Assembly: GCA_003427395.1 (NCBI GenBank)
Contig: BFEA01000004.1
Span: 806,316-870,315 of the forward strand
DNA from: Chara braunii
Lineage: Eukaryota > Plantae > Charophyceae
DNA: 64,000 nt
Direction: 5' to 3'
Shown here: in pieces, positions 1 through 64,000 of the stretch
Numbering within the stretch: position 1 is the stretch's first letter
Layout of the letters: every line of letters starts with the position of its first letter
Made by a program: the position numbers and the translations under genes
Notes under the pieces: model-generated
Told to the model about the DNA's origin: nothing
The model's database searches: none
What the model saw: the letters and a program-made list of their open reading frames with translations, nothing else

Positions 1-495
1 TTCGACTTCGAGTTGGAGCGAATTCTAGGGAACAAGAACAGGGTGGACGGGCTGAGTCGAGTCGACTGGGACAAAAACCATCAGGGAGTAATCGAGGATA
101 CTCCACCAGTCGACGGATTTTTGGACAGCGAGGAGGATGTGAGACTTTACATCAACTCTTGGGCATTGGCCGTGGGTAAGTACGTTACTCCCTGGCGACC
201 TGTATGGCTTGCGCCTCCGGGACATGTACGACGGCCAGACTTGGTCCTCAAACCCTATATTGAAGAAGATTCTTGGGGAATGTCGGGCGTATGTTGGATG
301 ATGGAGTTGACCTTAGCAAGCAAGTACGAGTTGCAGGAAGACCCGCTTACAATTGAAAATGGGGCGCTACAGGTAAATAAGCACGAGAAGATAATAGGTG
401 TGGTGTACCTGCTGGCAAATGCGCTGCTTCAGGAAGAGACGGTCAGAAATACGGTACTAGACCAGGAAGAGGAGATAGAGCCGGGAGGGTCCCCG
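1..495 (+). mobile_element. Ty3/gypsy pol fragment (end of RNase H and linker), truncated
   Basis: FELERILGNKNRVDGLSRVDWD..IEDTPPVDGFLD is homologous to ELERIPGNKNRADGLSCINWD..IEDTPPVDGFLD in the pol ORF at 58884-60491. Homology stops at ~495. Confidence 0.85.
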
Positions 496-1803
496 TGTAG
501 GACCAATGCGCTCGACAACGCATAGGCATCGGGACCGTAGCGTTGCCCTGGTTTCCCATCTTACGGATCTAACTCCGACTTCCCTCACCTTAGGAGTCAT
601 TTGCATGATTCCCCTACCCATCACTTTCCTACCCTCTGTCGGCCATCACGCCCTAGTTAGGCAGCCCCGCATGCTTCATCCAGGTGCGCCCAATATACCA
701 GGCTCCCTTGTTCCCTTGCATGGTCGATCCTCCATAGCAGTCACCCCTTAGTCGAGCTTTACCCGCCCTGATGGTCTATCTGTTAGGGTCATTGGTTTTG
801 TTTGCTCCCACTTCCCTACTCATTGAGCCTAATGACATGTGTCTCCCTGTTATCTATGTGTGGATGCCCTTAGGAGTTTTCGACCCCTAGGCTGCATTTG
901 CCACCCTCAGAGACCATCCCACCCTTTGGTTTGCGACACACTTCTCATGTGACATATGATAGACTTGTTGTTGCNTGTTATCTATGTGTGGATGCCCTTA
1001 GGAGTTTTCGACCCCTAGGCTGCATTTGCCACCCTCAGAGACCATCCCACCCTTTGGTTTGCGACACACTCCTCCCGTGACATATGGTTGATTTGTTGTT
1101 GCCTTGTTGCTCTCAGACTGAGGCTACTGCCTCTGACATTTCTAGGATTTAGTTGTTCTGCTTTTGCTGTTCTTAGGACTTATACACTAGTCCGTTATTC
1201 CCAGAATGAGGCTACTGCCTCCAACACTCTAGGATCTAGTTGTCACTACTTTCTGCTTTCCTATGACATGTATGTTAGTTAGTTGCTTCTGCTTTCCTAG
1301 GACATGTATGCTAGTTAGTTGCTTCTGCTTTTACTTAGGCTGTTAGCCGTGACATTGCTGTTTTGTGACATTTTCTAGCCTAGGTTGCATCACATGGACT
1401 CAGCATGGAGCTTGCTCCGCATCCTAGACTACTCAGGTTTTTTTTTCTTTCGTAGAGTTCCGCTTCTTGGCGGAAGCGTGTTTGTATCTAGACGATCCAT
1501 CACAGGCCAAGGATCGTGTAGCGGACCTCTGGTTGGTTGGCCTGTGAGACCAGCCCCTTGGCTTGTTCTCACAGGTCTGTGTTCTATTCGGGGGCAGTCC
1601 AGTCCAGTCCAGGCCGGTNCCTCTGTCGGTACCAGCCAGTCCAGTCCAGTCCCGTCAGTCCGCTGGGGTATACCCCAGCCTGTGTCTGTTTTCGAGATGA
1701 TTCTTCACTTGCACATTTTGGAGTACTTGCGTTGGAGTCTTGCGTGGGGAGCTGCGTTGTGCCATCTCGCTCCCCCCTTCTTCCTCCATCTCCATCTCTA
1801 TCA
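496..1803 (+). mobile_element. Probable LTR (TG...CA) lying between a truncated pol and a truncated LINE
   Basis: Begins TGTAGG where pol homology ends and ends CTCTATCA where the LINE endonuclease is cut. Non-coding with internal repeats. Flanks (CCCCG / CTAGC) do not match as a TSD. Confidence 0.5.
848..1070. repeat. ~95-bp direct duplication (848-942 / 976-1070)
   Basis: Near-identical copies. An N at 975 precedes the second copy, so it may be an assembly artefact. Confidence 0.8.
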
Positions 1804-4800
1804 CTAGCGGAGCACCACACCTGGTGGGTCCGCTACATCCAACATTGCCAAAACCGAAACCCACCTCCTTTCCTCCTTGTCTACTACCCAATGCACCGGT
1901 GTTGCATGGGGGGATGGTGGGAACCAGATTGCCACCCCGGCGTTACCTGGCCTTGGGGCATGGACCCTAAAGGACTGGTATGGCCATATTAGGTGGTGGG
2001 CATGGTGATGGTCCGAGGTGTGGGTCTCTTGAATGCAGAAAACATGCATCGGACCATGTTTTCCCAGCCACGCCTCTGAGTTGTTCCCATATCGCCTGCC
2101 GTTTGTCTAGTGTGGCCGTTGCCTGGCCATTAACATTAAATGCGCGTAGGTCGAGGTCTGCCTCCTGTAGGCCTTTACTCCAGGCCGGGTCTTTTCCATA
2201 GATCAATCTCACTGGTCCATCAACAGAGTTTTCGGTCCCCCAATGCCTCCTGATTCTCTACACGGGCAGTCTCTGCCAAGTCACTGAGTCAAGGTCTGTA
2301 AGGGTTGTGAGCAGCGGGCTCTTGAGAATTTGGCATAGACAGGCTTGGACTTCCTCCTCGGCCCACGCATTGTTAGATTTCACTTTTAGAAGTTGCATGT
2401 CTAGGAGAGCTGTATGCGAGAACCATCTGAGGTCTGTCTCCCGAGCAGGATCCATTAACAACAGTACTTCCCATTGGGCCTTTGTTGTGTTGGTGCACAA
2501 CAACTTTCCTCGCACTCCTCGTACGAATGCTTTATGGATGTGAATACTGATTTCTTCCGCTAGCAATTTATCTTTCATATGTGCAGGTAGGCTGGCAATA
2601 AGGGGGTTTGAGCCCGTCAAAGTTACCCCCTCATATTTTTCCTGGGCCGGAGGTACAGTTAAGCCCACTTCCCAACTTCCTTTCTTCTTCCGGAGTGGTA
2701 ACATCAGAACCCCGTTCAGAGCAGGGACTTCTTGGTATCTCCCCTGTTCTAGCGCGTGTCTCGGTTTGCCGCGCTTGTCCCTCGATTGATGAGGCGGGGG
2801 CTCTCCCTCCTTGCGGTTGGCCCTGGAGCCATCTACAGTCCCACCTGGGTCCCCATTATCTTGTGTTGTGCCTCTAGCGGGGGTGGTTTCCCCGACATCC
2901 GGGGATCTGGGGACAGCAGGTGCCCTCATTTCCTTCCCAGTCGCCCTGAGTGGTCAGAGGGGGTTCTTGAGATTCTGTGTCTCCGAATGGTGGAACATGC
3001 TGTGCGTCCAGACCTACCTCCTCTTGAGGGGTATCTCATTGTTGGGTCAGCGGCACCATGTACTTGGACAAATGTTGGTTAACAATGGGCGGGGCTGGCG
3101 GACAGCATCGCTTGTTTACAACATAATACACTTTCTGCAGACTTTCCGACCACTCAGGGCCCTGTGGTGGACCATTTTCTAAAGTTGAGCGCAGATTGTC
3201 ACTCCCTTCTAACACCAGTACAAGCTCACGATACGTGCTGTCCCAAAAGTCTGTGGGGAGACCGGTGTACTGGATCTGCAGCCTCTGCATCAGCCAATCT
3301 GCCAAGGATTCGAGTTTAATATGCAGCGAGGCCGGCTCATATGTCTGGGACGCCGTTGCGTCTGTCATGACCACATCCAGGGGGGGAGGAGGATCCTTGT
3401 CGGTTTCTGATTCTTCTTTTTCCACCTCCATGGGTCACGGGCCGAAGGCGTCCACAAAAAGGGTTTGTGCTCTGCGCTGTAGATGGTTCGACTGAGAGCT
3501 TCCCCTGTCCTCTTGCCGACCCAAAGGAGGCGGTTGTGTTTCCCCCCTTTTGTCCTCGGTTTTCTCTGTTTGCTTGTCAGTCCCATCCTTTCCCTTGCAG
3601 GCCTCATCCAGTGAGGGCCCCTTCTTTAGATTTTTATCCTGCCATATCTGGACCACCAACTGCCTCCTCTACCTTTCGGGGGACGCCCCTCCATTGCCCG
3701 GTTGCAGAGTAACTCACGTTCTCTTGGGTTGCACCTGCAACTCGCTTTCTCTTGGGTTGCACCGTGGTCCATTCCGCCTCCTTCCTCCGGTCTCCCTTCT
3801 TAGGAAGTGTGGTTTGTGGGCTCTGTTGCTCCTGCCCCGTCCCTTGGCCCCCTTCCTTCATTCTTACTTCCAACGGTTTCGGTGGGGCCCATGCCTCTGG
3901 AGGTCGGGTATCCAAGTTTGGTTCCCCGGTGCCTTCCCACTCCCAGCCCTTGAGTGAGGGCTCTTCCACGTAAGTCCACCCCTCATGGCCCGGATCCACC
4001 GGGTGCCACCAGGTGGTTTTGAAAGGGTCCCGTTGCAGCCGTCCTGTGGTCGTGGCCATTCGGGCGGGGTGAACCGGGCAAGAGTCATCAGTACACAAGT
4101 GGCCATAGCTCTTGCATTTAAAACATCATGGCCGTAACTTGTGTGCGGTATGGATTTGGATTTTATACTCTTTCTCTCTGATTTTGTACAGAATGACGCC
4201 ATCAATGGCAAGCGGGGGGTTTGTGGGGACATCCAGAGCCAACATGAGATAGTCGTCCCGTTGTGCCACGAAGGAGGGGAGGGGATCGATGAAGTCAAGA
4301 ATCTTATAGCGTTGTCCCAGATCTTGTAAGAAGGTGGCTTGGATTTCGACCGGGATATGACGAAATTCAACCCAAAAATGTTGTGCCATCATTTGCGCCC
4401 TCCATTCCTCTGGTCCTAGCTGTTTGGGGGGAGACCTCGGATAGATTCTCACTTCCGACCGGTCACATCTTGTGATTTTCCATCCATCCATAACTTGTTT
4501 GTCCTTTTCATACATAGACAGAACCATGAAGGTGGTGGAAGAGAGGGGTTGGATGAGAAAGGAGTCTCTGGCCGCTTCTGCATCATGTTTCAATGTTTCG
4601 AGACATAGCCTTATCCACCCTATTTTATCATTTGTTGATTTGTATGCTGCGTCATCAAAGAACACCCAATTGCTTGCGTGTTTCTGATAGACCCCATCCC
4701 TATTTTCCAACTTCTCCGTCGGGAAGGTTTTTCACCAGCACTTTCTTTCCCCCTTGTTCCACCACCTTCGAGTCAGATGCACATAAGAATTTGGTTAAGA

Positions 4801-5547
4801 AGAAGGCTCACGCCGAGGCCACGTTATCCACGGGGATATGCTGATTGGGGTCACCAACTATGCCAATCCCCCTTGGAATCAAGAGGGTTTTGCCCCAGAA
4901 CGGCTTCTTTACTATTTCTGCCCAGGATCTTGACTGGGATGCTTCCCTGCCACCTGACTCGGTGCCCTGTAAGTCTCCTGCCCTTCCTTGCCCGGGAGAC
5001 GCCTGAGATTTCTTTGCCATCATCTCTGCCCAAGACCCCTGCCGTGGCGTTTCTTTGACATTTGCATTGGTGGCATGTCCCAATTGTCCCTCCTCCGTGA
5101 CACTTGTCCCTCTTTGCATAGTTGGTGTTGATTAGTTTCGACCAAGGCCAATTGTGCTCTGGTCTATGTGGCCGGGGGGTGGGGCCAGAGGATGGACCGA
5201 CCCTACCATATTAGTGTGGGGAGGTTCCCCCCGGTTATTCTCCTGCTCGGTCCATTGTGTCAGCGCCGTCTGTCCGGCCAAGGGAGCCGGTTGGCCTTGT
5301 CCCAACTGTCCAGGGTGTACTGTCGAGGGCTCGGTGGAGGGGTAAGCGTTCCCCCCCCGAGTTAACCACTTCTTTTTTAGGTACTCCCAATTTAGAGGCT
5401 GCTCGCAAATGAGAGGCCATGATCTGACGCATGGCTCCCTTGTAGAAGATCATCAAGTCAAGCCGCATGTTCCTTTTCTTCCTTCATTGCGTTCCCCCGG
5501 GCCTGGTCCTGGGGTCTGGCAGGAGCTTCCCATCTTGCCCCACCATG
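1804..5547 (-). mobile_element. Decayed L1/Tx1-like LINE: ORF1 and start of ORF2 (AP endonuclease), 3' part missing
   Basis: ORF1 pieces at 4808-5119, 4126-4710 (FWVEFRHIPVE), zinc-knuckle-like CFKCKSYGHLCTDDSC at 4078-4125 after an in-frame stop, and further pieces at 3634-4098, 3036-3431 and 2258-2929. APE motifs LRAFNVNG and (frameshifted) CIQETH...GNAGVAIW at 1804-2212. 5' end approximate. Confidence 0.8.
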
Positions 5548-7750
5548 AAAAAAAAAAAAAAAAAAAAAGGGAAGGTAATGAGCTCGAAGGTAGATTGTAT
5601 TACATCTACTTGAGGTCACGATTAATCAGGCCTATCGGGCCCTGCGCGCTCGGTTGCCGTCGTGCACGTGTATCGACCCGGGATAATGGTCATACACGTG
5701 TGCATAGGGTTGCTTACAGCCTCGAGTAGATGCCTGTCCCCGTGCTACTACCGTCTTTAGATGTTCGCCATCTTCTGCCATCTTTCTCATGCATGCACGT
5801 GCCCGCGGCGCATACAACCCACCTACAAAATTAGAATTCCTATTCTATGCGTCCTGTTATATTTCCACCGTTGAATTCTGCATGGATGGCGACTGGGGAA
5901 GTGAATCAGGGAGGGGAGAGGAGTGATAAGGGTTGACTGTGTACATACCTTCACGCCTACTTGCCTTCACGTCCCTGACGAAGGGATGCAATACCCCCCA
6001 GGCTGGCGCCCGTCCGGCTTGGGGTTCTTGCTCCTTCCTGCTCCCCGATGGGTTGCCCCCTCTTCCAGTCTCTCTCCGGCCGTATCAACACATTGACCCC
6101 GGTTGTCTGCCCTCCACCCACCTGGCCCCCACCCGTTTCCTCTTGCACGTACTGCTTCTCTCCCCACTACCCCCGTTGTCCCTTGTTCCTCCTCGTGTTG
6201 TACAGCGGGCGGTAGACGCTGCCTTCTTTTTCCTTCCGCGATAGACCTGCACGTGCTGGTTCTTGCCCCACTATACGTTGCCTCTTGTCCTCCTCGTGTT
6301 GTATAGCGGGTGGTAGACGCCTCCTTCCTCTTTCTTTCCGTGATACACCAGGTCGCCTGCAAACATATCTGTGCCCGGGTCCTCCATTCCTCTCCACGCT
6401 CTCGCTCTTCCCTGTCGGTGATGCCGGTTTTCCGCTACTCGTCCGTCCTTCCCTCTTGCACTGGCTGTCCGTGGGGGAATGCTTTCTCTGTCAGCTATGG
6501 CTGTCGCCTTTCCGCAGGCCGAAGTCAACTCCCCCACCCAGCGGTCAAATCCCAGGGGCCGTCGCCGTCTGGCGGCGCCGCTCTCGGGTCACACCTGCCG
6601 TCGCTGCGATGGCCGGTCGGGCCTGCCTTCCGGTCGCAGCGCGGCGCTAGCGCTCTTCCTGATCTGTAGTAAAGAAAATATCTCAGGGGTATTGCCAACT
6701 CTGGGCCGTACCTGCCAGACAAATGCATCCAGGGCAGACTGTCGGGGTTCAACCTCCTCATGTGTCAGGGAGAGTCCAATGAAACAGTGTGGCACAGTCA
6801 TGACTGTTGTGTATAGTGGACATGACAGAGTGCCACGTGCCATGAAATCAGGCCACCCTGCTGATTCTGCATCATCAACTGTGAAAACATGTTGGAGTTC
6901 TGTTTTGGTCAACTTGGGAGTAAGAATGCAATAGACCGAAAGTAAGCACTTGGCACTACTAAGCGGTGCATCGACTCCTGGTAGGGTAGAAGCACAGGCC
7001 TTGCTGCCAAAAATTGGTGAGTTCCACTGGCACTGCTCTTCATACCCTGTGCTTGTTTGTTCTGCCAAACAGGAAATGTTAGTAGAAATGAGGTAATGAT
7101 CAGTACTGAGTGACCACTTACCAATTTTGGTGAGGTCGGTACATCTCGTCGTCATTTTGTGACACCTTCCTTTGCCTCTTCAGCCCATGAAGAAACCTGA
7201 TGCTCAGTAAATTGTCAGAGGTTGTCCATGGACAAGACATGGGCATATAACAGCTAAACGACGAGTGTACGGAAAACACTAGTTAGCATGCGAAACACGG
7301 AACTGGTTTTATGAGCCGAAGGAAATTTAAGGAATGCATTTTCTTTGACGACTGCTCACCTCCAAAGCGCAACGCAGATTTCATTCTACGACATAGAGAC
7401 AACTCCCGCCTCGGGGGAATTTAATATTGGAGCTTTGGACTTCAAGATTTTAAAAATCATGGTTTTACATACCGCAATCTTCTAATATTGTGGTAGCTCT
7501 ATGCTATATATGGTAAGCCAGCCAGGCGCCTCCAGAGATTTTTGTTGGTTTAGTGAGGGCCACCATGCAAGTCACCGAATGAATTGCCCACTTTGCCATA
7601 GTCAAGTGGGACGTTGCAGATGTCCGCAACGAGACGGACACGACTTACTTTGCCCGGCGATGGTGAATGACGGAGGAGGCAGGCCTGCTTTCACAAACTG
7701 TTCCCCTACCCAATTGTTGCCTCTCCGCAATGTTTGTGTCTCTGATTGTT

Positions 7751-7805
7751 GCGCATTAGTAAGATGGGTTCCTCGAACCAACACCACTAGCACTGCAGGG
7801 GATGT

Positions 7806-7866
<61 letters not shown>

Positions 7867-7881
7867 CGCATTAGTAAGATG
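7751..7881 (+). mobile_element. Short retroposed insertion: ~43-nt body plus A56 tail, flanked by a 16-bp TSD
   Basis: GCGCATTAGTAAGATG at 7751-7766 and 7866-7881 brackets the body (7767-7809) and the poly(A) (7810-7865). Confidence 0.85.
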
Positions 7882-8700
7882 ATGGGAAAGCTGAGGCAAT
7901 CGCAAAGGATTGTTCAGAAGCAGTTCCCGACGCAAAGATAGGAGACAGCAATGATAACGAGAAGAAGCCATCGTGCGAGACACAGCAATGACGACGAGAA
8001 GAGGCCATCATGCAGGACATAGCAACGATGACAAGTTAATCGATGAGGACGTTGCTTACCCGTCATGCAACGTTCACACTGTAATCAGGAGGAAGATGGG
8101 GGGAAGAGGGAGAGTTAGGAAGGTAGTTTAAGAGAATCATCAAATTTAAAGTGCTGTCCCTTTTCCTTTTGTTTTTCATATATGTTGTGCCCACAATAGA
8201 GGAAAGGTATGATAGGCAAAGGACGGAAGAGATAAAAGGGAGAAATAAATGGTTAGGCGTATCAGAGCACAGGAGGGCAAGGACCCCCACAAACTGTTGA
8301 AATACAGACCCAAGTTGGAATCAAGTCACAATCAGATGACCAGAATAAAATACTTCCTAATTACCTGGGGGCTGTGGCCGATCAGTTCTTTTTTTTTTTT
8401 TTTTTGAGGGACAAATGCTCCAGTCTATTCGTGGGGAGCAACACATGCTGGGAACCGGGCCCAGCGTCCCATATAAAATGATACAAATAATTCGAAATAC
8501 CTGGGCCATTACCTGGCTTCGGCTAAAAACAATCTTAAGAATTTGAGCTGAGAACAATCTGAGAACCACAACAAAAATTCAGGATAACTACTGGTTTCGA
8601 CTAAGAACAAAAGGAAAAAAAAAAAGAAAAAAAAAGAAAAAAAGAAAAAACAATCTAAGAATCAGTTCAACAACAATATCTTTCTTTTTCTGGGGGGGGT

Positions 8701-8856
8701 AACTGCGGTGCAGTCACAAAAGCAGTTTGTAATTGCATTTCAAACTGCGTTTTAGCAGTTTAGTCAGGACCCGAGTTTCAAATGCCGTTGAAACTCAGGC
8801 TGGCCTTTTTAGCAGTTCGGCCAGGCACGTGGACTGTTGTTGTTGTTGTTGTTGCT

Positions 8857-8889
<33 letters not shown>

Positions 8890-9025
8890 TCCTCCCTCCC
8901 CTCCACCCCTTTTCAGGTGTGGCCGAGACATCTCGGCCGGGGCCCTGCCACACAACCAGATGCTTGCTTCTTTTTCCCCTCGGGCGTGGCCGAGATATCT
9001 CGGTCATGGCCCCACCACGCGACCG

Positions 9026-9058
<33 letters not shown>

Positions 9059-9190
9059 CACGTGCCTGACTGAACTGCTAAAAAAGGTCAGCCTGAGTTT
9101 CAACTGCATTCGAAACTCCGGCCCTGACTAAACTGCTAAGACACAGTCCGAAATGCAATTACAAACTGTAACCCTGACTGTGCCGTAGTT
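8701..9190. mobile_element. MITE/foldback element with ~135-bp imperfect terminal inverted repeats
   Basis: CAGTTTGTAATTGCATTTC...GGCACGTGG (8723-8832) is the reverse complement of CCACGTGCC...GAAATGCAATTACAAACTG (9058-9168). Internal poly(T) and poly(A) runs are also complementary. Confidence 0.8.
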
Positions 9191-9220
9191 TTCTCTTTTT
9201 TTTTATTATATATATATATA

Positions 9221-9280
9221 GTCAAACAGAGCTGCCCGGTAAACCGTAGGCAGAGAGGGAGAAGAGGACAACAAACGAGG
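9221..9280 (-). mobile_element. Short end fragment of the hammerhead-carrying repeat family, embedded in (TA)n
   Basis: GTCAAACAGAGCTGCCCGGTAAACCGTAGGCAGAGAGGGAGAAGAGG matches 21874 onward; (TA)n on both sides. Confidence 0.85.
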
Positions 9281-11219
9281 TATATATATATATTAACTGG
9301 TGTTCTGCCATTATGATGTCATGGAACATAACTTTTTCCTTTCACTACCTACCTGCCACTACTCCTAAGGCTATACGGCGATATCCCAAGCACATCGTTC
9401 TCGCCCTCCTTTACAAAAAGAAAAAAGAAAAAAAAAGGAGGGCAAGGGGAGCTATTGGAAGGCAAGGAAGGAAAAGGGGATTGAAACTGACAGATGGAAA
9501 GACGGCACACTGGAAAGAGGGGAGGAAGGCAAAAGATGACGAAATAAATCAACACGGAAGTGCTTAAAAGCACCAGTACGAGGCACCTCCATAGAAAAAC
9601 TTCCGCCGTTGGACACGGAGGGCCATGCTTGTGACGTACCTGCCTGATGAGGCCCAGTTCAGTTCATTCTGGCGCAGAGAATTAGGCTCTACGATTTAGG
9701 GTCCGTCGCGCTGGTGCTTCAAAAGAGATTGAAACACCTGACTGGCTCTAACAGTGCCACCGTCCGTCTGATGTTTCCCTAGAGATTGACACATGTCTTC
9801 AATTCCGAGCCTCTCCTGGCCGCGAGCTTTTGATAATGCGTCATGAAAAATCACAGACTTGGTGAAGGGAGCTGAAAGTCGGATGACAGCCTTTCAGAAA
9901 GAAACACTTCACACTCTCATTGCTGCCCAATCATTGGGCTTCAAACATATTTCCAACATGTTTACAGGCTGTGCGTAAGTGGTCTAAGAAAGGGCGTCTA
10001 TACAGAAAGTGCGTACTCACACTAGAACTTTTCTTCAAACAGGCAGATCTGGCATTCTGGACGGTCTATACAGAAAGGGCGTACTCACACTAGAACTCAC
10101 ACTAGAACTCACACTAGAACTTTTCTTTCTTAGGTACGGACAAAATTACCATCGGATGAGCCCAGATTTGGCCGTAAATGCAGTCAGATGCATTTAAGAT
10201 GAACGGTGATGTGACTACGAAGAAGCTTCAAATTCCCCGATACTGCACATGGGTGCTTGTTGAAGGGTAGATATCAAATCCGGACATGCCAAGGGAGATG
10301 TTGCTGCAAATGCAGCCAAACAAGGACAAGCCTGCAAAACGTATTTCCGACCTAGCCATGATGGCCCTGAACTAGAAGGCCCGATAATTATTGCTGCATC
10401 TAGACTAGAAGGTGCCCCAAATGCATCAAATCGCATAGGGCATGGTATTTCCTCGTCCGCTGTCTTCCCCCCACATACTTGGAGGCCTTCGTATCTGTAC
10501 CTGACTCTTCTAGCCTCTAATCCCTGAAACCACCAGCTGTTGGCCCAGCCTCGGAGAAGACGCCTGCTGGTTACTTTCAGGATATTTTGCTCCCATCCCC
10601 TTCAACAACAAAAAATAGGGAAACTTCATGGTCATGGATTACATGCCAGCGATGATGCTGCTAAACAAGGGAGAAACATTAATAACAAAAACATTTGCTA
10701 TGAAAAATAAGAAAGAAGATGGCACAAAAGCAACACATATTGCTGCCACCCCCAGTCTCAACCCCTACAATGGTACAGTATTCCACGAGGGGGCGAAACC
10801 AGGCATCGGGGGGGAAACGAGGCTGGAAAACAACTGCCGCCTTACTTCCCCATTAGACGAAAGGTTCTGAATTCGACCACTGATGGTGTTCATGTCAGAT
10901 CCGTCAGGATGGAACTCCTGCATCTGGACTCAAAGCTGTGCCCCAGATGCAGCTATACTGCCCGGGTGTTCTGCGCGTGGAACTTAGCTGCGCAATCACT
11001 CTGAACTGCAACTTCCACACTCCTCCCGCTGCACGGAAGGCCGGTCTCTCATTTCGGAGTTTCGGCACCGAATGCTGGTCTCCCATTTTTTAGAGCTATT
11101 ATCCCGGCAACAGGAGGGGTGAGCAAAAGGCAACGGCCTCTGTAACCGGCGGGGTATTGAGGCTATCATAGCAGGAGAGCTGTCACCCATCACGCCCACT
11201 TGCATGGAGATATGGCAGT

Positions 11220-11455
11220 CCTTCAGGGTTCTGATGTAGCGGTTAACACGCCCAAAATGGCCTCCTTCAGTGTTCTGGGGTAGGGGTTAACACGCCCAAA
11301 ATGGCCTCCTTCAGGGTTCTGGTATAGGGGTTAATACGCCCAAAATGGCCTCCGTCAGGGTTCTGGGGTAGGGGTTAACACCCCCAAAATGGCCTCCTTC
11401 AGGGTTCTGGGGTAGGGGTTAACACGCCCAAAATGGTCTCCTTCAGGGTTCTGGT
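11220..11455. repeat. ~44-bp minisatellite, about 5-6 copies
   Basis: Unit CCTTCAGGGTTCTGGGGTAGGGGTTAACACGCCCAAAATGGCCT. Confidence 0.9.
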
Positions 11456-11937
11456 GCTGGGCCTGCCGGAGCCCGGCTGCAGCAGGCAAACTACACGCCG
11501 ATACAGTTCAGGTGGAATCGGCGTGCAGCAAAAAACCGCTTCGCGAAAAGAAGGCTCGGACGTGTTGGTGTTTTTTAAGCTTTGTAAAGCTTCTGACGAC
11601 ATCTGCAAGGCTAACCAGAAACAGTAGAAGTGGAGGTAGGGATCATTGGCCATAGCAGTCCATCCTATACAAGGCTCAGTGAGGCTAGTTTCTGTGTCTC
11701 GACCTGGAAGTTCAGATGAGAGACACACTAGAAACACATATGCAAGAGAGCAAAATTTTCAGAAAAATAAGGACTCTCTCCATGCAAGTGGTCAACTCTG
11801 TGTCTCAAACAGTCTTCTCTGTCTGACCTGGTTTCAGCATGAGGGCACAACCAGTTTGGGAATGCAGCTGACTCCCCCAATTGAAATCACAAATCGGAAA
11901 TGGTAAACTCGTGTTGTACATGTTATGCAGTCCCTCC

Positions 11938-12010
11938 TGGCGACTCTGTCACTGACTTGCCAACTCTGTCACTGAGTTGCCGACTCTGATTTGGCGAGTT
12001 GCCGACTCAG
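11938..12010. repeat. ~20-bp tandem repeat (GCCGACTCTGTCACTGAGTT), ~3-4 copies
   Basis: Visible directly in the sequence. Confidence 0.7.
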
Positions 12011-12098
12011 TTTCAACGGAGCTGTCGCTGCTCACCGAGGATTTGATGCTTCTCCACCGTTACCCGTTTCAAAGAAAACGACAGCAACATTATGCACT

Positions 12099-12195
12099 CA
12101 TCCGTTGAAATTGGAACGATACAGAGAAGGGGAAGATTAGCATGGCCCCTGCGCAAGGATGACATGCATAAACCGAGAAATGGTTTAAAATGTTT
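12099..12195 (+). pseudogene. U6: U6 snRNA-derived copy, 5' stem-loop missing, 6-nt insertion after ACAGAGAAG
   Basis: CATCCGTTGAAATTGGAACGATACAGAGAAG(GGGAAG)ATTAGCATGGCCCCTGCGCAAGGATGACATGCATAAACCGAGAAATGG matches the plant U6 sequence. Confidence 0.92.
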
Positions 12196-12731
12196 GTACG
12201 GGTTTGCCTCCCGGACCATCGCGAAAGGTCGAGCAGGGACTCCAATGCCAGTGGCAAATGTCACGGATCCTCCCCCGCACCGCAAATCTCAAGGGTCCTC
12301 AAGACACTTTTGAGGGGGCAAACGAGTACGAACATTTTGTCGCCCGGTCTATAACTTTTCCCAAAAGAAAACAACCCTCACCTGAGTGTCCTCGTTTTTA
12401 ATGTTTTTCCTGGCAGTTAAATACAGCGGACTGAGGACATAGTCACGTTGGTACTTGTTGCAATTACGGCCAAACCTGGATGAATCTGACTGCACTCGTG
12501 TCCCGAACTTAGTCCAGAAAGTCCTAGTGTGAGTGCGAGTATGCCTTGAGAAGCATTACTCTGTGGCTGTTTTTGAGATTATAGCTGTTAGGGGTGGAGT
12601 TCCGGATGGTGCGCGTCAAGCTTTCCAAACTGCCGCCAGCACCCTTTTTTTTGGGGGGGGGTCGTGCTGCCAGCCATTGTGGTCGAGTAGGCCCGAGGCA
12701 CAAAATTTTTCGGACCAGGCAAACAAACATT

Positions 12732-13006
12732 TTAAACCACCAGTACCTCGGCCAGCTATTGAATCCGAGCCTGAATTTGCCCTGTGGGCAGGTCCATCTG
12801 AACGGACAACAGATGGACCTGTGTTCAGGCCAAATTGGCAAGTAATGCAGTTCGGTCTGTTTTTTTTTTTTTTTTCGTTTGCTGCTTTCGCTTTCCGTAC
12901 AGTCACCGCGGGTCTGGTGCTCCCTGCGGATGGTGCGTGGCCATGGCCGTCCGTTTCCCGCCTCCACCTTCATCGTGGCGTGCCCTCTTGCCTGCCATGG
13001 CCGTCC

Positions 13007-13052
<46 letters not shown>

Positions 13053-13850
13053 NNNNNNNNNNNNNNNNNNNNNNNNNNNNNNNNNNNNNNNNNNNNNNNN
13101 NNNNNNNNNNNNNNNNNNNNNNNNNNNNNNNNNNNNNNNNNNNNNNNNNNNNNNNNNNNNNNNNNNNNNNNNNNNNNNNNNNNNNNNNNNNNNNNNNNNN
13201 NNNNNNNNNNNNNNNNNNNNNNNNNNNNNNNNNNNNNNNNNNNNNNNNNNNNNNNNNNNNNNNNNNNNNNNNNNNNNNNNNNNNNNNNNNNNNNNNNNNN
13301 NNNNNNNNNNNNNNNNNNNNNNNNNNNNNNNNNNNNNNNNNNNNNNNNNNNNNNNNNNNNNNNNNNNNNNNNNNNNNNNNNNNNNNNNNNNNNNTGTGTG
13401 TGTGTGTGTGTGTGTGTGTGTGCCTTTCCGCTGACGAAAGGCCGCGCTATCGACAAGCTCTCTCTCTCTCTCTCTCCCCCAACAAACGACGGGCTGGACG
13501 TGGAAGCGGGGCGATGGCAGGCGGGAAGACTGTACGCCGCACGTGCAAGTACCCACCGGCCACCGCGCGGCGGGAAACCGCCTGTCCTTTTTTTTTTTTT
13601 TTTTTTTTTTTCCCTCTTTTGTTTGTCCGTCCGTACAGCTCTTTTTTTTCCCTCTTTTGTTTGTCCGTCCGTACAGCTCGCCCAAACGGTCATAACCTAT
13701 GTCCGCCTTCTTACTACCGGCCTTGTCCCGACTGGGCCCGCGAGGCCTTCATGAAAAAGACCTACCGAACCGCCCCCGAGGCCCTGCAGTCGCGGCGCGT
13801 ATACGGGAAGAGCCCGCGGCCGATGTATGGCCCAGGTACTGGTGGTTTAA
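12732..13850. mobile_element. Non-autonomous DNA transposon with TTAA target duplication (piggyBac/Kolobok-like); contains an N gap
   Basis: TTAA|ACCACCAGTACCTCGGCCA ... TGGCCCAGGTACTGGTGGT|TTAA. Confidence 0.7.
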
Positions 13851-15208
13851 GCAAGGCTGGGGCCGTGTACTGACGGTGTTCAACTCATAGTCGATCCTTC
13901 TAAATGAAGCAATCAAAATGCTGTCACAGATATCCGGGCCGTAAAGTGGAGATAGCATCACAGATTCACAGTTACACAGTACCTTTACCCGCCCGCGAAA
14001 CATATATGCGTCCGTATGCGGCTGCAACTTTCCGGGCCAGGCCGCCCTTGATAATTTTCATAGACGGTCAATATTACCTTCCCGCCCTCCGACAATCGCG
14101 GAGAGGGGCTCGCGGCTGATATATGGGAAAGGTGCTGGTGCTTTAATGAAGCAGAAAAGATAAATCAGAAAACACCATGTCTGCTTCAGAAAGCAGAAGC
14201 ATGCAATATATGAATAGATGCAAAGAAGTGCCTTTTTTTTTGAAAAAAAAACAACAACTTTATGATTCTTTGTTCCACTGCCTATTGTGTCAAAACACAC
14301 CCCACGAGAAGTACTTTAAAAAAAACAGGAGAAAAACTAAAACAAAGACTAACACTACACATAAAAACTCCAAATAAAATACACATAACCAACGGAATTG
14401 CGTGAAATATGTAAATTGATCTAATTGAGGCATTTTTTTTGTACTTTTTTTTTTCTTTTTTTTTCGTGATTATTCGCCAATTTCTTTGACTACGATATTC
14501 AAAAAACACAGGTGATACACTGAAACATTTCGGATGATGCTAAAGATGGGGCACACTGAAAAATAACGAGGCCTTACGAGAGTACAATCACCAATAGGCA
14601 GTGGGGCAAAGAATCAAAAGTTCCGGATTTTCAAACAAAAATGCAGTGGGAGGTGAAATCACCAATAAATGCATCCATAATGCAATCACCAATATAAAAA
14701 AAAAAAAAAGCATCCAAATTTTCAAACAAAAATGCAAGGTGAAATCAGGCAATTACGGCTTTGACTCGGCAAAGGAAAGGAAGGAAAAATGAAACAGGAA
14801 TAAAAGGAAAAAGAAAAGAGACGTGGGGAATGCAAAACAAGCAAATTTGCTTGTACAAGAACGGTGACAAGACTCGGCTTGGAAACGAGCTCTACCTCTG
14901 TTTTCAACTCTAGTGTACCTCTCATTCAAATAGCGAATAACTACCGTCTTCCCCCCACAAACAATGCACCGACAAACCATACCAACTACCTCTTCTGAGA
15001 AACGACTTCATTACAGTTCACATAAGAACCTTGTCATCATCACATATACACAAATTTTTACATAAACAGTCCCCAATGCTCAACCTCCCCATTGCCACGA
15101 CTTTGGGACAGGTGTGTAGGCCAAGCAGCATCTGCCAGTCTAAAGAGTCCAATAATCTGCAATAACGGAAGTGCATGGTCTCTGTACTGTCAGCAGTCAA
15201 ATGTCATG

Positions 15209-15243
<35 letters not shown>

Positions 15244-15252
15244 AAAGCGCAT

Positions 15253-15295
<43 letters not shown>

Positions 15296-15330
15296 CACAA
15301 AAGCGTGTGTGCATGTGCACCCCCTTCCGC

Positions 15331-15364
<34 letters not shown>

Positions 15365-15465
15365 CACAAAAGCATGTGTGCATGTGCACTCCCTTCCGCC
15401 CTTCTCTCTCTCTCTCTCTCGCTTGAGCACACAAAAGCGTGTCTGCGTGTGCACCCCCTTCCACC
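15209..15465. repeat. (CT)n tracts alternating with a ~40-bp unit CACACAAAAGCGTGTGTGCATGTGCACCCCCTTCC
   Basis: Three to four units visible. Confidence 0.8.
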
Positions 15466-15748
15466 CTCTTACCCCTCTACAATTGACAAGCTGGCAAGAA
15501 TTCATGGAAATTCTTGCAAAACGCTGAAACCAACAGATGGCCAATCTGACCTTTCAAACCCGAACGTCTATCAGATAATCGAGATCAACTTCCAGGTGCC
15601 ATATTGCTTGGACGCCCAGCTCCAAAACTCCACCCATCGCTGTCATCTTTAAAACCTCTAAAAGAGGAACAATGGGAAGAAGCAGAGGCTGTATTCTTCC
15701 CCATATAACTTCTGTTTCTTTTCCACTACAGCTAAACATAGACACATC

Positions 15749-15815
<67 letters not shown>

Positions 15816-16527
15816 GCGCACTTAGAAGTTACCATCTGTGCACTTGGGTCACCTTCATCTGGCCTCTACCTCCCTGTGTGCACTGCTCCTCGTTAATGTC
15901 TCGTTGATGCCTTATCCATTGGAGAGGAAGCCATTGTGCTTTCCTCCAGGAAACCGTTAGCATGAGCTGTAGCCAGCAGACGGAACCAACACGACTTTGA
16001 GGCTGGCAACCACCCCTTTGCTACGCCCTCCGCTTCTCCCCTCCATGCACTTCTGCTAACTCATAAGGTGCATAATGTACAGCATACAGTACACAAGCTG
16101 TGGCTGGACTGATTTTGCTGTGATTGCACGCTGATTACTAGAGAGGAAATGGAAGCAAGCTGTCATTCATCCACCATATGACAACAGTGAAAAGTATCAA
16201 GGACTTGTTTTTTTTTACACATCACGCTTGTACCCTCCACTTACCACCACATCACATGTACCATTGGCCAGAATGCCAACGAAGGTCCCATCCGCAAGAG
16301 AGAAATCTGCAGTACCTAGCTGCCACAAGAGCGTCTCCTTCAGCATCTTCTCCCTCCCTTCTCTCATTCTCCAGCATGAATCAGCTGCGACAGCTCTGCA
16401 CGTACAGCTTGCAAAATAAATTACTCGTCAAATCGTGTTTGTACTGCATATACACTGTCTTCACCAGAGGACAGGCAACACCGAAAGGCCAGACTACAAG
16501 GGACTTGTCTCATTTTGTGCTCAGCGT

Positions 16528-16822
16528 TTAGTCTACAGAACGAACCATGAGCCAGAACGCCAACAAAGGTCCCATCAGCAAGAGAGAAACCGGTAGTAGC
16601 TGCCACATGAGCTTCTCCTTCGGCGTCTCCTCCCTTTTCTCGTTTTCCGGCACGACGTAGCTGCCATAGCTCTGCATGTACAGCGTGTAAAATGGATTGC
16701 TCATCAAATCATTGCTCCCAGGCAGATCAGACGATCCGTAAAGAAACTGGCGCGCCTTCCTCTTGACGGCCGGGAATGGATGCGCAGTCAGAATCTTATA
16801 CAAAACCTTGGCTTCCTCTAAC
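16528..16822 (-). CDS. Last coding exon of a host TPR-like protein with C-terminal transmembrane helix
   Basis: Acceptor ctcgcag|G. Encodes (R)LEEAKVLYKILTAHPFPAVKRKARQFLYG...LLPVSLLLMGPLLAFWLMV; TAA at 16528-16530. Resembles, from memory, a conserved uncharacterised plant family (At2g38780-like, HP..V.KKARQ motif). Confidence 0.8.
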
Positions 16823-16907
16823 CTGCGAGGAGACATACGATAGATGGAAAAAGCAAATCATGTTACTCATTCAAATGACAAAGCAAATAGCAGGAATCTG
16901 AGATGCA

Positions 16908-17090
16908 CTCACTCTCACTCACACTCACTCACACTCACTCACACTCACACTCACTCACTCACACTCACACTCACATTCACACTCACACTCACACACTCAC
17001 TCACTCACTCACTCACACTCACTCACACTCACACTCACACTCACACTCACACTCGTTCACTCACTCACTCACTCACCCTCACTCACACTC
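16908..17090. repeat. (CACT/CACACT)n microsatellite
   Basis: Visible directly in the sequence. Confidence 0.9.
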
Positions 17091-19067
17091 AAATTTTGCA
17101 TGGAGAGAGATGCAAGAAGACATGGTCTGACATAACCATGAATTTTGGATTCCTCGTCCTTAGCAAACACAAAACACTGTCATCAAGCTAGTAAAGTGAG
17201 AGTCTTCATCACACAGCCCTTCTGCTCTCAATGGCTCGGACTTGGGCATTGGGCTAACGAAGTACCTCCACTCAATTCAAACACTGATCAAGAAAACAGA
17301 AAACATGTCAACAGGAAAAACAGACAAGAAAAAGAGAAGACAATAAAGAAAAGCCGGTGCTCGTGGTGCAATGATGGTTATGTCCTCGTCCTCTGTTTCT
17401 CAGAAATTTCGTGGAGTGCGCTTGTTGTTTCTGTCTTTAGTCTTACGACTCTTCGGCATGACTGACCAACTACTTCCAGATGCCAAAGGACAAGCATGTC
17501 CTCCTTTTGGTGCTTTTGCTTGCGGAATGGCTGCTGCAGGTCAGGTGGGAATCCCTGCCTACTACGCCGCCCTGATTCTCCCGGAGCATCCGTTAAACTG
17601 CTGTTGGACCCGACCATGGCTGGGACGTGGAGAGAGAAGCTTGCACTAAACTTGCTACCAATGGGAGGGAAAGACCACATCATCCACGATTACCAGAAAA
17701 AGAAAAGAGAGAAAATCTTAAATAGGAAACAAATGGTCACGATGAGAAAGGGAGGTGCAGCTACTGGCAAAATGCTCTCACCCCCACCCCATCTATGACA
17801 CCGCTGTTGTGCGGGGGGGGGGGGGGGGGGGGGGCAACATGATTTACCTCGTTCGCAAGGCCCTATGCTTGCAGGGGTTCCCTCTATAAATAGTCTTAGG
17901 AGTAGTGGTAGGAAGGTAGTGAAAGGCAAAAAGAAATTTGAGAGAATGCAAGGTTCACCACGTGCATGTGGTGGGTGGGTGTCAGCTCCCACAAACTCGT
18001 CCACAAAAGCACACTGCCACAGAAAAAGAAAAGTGAGAAAGCTACAGCAGAAAAGTGGGCAACGAAAGGAAAGGAATGAAGACAGACGAGTACAAAGGTG
18101 ATGGGAATTTTGAATTCGACAAGCGGGGACAATTGACAATCTTCTTCTTCTTCTTTTAGAGAGGAGGGGAAGGGGGAGGGGGGGGGGGGGGAAGGGGAGG
18201 GAAGGGGGGGACCACCTCAGAATCAAGAAGACAGGGAACTTAGAATTTGACACAGGTGAATAGTGGTCGAAACAGGGAACTTGGAAGACAGAATAGAGAA
18301 ACCCCACAGGTCTAGTGGACGCCCATACAAACTTGCAATGAGGATGATCACATCCAAGCCACACCCGCACATGTCCAGATCCAGACCCCAATTTCGGTCT
18401 GTATATCATCCAAACATCCTGATTGATCTTTACCCACGGCTCTTCAATTTGACTTTAAAAAAAACTCAAAGTTGGCTATGCGTTTCAGGATGGGCATCAT
18501 TTGCATTGCAATGCTCAATAACCACATACAGATTTTTATTTTATGAGCGATTGCCAGTCACGGCTACACTAAGCAGTAGCAAGTAGCAGCAGGGAACATT
18601 GTGCCATTGTGTTCTGCGATGTGCATGGTGTGGTGATATGTGTGCTGGCTGCAGTTATACGTCTGCTGGACACTGCAGTACCAATGTGTGCTTCATTCCA
18701 GTACCACGTGTAATGGGTCCAGTGCTATCTGTGCGAGGCCTCCGGTGCTATGCAGGTTAGGTGTGCTGCTATGTGGGCTGAATGCAGTACTATGTACAAT
18801 GCCAGCTGGGCTGGATGCACTGTGCTATGTGGTGCAGCACTTCGTGGGGTAGATGGGTGTGGTGGCATGGTGTGGCAAGCATGGCTCCTCAGCCTTGGAT
18901 CAAAGACCTGCCAGATTGTGCAGCCCTCATTTTGGGCACCCTTGGGGGCCATTGTACTGATTCTGGCCCTTGTGTCTACTTTGTTTTGGGCAGCGTGTTT
19001 TTTTCTTTCTTTCGTCTTCCCAAAAAAACTGAAAAGAAACTATACTGTATTGTGGAAACAGCATGCC

Positions 19068-19181
19068 TTAAACCACCGGTTGGTGCGTCCTACCGGTTGG
19101 TGCGGCCATTAACGCAGTAGCCGAAACGGTCTGCCCCTCAGGTGCATATTCATGCGACCCGGGTAGGTACTGGTGGTTAAA
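19068..19181. mobile_element. ~106-bp mini-copy of the TTAA/ACCACC-TIR family
   Basis: TTAA|ACCACCGGT ... AGGTACTGGTGGT|TAAA; right end matches that of 12732-13850. Confidence 0.55.
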
Positions 19182-19938
19182 CGTAAATTTCACTCGATGA
19201 CTGAGAAAGGATTTGCCACTGGTCTATCCATGATAGACATGCTTCGACTGTTGCTGCTGGGGCTTCTCTACTGCCTTTTTCCGTACGAAACTCCTCTCAG
19301 CCTTGCGAGGCAGCTTGATATCACTTTTCCATTCCAGAGTTGCTAAGTTGATATCACATTTGGAAGCAGTGTTTGCCCTATGTTGCAACTGTCATACCCT
19401 AAAATACAAGCCTCAACAAACAGCCACAAAAATCTCCCTAAGTCAGATGTACCAAGCCGGCAGATATCCATAAAAAATAGGATGCTCCAAACAAAAGCAG
19501 CTGCTGTTGTGTAGCCACTTCCCTTGTGATGAAGGTTGACCATCCACCAGAAGCCGGATAAACTGTTTGCTGCAGTATGCTGCCTTTAAGTTGGTTGTAG
19601 GTTAATCTATCTGACTCTAAGTCGACCGTCGGTTAATTTATCCGACTCTTAAGTTGATGCTTGTCAAACCGAGCGTACTACGTACTCGGTCAGAAAACTG
19701 TGTTCCTGTTAAGCTTCCAGATGAATGGGCTCTGCTCTTCCTTCCATGTAAGCATCAGATGACCCACAGCCAGGGTTACGACCTTCCCCGCTCCCCAAAC
19801 ATTCTGGGCAGTGTGAGTTACTCTTGTCCTTCTCTGTTATGTTTGTGTTCTTTATTTCGTTTCTGAGATGTTTGTCTGTTCTGGCCTTGTCTGGGTTCGG
19901 ACAGTGCCGTTTCAGAGTATGCTGGCTGGTCTTTTTTT

Positions 19939-19981
<43 letters not shown>

Positions 19982-20540
19982 CATTTCGAACCAGTGGCAT
20001 ACTGGTGCTCCCAAGTTTCAGGCGTCATTCAGCCCCAGGGGCCTTCTGCACATGGTCGGACCAACAAAACAGGATCGTCCTGTAGCGACTGGTCCAGTCC
20101 TCGTCCTATTAGGGCCAGCCCTGCTGCATCAGCAGGATGCCTGGACATCCAACAGGGACCCACTAGGGCCTGCATCCAGGACCGGCAATCATAGGACGGA
20201 TCCTACAGCCCTACGTGGAGGGAGCAGGCACTTCCAGTAGGCCCAGCGGCATATAGCTGGGCCAGCACTCAGCCACCGATCACAGATTTCAACTCGGCAC
20301 CCGGCTGCTGGACTGCAGCGCCAGAGCCAGTGTTAGTGGGTAGAGGTCAGCGCAGAAGTAGAGGGGCTAGAAGGGTATTCAGGCGAGTGTGGAGATTGTG
20401 CAGCAGCATTGGACAGAGGAGCACTTACCTGGGCGTCATAGCTGGGAGACTCGAGTGCCAGCTGGAGCCGGACTCCACTCGGCAATCTGCTGCAGTTCAA
20501 GGCGGTACCTTTCACACATCAAATATGATGTGTGTGTGTG

Positions 20541-20609
<69 letters not shown>

Positions 20610-21582
20610 GTAAGAAGATACATATTTCTTCTTCTTATTATTATTCATATTCTCTTCATCCCTTCCATATCTACCTCCTTGGTTTCCAGAGAGATGGGAG
20701 ACTTGGCAACTATTTCAGGAAGGCTTCTCCCAGGTTCAGAATCAACATTGTATTTGGGGCTATTGGGGGTTGGGGGGGATTGCTATCAGGTCAACTACTA
20801 TATTATCGACTTTCTCTCTCCTCATCCTCGTCTCTCTCCTCATCATCTATGACCATCTCTCCCCATCTGCGTGATACACCAGGCGGGACTTCGCCTATGT
20901 ATGTCTCCCCTCCTTGTGGCTCGAGTGTCCATTGGTGAGTGGATGTGTCTGAGTCACACGGATCAGATTGATTAATTTCCAGACTTCTCTGCTGCATTGT
21001 ATTCGCATCTTTCGTCACTTTGGTTTCTGCTCATTGCCCATCTGTTGATCCGCATGCATCACATGGCGTGATACTATGTGTGCTGGCTGCCGCAGTATGT
21101 CTGCTGGCTGCATCACTCTTGGGCTGCATGCATATTAATTCCGTGTGGGTTTGAGAGCCCGCTTCAATATAGAGATTAATCGGACACTAGAGAAAAGGCT
21201 TGAGTCAAGTGAAGAGTGATAAGTAATGAGTAATGAACATATTAAAATATTATTAATTCAATAAGAGGTTAATTAAATTAGGGGACTAGATTTAATTTAA
21301 TTTAAACATACGGTAGCCTGCCGTTCATTCTGCCGATTAGGCGAGGCTACGGTGCCCGGGGTGGGCTGAACTACTGGGCTGGGTGCAGTAGTGGGATGGG
21401 TCAAGTAGTATTTGAGCTGACTGCAGTACCATGTAGGCTGGGGGAAGGAAGTACTACGTGGCCTGGGGATGGTACTATGTAAGCTGGTTGTGTGCTACTA
21501 TGTGGGTACAGTGCAGTACTAGAGCTGCCCGGTAAACTGTGGGCAGAGAGGGAGAAGACGACAAGAAACGAGGGGCTGTGAC

Positions 21583-21642
21583 AAACTGTTTCGTCGGATT
21601 TTCACCTACCTACTCATCAGGAGGCTGAACCCTCAACAGTCT
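21583..21642 (-). ncRNA. Type III hammerhead ribozyme, degenerate copy (stem II disrupted by a 4-nt duplication)
   Basis: Minus strand AGACUGUU GAGG GUUCAG CCUC CUGAUGA GUAGGUAGGUGAAAAUCCGAC GAAA CAGUUU. Confidence 0.7.
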
Positions 21643-21940
21643 CCAGCTGTGACAGACCTTTCTTTGTTTCGTGGGTGTTTTGCTGGCTTGTGATGGGGTG
21701 TGAACCGAGAGTCTGTAGAGTTTTCCATCTGGTGTGGGTGACTGATAGTCTGCTTCGATTTTTGTCACAGGTACCTTGAGGGCAGTGGTTAGTGCCCACC
21801 TCAGGGTATCAGTTGCCGGGCAGTCGTTGATGGTTAACCACAGCCAGGATATATATATATATATATATATATAGTCAAACAGAGCTGCCCGGTAAACTGT
21901 AGGCAGAGAGGGAGAAGAGGACAACAAACGAGGGGCTGTG

Positions 21941-22000
21941 GCAAACTGTTTCGTCAGAGTTTCACCGACTCATCAGGAGGCTGAACCCTCAACAGTCTGC
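21941..22000 (-). ncRNA. Type III hammerhead ribozyme, intact
   Basis: Minus strand GCAGACUGU-U / GAGG GUUCAG CCUC / CUGAUGA / GUCGG UGAAACU CUGAC / GAA-ACAGUUUGC. Complete catalytic core, 9-bp stem III, 4-bp stem I, 5-bp stem II, GUU cleavage triplet. Confidence 0.88.
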
Positions 22001-22547
22001 AGAATCCCCTAACTGATTACACTGTAAGTGATAATCCACCTTAACCCTGGCTGTGGTTAAGCATCAACGACTGCCCGACAACTGATACCCTGAGGTGTGC
22101 ACCAACCACTGCCCTCAAGGTACCTGTGGCAAAAGTCAAAGCAGAGTATCACTCACCCACACCAGATGGAAAACTCTACAGACTGTCGGTTCACACCCCA
22201 TCACAAGCAAGCAAAACACCCACAAAACAAAGGAAGGTCTGTCACAGCCAAGTCAAACAGAGCTGCCCGGTAAACCGTAGGCAGAGAGCGAGAAGAGGAC
22301 TACTAACGAGGGGCTGGGACAAACTGTTTCGAAGTATAGGTCACATATCGTCACATGAATATCAGAGCGCAAAGGTGAAAAAAACAGAAGAAAACAAGAA
22401 AAAAATAATTCGTTTTTTTATCTTCTTTCTTACAACTCCCCCTGTTCAGAACCTCTTGCGTACAAGGCCGCCCACGTGAATGTAGGTTGAGCGGCGGCTG
22501 CCCCCACCCCCGTGTGTCATATTGACCCACATATATATATACATATA

Positions 22548-22595
22548 TCAAACAGAGCTGCCCCGTAAACCATAGGCAGAGAGGGAGAAGATGAC
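22548..22595 (-). mobile_element. Further end fragment of the hammerhead repeat family, next to (TA)n
   Basis: TCAAACAGAGCTGCCCCGTAAACCATAGGCAGAGAGGGAGAAGA, preceded by ATATATATATACATATA. Confidence 0.8.
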
Positions 22596-23375
22596 TATAT
22601 ATTGTCACGTAAGTATGAACCAAGAGAGCACACTGATAAAAAACAAAAGACAAGGGCACAATAGTAGTTAAGACACTTTCTTGTTAGTTTTGGTGTGAGC
22701 ACAACTTTGTGCATGGCCTTCCCCAACATGGTCTTTCGGTTTTTCTTTTGCTTTGCAAACGGGTCCACATGGCCCAACTGCCAAGCCTCGTCCAACCCCA
22801 AAAAAGTTTGGAAAAAAATACGGTAACTGCCAGTTTTCCCATTTTTCCCAAGAGTGAGCGAGCTAGTAGTGATTTAAAAACTTTAAACCGGAAAAAAATC
22901 GAACAGATTCTTTCCCCGCCCACGTGGCTGAATGGTATACCTATGTAACTGCTGGTAAACAGATCTGAGATCAAATAATGACGGAAGCAAATGAGTACTA
23001 TAAAATAACTCCGAATTACCAAGTATTTTTGTTCATAGAACTGGCCGGTTCCGGGTAATTCTGAGTTTTTTTTTTTATTATTTGTTTACAAAAAAAAGCT
23101 CTCTTATAAGAGACACCACAAAACATGGTATTTTGTATCATCTTGTAAACAAATACCATATTGCCAAGAAATAAAAGAGGGACCACATTTTGTATTATAA
23201 GACAGACTATGAAACATGGTATTTCTTGACATTATGGTATGTTATTATATTACTCTTGTACACATGTTTTGTAGTCTCTCTTATTTCTTGCCTCGCTGAC
23301 TTATTCTCGGCAATATCATATTTTGTAGTGTGCTCGAGTCGAGAAAAGGTCTTTCGAAGCATGTGTCTGACTTAC

Positions 23376-23527
23376 CTGCCAAGTTTTTCAAGACAAGTAG
23401 CTTTTCCTATTGCCGCTTCACCATGCTCTCCAGTCTTGAATTCGCATTTGCCCATGGCTATCTCGAAATGCAAAAGTGCCTTTGCATACTGCTGCTCGCC
23501 CATCAGCCATTTACCGAACTTGAGTTC
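23376..23527 (-). CDS. Internal exon of the host TPR-like gene
   Basis: cag|GAACTC...GGCAG|gtaag. 152 bp encoding ELKFGKWLMGEQQYAKALLHFEIAMGKCEFKTGEHGEAAIGKATCLEKLG(R); phase matches both neighbouring exons. Confidence 0.8.
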
Positions 23528-24345
23528 CTGCTCCATTATGTCGAACGCATAACGAAAATTCCAAAGATATTAATCAACTTTAAATGAAAGCCCGACTGTG
23601 CATGGGCAATTCTTCTGCATAACTCAGATTTTGAAATAAACAATTATCCCAAAATGTAGAGCAGATGTGTAATGTTCGCAGGTCCTTTTTTTCCTGCTTT
23701 GATTTTCAAGTTTGTATTCTGAACATCACTGCGCTATGTCAAGTCTACTACCACTGTACGAGAGTAAGTAGTAGCGATCTTCATTTTAAAAAATAGTGAG
23801 ATGAATAATTGAAATGAAAGTGTGTATGATTTCTTTCAAATTCAGTCCACCACTTCCAGGCTGTCCAATCAAACTCATACAATAGACGTTGACAGAAGGC
23901 AAACAAGGAAGACTCCTCCCAAAGGTGACCCTGAAGATTAACATAGCCGTCCAAAAAGAAGAAAGATAACCATCCCCAAACCACGTCAGTTGTAGTGCCA
24001 TCAACAGGTGGGAGGGGGGGCCGGGGGGGGGGGGCAAAAGGAAGAACAATGCCAATATCCCAGAGACCTCAGAAAATTTTCACCGGACAACCCATGGCAG
24101 CCCTCCGTGCAGAGATCTTATGTCCAAACCCCCAGACTCCCACCCCAGAAAAAAACTGGTGGCCACCCACAGACATTACTTCATCAACAAGACGGCCCAT
24201 GCTACAAAACAGGGCAAAGAATTAGGCCATGTATAAAAAGCCAAACCAGCAAAAAACATCCATCCACAGAGAAAGAGTAACTCACTAGTATGAGCCCGAT
24301 CCTAACCGCTCAAATCTGCCAAGACAGAGAGCTAGCAAGACCGGA

Positions 24346-24380
<35 letters not shown>

Positions 24381-24426
24381 GTCATATTCGCTATATTTAA
24401 AATAAAAAAAAGCATGACTGCACCAG

Positions 24427-24459
24427 ACTGTTTCGTCAGACTTTCACCGACTCATCAGG
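24427..24459 (-). ncRNA. Truncated hammerhead core (CUGAUGA-stem II-GAAAC) of the same family
   Basis: Minus strand CCUGAUGAGUCGGUGAAAGUCUGACGAAACAGU; stem I is replaced by a dinucleotide repeat. Confidence 0.65.
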
Positions 24460-24870
24460 TGTGTGTGTGGTGGGGACTGCCAACAGAACGACCCCTTTTC
24501 TGCCCAGATGCAAAGAACCAAAATCAAAACAGCATGGGTCCAAAATTGAGACAGCCTTACATTGTAAACTTATATGAGATAATCTAAATCACTGCAATGT
24601 TTTGATGAAACGGCATTCGATTGATGTATTCTGAATGGTGCAAGGCCCACCACGCATGTGCAGTTAGGCGCATGGTGGGTACACACCCATTTGCCTTGCA
24701 GCACATCTGCAGCTCATATTTTGTCCGTTCCCTTCCAGAATGGTCATGCGAGAGGAAGAAAGAAATCGTCTGAGGAGAGAAAAACGTTTATGACTTTGAA
24801 GTTTGAAGGGACGGCAACATGACATTTCAGCATGTCAGAGTTAATCAGGATGAATGCAAATTCATTGCAC

Positions 24871-25005
24871 CTTCTTGATAGCGCCCAACAAGATATGTTC
24901 TTCGTGTGTTCTATTTATCTCTGCTACAAGCTCTGCTCGCCGTTCTTCCAGAAGCTGTTGTTTCTCCTCTTCGCTCGACGGGGGAGCTCTTCTCCTCTTG
25001 AAGCT
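24871..25005 (-). CDS. Internal exon of the host TPR-like gene
   Basis: ttgcag|AGC...AAG|gtgcaa. 135 bp, SFKRRRAPPSSEEEKQQLLEERRAELVAEINRTHEEHILLGAIKK; joins the next exon in phase 0. Confidence 0.7.
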
Positions 25006-25025
25006 CTGCAATTGGTGCCAATCGA

Positions 25026-25158
25026 AACAGAACAATTGGAATATAATCTTAGATTCGTAACAGAACAATTGGAATATAATCTTAGATTCTTAACAGAACA
25101 ATTGGAATATAATCTTAGATTCTTAACAGAACAATTGGAATATAATCTTAGATTCTTA
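25026..25158. repeat. 33-bp tandem repeat x4
   Basis: AACAGAACAATTGGAATATAATCTTAGATTCTT units. Confidence 0.92.
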
Positions 25159-26091
25159 GTCAACTATCAACATTCAGAATTGCTTTTGTTCGATTCTTCT
25201 ATTTGGAACATTGAATCTGAAATTCAATGCAATTTCTTTACTCATCTTTTGAAGACTGAATTCAATAAATTTGATTCTTTCTAAGAACATAAATAAATAC
25301 ATAATAAACCATTTTCATTCTGCTTTAAAAAATATAGTCATATACTGGATTTGTATTTTCTTTAAAGTGAATTTGGTGGATATATGCACTACAATTTAGA
25401 TTCCATGAAGAGTAAAACGACTCTTTCAGAGAATAAACCTCTTTAAATGCCGGGTCAGGGAACCCCCACCATGCAATTACCTTAGTTATCAGCAATCCAG
25501 GGTTGTGAATTCAGTTAGGTTCCACAGTGTTTGACTTAGGGGCAGTTGGACCGAACAGGGGCTAACCGAAGGGGCATGCTTTGGGGCACTCGTGTCACCA
25601 GAGCAGTAACCTTGGTTCTGCTATATACATCTTTGGATACTCTGTTGTCTCTTAAAGCAGAGCAAATATCCAGGACCACAGGAGCGTATTGCTTCCATGT
25701 CATAGCAGAACCTGGCTATTTGCTCCTGGATTCAAGGCACGGGGGAACACACACGCACACAGACCAAGCCTTAGGGGTTGTGGGTGTGGTCAGTGCTTCT
25801 TTGGGGAGGGGGGGAAGGGGCGAGCTTTGGGGTTGTGGTGCAACTAATTGTCTATGTTCTGTGTAATTGTCGTTCGTTTGGTATTGCCCTATGCCCTCCA
25901 TCATTTTATGTATTATAATATGTATTTGTACAAGTGCGCCGCTTCCGCGGCAGACGGGCGTGCGTGTCTGCACTTAACCACACAAACGTGGCCAACCTTG
26001 CACCTTCTGCTACATTGCCTATCTACACCTTTTCTGTTTTATGGATGGTCTGTGATGATTTGTTTATGGAATGAAAGTTTGGGGGTCCTTG

Positions 26092-26135
<44 letters not shown>

Positions 26136-26654
26136 GCTCAGCCCTTGTTACAGTGGGAAATCCAATCGATGGAAAGCCAGATGTACAAGGAGAGAGAGAG
26201 AGAGAGCACAAGGCAAGACAACAGTTGCATCTGTATGACATATGATAAGCACTGGATAGGGACCACAAAAGACGGTCATGACTGACTTTTGACGAACATG
26301 CATAAGCTCCTTTAAGATAAGGGAAGTGAACAGTGTTGACAGCATGAGAATTTCTCATACTCGCCTAAGATTGCGGATCTCTCGTGCTATACGAGGACGA
26401 CTCCGCAGAGAACACGCAGGTTCCCAACAAACCCTCTCCGAGTGAGATATTATTAAAGAGAGAAACGCTTCTTCTTGGTACTTAGGAGGGAATCCACAGA
26501 CTTGTGCTTTCCCAATCTCTGCGGAGGCGGATGCGACAGCGGGGGGCATGGAGTGCTAACAGAACAAAAAAAACCTCGAGTAAAACTTTGTTCCTCGTTT
26601 CTTTTCGTTTTCTCGCCTGGAAGCAACAACCACCTCGGGACGTGATCTTGGGTC

Positions 26655-26796
26655 TCGCCGCACGGCACACGAAACGAAAACGAAACGAGAGGTGGCAAAA
26701 TACACTCGTTACTATTTATAGCAAACCCATGAACCTGGCCATTTTCTGCAGGAAGATGCGCTCGTTTCGTTTTTCGTTTCGTGTCCCGTGCGGCGA
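26655..26796. mobile_element. Small intronic foldback/MITE with ~35-bp inverted arms
   Basis: TCGCCGCACGGCACACGAAACGAAAACGAAACGAG (26655-26689) versus CTCGTTTCGTTTTTCGTTTCGTGTCCCGTGCGGCGA (26761-26796). Confidence 0.7.
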
Positions 26797-27482
26797 CGCC
26801 CCTTATCCTTCTCTCGTTTCTTCCTCATCGAGCGGCCTTGTACTGACTGGGGGCATACTCACACTAGGCATCGTCAAACTCATTTCGGGACGTAATTGCG
26901 GCCAGATGCACGCAGGAGTAGTCGCAAATTCGGTCAGAGACACCCAGTAAAGTCCTCGTGTGTGTATACTCCAATACCTATGTGCGCCTATTAACGCTAT
27001 GCTTTCCCCCCCTCCTCCAGTCCGGCACTTGCCAGGGCCTGAACGGCACAAGTATGATGACAGTTGCCTTTTCCGCTGTCTTTTAACGGTTTCTGTCGCG
27101 TTTTCAGAAGGCGCAGGTGCGAAGAGTATGTCCTTGCATTTTCCTTGTATTTCCTTATATTTCCTCGTATTTCCTTATTTGTCCTCGCTATTTCCTTATA
27201 TTTCCTCGTATTTCCTTATTTGTCCTCACTATTGTCAAGTTCCTTTTCAAACCCACAATCGGATTGCAATCCGCTGGGGGCACGGAACCATCGGCACAGA
27301 TTAAGAGGGATATCGGTCGTAGATAGCGAAGATCAACGGCCTTTATCTCTTGATCCACGCAAGCGGGACCCTGCCCCTGGTGCCCGGGGAGTAGAGAGGA
27401 ATTCGACATCGAGGATTTTCCTTTTCATTTATAGTAAATTTGAAAAAAAGAAAAGGCACATTTGCAATAAACAATTTGAGAA

Positions 27483-27590
27483 GTCCTCGGGGACACCCGT
27501 TAAAATTGGAACTACACAGAGAAGGTTAGCATGGCCCCCGTGCAAGGATGACACGCGTGAATCGAGAAATGGTCCAAATTAAAAAAAAAA
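27483..27590 (+). pseudogene. U6: Full-length U6 snRNA-derived copy with A-rich tail (retrocopy)
   Basis: GTCCTCGGGGACACCCGTTAAAATTGGAACTACACAGAGAAGGTTAGCATGGCCCCCGTGCAAGGATGACACGCGTGAATCGAGAAATGGTCCAAATT followed by A10; no T-run terminator. Confidence 0.92.
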
Positions 27591-27939
27591 GAAGGAAAAA
27601 AAAAGTCGCACTTTCGGTTTCACAATCCATGCATGCAGTAGCAGCAGAGCTGGATGGATATCTTTCAATTATGCCAGAGTGAAGTCCTATTTTAGGAAAA
27701 CGACAAATTGTAATAATTTCACACAAAGCACTTAAACAAAAAGAAACAAAGCTGGATCGTTTTACTTCTGAGGGGGGGGAAAGAAAACAATGTCATGCAA
27801 TAACGGTGTATCTAAATTATGCCAAAATGCGATCTTGCTTTAGAACTGTTACACCGAAAAATTATAATCAATTTGATTGATACACACCACCACCACAAGA
27901 AAAAAAAAAAGAAAAAAAAAAAGCACCTTTCTCGCTTAC

Positions 27940-28431
27940 CTTAGCCGGTCCACTATAGGCGTGCGGCTGAGCAAACAGAGCGTCTGCAGAAGTGGGGACG
28001 GCATTCATCCGCGTGCTGGAGACAGATGGAGGAGGGGAAGAAGGAGAAGAGGCAAACGAGCCATCGCCGACATCCTCGTCTCCCGCTCTCCCTATTGGAG
28101 TTGAGCTTGCCGATCCCACAATTTTTGTACATGGAGAAAAGGGTGTCAATCGTTTCGACGATCTGCTGCGAATCCCAAGATTATCCCCGTCTCTCTCCCC
28201 TCGATGCAGCCAGCTACTCGACGCCATACTGCTCCCCATAACGTCCCTTCGAATCCCAACTTCATGGCCATGTCCGTTCGGAGAGACTAATGGGCATGCC
28301 GCGACCTCGGATCCCAACCTCGCTCTAGTGTGACTGTCGCGTGAGGCCAAGGGATCAAATCCCAAGCCCGATGAATGCGCTCCGAGCAACCGGCAGCCAA
28401 CCAGCCGAGCCGCCGACATAGCCGACGTCAT
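27940..28431 (-). CDS. Probable first exon of the host gene (Ser/Arg-rich, transit-peptide-like)
   Basis: ATG at 28431; 164 codons to a GCTAAG|gtaagc donor (phase 0). Additional exons between 25005 and 27940 cannot be excluded. Confidence 0.55.
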
Positions 28432-31400
28432 GGCTATTCACCTCCACAGCCAAAGACCTAACGCCGCCTGTCCTTTTTCTTCTCCACTATTCCCTCCCTC
28501 TCTGGCTATTCCCTCCCTCTCTGTGTCTCTGACAGGGTGATTGTACTTAGTACCAGAGCCGATCCGCACAGCTCGCCCACCGCTTTCGATGTCGTCGTGC
28601 GCACGCTCCCGCCACCTCACGATATGCCCTGCCGCAGGCACACGAAGAGAAAGAAATAAGACGAGGGGAGAAGAGAAGCAGAAATGAATACCACGTATCA
28701 GAGTAAAAGATAGACTTCTTACTATTTTCTATAGGCAGACAATTTACTGTTGAATATTGCAAAATGATATAGAAATTGTAAAACAGGGAAACTCAACAGA
28801 ATAGCCATGATGTAGAGAACATCTCGGAAGAAACGCGACGGGGGGAAATTGTAAAACAGGGAAACTCAACAGAGTAGCCATGAGGTAAACGAGGACGAGA
28901 GGGTAGGTAGGGGAGGAGCGGGAAAGAGGAAGATACGCGACGGGGGAAACACAGGCAAGAGGCAAATGAGATGGGAAAAAAAAAACAAAAAAAAACAGAA
29001 GGATAGGCGGATAATGGAAACCGCCGGACACGCAAAAGCGAGACGCCATGAAGGCCAAATGAAAAAAAGGAGGGACAGGAGAAAGCGGGAAAGTAAGGGA
29101 GGGGAGAAACAGCAAAAGAGAAATACAGCCGGATGAAACCGGTGATGATCACTCATAAGCGTCATCAACAAATGCAAGAGGAATTTCTGAATGCGCTCGA
29201 TGGCTTCAATTTTTTGGAACCTTCGAAGAACTCGTGCATATTGCCGTTATACAACGTAACACATTAAATCAAACAGAAAAACAAACAAGCACATTCCCTA
29301 TTGCTCGCCACCTACCCTTTCATAACAAGGTATACCATGAGCCTCGCTCCACTGCAGTAACTCTCAACATGCACAAAAGACAAAAAGCATGGCGGTGTAT
29401 TTTCCCATGTTCTAGCGGAAGATTCACTCTTTTTTTGCACATTTCGAGAGCAGTGGAGCGAGACCCTATATTGGAGTTACCAACTTTGACACACATTCCA
29501 TATTTTCCTGGTCGTGTTCGACCACCCCGCATGACATGTGCCTGCTTTCACCAACATAGATAGGGTTGACGACAAACAAACAGCAATCGTGCATTGCAAA
29601 CGTACACGAAAGCAAATCGCAGCTCCCACCAACATAAACCCCAATGTTTTCCTTTCTTCTTTTTGAATGAAGAAAAAAGGACACCGACTGATGTGGGATC
29701 GGCCAAAATTGGGGGGGGCAGGAAGAAAAGCCCACTCTATGACTTCGAGAACACCAAGCATTCGTTTAGATGGGACATAAATAAACGGAAGCAGAACGAG
29801 AAGCGCGCTGCCTGTGCTTTCCAGATTGTCATATCTGGATTAAAGCTGAGCGACGAGCGGCCATAAAAATCTTTGAAAAACGGCACCTTCGATGACAGCC
29901 GTCGTGATGGTTACACCGGCCAGGGAAAACCGGACTCAACACTTCGCTTCGGTGCAAAACAGTACCGTGAACGATCGAAGACGAAAGGAAATAAAAGAAA
30001 CCCCATGAAACTAGTCGAACAACAGGAATAAACGAAGTCAACAAAAAAAAGGCGGTTCAAACATGAAGGCAACAAAAACAGATGTAATCATATAACGAAA
30101 AAAGCGGGGAGGGGGGGGGGGGAGGCGACGAGACGCAAGCGATAGCAATTTTTCTTCCAGCACCTCTTCTGGTTTGATGACCATTAATTGTAACAATGGC
30201 CAAAACTAGGGGAAGGAGAGAGGGACGGGGGGGAACGCGGAGAACGGGGGAAACCGGGGAGCCGGGGAGAACGGGGGAAAACTGCAAAGAAACGATCATC
30301 ACGCAGACGATAGCGTGGACGATGTCACGCAAATCCCGTTATACACTACAGGATAAGGAGACCTATCCTTAAGAGTTGACGACACGCAAAACAAACAAGC
30401 CAAAAGTATATATTCCTATTACACTCCTGCTTAAATCCGACTTGCTGGCCACGCGGCACACTCACTACCGTCTTCACACAACTAGATCGTACGGTCGTTG
30501 CAGCTGTATTGGAGGCAGCTTTGAGCCTAGATACAGTGATAATGACCGTGCGTTCTATTCGGGTGAAGACGGGAGCTCGAGGTCGAATGGCTCGTCGACC
30601 CAGCCTTCGCCCATACCTCGAGAGCGATCGGCATGGACAGAAACGACAAAGGTTGGGCAAGAGCCTCGTGTGTAGAGCAGCCTGGCCTTCGCCGAAGGTG
30701 ATGGGCAGGACCGAGCAACAGTAAGGCGGACAGACGATCAGGAATAGAGGCACCGAAGGAGGCCCTGCGGAAGGATAAGTCGTCCAAAGTCGTCCACACT
30801 ACTTTCGGCAGAGAGCGCCAAGAATACAGCAACGCGTCAGTCCCGTACTCGGCAACGGCCGACGTAAGAAGCGCAGAGAGGAACGATCTCAGGCTGAAAG
30901 AGCAGAACAGTCTCAAGCAATAAGAGAAGAACGAAAAGAAAAACGAACAGTGTCCAGCGATGGCCAACAAAAAGACCACCGGTGCTACCTAACTAACGTC
31001 ATAACCAGCGATGGAGGCAAACGAGCGAGGACAGGAGAGAAAACTTTTCCTTCCAGGGAAGGAGGCACGGGTGGCCTGGACAGACAGACAGTGGACGTAC
31101 CTTGCCCACTGCGTTCATGCATATAAGAGCTCGACCCTCTCATGCATATAAGAGTTCGACCCTCCCTGCTTCACAATTACTTACCCTCGGTTACATACGT
31201 TAACAGGTCGAGCCTCGCTGCTTCCAAACTGCTGACCCTTTGATACATACATACGAAGTCGCGGCTCTGGAGTAATTAGTTAGACCTTTTATCTTTTTGT
31301 CATATCTTTTCTTTTTTCGCTTTTTTTTTTCCTTTTGACAAAAGAAACGAAAAAGCGGTCAAACTTCGTGAAAAGCATACAGCGGAATAAACAGCAGAAA

Positions 31401-32570
31401 CAAGATCTTCAGCACACGCGCATGACAAAACAAAACAAATCACGACATTCAGCTAACACCTCCTGCCGGCGCTCGAGACGTGTGCAAGGAGAGAACACAC
31501 CTCCCTCACCAACCTCGTTCCTCGGCTGCAAAACTCTTCCTTGAAACCCACGGTCCTCGAACACACCAGCCTTATCACCGACCGACCTAGGGCAGTGAAG
31601 CGTGTAAGAGAAGAGGATATGTCGACACGATGGACCCGACCTACATCGAGTGATTGACTTAGGCATATAACCGATCTAGCAATCACGATCCTCACCTGCG
31701 AAGTACTGCTGAAAGTTTTCCCATTCACATTCATCTCGTAATAGTCATCCTCGTCTGCTCCACCGATTGATCAAGTACCGCTCAACAGTGCCCAGCCTCC
31801 TGTCGCCTGATATGTCCCCTCCGCCTCAGCACAGGTACCAGTCTGGAACCATAAACAAGAGACTACGCACGATACCCTCGATGGTCGTCTTTTACCAGCA
31901 GACGTGCATAATAGAGAAAAAGAGCGCGGAAACGCGAAAAGAGCACAGAGATGGAATGCACATTACGCTCCGCGAGCGCGCTTTTACCGGCGCAGCTTTC
32001 GTACATCGATCTCTTTCTTCTGTAGCAGGCCGCGGGCTTTTTGGTGTTGACGAAAAGGAATTCCTCCTCCCGCCTTTCCGCGGTCGGGCATTTTGGTGTG
32101 GTGATTGTTTCAAGCAAGCCACGTATGAAGGAGTCGAAAAAAGCAAAAAGATTCTGTAACGATGGGCCGCGCCAAACTGCTCGCGAAAGGCAAAAATTGG
32201 TGAATGCACTGGTGAATGCACCTTCCCACAAAGGGTCGCATTATGCATCCGCTGCTATGAATAGTATAGCAGATGCATTGTGCCACCCCCTGTGGGAAGA
32301 TGCACTCGCCATTTCCCGTGAGAAGATTTCTCGTTTGGGTACTGGTGTGGCGAGAGTGCCTGTCTCACGCGCAAAAAGCCGAAAAAAATCTACCGATTCC
32401 GCCGAGCCATCTACTTTTTTCCTTTTCCATACTTTTCTGTCACTTTTCGCCTCCCTCAGCATCTTGCATCCTCTTGCTTGCTACCGTGGCGGGCAGCAGT
32501 GGGATGGACAGCAGCTGGGACACGTCCTGGGGAACATTTTGTTCCCCTCATCAGTCAGATATTTTGATCG

Positions 32571-32660
32571 CCAGTTGTCGGAATAACATGGACCTCGTTC
32601 CACTACAGCGCCTTCCCCCCAGTTGTCGGGATAACATGGGCCTCGTTCCACTACAGCGCC
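32571..32660. repeat. 48-bp tandem duplication
   Basis: CCAGTTGTCGG(A/G)ATAACATGG(A/G)CCTCGTTCCACTACAGCGCC x2. Confidence 0.85.
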
Positions 32661-33835
32661 CTCTCGGGGAATTTCCAACGATGCGCCTCCGCCATCAGAG
32701 TGACAGAAAAAGGAGACGAAGTGTCCTGGTACAGGGAAGACTAGGAGTTGGCGGGCTCTGCTGAAAAGATCGGCCGGGAAGACGGTCGCGAAAACGCGCG
32801 GAGGAAAAATTTTTGCGCTCCCTTACGGTGCCGGTAGTGCGCTCGGAGCCTAGCGCCGCCGCCTGGACTCACTCTCCGTGACCGGCCGGCCGTCGAGTGG
32901 TCCCCTCGCCACCACGGCGAGAGTTACCACGGTGAAAGCGGCAAGCCGTGGTTTCGGCCATGGCAGTGTGACTGCGTCCAGGACGAAGCATTTTTCCTCC
33001 GCCTGAATCCAGACACCAGTAGTAGACAACTGAAGGTGCTCCCCCATGCTCCCGAGGTTCGGGACATGGACAACCGAATTACGACGCTGAAGAAAGGTGC
33101 TACGGCAGAGCGGCGAAGACAACTCATCAGGCTCGTACGGGCCAAGAGGGTAATCGATACCAAATCCATGTCAAGCGCCTATCGGACCACACTCTCAGTG
33201 CTTTGAGTGAATGTTTCCTTCTGGTTTGACTGGGAAAGCGGGAAATGGCTGTAGGAACAGGGAGCGATATGCGCCAGACGCACGTAGCTGTAGAAGTGGT
33301 AGATGTTGGGTTCTCCATCCGCTCGGGTTAGCACCCACGGCGTTAGACCTAGGTAGAAGTTTACGTGACTAAAACTCCCAGATCACCCCCCCCCTTCCCT
33401 CTCCCTCTCTCTTCTTTGTTTAGAGTGAGCGTTTCCCTCCCACTAGACAGGACAAGCACGATACTGCGGAAGGAATAGGAAGGACTCCACGTCCGACATA
33501 GGTAACAGTAGTGGTGCAGAGGATTGGTTCTTCGTCCGCTCGTCACAACTACGACCATAGCTCCGCTACCTTCAATAGCACGCTGATCTAAGCCCCGCCC
33601 CCACCCTCCTTCCCAACCCCACTGTTCTGGCCCATTCTGCCACCGTAGTCACGCCCCCCCCCGCTGTTCGTCGTGGCGAGGGAAAGTGTGATAAAAGCGG
33701 TAGTATATTTCCTTGTGTACTACCTACCCCACCCCTCTTCCCAGGGAGCCTACTATCCATAGCCAATAGTACAGATGGCGGCCCCAGAAGGGGCGGAATT
33801 GGTAATGGCGGGCAGAGAGGAAGAACCTCCTCAGA

Positions 33836-36123
33836 GTGAACAGGATAAACTCTTCGAATAGAGTCCATATCTTATGCTCATTATGTTACGATGAAGGGCA
33901 AAGCCCCGAGGACATTCCATTCGAGGACGTCTCCATAGAAGGGAATGAGGCTGTAGTCACAGTGGACGAGCGATTTGACGAGATCAAAATTAAATGGTTG
34001 AAAGAACGAACCGTTGTCATCATTTTCCGCGATGAGGCCAGGAATCTTCCACGAAGGGTAAAAGAAGACATAATCCGTTCGTATGAGAACGGATGGCGGA
34101 AGGAGGGAATTTTCGACCCTCCAGCAGGAAAAGGAAGAATTAAGTTTGAAGGCCCTAATGTACTATCCTATATTGCAAAGGACTGTGAAGTAGCAGAATG
34201 GATGGTGAATGAGGGAGAAGGAGAAGTGAAGTTGAAAGGGAGAAGATATGTTTTCGAAATAAAAGCTTGGATGCCCAGAGCAGAGTGGAAAGAATTTAGG
34301 AGAACGGAATTGGAAAACACATTTTGGGTAGTAGCGGTACAGGTGCCTTTGGATGCTTATTTCTACCTACGCTCATCCCTGTCTCGAGTCATCGTCCAGT
34401 ATTGAAGATAGATGATCCTGATCGCTTCAACTCCAACCCCAGACTCTTGAATATTAGATGCGAAATCGACCCCACATATCGAGATCGTTTCAAGGACAGA
34501 GTCTGGGTAATTACCAAGGAGGGAGACATGGTGGAAGTAAAGCTTGCCTCTGCGTCCACCCCGTACTGCACACGCTGTAAATGGTATTTTCACTCGGATG
34601 ATGATTGCACTCGCTCAAAGAGTAACCAAAACCGTCGTCGTAGCAACTTAAGAGGAAACAGACCCTCACATTCGGATGATGACGAGGACGAGAAATCGTC
34701 CTCAGTATCCAGCTCCAACGCACAATCAAAACGAGAGGTTCGGAAGGGCATTCGCCGAGGTATCCCCAAGTACAAAGGACCACTCTCGAGTCACGACCCT
34801 CAGAGATCTGAACACTCCAGGAGCCCCTCACCTGGCAAGTTCCCCCCCCTTCCTCCGCCTACCAAACCACCCCCAAATGGACCCTCCGGAAGTGAGGGCT
34901 TTCCAATGGATAGATTGAACCCAATGGATAGAATGAACCCGATGTTCTCACCAGATCCCAGGAATGGGAATGGGGCCTATGACCACCACGACACTGTGGG
35001 GAGGGAATGGCAACCCCATGCCCAGGGAGTGTTCATTCCCCCGATGCACAATATGGCACCTGCAATGGCGTACTATTTAGGACCATCAACATCGGGAGCT
35101 CAGGAGCCTCTCCCACCGGGCACAGACCGTCCAGCCCCTATCGTACCTTTCCGCCCCGCCCCAATCCACGCCAGAAAATCGAAGGGGAGTGAAAGTGGCC
35201 TGGCCACAGTCCCTTGCCCCTCTCCAGGAGTAGCCACCTCCGCAGTAGACTCACAGGGCCGCAGCACACGTGGCCAATCCCCGCTAAAAGCCCCCAGGAC
35301 AATGAGAACAGAACCTTCCCCAGCTCAAGTACTCCTGCTAGAGGCAGCACCGGATGTCGGCCTACCAACTAGAGAGGCATCCAGATCATTGACAACAAGC
35401 AAATCGGACTCTGCTAGATCGGTCAGATCTGTTAGATCTCAAACCGAACTACCCCAAACTGGGATCAAAACGTCAAGAAGCAGGAGAGCAATCACGGCCT
35501 CCAAGATTCAAGCCCTTGCGATGGAAAAGTACCTGATGTCGTTGGTCTGTTCGCTGATCAACGGTACAGTCCATGTCATCGCCTGGCAACCTGACAATTC
35601 GAAGGTGCACCTCCTATTGCAAAAAACAGAGGAACCGGTTACTCCCCAGACCATCCTAGATGCAGCCAAACTGATTTTTGGTGACCGATTCCCTCTGAGA
35701 CTTGTCCCAGACATGGCCCTCCCACGATTCTACCAGGAGATGTCGAACTGTACCTGCAAGGTCTTTGTCCCATTGCTGGATGCGTTCATATCTCCGGACA
35801 AAATAGATGGCCTCCTTATGGAGGACATGAGACTGATCCCACTGTCGATCTTCGTGGAAGAAGACTTGGACTCCCTGCAACAGATATGGGTGCAGAACGT
35901 GTCAGACACCAAATTCCTAAGCAAACTCAATAGCAAGCTCCCACGGAACAAATCTCTGCAGTCAATTTACCTAAAGAACTTGCTGGCCCATAAATGGGCT
36001 ACCACTGCTTCCTCTAAGTCCTCATCCAGATCAGGTTCGCGTCCCCACCCCAATGTCGGGTCTCGCCCACAACACTCCATTCCGATCCAATCAAAGGCCG
36101 CGGACGCCAGGTTGAATGGATAG
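33836..36123 (+). pseudogene. LINE ORF1 (frameshift near 34400) with CCHC zinc knuckle
   Basis: DUF4283-like N-terminal part (FWVVAVQVPLD), CTRCKWYFHSDDDC, a long disordered region and a globular C-terminal domain. Overlaps the ORF2 ATG by 8 nt. Confidence 0.85.
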
Positions 36124-39100
36124 ACTAAACATAGCCACCTGGAATATCAGGGGGTTATGTGACACGACCAGAAGGGGTAAAAGATCGAGGCTGAAGGCGT
36201 GGCTTCACCGTCAGAAAGTTCAGATAGCATGCATACAAGAGACCAAACTGAACGAAAAAAAGATTACCGAACTTGGTAACTGGTGGGATGGCCCCCAGCT
36301 CTGGTCCCCAACAATGGGGATCAGAGGTGGAGTAGGAATATTGCTGCACAGAGACCTCCCTGCCCAAATCCTGGACTCCGCAACAGATCTGTGGGGCAGG
36401 TGGGCCTGGGTAAAGCTCTCAGCTTTCGGATGCGACTGGGCCATTATGACTGTGTATGCCCCGGTGGACAGAGCAGAGCGTAATAAGTTTTTCCAAGATC
36501 TGGTATCGTACGCCCCTGATGTGGACAACCTGCTGATCGCTGGCGATTGGAACTGCTCCCTTTATGACCTGACAGGCTCGTCAGGTGGCACACCGGACAT
36601 CCATTCCTTGCTGGAATTCTCGTCAACCTGGAACTGTGTGATGCTTTTAGACTAGTCCACCCCACAGACCCAGGTTTTACCTGGGGTTCGGTTGCCAGCA
36701 ACGGTAACAATTCAGGTTGCCTTAGAAGGCTAGTCTATGCACTACTCAATCCATCATGGTGGGATGCTCTCGTGAATATCGAAGTAATTAGAAATCCAAC
36801 CTCAGATCACTACCCTGTCAAACTTACCTTTCAAATGCTGGACACATCAGACCGTGGAAATGGATTCTTCAGACTCAACGTGCAAAATCTCAAGGACCCA
36901 GGCCGAGAAGAGAAGTTTTTCGGCAACTGGCCAAAGGCCCAACACCACTTCCGATCCCTGGGAGATTGGTGGGACGCAGGTACATGCATAGCAGCTAACA
37001 TTCTCAATGTATTCTCTCGGATTATGGCTGCTGAGCGAAACAAGGATGAAGCAGATATCTTGAGGGACTTGCAGTGGGTTGAAGAACGCATGCAAGCGCA
37101 CCCCATCTTAGCGAAGGTTTGGGCACCCGAAAGGATTAAATTGCTAAATAAATGGGACGCTGCACAGCAGGAAAAATAAGACGAATGGGCTGAAAGGTTG
37201 ACAGTGAAAGGTATATCTATGTATGATCGGATGACTAAGGAAGCATTCCTGAAACTTCTCCCTAACAGATCCGCACAGTCCATGAAGGTGCTCAACCACC
37301 CATTCGTGCCCACAGCAAGAGTGGCCACCTCCTCTGAGGCTCTATGTGATTATGCAGCTACTTATTTCAAGGATATCCTAACCTCTCGCAGACTCAGGGA
37401 ACCCCCGGACTCAAACCTTGCCGTCGACTCAGATCACTGGAACAATGTGTCAGTCAGACTCAAGAACAGCGACAAATTGGCCCTAGACTGACCCGTCACA
37501 ACGGAAGAGGTGGAAGAGACTGTAAACTGCATGGCCAAAGGTAAATCCCCAGGCAGGGACGGTTTGCCTGTGGAGTTCTACACGCAGTTCGGTAAGTTGT
37601 TGTTCCCCCACCTGGTTACCATTTTCAATGAGGTTCTTACCGGTGGAAAGTTGTCGAGTTTCATGACACATGGCATTATCACACTCATGTACAAAAAGGG
37701 AGACAAAGCGGAAATCCGCAACTGGAGACCCATGTCACTGTTGAACGTATCATATAAGATCTTAGCTAAACTCTTAGCAAATAGACTTGGTAGATGTCTA
37801 CCCCAGCTGGTTGAGCGAGACCAAGCTGCATTTGTTCAGGGCAGGTTTATTTTCGATAATATCGTCACTACCATTGAGGCATTGGAGTGGATAGACCAGG
37901 AGAATCTAGACATGGCAGTGATGCTATTAGATCTAGAGAAAGCTTATGACAGAGTTAATTGGGCCTACGTTCTTACTACCTTAAAGCACCTGCAGTTTGG
38001 GTCAAACTTATGTCGCTGGGTGACTGTTTTATACGTCTTCTCCTCTGCATCAGTCGCAGTGAATGGGCACATCTCAGCCCCGTTCACACTTTCCAGATCA
38101 CTCAGACAGGGATGCCCGCTGGCACCCCTCCTCTTCGTGATCCAACTAGAAGTGTTAGTCACAAATATCAGGATGCACCCTAACATCCAAGGACTGTCAA
38201 CGCAGCACCTCGACTGTCAGGTCAAAGCACTCGCAGATGATCTGATGGTGATATCTGAGAACACAGTGGACTCCCTGCAGGCTGTTAAGTCATGTTTGGT
38301 TGAATACTTCACTCTGTCCGAAGCCGCAGTGAATTGGTCCAAGTCGGTTTTTTTCTCACCGGAAGGTTTCACTCTCGCAGTTGAATAGGGAATGAAAAGA
38401 ATTGCAGGCGGATAATCCGAGAGATACTTGGGGGTGCAGGTCACCCTCGGGCACTATGCGGAGGCCCAAAACAACCTACTTCAGCAAAAGATAGTGCACC
38501 GGATAAATCTCTGGGGCCCAGCCCAGCACCTGTCCCTCTTTGGTCGAGCCTTAGTGGTAAATGTAGCACTGTTCGCCCTTCTCTGGTACGTGGGTACTAT
38601 CAGAGCTTTGGGCAAACAATTAGTGAAGGTCGTCCGCAGAGTGACAGCGAAGTTTTTGTGGAAATCATTTGCGGGCGAAAGTGCAGGTTTCATCTCCAAA
38701 GTTGCATGGGACTTGATCTGTTGCCGCACGACTGAAGGGGGGCTGGGTCTTCTGGACCCGGCCAAGCAGAACCCTGCGCTGTTAATCAAATGGATCATTA
38801 AAGCCATAGCCTGCGAGGAGGAAGACCACTGGATTCTCCTTGCGGAACAGACACTAGCGCAGGACTGGAACCTCTCGAGAACTAAGGACGTATGGACATG
38901 CATGATGATGGACTCGTACTTGCGCAGACACACTTCATCGCCGTTCTGGCTGGACGTGCTGAAGGCTTGGCGCACAGTGGGCCCACGCCAGAGGACCCCC
39001 CCGTCTACAAGGGAGGAAGTACTATTGCAACCAGTCTTTGACAATCCACTCATCCGAGACCAGGAAGGACACTCATTTTCAGCAGGTTGTGAAGCTTCCG

Positions 39101-39940
39101 CGTTTGGTAGACAATGGACTGAGAGAGGCGTGTTGAGAGTATCCGACCTATGGGACGAACTCACCGGCCAATGGAAGAAATTGGATGATCTGAAAGAAAA
39201 ACTCGGCCGTTTGGATCACATGGAGGAAAGAGCGGCCCGCTTGAGGGCCGCCCTCCCCCCGGAATGGAAATTCCTGCTAAGTCCTACAGGGACTCCTCCC
39301 CCGGGGACATGGTTTACTGTGCAGATACCACAAGCACAAGATGAACTGATGGGCTCATACTGGAAGCTGACTTCAATAGACACCGATGGATCAAAAAACT
39401 TCCAGCAGTGGATCAAGGTGCCTTCCTCAAACAAGCTCTTGGAGACCTCGGATGATCAAGAAGACACACCTAGCAGACCACTTGGGACCCTAACCCAGAT
39501 CAGAGTTAAGGAAGTGTGTGATGACGAAGGCAACTGGTCATGCACGGTCTGGGCAAAGGGCACCCCAATCAGACAATTAAGACTCGATCCAAAATTGTGG
39601 TCTTTGAAGACCTCGAAAAACTTCCCACAGGAAGCCTGGCTCACTAACTATACTTCAGCTGGCGGATATGAGCTGCAACGTTCCAACAGAGCCCCCATTA
39701 TGGTGGCAACGACGCGCTGGAGTCGGGTCTCCTCATATGAGAACACGACCATCAATCAGGATATCGCACGCTGTTGGGAGCAGATGCAAAAGCTACCCAA
39801 CCAGAGAGCTGCAGCAATCTTGTGACTACTCTCGCTGATGGCCACCCCCTCGGCTGTTTGGCTGGCTGAGAGGGGTATGCCTATAGCTACACAATGTATT
39901 AGATGCCGATGGCCTTTCGAATCGACAAAACATTTGTGGT
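36116..39940 (+). pseudogene. LINE ORF2: AP endonuclease, reverse transcriptase and C-terminal region; several stops/frameshifts; truncated in the C-terminal Zn finger
   Basis: IATWNIRGL, CIQETK, AGDWN, SDH; KSPGRDGLP, NWRPMSLLN, DLEKAYDRV, LRQGCPLAP, ALADDL, YLGV; CIRCRWPFESTKHLW at the junction. Confidence 0.93.
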
Positions 39941-41185
39941 AGTACGATGGGATCTACCAGGAATTGGGGTTGCTCCTATCATGTGAAATGAGGGATAGAG
40001 ATGTGAGTGCCAAGGCACAAAAGATGAGGCACCTCTATGTGGTAAGATATGGCCACTTGTTTATAAAGCGGCAGGTCGTGAACCCCAGGAGGATCGTACG
40101 TGGGAGAAACCGACAAGTTGATATCATAGCGGCCCTACACGATGGTGTAGCAGGGGGGCACAGAGGAGTAAGTGCCACGTGCGCAAAGATAAGCGAGCTC
40201 TACCATTGGGACGGGATGCTGACGATGGTTATCAAATAATGCCGGTCCTGTATACCTTACCAAGAGAGGGCGGCACAAAGGCCTGGAGAACCCCTACACC
40301 CAAGGTTAAAAAGGGAAGTGGGTGCGGTCGTACACCTGAACCTGTTATTCATGCCAGCAGGGGAGAATGGGTGTAACTACATCTTCGATGCATGGGATAA
40401 CCTTACTGGGTCTGTGGATGGACGAGCTATCCGGACGAAGACTGGCCCGGTTTTGGCGAACTGCATCAAGGAGTACTACCTGCGGTACCCTTTTATCAGG
40501 GAGTTCGTGATGGATCGATGGTCAGAGTTTACCTGCAATGAGGTGAGGACGTTGCTTGTAGGGTACGGCGTAGTGGCCAACTATACTACGGTCGCACACC
40601 CTCAAGCGAATGCTCCTGTGGAGAGGGGGCACAGTACCATCACGAATCTCCTGGCTAAGTGGACAGAGGGCAAACCTGTGGTCGAAGTTCCTAAGGGCAA
40701 CTTTCTTCATGGAGAATGTTACTGTAAAGAGGACTACCAAGTACGCGCCGGCCACGCTATGGTACGGGAGGCATGCCACCTTTCCCATAGAAAGCTTTAT
40801 GAAGACGTGGACGCGCCATGACTTGGAGGTGAACCTGTCCTTCGAAGAACTGCAAATTATTCGGGCGCGGCAAGTGGGGGCGGCCGAGGAAAGATTGCGA
40901 GAGGCCGCTGGTCAGGTAGAAAGGAGCCACATGGAAGATAAGATGAGGTGGGATCAAATGGCACGAGTAAGAAAGGAGCCATTGGCAGTAGGGGATGCCG
41001 TATTATTATACGACTCCTCTTTGGAAAAGCAATGGTCGAGGAAGCTTGACAAGAGATGGTTGGGCCCCTATAGGATATTGCGATGCGGCGAGTTTGGGGC
41101 CTATCAGATCGAGGAGCTGGACGGGACAGGCTGGCAGGATTGGGTATCGGAGACAAGGCTGAAGAAGTTCGTGGCTAGGGAATAG
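39941..41185 (+). pseudogene. Ty3/gypsy integrase (copy A), 5'-truncated
   Basis: HDGVAGGHRG, VMDRWSEF, HPQANAPVERG, RWLGPYRI; near-identical to 59771-61019. Confidence 0.92.
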
Positions 41186-41374
41186 GTAAAGAATCCTACC
41201 TTTCTCAGAGTAGACTGGTCCTTGAGGTATCGCATGGTATGGTTAGGACAGGTGAGGGAGTAGGAAAAGGCACGTGTATTGTCATAAAAATCTGATGAAC
41301 CGAGGGCTAACCTTGTTGTGGGCCTGCTTGCTTTCTCTCGCCTGTTGTGCAGGTCTGACTTTTCAAAGACAGCC

Positions 41375-44260
41375 ATGCAGAGGGGCGGGAGGGGCGCGCG
41401 GCCACGACAGGGGCCTCAGGGAGCATCAGGAGGGGATGACTCGCGCAGACCGGTTGGGAGGGAGTCTACACCTATCTTCGACGACGGTAACACAGAGCTT
41501 TTTCTGGACTCCTACCGGGCACATGCGACACGGGAGGGTTGGTCTACCTTGGAGAGGATACGACACCTGAGGGGAGTTGGGCGCTTCGAAGAGCCTATTG
41601 CGCACATTCGAGAGGAGGCGTTGACATGGCAGGATGTGGAGGCGAGGATGCAGATGCTGAGGGCTTTGCCGATGAGACCGGATGGATTGCCTATTCGATT
41701 GGAGGAAAGCAATGCGGAGGAGTTCATCCCGGCCTATGAGCAGTATATGCACGACCAGGGGACTGGGCAGGAGGAGTGGATGCAGATGCTGCCCCTCTGG
41801 ACACGGAGGGCGGGGAGGTCGTTGGCGAGGCAGATCCGAGACAGGGCACACGACTGGGAGGACTGCCAGGCCCAGTTGAGACAGGCATTCTGATGGCTGG
41901 AGCCCGAGAGACCAGAGCCCAGGGTGGAAAGACGACAAAGGAGTAAGAGGCCACGGGGCCCAGAGGCGAGAGAGACCACTACGACCAGAGGGGGCCGAAA
42001 GGCCTTGGCACAGCGAGAGGGGCCAGCAGAGGCCGCCCAGGCGGTGGAGCCAGTTCAGGCCGTGGGGCTAGCTCAGGCGGCCGAGCTACCCCCTACCTAT
42101 GGACTCGAGCAGGTGGAGTTTCACAGAATTACGGGCAACAATCTACGGGGCCCGTCGCCGACGTTACCAGAGGGGGGGGAAACGGTGCCATTGAGGACGC
42201 CGCTCGACAGGTTGGAGGCTCATCTCGACGCGTCCCAGTGGGGGGCGTCACAGCTGGGAGCGGACCAGAGCGGACCGGCCCGGTATGAGCCAATAGAGGA
42301 TGAGCCAGAGAAGGAGCCACCCGAGCCGGGGCCTGAGGCAAGGTCTCGCGAACCCAAGGAGCCACAGACTGAGGGGGTTATCACTGTTGGGGATGATACC
42401 CCTCCTCCTACCCCGATTCCAGAACAGGCACGACAGTATTGGCCTAAAGGAATTCCTGAGCCGGACAGCGAGGAGGTATTGGGGCCCCCACCGGAAGCTA
42501 CTACGCCACCCCCAACGCAGGCGGAGCCAGAGGGGGGCGAGAGGGCGAGGGCACCTACCACTGTGGCGCCGCAACCGACTGAGCCTACAGGTGCACGAAT
42601 GGAAGTGGAGGTGCCAACCTCCGGTGAGCCTCCGCCAGGGCCGCCACCCGTAGAAGAGGGGACTAGTGAGAGAGATCCACTGCGAGAGGGCCACGAGGCG
42701 AGGACAGGGAAGCCACCGGGGGAGACGAAAGAAGAGAAGCGCGCGAGGGTGCAGGTACGCCTCGAGGAGCTATACCAGGAAAAGCTTAGGATGGAGGCCG
42801 CAGGAGAACCACCAAAGCCGCCAATTGACCCTCCGACGAGCGAGCGGAGGATTAATGAGGCCTGGGCCGGCTATGAGAGCGAGAGGGATGCTGCTCGCCT
42901 GAGGTCGCGAGAGGCGGGACTGGGGAGTGCAAGATTGGGCGAGGCACGAGAAACAGAGGACTTGGGATTTTCAGCCGCCAGGATGGAGATTGAGCGTGCA
43001 GATAGGAGGATAGGTGAGGTGGCGGTCTCGTCCTTCCAACGGTACTCCATGCCCAGCGATGAGTTGGCGGCCTCGAGGTTAGAGGTGGGACAGTTGTCCA
43101 CCCAACTGGCAGAAGAGAGGGCAGAAAACCAGGGGTGGAGGACCCGCATGAGAGCCAAGGAGGCGGAGTGGGAGAAGAGGCTCCAGGGCGTGGCGGCGAT
43201 GGTAGAAAGGCGCTCGGCCACTAAGGTGATCGACTGGACGGAGCAGAGTCGGTATGGTATTCAGGGGAAGGAGGTACAGGGGCTCTTTGGCCAGGAAGGA
43301 ACGACGGAGACGCCACAGCCAGAGGGAATGGGGAAGGTATTCCTGGACCAGCAGAGGCGGAGCGAGGCGGGAGGCCGAGGAGAGAAGGTTTCAGCTTCAA
43401 GACTCCCATGGAATTGGCCTCGCGACAAGCCACCCCTATGACGATTGAGATCCCTGAGGGCGAGCCGGCGCAGGGACCCCAACCTCCGGTGGAGGAAGGG
43501 GTCCCCACAGAGGAGTCCCCTACGATCCTTTTGGAGGTGAAGGAGGGTGCCCTTACGGGAGTAGCAGCATCCACTGAGCCGGAGGCAATGGGGGGAGAGA
43601 CGTCTCGACCGGATGAGTTGGTGGTAGCTATGGAGTTAGACATGCCGTCAGGAGAACCTCAGAGACAGAAGACCCCGGAGCGCGTGCCAGAGATAGGGGA
43701 GCTGAGGACGCAGTTGGGCTCTTGGGCTACTGGAGCTAACTCGGGAGAGCACATTTCAGAGCAGCAGCAGGAAGTTATGAGTGAGCCAGCGACTGCCGTG
43801 ACTCCCCAGCCTTCCGACCTGCATAGGGACGAGGGGGTGACTGCAATGGGAGGAGTCCGCGAGGGTAGGCCAGTGAGATTGGACACTCTAGTGTACCGAC
43901 CCGGGGGAGATGAGACGCTAGCAGGGCCGAGTACCCAGATGATGGAGGCAAGGCCGGCAGAGTCATGGAGTATGCCCCAGAGCCACGAGATGAGCAGGGA
44001 AACTAGCGAGACGCCGCTGCTGCCTGGATCCCAGAAGAAGAAGAGGAGGTGTCGGGGGAGATCAAACGATCAGTGCTTCTTCTGTAAGGATGGCGTACAT
44101 AGAGCTCTTGAATGCCCAAAGTTCCTTAAGGACAAGGCGGCTGGGAGAGTGACAGAGAGTGGTGGGAGGATGTACGACCGACAGGGGCGAGTGGTAGAGC
44201 GGGCTCCAGATGGGTGTAGGGCATAGTTATATAGACAAAACCAGGAGGCTATGAGTGAGT
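41375..44260 (+). pseudogene. Extra ORF downstream of integrase (ORF3): Gag-like, with capsid-like N-terminus, Pro/Glu-rich and coiled-coil middle, and CCHC knuckle
   Basis: ORF pieces 41318-41893, 41924-43441 and 43408-44226; PIFDDGNTELFLDSYRAHATREGW; CFFCKDGVHRALEC at 44074-44115. Confidence 0.75.
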
Positions 44261-45973
44261 AGGGGCTGGTCCGTCTATATGACAGTAGGATTAGAGTTCC
44301 TCTGTGCGCAAAGACCGTGATAGGGGTGTACATACTTTGAGTTAGTCAGGCGAGTCCCGTCTAGTTGTATATACATAGGTGGCGGTTTGTGATCGGCTTG
44401 AGCTTTATGTGAGATACGGTCTAGGGGATGAGACGTAGTTGTATTATATCTACTACATAAGTGACTTGCATTTTCAGTTGTGTGACTCAAATACTCTTAC
44501 TTATATCTTTGAGTAGGTTCTAAGAGTCCATGACACTTGGGACGTGAGTCTATCCTGCGGAGTGAGACAGTGGAGTGAGTATTTGAGTGTTTTCGGGGCA
44601 GGCATTTTGTTCCCAAGTACACCCTACGAGTTGTGTGTTGAGGGTTTGAGTCGAGTGTCGTATTGAGATTTGAGGGAGATGTTTTGCTCCCGAATGTATC
44701 TTGGATTCCAGACTCTGTGAGACTTATTCTTGTGACGATCACAATCACTCTCACACGTGTGGCTTTATCCCAATGAATGAGGGTTTTGTGTGAGAGATGT
44801 GTGGGATACATCTCATGTATGTGTATTGTGTGATTGTGATTGTCGTCTACTCTTTGGTATACTCGTGCGGCCTGTCCATGGGCGGGCGGAACGGCCGGGT
44901 ATAAGAGGAGGCAGCGCGGTCGTTTTGGGACAGATGTATGAGGACCCTGAGGAGTCTTGCAAGCCTATAAGGCTCAAATGCTTACCATGCCGAATGTTTA
45001 TGGCTGAGTTGTGAAGGGGACCCATAAGTTGGCCCCTTAGTTCGAGTTGTTTTGTGTTTAAATTGGGGAGGCGGCCCATAAGAAGGCTGCTCAGTTGAGT
45101 TGTTCTATAATTGGGACCCCTCGGATTATGGAAGGTGGGGATGTTGTCTATTGACGGCAGTGTAACCCATGTCGCGTGATAGTCCTTCCTGTAAAGAGAG
45201 GGGCACCTGGGAGACCTGTTGAGAGAGACCCCCTTCATGTAAAAAAATGGGTGATAGATTTAAGGGCATGGTAAGCGATATTTGAATGATAAAGTCTGAC
45301 GAGAGGAACCAGGGTTACGGGTTGGAATCATTGGTGGAGCTGAGAAGGTCGCAAGTCAGTGCATAAGGATGTCGTGGGATGTGTGGTCTGCTGTGTCTGA
45401 TCAAGTCAATAGGCCACGGCCTCGTGTGAGTCTAGCGGTGAAATTGTTTGTGATTGTGAGAAGGGGCCGTGCCCTCTGTGTTGTCCCATAGGGGGCTGGT
45501 AAATACCCTTAAAAGTGGGGCGGGTCCCTGCGCCGTCCCGCAGTGGCCCTGTGAGTTTGTTTTGCGACGCACCGCTTAGACGCTTGTGCTAATCCTAAGG
45601 AATTTTGAGAAATACCAAGCTAAACGGTAAAGGTTAGCACCTCTAGGGCGCAACCCCTATTGGATGGCTGCGAGCCAGCAGAACCTGGCTGCGGGCCCAC
45701 GCCTACCAACGGGGTAAAGGTTTAAGGGGTTATGCACGCCCCAGGGAAATTACTTCAGTGGGATGGCGAGGGATACGAGTCGAGTCGTTTGGGCGCCCTG
45801 ATTGAATGCCTATCAGGACAAAACCTATCGTTGCATAACCAACGAAGGGACTGCTGCTAAGACAACAATGCAGTAGGCCGTAGATCTGGCTCGATCAACC
45901 AGACTATGGTGGGCCAGGATGAAGACCTAGCATTTCTGTACTAGATTGCAGAAAGAGATGAGAGGAGATTTAC

Positions 45974-46023
<50 letters not shown>

Positions 46024-47173
46024 TTAATTGTGAGGATTTTCATGAGGGAGGCGAGAGTGCCTTCTGAGGTCTCGTCTAAGGCCCTCGTCCTCGTATGGCT
46101 CTGCTTACAAGAGAGAGTCTAACTGGGACACCCAACGAAAAGTCGGCGTTTGTCTAGGACGAAGGGGAGAGGACGGTTTGAGGTGACCCTTGGAACTTAT
46201 GTTGTAGTATTGATGCGTAATACACCCCCGTCCTAGTGTCAGGACAACGGAAACCCAGGTTGAAACCCTGGCAGCATATAGTTATGTTGACATGGAATGT
46301 TGGAGGCCTCAACCCTGAGTCTGTCGGCTAATCGGAATTGGTTCTGCCCACGTCAGCACTTTGGAGTGTGAATGAATTTGTAGTCTTCTGATTTGGCGTA
46401 GCGACGGGGACGTCGCTTAATATAGTCCGGTAGGCTGTCGGCGCGAATACCCTTACAAGAGTATCCGCCCTGGTTTTTGCAAATGACAGAAAAACAAATG
46501 GGTTTGGTCGGCATAAGTCGGGTGAGCTGCGGCCGCGTCCGGGACCCGTCCTGACTAAGCTAAAGGGTATGTGGGCGCGCAGTTTTAAGGCGAGCGTGTG
46601 ATTTTTTCTGATTGAGTGAGTGGCCGGTCTAGTCGACCGACCAGGACCGTGCTATGGCTTGGATGAGGAGTAAGAGCTCGTCCCTGGGTTGGCATGCGTG
46701 ACCGTTGGTAGGATTGGCGCACGGGGTGGCGTGCGGGGCGGCCACGACGCAGTCTAAGTAGGTTGGGGCGGGGGCCTGGTGTTGGCGCGCCGGCCGCGGT
46801 AGGAGAGGAAAGGTCTAGGCTGTTGTTTCCAAGGCTAGGCACGGCGCAGCATCACTTCATATGGAAATCCGCGCCCAACTGTCTCAGGCTTGGGCTTAGC
46901 CCTATAGGTTACGATGTCGGACTATTGCCACGAAGACACGGGGATCGAGGCCAACATGCGGCGATGATGGAGTGGCGGAGCGTTGTGGAGAAAACTGAGG
47001 GGTTGAGGGCCCGACGGGGCTGTTCCCCTCTTGTTTTGTTAATGGACGCGGCAACAGACCCGACCCACGGGACCGGTAGGGCATCAGCAGCCCCGCATCT
47101 GGTTCAGGATCTTCTTTTTGTGGCTGGTTGTTCGAATTTTGGAGAGCCGCGGGTGGGGTACTATGGCGGCTAG

Positions 47174-47270
47174 GTCCTTCGGGACATCCGTTAGAATTGA
47201 AATAATATAGGGAAAGTTACATCGGCCACTGCGCAAGGGTGGTGTGCAGAGATCAAAGAAAAAAATGAAC
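47174..47270 (+). pseudogene. U6: Highly diverged U6 snRNA-derived copy
   Basis: GTCCTTCGGGACATCCGTTAGAATTGAAATAATATAGGGAAAGTTACATCGGCCACTGCGCAAGGGTGG is colinear with U6; the ACAGAGA box is degenerate. Confidence 0.75.
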
Positions 47271-47458
47271 CCGGACGCAGGTCGCGCCGGGTGCGTACGA
47301 GCTAAGGAGGATGGAACGGGTAGAAAGGCCGAGCGGTCGTTGTTATCGCCTCAAGGCATTACCCCGGCTAAAGTTTGGAGGGGCACCCGTTAGGGACTGG
47401 AACGATATAGTGGAGGCTGGTAGTGCCGGGAGGGGGGGCAACACGCATAAAGCGGAAA

Positions 47459-47541
<83 letters not shown>

Positions 47542-50109
47542 CGTTGCATTGGATCCCTCGCAGGCATACAACGCGCGCTGGTGCGTTATCGAGCCGAGTT
47601 GCGCTCTCGGGTTGAAGTGTAACACTAACAGGTCGGCGTAGCAGAGCAGCAACGGGGGAGAGTGAACGTGGGCGGAAGGCTGCGACGGGTGCACACGGGG
47701 CAAGGAAGTCGGAGATGGTGAGCACGGGTGGGGAAAGCAAGAGAGCAGGGGCTGTTGCGGGATGCGCTAATTACAACGGGCGGGGCAAGCCAATGGGGCC
47801 AGGGAGTCGAAAGCGGCCGACAGCGCGGTGTAGGGGAGTCGGACGCAGCGGCAAGGGCAGGAGAGAGACGAGGTGGGGTGGGGAATGAACCAGGCCCGGG
47901 GCCACGCCCGGGTGCATTCGGAGTTGGGGACGAGGAGAAGGTGGTAGTGGCGGAAGCAGTGTTGACGAGCTCGCTCGATTCCCAATGGAATCGAAGGAAT
48001 TTTGGTGTTAGGCGGGGGGTTTTGGCTATTGCGAGCACGGTGGCGTTGTCAGTTTCAGTAGAAAGTTAGTGGACTAGGTGCTAGTAGAAAAAGGGGGTGC
48101 GTGGCGATGTCAGGAAGGAGGCGAAGGGGAGTCTCAAGATCAGAGATCTCACCCGTTACTGAATGAAAATGGGCGATCAGAGACTCAAATCGGGGGTTTT
48201 GCAGATGGGCGACCCCGGATCTGAAGTGATAGGCGAAAGAATTAGTAGGATAGAGGTTAGTGGGAATAGGAGGTGCGCTGGGTCATGGCGGAGGGGAGTG
48301 TAGGCGGGAGAAAGAAAGTGAGAGAAACCTCCCGATCCTTGATGGAAACGGGCGGGGAGAGATCCTAGTCGGGGGTTCTATGGCAAGGCGAGCGCGATGG
48401 CGCGGTCGAAATTGGAAGCAAAGTAGTAATAGTGGCACTATGAGGGATACAAGATGCGTGTGGGAATAAAAGTGCAAAAGTTCGAATGTACTTTTCCCTG
48501 TTTCGGGGAAAATTTCATTCTTATTCCTTCTTTGTGAGTTGGCGGATCGCCTGAGTAAAGGGTAGGATACTACGAGGGTCAAGGATTGCGTAGCAGTGGA
48601 GAAGGATATCGGAGGAGGAAAGGGCCTGAAGAGAGAATGTATCTTACTGCGTTCTAGCGGAAGATTCATTCTCACTAGCACGGCTGTTGAGGGAGGGCGC
48701 CCCCTTGGTAAGCGACAGCCCCGCGTTCATAGTGAGTGCCTCGTAGTCGCAGCTCATCGATTGTCATCGGGCTCCTAAGCTCGTTGTCAGTCCGCTATTT
48801 GTGGAGCTCCTCGCCTCAGTCACGTCCGCCATACAATCAAAACCGCCATTTTGAGTGGGGGCGGCAAATGTGTCTGTGCCCTTACCTGCACCTTCGAGAC
48901 TGTCTTCGCCTGCAACCGTGGTTGCCTTCACCTTCACGCTGCCACCGCTTTCCCCATGTAGGACTTAGACGAGGAACGTACGAGTCTAGCCTAGATATCG
49001 GCCAAAGTACATAAGGGGGGCAAATCGCCTCTCACTGTGATCGAGAAGGATGGGCACAACGACAGGCGTAGCAGCGATGCGGCTTTTGAGAGGTGTGTAT
49101 CTCTTCATTGTCTAGTGGAAGACTCATTCGGCTGTGCTCATCCTATCAGCGGACAGTGTGGGGATAGTCGTGGGTGTGGGCGAGACCGCGACCAACTAGA
49201 TTGTTGCGCTACAGTTCGTACGTTTATTTACTTTGGCCTGGTGAGGCGGATGTGGTGGTTGGTACGGTGACCGCAGGCTGTCCCGGGCTAACTTCTGCCG
49301 ACGGATTGTTGAACCACGCGGCAGCATGGTGAAGCTTCTGCCGTATGTGGCCACAACACCTTACAATTGCATACGGGTGATGAGAGTATGGTGGTCGGCT
49401 GAGATTCAGTGGAGTCCGTCGGTGCTCCAGATTGCTGTGTAACGGTGATCAGGCTACGAAGGGGTGTTGAGGCTCAAAAGAGTGGTTGGGCTTGACAGGG
49501 GAGGTTAGTATTGCGAATTGAGGGATCGTCAGAGGAGTTGGGGGTCAGCGGCTGACTTTGGGCGGACCAGGCGGTTGCTACTAGGCCATCATTGTGGGGC
49601 CCTCAGGCGAGTGAAGGTATCAAGGCCCTCTCGCGCGAGTCTCAGAGCACCCTTCTTGGATCAGAGAGTCTCAAACTTGTCTCTTTCTGCCCTTCTTACT
49701 CTGAATCTAGTCTCCTAGTTCTGAGAGGAAGGCGGCAGGCCGGATTGCAACCCGTAATCCGCGCCAAGGCCTTTGTGGGAGATGCGCCCCACCGATTGCG
49801 GGAGCTCTGCCGGAGCCTAGGCGAGGCTCTGGAGGCAGGGAATTGAAAGGTAACCTTTTGCGTTCCCTCTAATACCCAGGTATAACCCCTACCTGTACAC
49901 CCTGCTATGTTTGACTGAGTATAACGTGTGCTCCTTTATTTTGACTAAAGTGGACTGGCAAGACAAGTCAGATTAAGTAAAGGACTGTGTGTGCAATCGC
50001 AGTTTCAATTTCCTTGATTGACTGAAAGCAGATTATGAACACAAGAGGTTGCATCTGGGGGAAGGGTGGGTGAAAGGTGGTTTTGCTTGAGCTCGGCAGG
50101 GTCTTATGG

Positions 50110-50935
50110 GGTCAGACCAGTTCCATAAGATTGGACGGCCTGACCGCTGTGTTTTATTTTTGAATTGCATGGAGAGTCAGACCAGTTCCATAAGATTGGA
50201 CGGTCTGATTGCTCTGAATTGTGAGGGTTTGACTGTGGCTGACTTTTCAGGGGCCAAACTTGTACGATAAGATTGGAGGGTTTGGTTGCCATGTTTGATT
50301 GGAGTTTGTTCTGCTTCTTTTGATTCTGATCGAGGAGGTCTGAGCAAGTCTATAAGATTGGACGGCTCAGCCCCCCTCTTGTTTTATTCTGAGGGGATAA
50401 TCCTTGCTGAGGGCAGGGCACGTCCATAAGATTGGACGGCCTTGGACTCATGCCGTACACAGTTGGGTCAGAGAGGAACGAATCTGACAGAGGACCAGAC
50501 CAGTTCCATAAGATTGGACGGTCTGGCCCAATGCCTCGCACATGCTGGAACCCAAAGGGTTAAAAATTGGCTATATTTTATACTATCATATTTATGAACA
50601 GGCTAGTCAGGCATGGGTTCCATAAGATTGGACGGGCTGGCTATAGCTTATCATAAAATGAAGAGAGTATAATTAAGAGTATAATTGAAGGTAACCCTGG
50701 GCAGGTCGGGCTTTGTTCTAAGATGAATGACTCGGTCCTATGCCCATCTTTTGAACACTAAGCTCAGAGAGGTATGTATAAGTTGGATATTAAACAGTTC
50801 CGGGCGGCTAAGCCTTGTTCTAAGATGAACGGCCTAGTCGTATGCCCAAAAAGAAGAGAGAAGTAGTTGTGCAACCTGTTCGTGTATACTCAATGGCCGA
50901 GTCAGGCCAGTTCCATAAGATTGGACGGCTTGACT
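50110..50935 (+). repeat. Array of 10 stem-loops with invariant TAAGAT loop
   Basis: ATAAGATTGGA core at 50125, 50190, 50267, 50352, 50426, 50508, 50622 and 50915; GTTC-TAAGAT-GAA(C/T) at 50715 and 50817. Confidence 0.85.
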
Positions 50936-51249
50936 TTATGCCCTATGTAAGCTGGGTATAAGGGGATAAAGCATTGAGAAGTTACGAACTATTGTTTGCA
51001 AAGTTTGACCTGGGGTGGCGAGAGTACTTACCCTTGTGGTTTGGCCTGCATGAGGCTGAGTGAGGCTACTACTTGGTTTGAGTGTCAGGCTGACACATAG
51101 TTGTTTTAGAGACTCGCCTCGTGCTAGAGCGATAAGAGTTAGGTCAATTCCTGCATTTTCTGAGCTAAGTTTTTTACTTAGATCGATCGCATTTTCTGAG
51201 ATCTTTCGTTATACTTAACTCTGTACAAATTTTGGTAGGCTACTTTCTT

Positions 51250-51540
51250 TACGGGAAGCGCTGCCGAAATTTCTGCAAATCCAAGGAGTTAGTCAAATTT
51301 TGACTTGTCAAGGTTCAATTTGTCTAAAGTTTATGTATGACTTAGTAAAAATATGGAAAGTCTCCTTTTCTAAAGGGACTGCTGCCTAAATTTTTGCTAA
51401 TTCAGGGAGTTAGACAAAATTGGACTTTGGAAAGTCAAGGACTATGTTTGATTTTCTATTTGGGTTGATACAAATTATGAAAAGGCACTTTCCTACGGGA
51501 AGCGCTGCCGAAATTTTCTTAATTTAGAAGAGTTAGATTA
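51250..51540 (+). repeat. Degenerate ~122-bp tandem x3 with GCTGCCGAAATTT motif
   Basis: ACGGGAAGCGCTGCCGAAATTT at ~51251 and ~51495, variant at ~51372; each followed by GAGTTAG. Confidence 0.65.
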
Positions 51541-52256
51541 TATTCCGACAGATGGCGATTCTGGCGATCCCCCCTAAGTAGGGGAGATCTTGCTGTTAGT
51601 CTACCTTTGCTTAGGGCACTGGCTTAGAGGTAGGCTTAGGCTTAGTTGGCGGGTAACTCTGAATAAAAGTGCGCTATGGAGGTTCATCCCCCATATGCTG
51701 ATGATTTAGCTTGGGTATTGACCTGTCTTATGGTACAGGCCTTTCTTGGACATTCGATTCGGGACTTGGGCTAGTTCAGCTTGATCCTGCAAGGATCATC
51801 ATCTGTTATTACTGATAACAAGTCGGTTGCCGATTCGTCGGTTCACGACGCAATTCCTACTCGCTCCCCACACTCAACCTAAAAGGCTTTAGCCCTGGTG
51901 ATCTTGTTGTTTGTTAAGGGTTTTCCCCGGACTTTTATTGAATGGCCATTTAACAAAGGTACTGAGTATTTAATTAAGGTTGGTTGGCTGGAGGTTGGGG
52001 TTTGCATGGCTAAAGCAAGGGGTATGAGTATAGAAACTGGTTGGAATTGACTCCGCGTAGTGCGTGGACTCTTGTCTGACTTTTGATGTGATCGCAAGTA
52101 TGTTCAAAGACTTGGGGTTTTGGTTGGGCTGCCCTGCGGTCGCATATATATGTATGGCTAGGAGGAGACCCACTATGACTGTGAGAAGTGATCGTCACAT
52201 AATTATTCCCCTTGTGCATATATATATANNNNNNNNNNNNNNNNNNNNNNNNNNNN

Positions 52257-52338
<82 letters not shown>

Positions 52339-54061
52339 CAGTGCATGTGTACCTACGTGTGGAGTCAGCGTGGCCTGAAGTACCCGCGTACTAAGGGTCA
52401 GTCGAAGGTTGGGGTGAATAGAAGGGAGGGGATATCCTCTGCCAATTCTTGTTTATTTTCCTTGTTGCAGTTTATCTTGGTGGAACGATAAAGTTCCGGG
52501 CGGAAGGGTCAGCGTGTTGCTGGTGATGCGCCAGACAACTCACCACCGCTCCAAACTCCCTCCTACCCTAGGGGCCGTCTTGCTCCGCACCCGTTGGGAC
52601 ACCTCAGGGTGCAGAAGACGGAAAGACCCTCAGGCCGGTTTTGCGCGCGCTATAGGGTTACCCCCATTGGCTCGCGCTTCAGCCTACGCCTGAGCGTCGA
52701 AAGGTGATCCCTTGGCTCAGGGTAGGCCATTTGGGTGTGGGCACTAAATAATGCGCCGTCATCGCGGTTACTCGCGTAGAACTGCATAGCTAGATAGTAT
52801 GTGTAAGTCCAGCGCCCTCGCGATCTTATACTAGGCTCGCGCGGGGCACTCGCCGCATTCCACACTAAAAGAGTTATGGGTCAGGCAGCGAAACCACGAA
52901 CGCGACACGGCCAGTAAACTTGTGATCGGGGTAACGTGAAGCGGCACGTGGGCGGAGGACTGGCCCCGGTCAGCCTATGGGAGTCCGTGTACGAGCCTCA
53001 TTGTTCCGGATGCCGGATAGCCTAGGGATAGAATACCGGACCTCCTCCGCGCGCGCGTCGTTTGGGCTTATCCATCCCCCTTTCTATTTTTGAGGGCCAC
53101 CAGTTAATGGGGGTTGGAGGGAGTTTCCTTTTTGCGTTCTTCATGGTTAGACGTTATAGTCCTTGGAGGCCGTCAAAGTCAAACCCCTTGATGTTCGACC
53201 GCCACGACATCTTAAAAGCTGTCTACTCAACCCCTCTGCACAGGGTGCAGAAGAGGGTGTGGTCTTCAACCGCCCATGGCGGTTGCCTAGCGCCAAGAGA
53301 TTAACCCTCAAGGCGCGTGTCAGCTGACACTTGAGTGTCGAATGTGACCCTCGAGGCCAACGAGGGCCGCACGATTATGGACACGACATAGTACGCCATC
53401 ATTGCGACTGCTTGCGTACGTTTGCATTGCGAGTCGATATGAGTTAGCCCTGCGTCCGCGCAGTTTTATACGAAACCTCGCGCGTGACGCCTATCCGATT
53501 TCCGCGTCGGAAAGTTATGGGTTGGTTACCGAGGGGCTAGGAGCGTTGTCGCGTTGTTTGTGTTGTGTCGTTTCGTGTGTGTGTGTGTTTTATTTTTGTG
53601 TTCGTAAAGTGGTGTGCGCGTGGTGTGTGGGATGCGTCCTAGTCGACCGACGTCGAGCCGCGCTTGGGACTTCAGCCCCCCCTAGATGTCGGTTCACGTG
53701 CGGGTCCGATAGGCGTATTACCGCGCGTACCCGCTATGCGACAGCGAACGAGAAAACGCCCTCGGCTGGTCCACCTCTGCGATTGCAACCGAGTAGCTTT
53801 CGTACTGTGGACTGGTAGCTCGGCAGGGATATGCCCACCGAAGGGAGGTGAGAACTTCCGTAAGGTGGAGGTAAGTTGTGCCTCGCGTAGGCCCTATCCT
53901 GTCGTAGGGGCTCGTGAGAGGTATGGCTGGCGCACTCGGTCGGAGCGGCCTAAGGAAGCTCCGTTTGCGTGTTCGTGTCGAGGTTGGTCCAACTCCTGCG
54001 TGACACGGCCGAGAGGGCCCCGCGTTGCCATGTGCGGTGCCGGACCGATGCGCCCAACAGG

Positions 54062-54080
54062 TGGCGCCGTTGCCGGGGAT
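54062..54080 (+). promoter_or_regulatory. Primer-binding site complementary to the 3' end of tRNA-Asp (Athila-type PBS)
   Basis: TGGCGCCGTTGCCGGGGAT, 2 nt after LTR-terminal CA and upstream of gag. Confidence 0.88.
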
Positions 54081-54464
54081 GACGGAAGCCTACCGTCGTC
54101 CCTGGTGGAACGACATCTGGGGAAACGGATGAGTGAGAACTAGGCATATGAATGGATAAGGGAAATACTATGAGACGGGTTGTGTGGTCGTTTGAATGGT
54201 CGTAAGTATAGATGACTCGGTTGACTGGCGGTACGATTGATAATGCGATTGAGGTAAATGTATGAGGATACCCTATGGTGGGGATAAATCCTGTTTAGGG
54301 GAGCCTAGGGGGGAACAGGGATAAGAATGTTTGCCAGGTCTAGAATGTCGAGAGTAGAAGTAGTTGGCCCGATAAGATCGGCTGAAATTGGATTGCTGAG
54401 AGGAACCCTTGCATCCCATCGTCTTTGTAATACGGAGGCTGGAGTTCAGGGCATTCAGCCCAAG

Positions 54465-56724
54465 ATGCCAGAAGCTATGGCGGACGGCGGGAGAAAGCTT
54501 CTAACGATCGACGACCTTGTTGAGGCCCTGGATAAGCGCGAGAGAGCGCCGCGCAATATTTCGAAAGTTGATACCTTCCACTTCAAGGGAGAAAGGGTGT
54601 CCGACTGGCTGGACCTGACGGAGCAAGCCTTGGTAGGATTGTCGACCGAGGTCAAGCTCCAGCGAGTCCTAAGATATGTCCTTCATAGCCACCATCACGA
54701 AGTGGGCAAGGTCGTGGATGGCGCCAATGGTAGTTGGGCGAGGTTCAGGGACATGATGCAGAGAAAGTACAGGTTGGGGGATAGCTTGCTAACCACGGCG
54801 GATTTGGAGGTCATGAACAAGGATGACTTCTCCACGATCGGGGCGTTTGTGCACGAGTTTAAAAGGAGAGCGCGGAAGGTGCACGGGATCGCTGAAGAAA
54901 CGTAGTGTGCCATATTTTTGGGTTTGCTTACCGGCTCGGAGGCCTCGGAGCTGACGGGTCACGGACGGGGAAGTGAGAAACTCACCTGGGCCACTATCGA
55001 CAAAGGGGTGGAGGAGGGGAGCCTGGATCAGGTGGAGCAGCATCAGGTGCGGCTGCAAAGGCGCAAGAGAAAGGAAAGGGACGCCACCGAGTCCGGGACC
55101 CCAGGGGTGAAGAGGATCGTCACGGACGTATTGCAACACTGGGATATGATAACGAGGCGGAAGTGCAAGGGAGGGGAGCGACTGTGGCCCAAGGCCGGGC
55201 GTCGAGGGCAGTGGAAGAGGAGGCTAGGCGCGAGGACTATGGTGGAGAAGAGACGGGCTCCCAGATCCTAACCAAGGCCTAGAGGAAGCAGCGGAATTTG
55301 CAAGTGGGGGGTCAGGGGTCCGGAAAAGGCCAGGTTCCGCAAGCAATTGTTGCGCCGCCACCTGCTGCCACGACAACGCCAGCGACGGCCGGGCCGACAT
55401 GTATGGGGCCGCCGCCGGCTTGTGGGCATTGGGTGCCGCATTGTCAGCTTACGTCCTGGCCCAGTTGTAATCACTGCGCCTCGTGCGGGGGTAGTCAAAC
55501 TCAGCCCGGGCAAATGGTCCCTTACAAGGGCCCATCGGCAAGTATGGGGTCCCCGAGCTACCCTGCGGCTCAGGGTCAGTTTGTGGCCCAACCACCTCCC
55601 TCCCAACAGGCCTCGCAGGCTAGTGTGGCCTGTGGAGGAAACCTAGGACAAGGCGGACAAGGCAATGGAGGCCGAGGTCAAGGGGGTCGAGGAGGTGGCA
55701 GCCGAGGCCGAGGAGGAAATGGCGGGGGTTGCGGGGGTGGTTGGAACGGTCAGGGGGGTCAGAACCAAGGTGGCCGAGGTGGCCAAGAGGGGGGCCAAGG
55801 GTATGGAAGGCCTCGCTTTGATTGGCGAAACGCCACCTGCTGGCATTGTAGCGAGGAAGGGCATACTATATGGTTCTACGGCGAGATAATGAGTTGGCAG
55901 GTCTAATTTCCTCTTGTATGGACGGGGATATATACGATAAGTGGGGAGAGCATATCGACCCTAGGACCCTGGGAGAAATCAGGCAAGAAGCTCTTAGGCG
56001 AGCGGCGGCAGGGCCTTCGACAACCCCGGCCCTGTTTAGGATGTGGCAGGAGAAAGAAGAGTTGGGCATAAAGGTTGAGGAGATTGTAGGAGATAGCGAG
56101 GAGGTCACCCAGCGTCTAAAGGCGGGGACTATAAGAGAGGGACCAATAGTCGTCGAATCGGACGATGAGAGGCAGGAAGACGAGGGAGAGCCGGCCACAC
56201 TCCTCCTGGGAAGGATGGAAGATCTGCTGGAAAAGGTGAGGAGATACCAGCGGAAGCTGCAAGTCCTGTGTGAAGAAGCCCGAGAGTGGAAGGCCAATCT
56301 GCCTGAGGTCCTCCTCTACCACTCCGGACCTGAGCCTTCGCCAAGACAACAGGGGTACCCAAGAGTGGCGACCGTAGGGACGGGCCCTAGGTCAGGTATG
56401 GCCTATAGACCCCCCACGTCGCATGGGAGGGTGCCGCAAGCAGCTCGGACCAGGAACCAAAATAAGGCTGGGCCTAGTCAAGAGCCCAGTCAGGCACCCT
56501 CTCGAAAGGAGCCTGAGCCTTGACGTAGGAAGGAGGTGGTGGAGGTTCCGGAGGAAGAGGAAGAGGATGACGAGGAAGAGGATGAGAGGCTCCGGCAAGA
56601 GGAGGATCAGCGGGCGGAGCTGAGGGCCAAAAAGAGAGAATCCCGGGAGGAGGCCAAGCCAAGCCTACCCGACAGCGTACCTAAGAGGAAGAAGTACGCG
56701 GTCCGGATGGAGGAAGGTTTTTGA
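54465..56724 (+). pseudogene. Ty3/gypsy gag (broken by stops and frameshifts)
   Basis: SKVDTFHFKGERVSDWLDL capsid-like region, Gly-rich tract, knuckle CWHCSEEGHTIWF(Y) at 55838-55879, acidic tail. Confidence 0.85.
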
Positions 56725-56725
56725 T

Positions 56726-59700
56726 GTGGAGCGGATGGTGGACAAACTCCTGGAAGACCATAATGACTTGATGAACCTGAAGGACATCCTGGCGTCGGCG
56801 CCAAGGCTCCGTGGTGAGTTGAAGGGGCGGCTGTCGCGAAGGCTGGTGCCAAATGTTCATCTGAGTACGGTCTTGCCTAGAGAGGTGGAGTGGACTAAGG
56901 CAGGGACAAGGATGGATTGGAAATGTGTGGCATGCGGGCAGGTGGATTTGGTGATAAGGAACCAGAAGTGTACTGGGATGGTGGACACGGGCGAGGAGAT
57001 GAACATCATCAGGGAAAAGGAGGCGGTGATGATAGGTATGGAGATCGACCGCTCGGACCACCGCATGTTGCACGGCGCTAACTGCAAGGCCGCCTTTTGC
57101 GGCACAGCGTCAAACGTGATTATAGAGATCGGGAAGGTGCGAGCCAGAACGTGCTTCTTCGTCATGCCCGACGTCGATCACCCCATCCTTCTGGGGCGAT
57201 CGTTCCTGTGCCGAACGGAAATGTTGATCTTCAACAAGCACGATGGGACGATGATCCTGCTCCTGTGCGACCCGGCGTGTGGAAATTATGAAGTTATCAC
57301 CTGCCGGAACACGGGGCCGGGGAGCGGGAGGAATAGGCCCAATCTAGGCTCGTTCACCTTCGAGGAATCAGAGAACGAGCAGAGACGGCTTTGGGAAGTG
57401 CCCGAGGAGGAAGATAGGGCTGAGGTGCTGACATTGAGCCTCACGGATGTTAATAAGGCCATGGAGGTGGTATCGGCTCACGACATGGCGGATCCGGAGG
57501 CCATTAAGGCATTGAGGGAACAAGTTTTGGAGAACCCTCAGGTGGGAGAGGTGGAGTTGGTGTATTTGCTTCCGGGAGGGAGGGGAGGCCCTGCGATGGC
57601 CCAGGCCCGAGCGACAAGTCGGTCTTTTTTAGGGGAGGGCTTAAGCAGGGTTCCCAAAGGCAGTACAAGACCATAGATAAGAAGTGTCGCCCAGTTCCCA
57701 TGCTCGTCACAGAGGATGAGGAAGCCTACTACGAGTGGGAGCGAGGGTTGATACGGCGTATGCGGGAGCACTCGTTGGCCGGGCTGGGCCATATCAACGA
57801 TGAAAATGAGGGGAAGCTGATAATTGGGGAGCCCGACTTTCTGTCGCCCCATGAGAGAGCATTGGTGGTGGGGCTGATGAAGAAGAGACACCGCGTGTAT
57901 GCATTCAACGACGGCGAGCGTGGCAGGCTGGATGTGGACAGGATCCCGATGATCAGGATTCACACGGTTCCACATGAACCATGGAATCTAAGGGGCGAGC
58001 GGTACCCCAATCCGGACGAGGAAAAGATGGTGGTGGACTACCTGGACGGCAAGATGCGGACGCACGTGGCCGATTATTCCAGTGGGCCGTACGCGTCGCC
58101 TTGGTTTTGTTTTATTAAGCCAAATGGGACGCTAAGGTGGGTGCAAAACTTACAGCGGTTAAACGCGGTGACAATGCAGGACGCGGGAGGATTGCCGAAC
58201 GTGGACGCATTGTCAGAATCGTGCGCAGAGAGACCTATAATCTCGCTTATAGACTTTACTCGGGGTATGACCAATTCCCCGTATATCCGCCGGACAGGCC
58301 CGTAACGGCAATGCACACTCCCACAGGGCTGATTCATATGAACGTGGCACCTCAAGGTTGGACGAATGCAATGGCGATGGTGCAAAGGCATATGATCAGA
58401 GCCATGCAGACAGTCAGCCCATATATCACCCAGCCCTATATCGATGACCTGGCGGTCAAGGGTCCGAAGGAGAAGGAGGAAGACGAAGTGATGCCCAGTG
58501 TGCGGTGCTTTGTCTGGAAACATGTTAAAGACATCGATCAGGTTCTAAGGTTATTAGAGGAGCATAACCTGACGGCGAGTGGCCCCAAGTCGAAGCATTG
58601 TATGAGGGAGGCCACGATTTTAGGCTTTGTCTGTAATGAGAGTGGGTGAAGGCCTGATGTAAGGAACACAGACAAGATTCTCGAGTGGACGGTGCCCTTT
58701 CGCTCAATAACAGATGTGAGGAGCTTCCTTGGGACGTGCGGATTCTGGAGGAGCTTCGTGAAAGACTTTGCCACGAAAACGAAGCATTTAAGGAAGTTGG
58801 TGCGCCAGGAGCAAGAATGGGTCTGGGGCGAAGACCAGGAAGAGGCGGTCGGTAGGATGAAGGGATAGTTTAAGGAAGGAGGCTTGGTATTGGGAGCGCC
58901 AAACTATGAGGCCACGGAGGAAAGACCATTTGTCATTGAGACGGAGGCTGGGCCAACTGCCTTGGGAGGAGTCCTGATTCAGGCAGATACTGAAGGGAAG
59001 GAGACGCCACTAAGGTTCGAAAGTCGTACACTCAATACAACTGAGAGGAACTACTTTCAGTTCAAGAAGGAGACGTTGGCGGTACTTCATTGCCTAAGGA
59101 CCTTGCGGAACTATGTTTTTGGCAGGAGGCTCATCTTGAGGGTGGACCCTACTATGCTGGCCTGTTCCCTAAAGAATTATACTCCATCTGACCCAACCGT
59201 CGCAAGATGGTTGACCTACATTTGGATGTTTAATGTCGAGTTGGAAAGGATCCCAGGGAACAAGAACAGGGCAGATGGGCTAAGCTGCATCAACTGGGAC
59301 GGATCGGTGGAGGAGTCAATAGAAGACACGCCGCCAGTTGATGGGTTTTTGGATCAAGAGGAGGACGTCCACCTACACATAAACGAATGGTCCCTGCGAG
59401 TGCCCAGTTGCGTCAGTCACCCTATATGGCTGGCACCGAAGGGGTACGGGAAGAAGGAAGAGTTAGTCCTCAAGCCCTTTCAGGAGGAGGATCCGTGGGG
59501 AAGTAAGGATGTTGGTTGGATGATGAGGTTGGCGTTGGCAGGTACGCACTGTCTGGTGGAGGAAGTGAGAACAATAGAGGAAGGCCCCACTCAGGTAGAG
59601 GAGCATGAGCAGCTAATGGGAGGGATGTACCCGCTCACCAATACACTCCTGCAAGGAGACTTCAACCGGAAGGGCTCGTTCAGTACCGAGGAGAATGAGA

Positions 59701-61019
59701 TTCTGGTTCCCGAAAGCCGAGACGATGAATTCGAGGAAGGAGAAATCAAGGAGGCGTTTCGGGCGGAGGAGTACGATGGGATCTACCAGGAATTGGGGTT
59801 GCTCCTATCATGTGAAATGAGGGATAGAGATGCGAGTGCCAAGGCACAGAAGATGAGGCACCTCTATGTGGTAAGAGATGGCCACTTGTTTATAAAGCGG
59901 CATGTCGGGAACCCCAGGAGGATCGTATGTGGGAGAAACCGGCAAGTTGATATCATAGCGGCCCTACACGATGGTGTAGCAGGGGGCCACAGAGGAGTAA
60001 GTGCCACGTGCGCAAAGATAAGCGAGCTCTACCATTGGGACGGGATGCTGACGATGGTTATCAAATACTGCCGGTCCTGTATACCTTGCCAAGAGAGGGC
60101 GGCACAAAGGCCCGGAGAACCCCTACACCGAAGGTTAGAAAGGGAAGTGGGTGCGGTCGTACACCTGGACCTGTTATTCATGCCAGCAGGGGAGAATGGG
60201 TGTAACTACATCTTCGATGCACGGGATAACCTTACTGGGTTTGTGGATGGACAAGCTATCTGGACGAAGACTGACCCGGTTTTGGCGAACTGCATCAAGG
60301 AGTACTACCTGCGGTACCCTTTTGTCAGGGAGTTCGTGATGGATCGAGGATCAGAGTTTACCTGCAATGAGGGGAGGACGTTGCTTGCAGTGTACGGCGT
60401 AGTGGCCAAATATACTACGGCCGCACACCCTCAAGCGAATGCTCCTGTGGAGAGGGGGCACAGTACCATCACGAATCTCCTGGCTAAGTGAATAGAGGGC
60501 AAACCTGGTCAGTGGTCGAAGTTCCTACGGGCAGATTTCTTCGTGGAGAATGTTACTGTAAAGAGGACTACCAACTACGCGCCGGCCACGCTATGGTACG
60601 GGAGGCATGCCACCTTTCCCATAGAAAGCTTTATGAAAACGTGGAGGCTCCAGGACTTGGAGGTGAACGTGTCCTTCGAAAAACTGCTCGATATTCGGGC
60701 GCGGCAAGTGGGGGCGACCGAGGAAAGATTGCGAGAGGCCGCTGGTCAGGTAGAAAGGAGCCGCATGGAAGATAAGATGAGGTGGGATCAGATGGCACGA
60801 GTAAGAAAGGAGCAATTGGCAGTAGGGGATGTCGTATTATTGTACGACTCCTCTTTGGAAAAGCAATGGTCGAGGAAGCTTGACAAGAGATGGTTGGGCC
60901 CCTATAGGATATTGCGATGCGGCGAGTTTGGGGCCTATCAGATCGAGGAGCTGGACGGGACAGGCTGGCAGGATTGGGTATCGGAGACAAGGCTGAAGAA
61001 GTTCGTGGCTAGGGAATAG
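56726..61019 (+). pseudogene. pol: Ty3/gypsy pol: protease-RT-RNase H-integrase (copy B), multiple disruptions
   Basis: GMVDTGEEMNII; PYASPWF, PQGWTNA, YIDDL; ETEAG..ALGGVL, KETLAV; HDGVAGGH, MDRGSEF, GPY. Confidence 0.95.
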
Positions 61020-61207
61020 GTAAAGAATCCTACCTTTCTCAGAGTAGACTGGTCCTTGAGGTATCGCATGGTATGGTTAGGACAGGTGAGGGAGTAGGAA
61101 AAGGCACGTGTATTGTCATAAAAATTTGATGAACCGAGGGTTAACCTTGTTGTGGGCTGCTTGCTTTCTCTCGCCTGTTGTGCAGGTCTGACTTTTCAAA
61201 GACAGTC

Positions 61208-62160
61208 ATGCAAAGGGGCGGGAGGGGCGCGCGGCCACGACAGGGGCCCCAAGGAGCATCAGGAGGGGATGACTCGCGCAGACCGGTTGGGAGGGAGTCT
61301 ACGCCTATCTTCGACGACGGTAACGTAGAGTTTTTTCTGGACTCCTACCGGGCACATGCGACACGGGAGGGTTGGTCTACCTTGGAGAGCATACGGCACC
61401 TGAGGGGAGTTGGGCGCTTCGAGGAGCCTATTGCGCACATTCGAGAGGAGGCGTTGACATGGCAGGATGTGGAGGCGAGGATGCAGATGCTGAGGGCTTC
61501 GCCGATGGGACCGGATGGATTGCCTATTCGATTGGAGGAAGGCAATGCGGAGGAGTTCATCCCGGCCTATGAGCAGTATATGCACGACCAGGGGACTGGG
61601 CAGGAGGAGTGGATGCAGATGCTGCCCCTCTGGACATGGAGGGCAGAGAGGTCGTTGGCGAGGCAGATCCGAGACAGGGCACACGACTGGGAGGACTGCC
61701 AGGCCCAGTTGAGACAGGCATTCCGACGGCTGGAGCCCAAGAGACCACAGCCCAGGGTGAAAAGACGACAAAGGAGTAAGAGGCCAGGGGGCCCAGAGGC
61801 GAGAGAGACCACTACGACCAGAGGGGGCCGAAAGGCCTTGGCACAGCGAGAGGGGCCAGCGGAGGCCGCCCAGGCGGTGGAGCCAGTTCAGGCCGTGGGG
61901 CTAGCTCAGGCGGCCGAGCTACCCTACCTATGGACTCGAGCAGGTGGAGTTTCGCAGAATTATGAGCAGCGATCTACGGGGCCCGTCGCCGACGTTACCA
62001 GAGGGGGGGGAAACGGTGCCATTGAGGACGTTGCTCGACAGGTTGGAGGCTCATCTCGACGCGTCCCAGTGGGGGGCGTCACAGCTGGGAGCGGACCAGA
62101 GCGGGCCGGCCCGGTATGAGCCAATAGAGGATGAGCCAGAGAAGGAGCCACCCGAGCCGG
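61208..62160 (+). pseudogene. ORF3 (Gag-like) of copy B, truncated at 62160
   Basis: Near-identical to 41375-42329; homology ends abruptly at ...CCCGAGCCGG|TGTGAGG. Confidence 0.85.
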
Positions 62161-62950
62161 TGTGAGGAAACCCGAGGAGGGGGCCCTTACTGTTCGCTGA
62201 GGCCAGGGGCTACAACGCCTGTCACTCGTTGCGCCCGTTAAGAGGTCCTCGACGTTCAGCGGCTTTTCCGTGAACCGTGACTTCAGTCATGCGATCTTTT
62301 TTTGCGCTAACTTGCGCACTGCTGTTCCTTACTGCTAGAAACGATCAACCAATGGTTAAAACGATCTGCTCCGATCTTTGTCCAGGGCGCTGGTACTCTG
62401 CAAATGTGTCCGGAACTTTATGAATAAATCAAAAACAATAAAATAAAAATAAAAATGAAAAGGGNCCTCCTTTGCTGCANGTTCACAGTCAGCCCGCTCG
62501 TTAGTACCCAGCTCACATTATCCCGCCTGATCTCTCTCTCTCTCCCTGAGCTCATTCCGGCGCCCCCGCTAGATAGCTGCTGGGAATTGACATTANATAA
62601 AATTAATAAAATAGCAACTTTTATTCGCACTGGTCCAGTCCCTCCAATCAAAGCTTCACGTGAGTACCCTGGTGGACCAAGCTGACTCGGCCCTACCTCC
62701 TACTTCCTTTCATGTTTGATCGGTGATGTATGCTTAAATGCCTGTTCAGCAAGTGTACCTGCACCTAGGGGTTTGCCCGATTCTAAGATCAACAACGGCG
62801 TTGGTTGGCTGTTCTGCAGTAGTGAAGTGACTGGTTCGTCGCAGGCGAGAATGCACGAGTATTAGCTTGAACCACAGAAGAGGTCAACAACAGACTCGAT
62901 TGGTTGCTTTCCGNATGAGAAGTAGCCGACCCGCCAACAACAGAAACGCT
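62161..62950. mobile_element. Unrelated insertion beginning TGT (possible LTR) that truncates copy B
   Basis: Sharp junction with a TG start; non-coding. Right end not determined. Confidence 0.35.
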
Positions 62951-63039
62951 CAACTAGTTGTTCACTGAATNACATCGTTCCCTTCGGCAGTGGGATTACC
63001 TGATAGATCGTTTGAAGGGTACTGTTTCCACTTCCAGCG

Positions 63040-64000
63040 GATGTATTCGCGCCAATTATATGGGCATATCAACGCTCACAATTGCACTGCGATGGAGCGG
63101 AGAGATCAAGCCCCCGAAAAGCTACATGTATTCGGCCCAATTATAAGGCAGATTAATACCCATAATCAGACAGGAGTTGAACTGGTATATCAAGCTTATC
63201 AGGGCGGATTAATACTCACANNNNNNNNNNNNNNNNNNNNNNNNNNNNNNNNNNNNNNNNNNNNNNNNNNNNNNNNNNNNGCCCCAGTTATCAGTGCAGA
63301 TTAATGCCCTTAATCAGACAGGAGTTGAACTGGTATATCAAGCTTATCAGGGCGGATTAATACTCACAGTCGAACTCCGATGGAACGGGCAGATCAAACC
63401 CCGAAAACCTGCATGTATGCGCCCCAGTTTTCAGCGCAGATTAATGCCCTCAATTTTACCAAGATGTAACGGCCAGATCAAGCCCCCGAAAAGCTACATG
63501 TATTCGGCCCAGTTATAAGGCAGATTAATGCCCATAATCAGACAGGAGTTGAACTCGTATATCAAGCTTATCAGAGCGAATTAATACTNACAGTCGATCA
63601 CCGATGGAANGGGTAGATCAAACCCCGAAAATCTGCATGTATGCGCCCCAGTTTTCAGCGCAGATTAATGCCCTCAATTTTACCAAGATGTAACGGGCAG
63701 ATCAAGCCCCCGAAAAGTTGCATGTATTCGGCCCAGTAATAAAGTAGATTAATGCCCATAATCAGACAGGAGTTGAACTGGTATATCAAGCTTATCAGGG
63801 CGAATTAATACTCACAGTCGATCACCGATGGAACGGGTAGATCAAACCCCGAAAATCTGCATGTATGCGCCCCATTTTTCAGCGCAGATTAATGCACACC
63901 ATTTTACTAAGATGGAACGGGCAGGTCAAGCTCCGAAAGCTGCATGTATTCGCCCCAGTTATCAGTGCAGATTAATGCCCTTAATCAGACAGGAGTTGAA
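63040..64000. repeat. ~224-bp satellite built from related sub-repeats
   Basis: AATCAGACAGGAGTTGAACT at 63164, 63312, 63536, 63760 and 63983; the GATTAAT motif recurs within each unit. Confidence 0.9.

Follow-up and report, generated by a model that had tools for sequence, protein, structure and literature searches.

The window considered here, i.e., the whole 64,000-nt stretch of Chara braunii DNA that was analysed, carries around position 22,000 a cluster of hammerhead-related segments which, followed along the minus strand, comprises an X fragment, another repeat, a truncated copy of a hammerhead plus X, the segments Y and S, a complete hammerhead motif (HHR1) with its X, a (TA)12.5 microsatellite, an inverted Y and a second hammerhead copy (HHR2), again followed by X (Table 1). 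Upstream of this cluster and on the same strand lies an expressed exon (23375-23540) that runs from an ATG to a GT donor and encodes a TPR-like peptide. Elsewhere in the window there are plus-strand open reading frames (37510-38388 and 56726-60491) with RVT_1, aspartyl protease, RNase H and integrase, which makes them Ty3/gypsy-like; two U6 snRNA genes, also on the plus strand (12080-12194 and 27483-27583, with 72.6 and 79.8 bits, both above the Rfam threshold), the former of which carries an insertion and has a weaker 5' hairpin; and a 33-bp tandem repeat in four nearly perfect copies (25026-25158).

Table 1. Segments of the hammerhead family and associated features, in coordinates of the window
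Feature	Position	Strand	Basis
Solitary X-only fragment, (TA)n on both sides	9221..9280	-	Alignment
X tail of the HHR2 copy, without the last GTTTGAC	21521..21582	-	Alignment
HHR2, core intact, 4-nt duplication (UAGG), A.G mismatch in helix II	21583..21642	-	RF00008, 32.4 bits, E 3.8e-4
Inverted Y copy, abuts HHR2	21646..21848	+	94% complementary to 22046-22248
(TA)12.5 microsatellite, remnant of the insertion target between two compound insertions	21849..21873	.	Repeat finding
X, 66-nt 3' tail, ends GTTTGAC directly before (TA)n	21875..21940	-	Alignment; homologous X ends in reads
HHR1, complete type III hammerhead motif	21941..22000	-	Sequence reading, RF00008 match, folding, core-pattern count
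S, family segment of 45 nt, immediately 5' of the ribozyme	22001..22045	-	Same order in contig L001; joint 22046>22132
Y in sense orientation, 5'-truncated here	22046..22251	-	Loose ends, joints, L001
Y subpart B, 85-nt piece, absent from many family members	22131-22047	-	Joint skipping 85 nt; L001 without B
Y subpart A	22248-22132	-	L001 has A-S-HHR-X
5'-truncated copy: X preceded by the final 15 ribozyme nt, from CGAAAC on	22253..22331	-	Sequence comparison, alignment
X-only fragment, 5'-truncated inside X, then TA-rich sequence	22548..22597	-	Alignment
Fragment of a related family, starts at CUGAUGA, other tail ending ATATGAC	24381..24458	-	(CA)n on both sides

The hammerhead of HHR1 can be read directly from the minus strand. 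Its helix III is open and has nine base pairs (GCAGACUGU/ACAGUUUGC); the 5' strand of this helix is followed by a GUU triplet, whose U17 is unpaired; helix I (GAGG, loop GUUCAG, CCUC) is capped and has four base pairs plus a G.G; and the two core boxes, CUGAUGA and GAAA, flank a likewise capped helix II (GUCGG, loop UGAAACU, CUGAC) of five base pairs, one of them G-U. Cleavage is predicted after GUU, between 21991 and 21990, so that G11 corresponds to position 21990. A complete hammerhead, its type III topology and this very cleavage position had all been proposed in an earlier, sequence-only reading of the locus, and they stand: every helix and core element could be read, helices I and II are capped with helix III open, and our own reading of GUU arrived at the same site. 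Furthermore, in a search of 5 kb, HHR1 aligned with 54 of the 54 model positions of Rfam RF00008 (Hammerhead_3) with 42.6 bits and an E-value of 4.9e-7. The comparison with this model, which had been put forward as a check, thus gives a full-length alignment, but with a score below the curated gathering score of 48.5 bits, which is why HHR1 is absent from a default Rfam scan: the hammerheads appear here only with E-value thresholds, and at gathering thresholds none is reported in the window, only the two U6 genes. For the core pattern CTGATGA-N8-36-GAAAC, the window has three occurrences where 0.26 would be expected, and none of 100 shuffles reaches three.

In terms of folding, the hammerhead of HHR1 is calculated at -20.1 kcal/mol and the minimum free energy structure at -22.5 kcal/mol, the competing fold being better by 2.4 kcal/mol. 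In the family-majority sequence (U45>C, C60>U), the minimum free energy fold is the hammerhead itself, kept perfect by the pair G35-C45; according to this folding model, it is the U45 of HHR1 that favours the competing fold and weakens the hammerhead. HHR1 differs from the family majority at only two positions of the ribozyme (21941 and 21956), and only two ribozyme positions have an alternative letter in at least 10% of the reads.

The sequence-only reading had also stated that two sister copies keep the core, and this is true for one of them. HHR2, on the same strand and 356 nt downstream of HHR1, retains both core boxes and, like HHR1, the NUH triplet (GUU), with predicted cleavage between 21635 and 21634, although it is a damaged copy given its duplication and its helix II mismatch. 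The copy near 24427 lacks helix I and the 5' strand of helix III, and it is not a complete ribozyme but a 5'-truncated fragment of a related family in (CA)n, since a CA run immediately precedes its first letters, CUGAUGA, its tail is another one, and (CA)n follows that tail. A 22.0-bit Rfam alignment that would make it a full-length hammerhead was rejected as spurious, the supposed helix I being the CA run.

The pair formed by HHR1 and HHR2 had been taken as a tandem non-LTR architecture, a view that does not survive the dissection of the locus. The local spacing is 360-378 bp, yet the 203-nt segment in the middle is inverted, and the only direct repeat is the 126-nt unit formed by hammerhead and X, with an inverted piece of the same element between its two copies; the strand bias of the reads flips over this inverted Y. 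Tandem Repeats Finder (TRF) detected no 360-380-bp tandem at the locus. Because Y is inverted between the two ribozymes and no tandem was detected, ribozymes lying 356 nt apart do not amount to a monomer array: what looks like a tandem goes back to a pair of compound insertions into a (TA)n tract, one of them with a damaged ribozyme. The first is a partial tandem, in that the truncated copy at 22331-22253 is joined head-to-tail to Y without any intervening (TA)n; the second combines an inverted 5' piece with a direct 3' piece. Between two fragments of the hammerhead family, at 22386-22529, there is another very high-copy repeat, with a summed DNA depth of 75,000-178,000, sense-biased RNA and agreed continuations of its own at 22470 and 22530.

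The family as a whole can be described as a series of Y, the 45-nt S, the hammerhead and the 66-nt X, in which the distance to the family 3' end is 126 nt from the start of the ribozyme and 66 nt from its end. The aligned copies have CTCTGTTTGA(C) as their common 3' end and begin at different positions, and the local copies, the solitary fragment at 9221-9280 and contig L001 form a nested 5'-truncation series whose GTTTGAC end abuts (TA)n. Target-primed reverse transcription, as known for non-LTR and Penelope-like elements, typically leaves nested 5' truncations and a constant 3' end at a microsatellite, and the combination found here therefore points to a linear RNA copied in that way. This agrees with the description of the locus, in the sequence-only reading, as part of a small non-coding mobile repeat: a high-copy, 5'-truncated family with a fixed 3' end was found, and no LTR. 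Two candidate features of the 3' tail gave nothing beyond chance, since the X 3' end, considered as a decayed copy of the ribozyme 5' arm, aligned locally no better than shuffles (p 0.14), and X showed no excess of structure over shuffles (z 0.45), so that no 3' recognition hairpin is claimed beyond a 6-bp stem seen by eye.

Sequencing reads extend this picture. On 21450-23600 we placed the raw reads of two stranded oligo-dT RNA runs together with a DNA and an RNA contig set, one of each, accepting reads at 90% likeness or more. The summed DNA word depth, a rough measure that is not a copy number, was 1.0-1.4 million over the hammerhead and X, about 0.3 million over Y and about 10 for unique sequence, which indicates very many copies and a 5'-truncation gradient. 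Loose ends at the homologous X end (22252/22254) enter (TA)n in 325-903 reads and 35-88 DNA contigs. Those at the 5' end of Y (21646) continue into one agreed upstream sequence, so the family must be longer than the local 378-bp spacing suggests; the local Y is called 5'-truncated for the same reason, i.e., because the family continues further upstream elsewhere. Across the family, copies are mostly solitary and 5'-truncated, and in most members S is joined directly to A (loose ends and the joint 22046>22132). Subpart B, which contains an internal imperfect hairpin and is present in both local Y copies, is missing from most RNA reads and from L001, with a DNA depth as high as that of its flanks, and may be either a subfamily marker or a small nested insertion.

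Contig L001 was the single match in a metagenome scan and is a polyadenylated, transcript-like contig, in which A, S, the hammerhead and X (without the 85-nt B) lie between TA repeats, with tiny inverted X ends beside the 5' end of a copy. Its second copy has at least 120 nt more of family sequence upstream of Y, which is non-coding, and a search of a protein collection with an antisense open reading frame of this contig gave no matches. The L001 ribozyme has three helix-breaking changes, from which it follows that single copies decay neutrally. The stem changes seen in L001 and HHR2 are disruptive and not compensatory, as judged from four readable copies of a highly uniform family. In soil and rice-paddy metatranscriptomes (runs X18-X20), 7-9% of the sampled words of 21400-22400 were present, which suggests that RNA of the hammerhead family, from Chara or relatives, is present in those habitats.

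Is there any sign that the ribozymes cut? The library orientation is fixed by the upstream exon, covered only by reads with the first mate on the plus strand, and with this orientation the family RNA is about 5:1 ribozyme-sense in the stranded oligo-dT reads. From the X bin to the cleavage-site bin, the coverage by sense RNA drops to 0.40-0.43, with antisense RNA at 0.81-1.0 and DNA at 1.3; in the step that follows, towards Y, sense RNA, antisense RNA and DNA do not differ. Such a sense-only drop is compatible with self-cleavage and subsequent capture of the 3' product by oligo-dT, and equally with an internal sense start site. Of the 5' junctions to (TA)n inside the ribozyme, those with the best support are at 21962, 21985 and 21989/21990, and the third of them coincides with, or is one base away from, the first base of the predicted cleavage product. 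Each of these three junctions lies in A/U-rich sequence, so they could also have come about by microhomology with (TA)n, with no cleavage involved. In one RNA contig, the X 3' end is joined directly to 21990. In the oligo-dT reads, neither read starts nor read ends were flagged as piling up at the cleavage site. The junctions, the coverage drop and the lack of a pile-up all bear on self-cleavage, and they are suggestive rather than decisive.

The position of the cluster relative to its host gene deserves consideration as well. An RNA contig of 1184 nt starts with the upstream exon, and low-level minus-strand reads run through the whole hammerhead cluster (within 21450-23600); given this exon and these run-through reads, the ribozymes probably sit in sense orientation within an intron of an expressed gene. 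This could evoke a ribozyme exapted by the host to regulate the pre-mRNA of the surrounding gene, as HHR1 lies in sense downstream of the exon and reads cross the region, yet HHR1 has only about 3-4 differences per 170 nt from the majority of a very high-copy family, which marks it as a recent neutral insertion. Its own U45 weakens the fold and there is no sign of orthologous conservation, so that exaptation is very improbable.

Instead, we consider it probable that 22600-21520 is a (TA)n tract filled by insertions of the hammerhead family, and that this family is a tail or derivative of Penelope-like elements, made by target-primed reverse transcription. The family would likely be a 3' module, such as a tail or pseudo-LTR, or else a non-autonomous derivative of the hammerhead-bearing Chlamys-type elements, a link that is held as likely and not as firm because it derives from shared hallmarks: a microsatellite insertion bias, 5' truncation, a partial tandem, an adjacent inverted truncated copy and a hammerhead in the 3' region. 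Under this explanation, a former microsatellite would have been filled by at least two compound insertions and by fragments of a single retroelement family, whose linear RNA would be copied by target-primed reverse transcription. On a nicked (TA)n target, synthesis would begin at the constant 3' end of the RNA (GUUUGAC, adjoining UA repeats), and in most cases it would break off early. The partial tandem at 22331-21875 could have arisen through template jumps, and the inverted and direct pieces at 21848-21521 through a twin-priming-like event. In the source elements, the ribozyme would probably cut read-through or tandem transcripts and thereby set the RNA 5' end at G11; here we infer a Penelope-like partner, cleavage in vivo and a role for that cleavage. 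HHR1 itself would be a young, almost consensus, dead-on-arrival copy without demonstrated host function. Against the Penelope link, no Penelope-type reverse transcriptase or GIY-YIG open reading frame adjoins any copy within the 64-kb window, and the sole reverse transcriptase matches belong to the Ty3/gypsy-like elements, which are unconnected to the hammerhead family; the type I topology given for Penelope hammerheads in the accounts at hand also speaks against it.

Several features of the locus could also be accommodated by a true non-LTR retrozyme, in which tandem transcripts would be cut at the two hammerheads and ligated into a circle of about 356 nt (21990 to 21635), the circle being the transposition intermediate, as in animal retrozymes. 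The two same-strand hammerheads 356 nt apart, the sense-biased RNA whose coverage falls across the ribozyme and one RNA contig in which the X 3' end is joined directly to G11 (21990) are in line with it. The unit between the ribozymes, however, is not a repeat of its neighbour, since its Y is inverted and TRF found no tandem; HHR2 is damaged; and the family 3' end is GTTTGAC at (TA)n and not the cleavage site, most copies being solitary and 5'-truncated. Joints that go back (22287>21912, 22289>21906, 22292>21547 and others) were considered as circle junctions and discarded, as they map to homologous X copies: the mappable ones show offsets of 3-7 nt between different X copies and are therefore paralogue switches or small indels. 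A circular RNA is required by none of the 15 joints listed out of 268, which come from oligo-dT libraries. Since the raw reads are exclusively oligo-dT, which is poor for circles, the retrozyme is weakened by these data rather than dismissed, and we regard it as unlikely. Two established retrozyme organisations were also compared with the locus and rejected. That of plant LTR retrozymes would call for two LTRs of about 350 bp with a type III hammerhead in each, for which there is only the 126-nt direct repeat, and for a tRNA-Met primer binding site (PBS) beside the 5' LTR, of which no match with up to 2 mismatches was found between 20 and 26 kb of the window (5 occur in the whole window, with 4.5 expected by chance). 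Metazoan-type arrays would consist of regular head-to-tail complete monomers, in place of which there are solitary truncated copies and an inverted Y, with no tandem in TRF.

A further alternative is a SINE-like or LINE-tail family moved by a LINE with a (TA)n-type tail and unrelated to Penelope-like elements, the hammerhead being a passenger or a processing signal. LINE-type enzymes also produce 5' truncation, microsatellite tails and twin-priming inversions, and twin priming is established for L1. The 5' truncation, the microsatellite 3' junctions and the inversion with a direct 3' part are accordingly classic LINE footprints, and the window has no Penelope open reading frame. On the other hand, in the accounts at hand, eukaryotic retroelements with hammerheads are Penelope-like elements, Terminons and retrozymes, and LINE-type elements carry HDV-like ribozymes at the 5' end; moreover, hammerhead-bearing Chlamys elements exist at very high copy number in C. 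braunii itself, according to Craig et al. (PMC8557442). A LINE-driven family is thus quite unlikely, and the derivation from Penelope-like elements is preferred.

With regard to its meaning, the presence of a type III hammerhead in a streptophyte alga, on a non-LTR element of Penelope style, is a noteworthy variant with a bearing on the origin of the ribozymes of plant retrozymes, and this topology in a non-LTR setting is the one aspect that is mildly new; it is noteworthy because Penelope hammerheads have been described as type I, and type III has been described in plants and circular agents. The locus itself adds little, being an ordinary, nearly consensus copy, and hammerhead Penelope-like elements of C. 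braunii were published in 2021. A bolder possibility, which we find rather doubtful, is that the family constitutes an independent, ribozyme-processed mini-retroelement, whose 3' product of about 116 nt (from G11 to GAC) would be recopied into microsatellites by a Penelope-like enzyme. If this were true, it would be the first non-LTR “retrozyme” of the green lineage. The type III hammerheads found in plant LTR retrozymes and in viroid-like RNAs, for which horizontal transfer has tentatively been proposed (PMC7761336), would then have a source that is vertical and linked to Penelope. The Chara family, if Penelope-linked, would connect the world of type III hammerheads (retrozymes of flowering plants and plant-infecting circular RNAs) with that of type I (Penelope-like elements and animal retrozymes), and would offer the plant ribozymes a vertical origin.

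Compared with the hammerheads gathered in RF00008, which include phage examples, the Chara copy has the same core, the short capped helix I and a UGAAA-type loop 2, and differs from them in its score below the gathering threshold, in having GUU and not GUC at the cleavage site and in the G.G atop helix I. Scans of viral sequences returned only unrelated phage hammerheads. Related phage contigs (L002:3333-3387, minus strand, and L004:3887-3941, plus strand) carry a type III hammerhead with 53.6 bits, above the Rfam threshold, just upstream of a start codon. This hammerhead agrees with the Chara family majority in every letter of helix II and loop 2, probably because both have converged on the UGAAA-type loop, which is a common one.

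Angiosperm LTR retrozymes (Cervera et al. 2016, PMC4918200) are similar to the Chara family in being non-coding retroelements of the green lineage with a type III hammerhead, whereas the latter has no LTRs of about 350 bp, no tRNA-Met primer binding site and no Ty3/gypsy-type organisation. The non-LTR retrozymes of metazoans (Cervera and de la Pena 2020, PMC7229834), which a recent preprint argues to derive from Penelope pLTRs (Li et al. 2026, 10.64898/2026.07.22.740005), are likewise small non-coding hammerhead repeats without LTR, PBS or PPT; they are of type I, form regular tandem arrays and yield circular RNAs, unlike the mostly solitary, truncated type III copies of Chara. In the accounts at hand, the hammerheads of Penelope-like elements are in general described as type I, and type III is placed in plants and their circular RNA agents.

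The closest known counterparts are the Chlamys-type elements, and the suggestion that the family was possibly undescribed is not supported, since hammerhead-bearing Chlamys elements of C. braunii with matching features were published by Craig et al. 2021 (PMC8557442). That work reports canonical hammerheads in two Chlamys-type subclades of Penelope-like elements, one of them in C. braunii, where Chlamys-2_cBra has a “canonical 3'-HHR” and Chlamys families attain very high copy number. It also reports microsatellite targeting, with (CA)n and (C)n for Chlamys and (TA)n for Naiads, and describes Naiad and Chlamys elements as 5'-truncated, at times in partial tandem or with a truncated copy inverted beside them; its main text gives no ribozyme topology and describes no mini-elements of about 80-380 nt. 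The copies studied here differ from those elements in that none carries an open reading frame, and they are likened to them by hallmarks and not by consensus sequence. With these hammerhead-bearing elements, Chlamys-2_cBra and the PLE-X type, they share the host, Chara braunii, the hammerhead near the 3' end, the very high copy number, the insertion into microsatellites, the strong 5' truncation, the partial tandems and the truncated copies inverted next to others.
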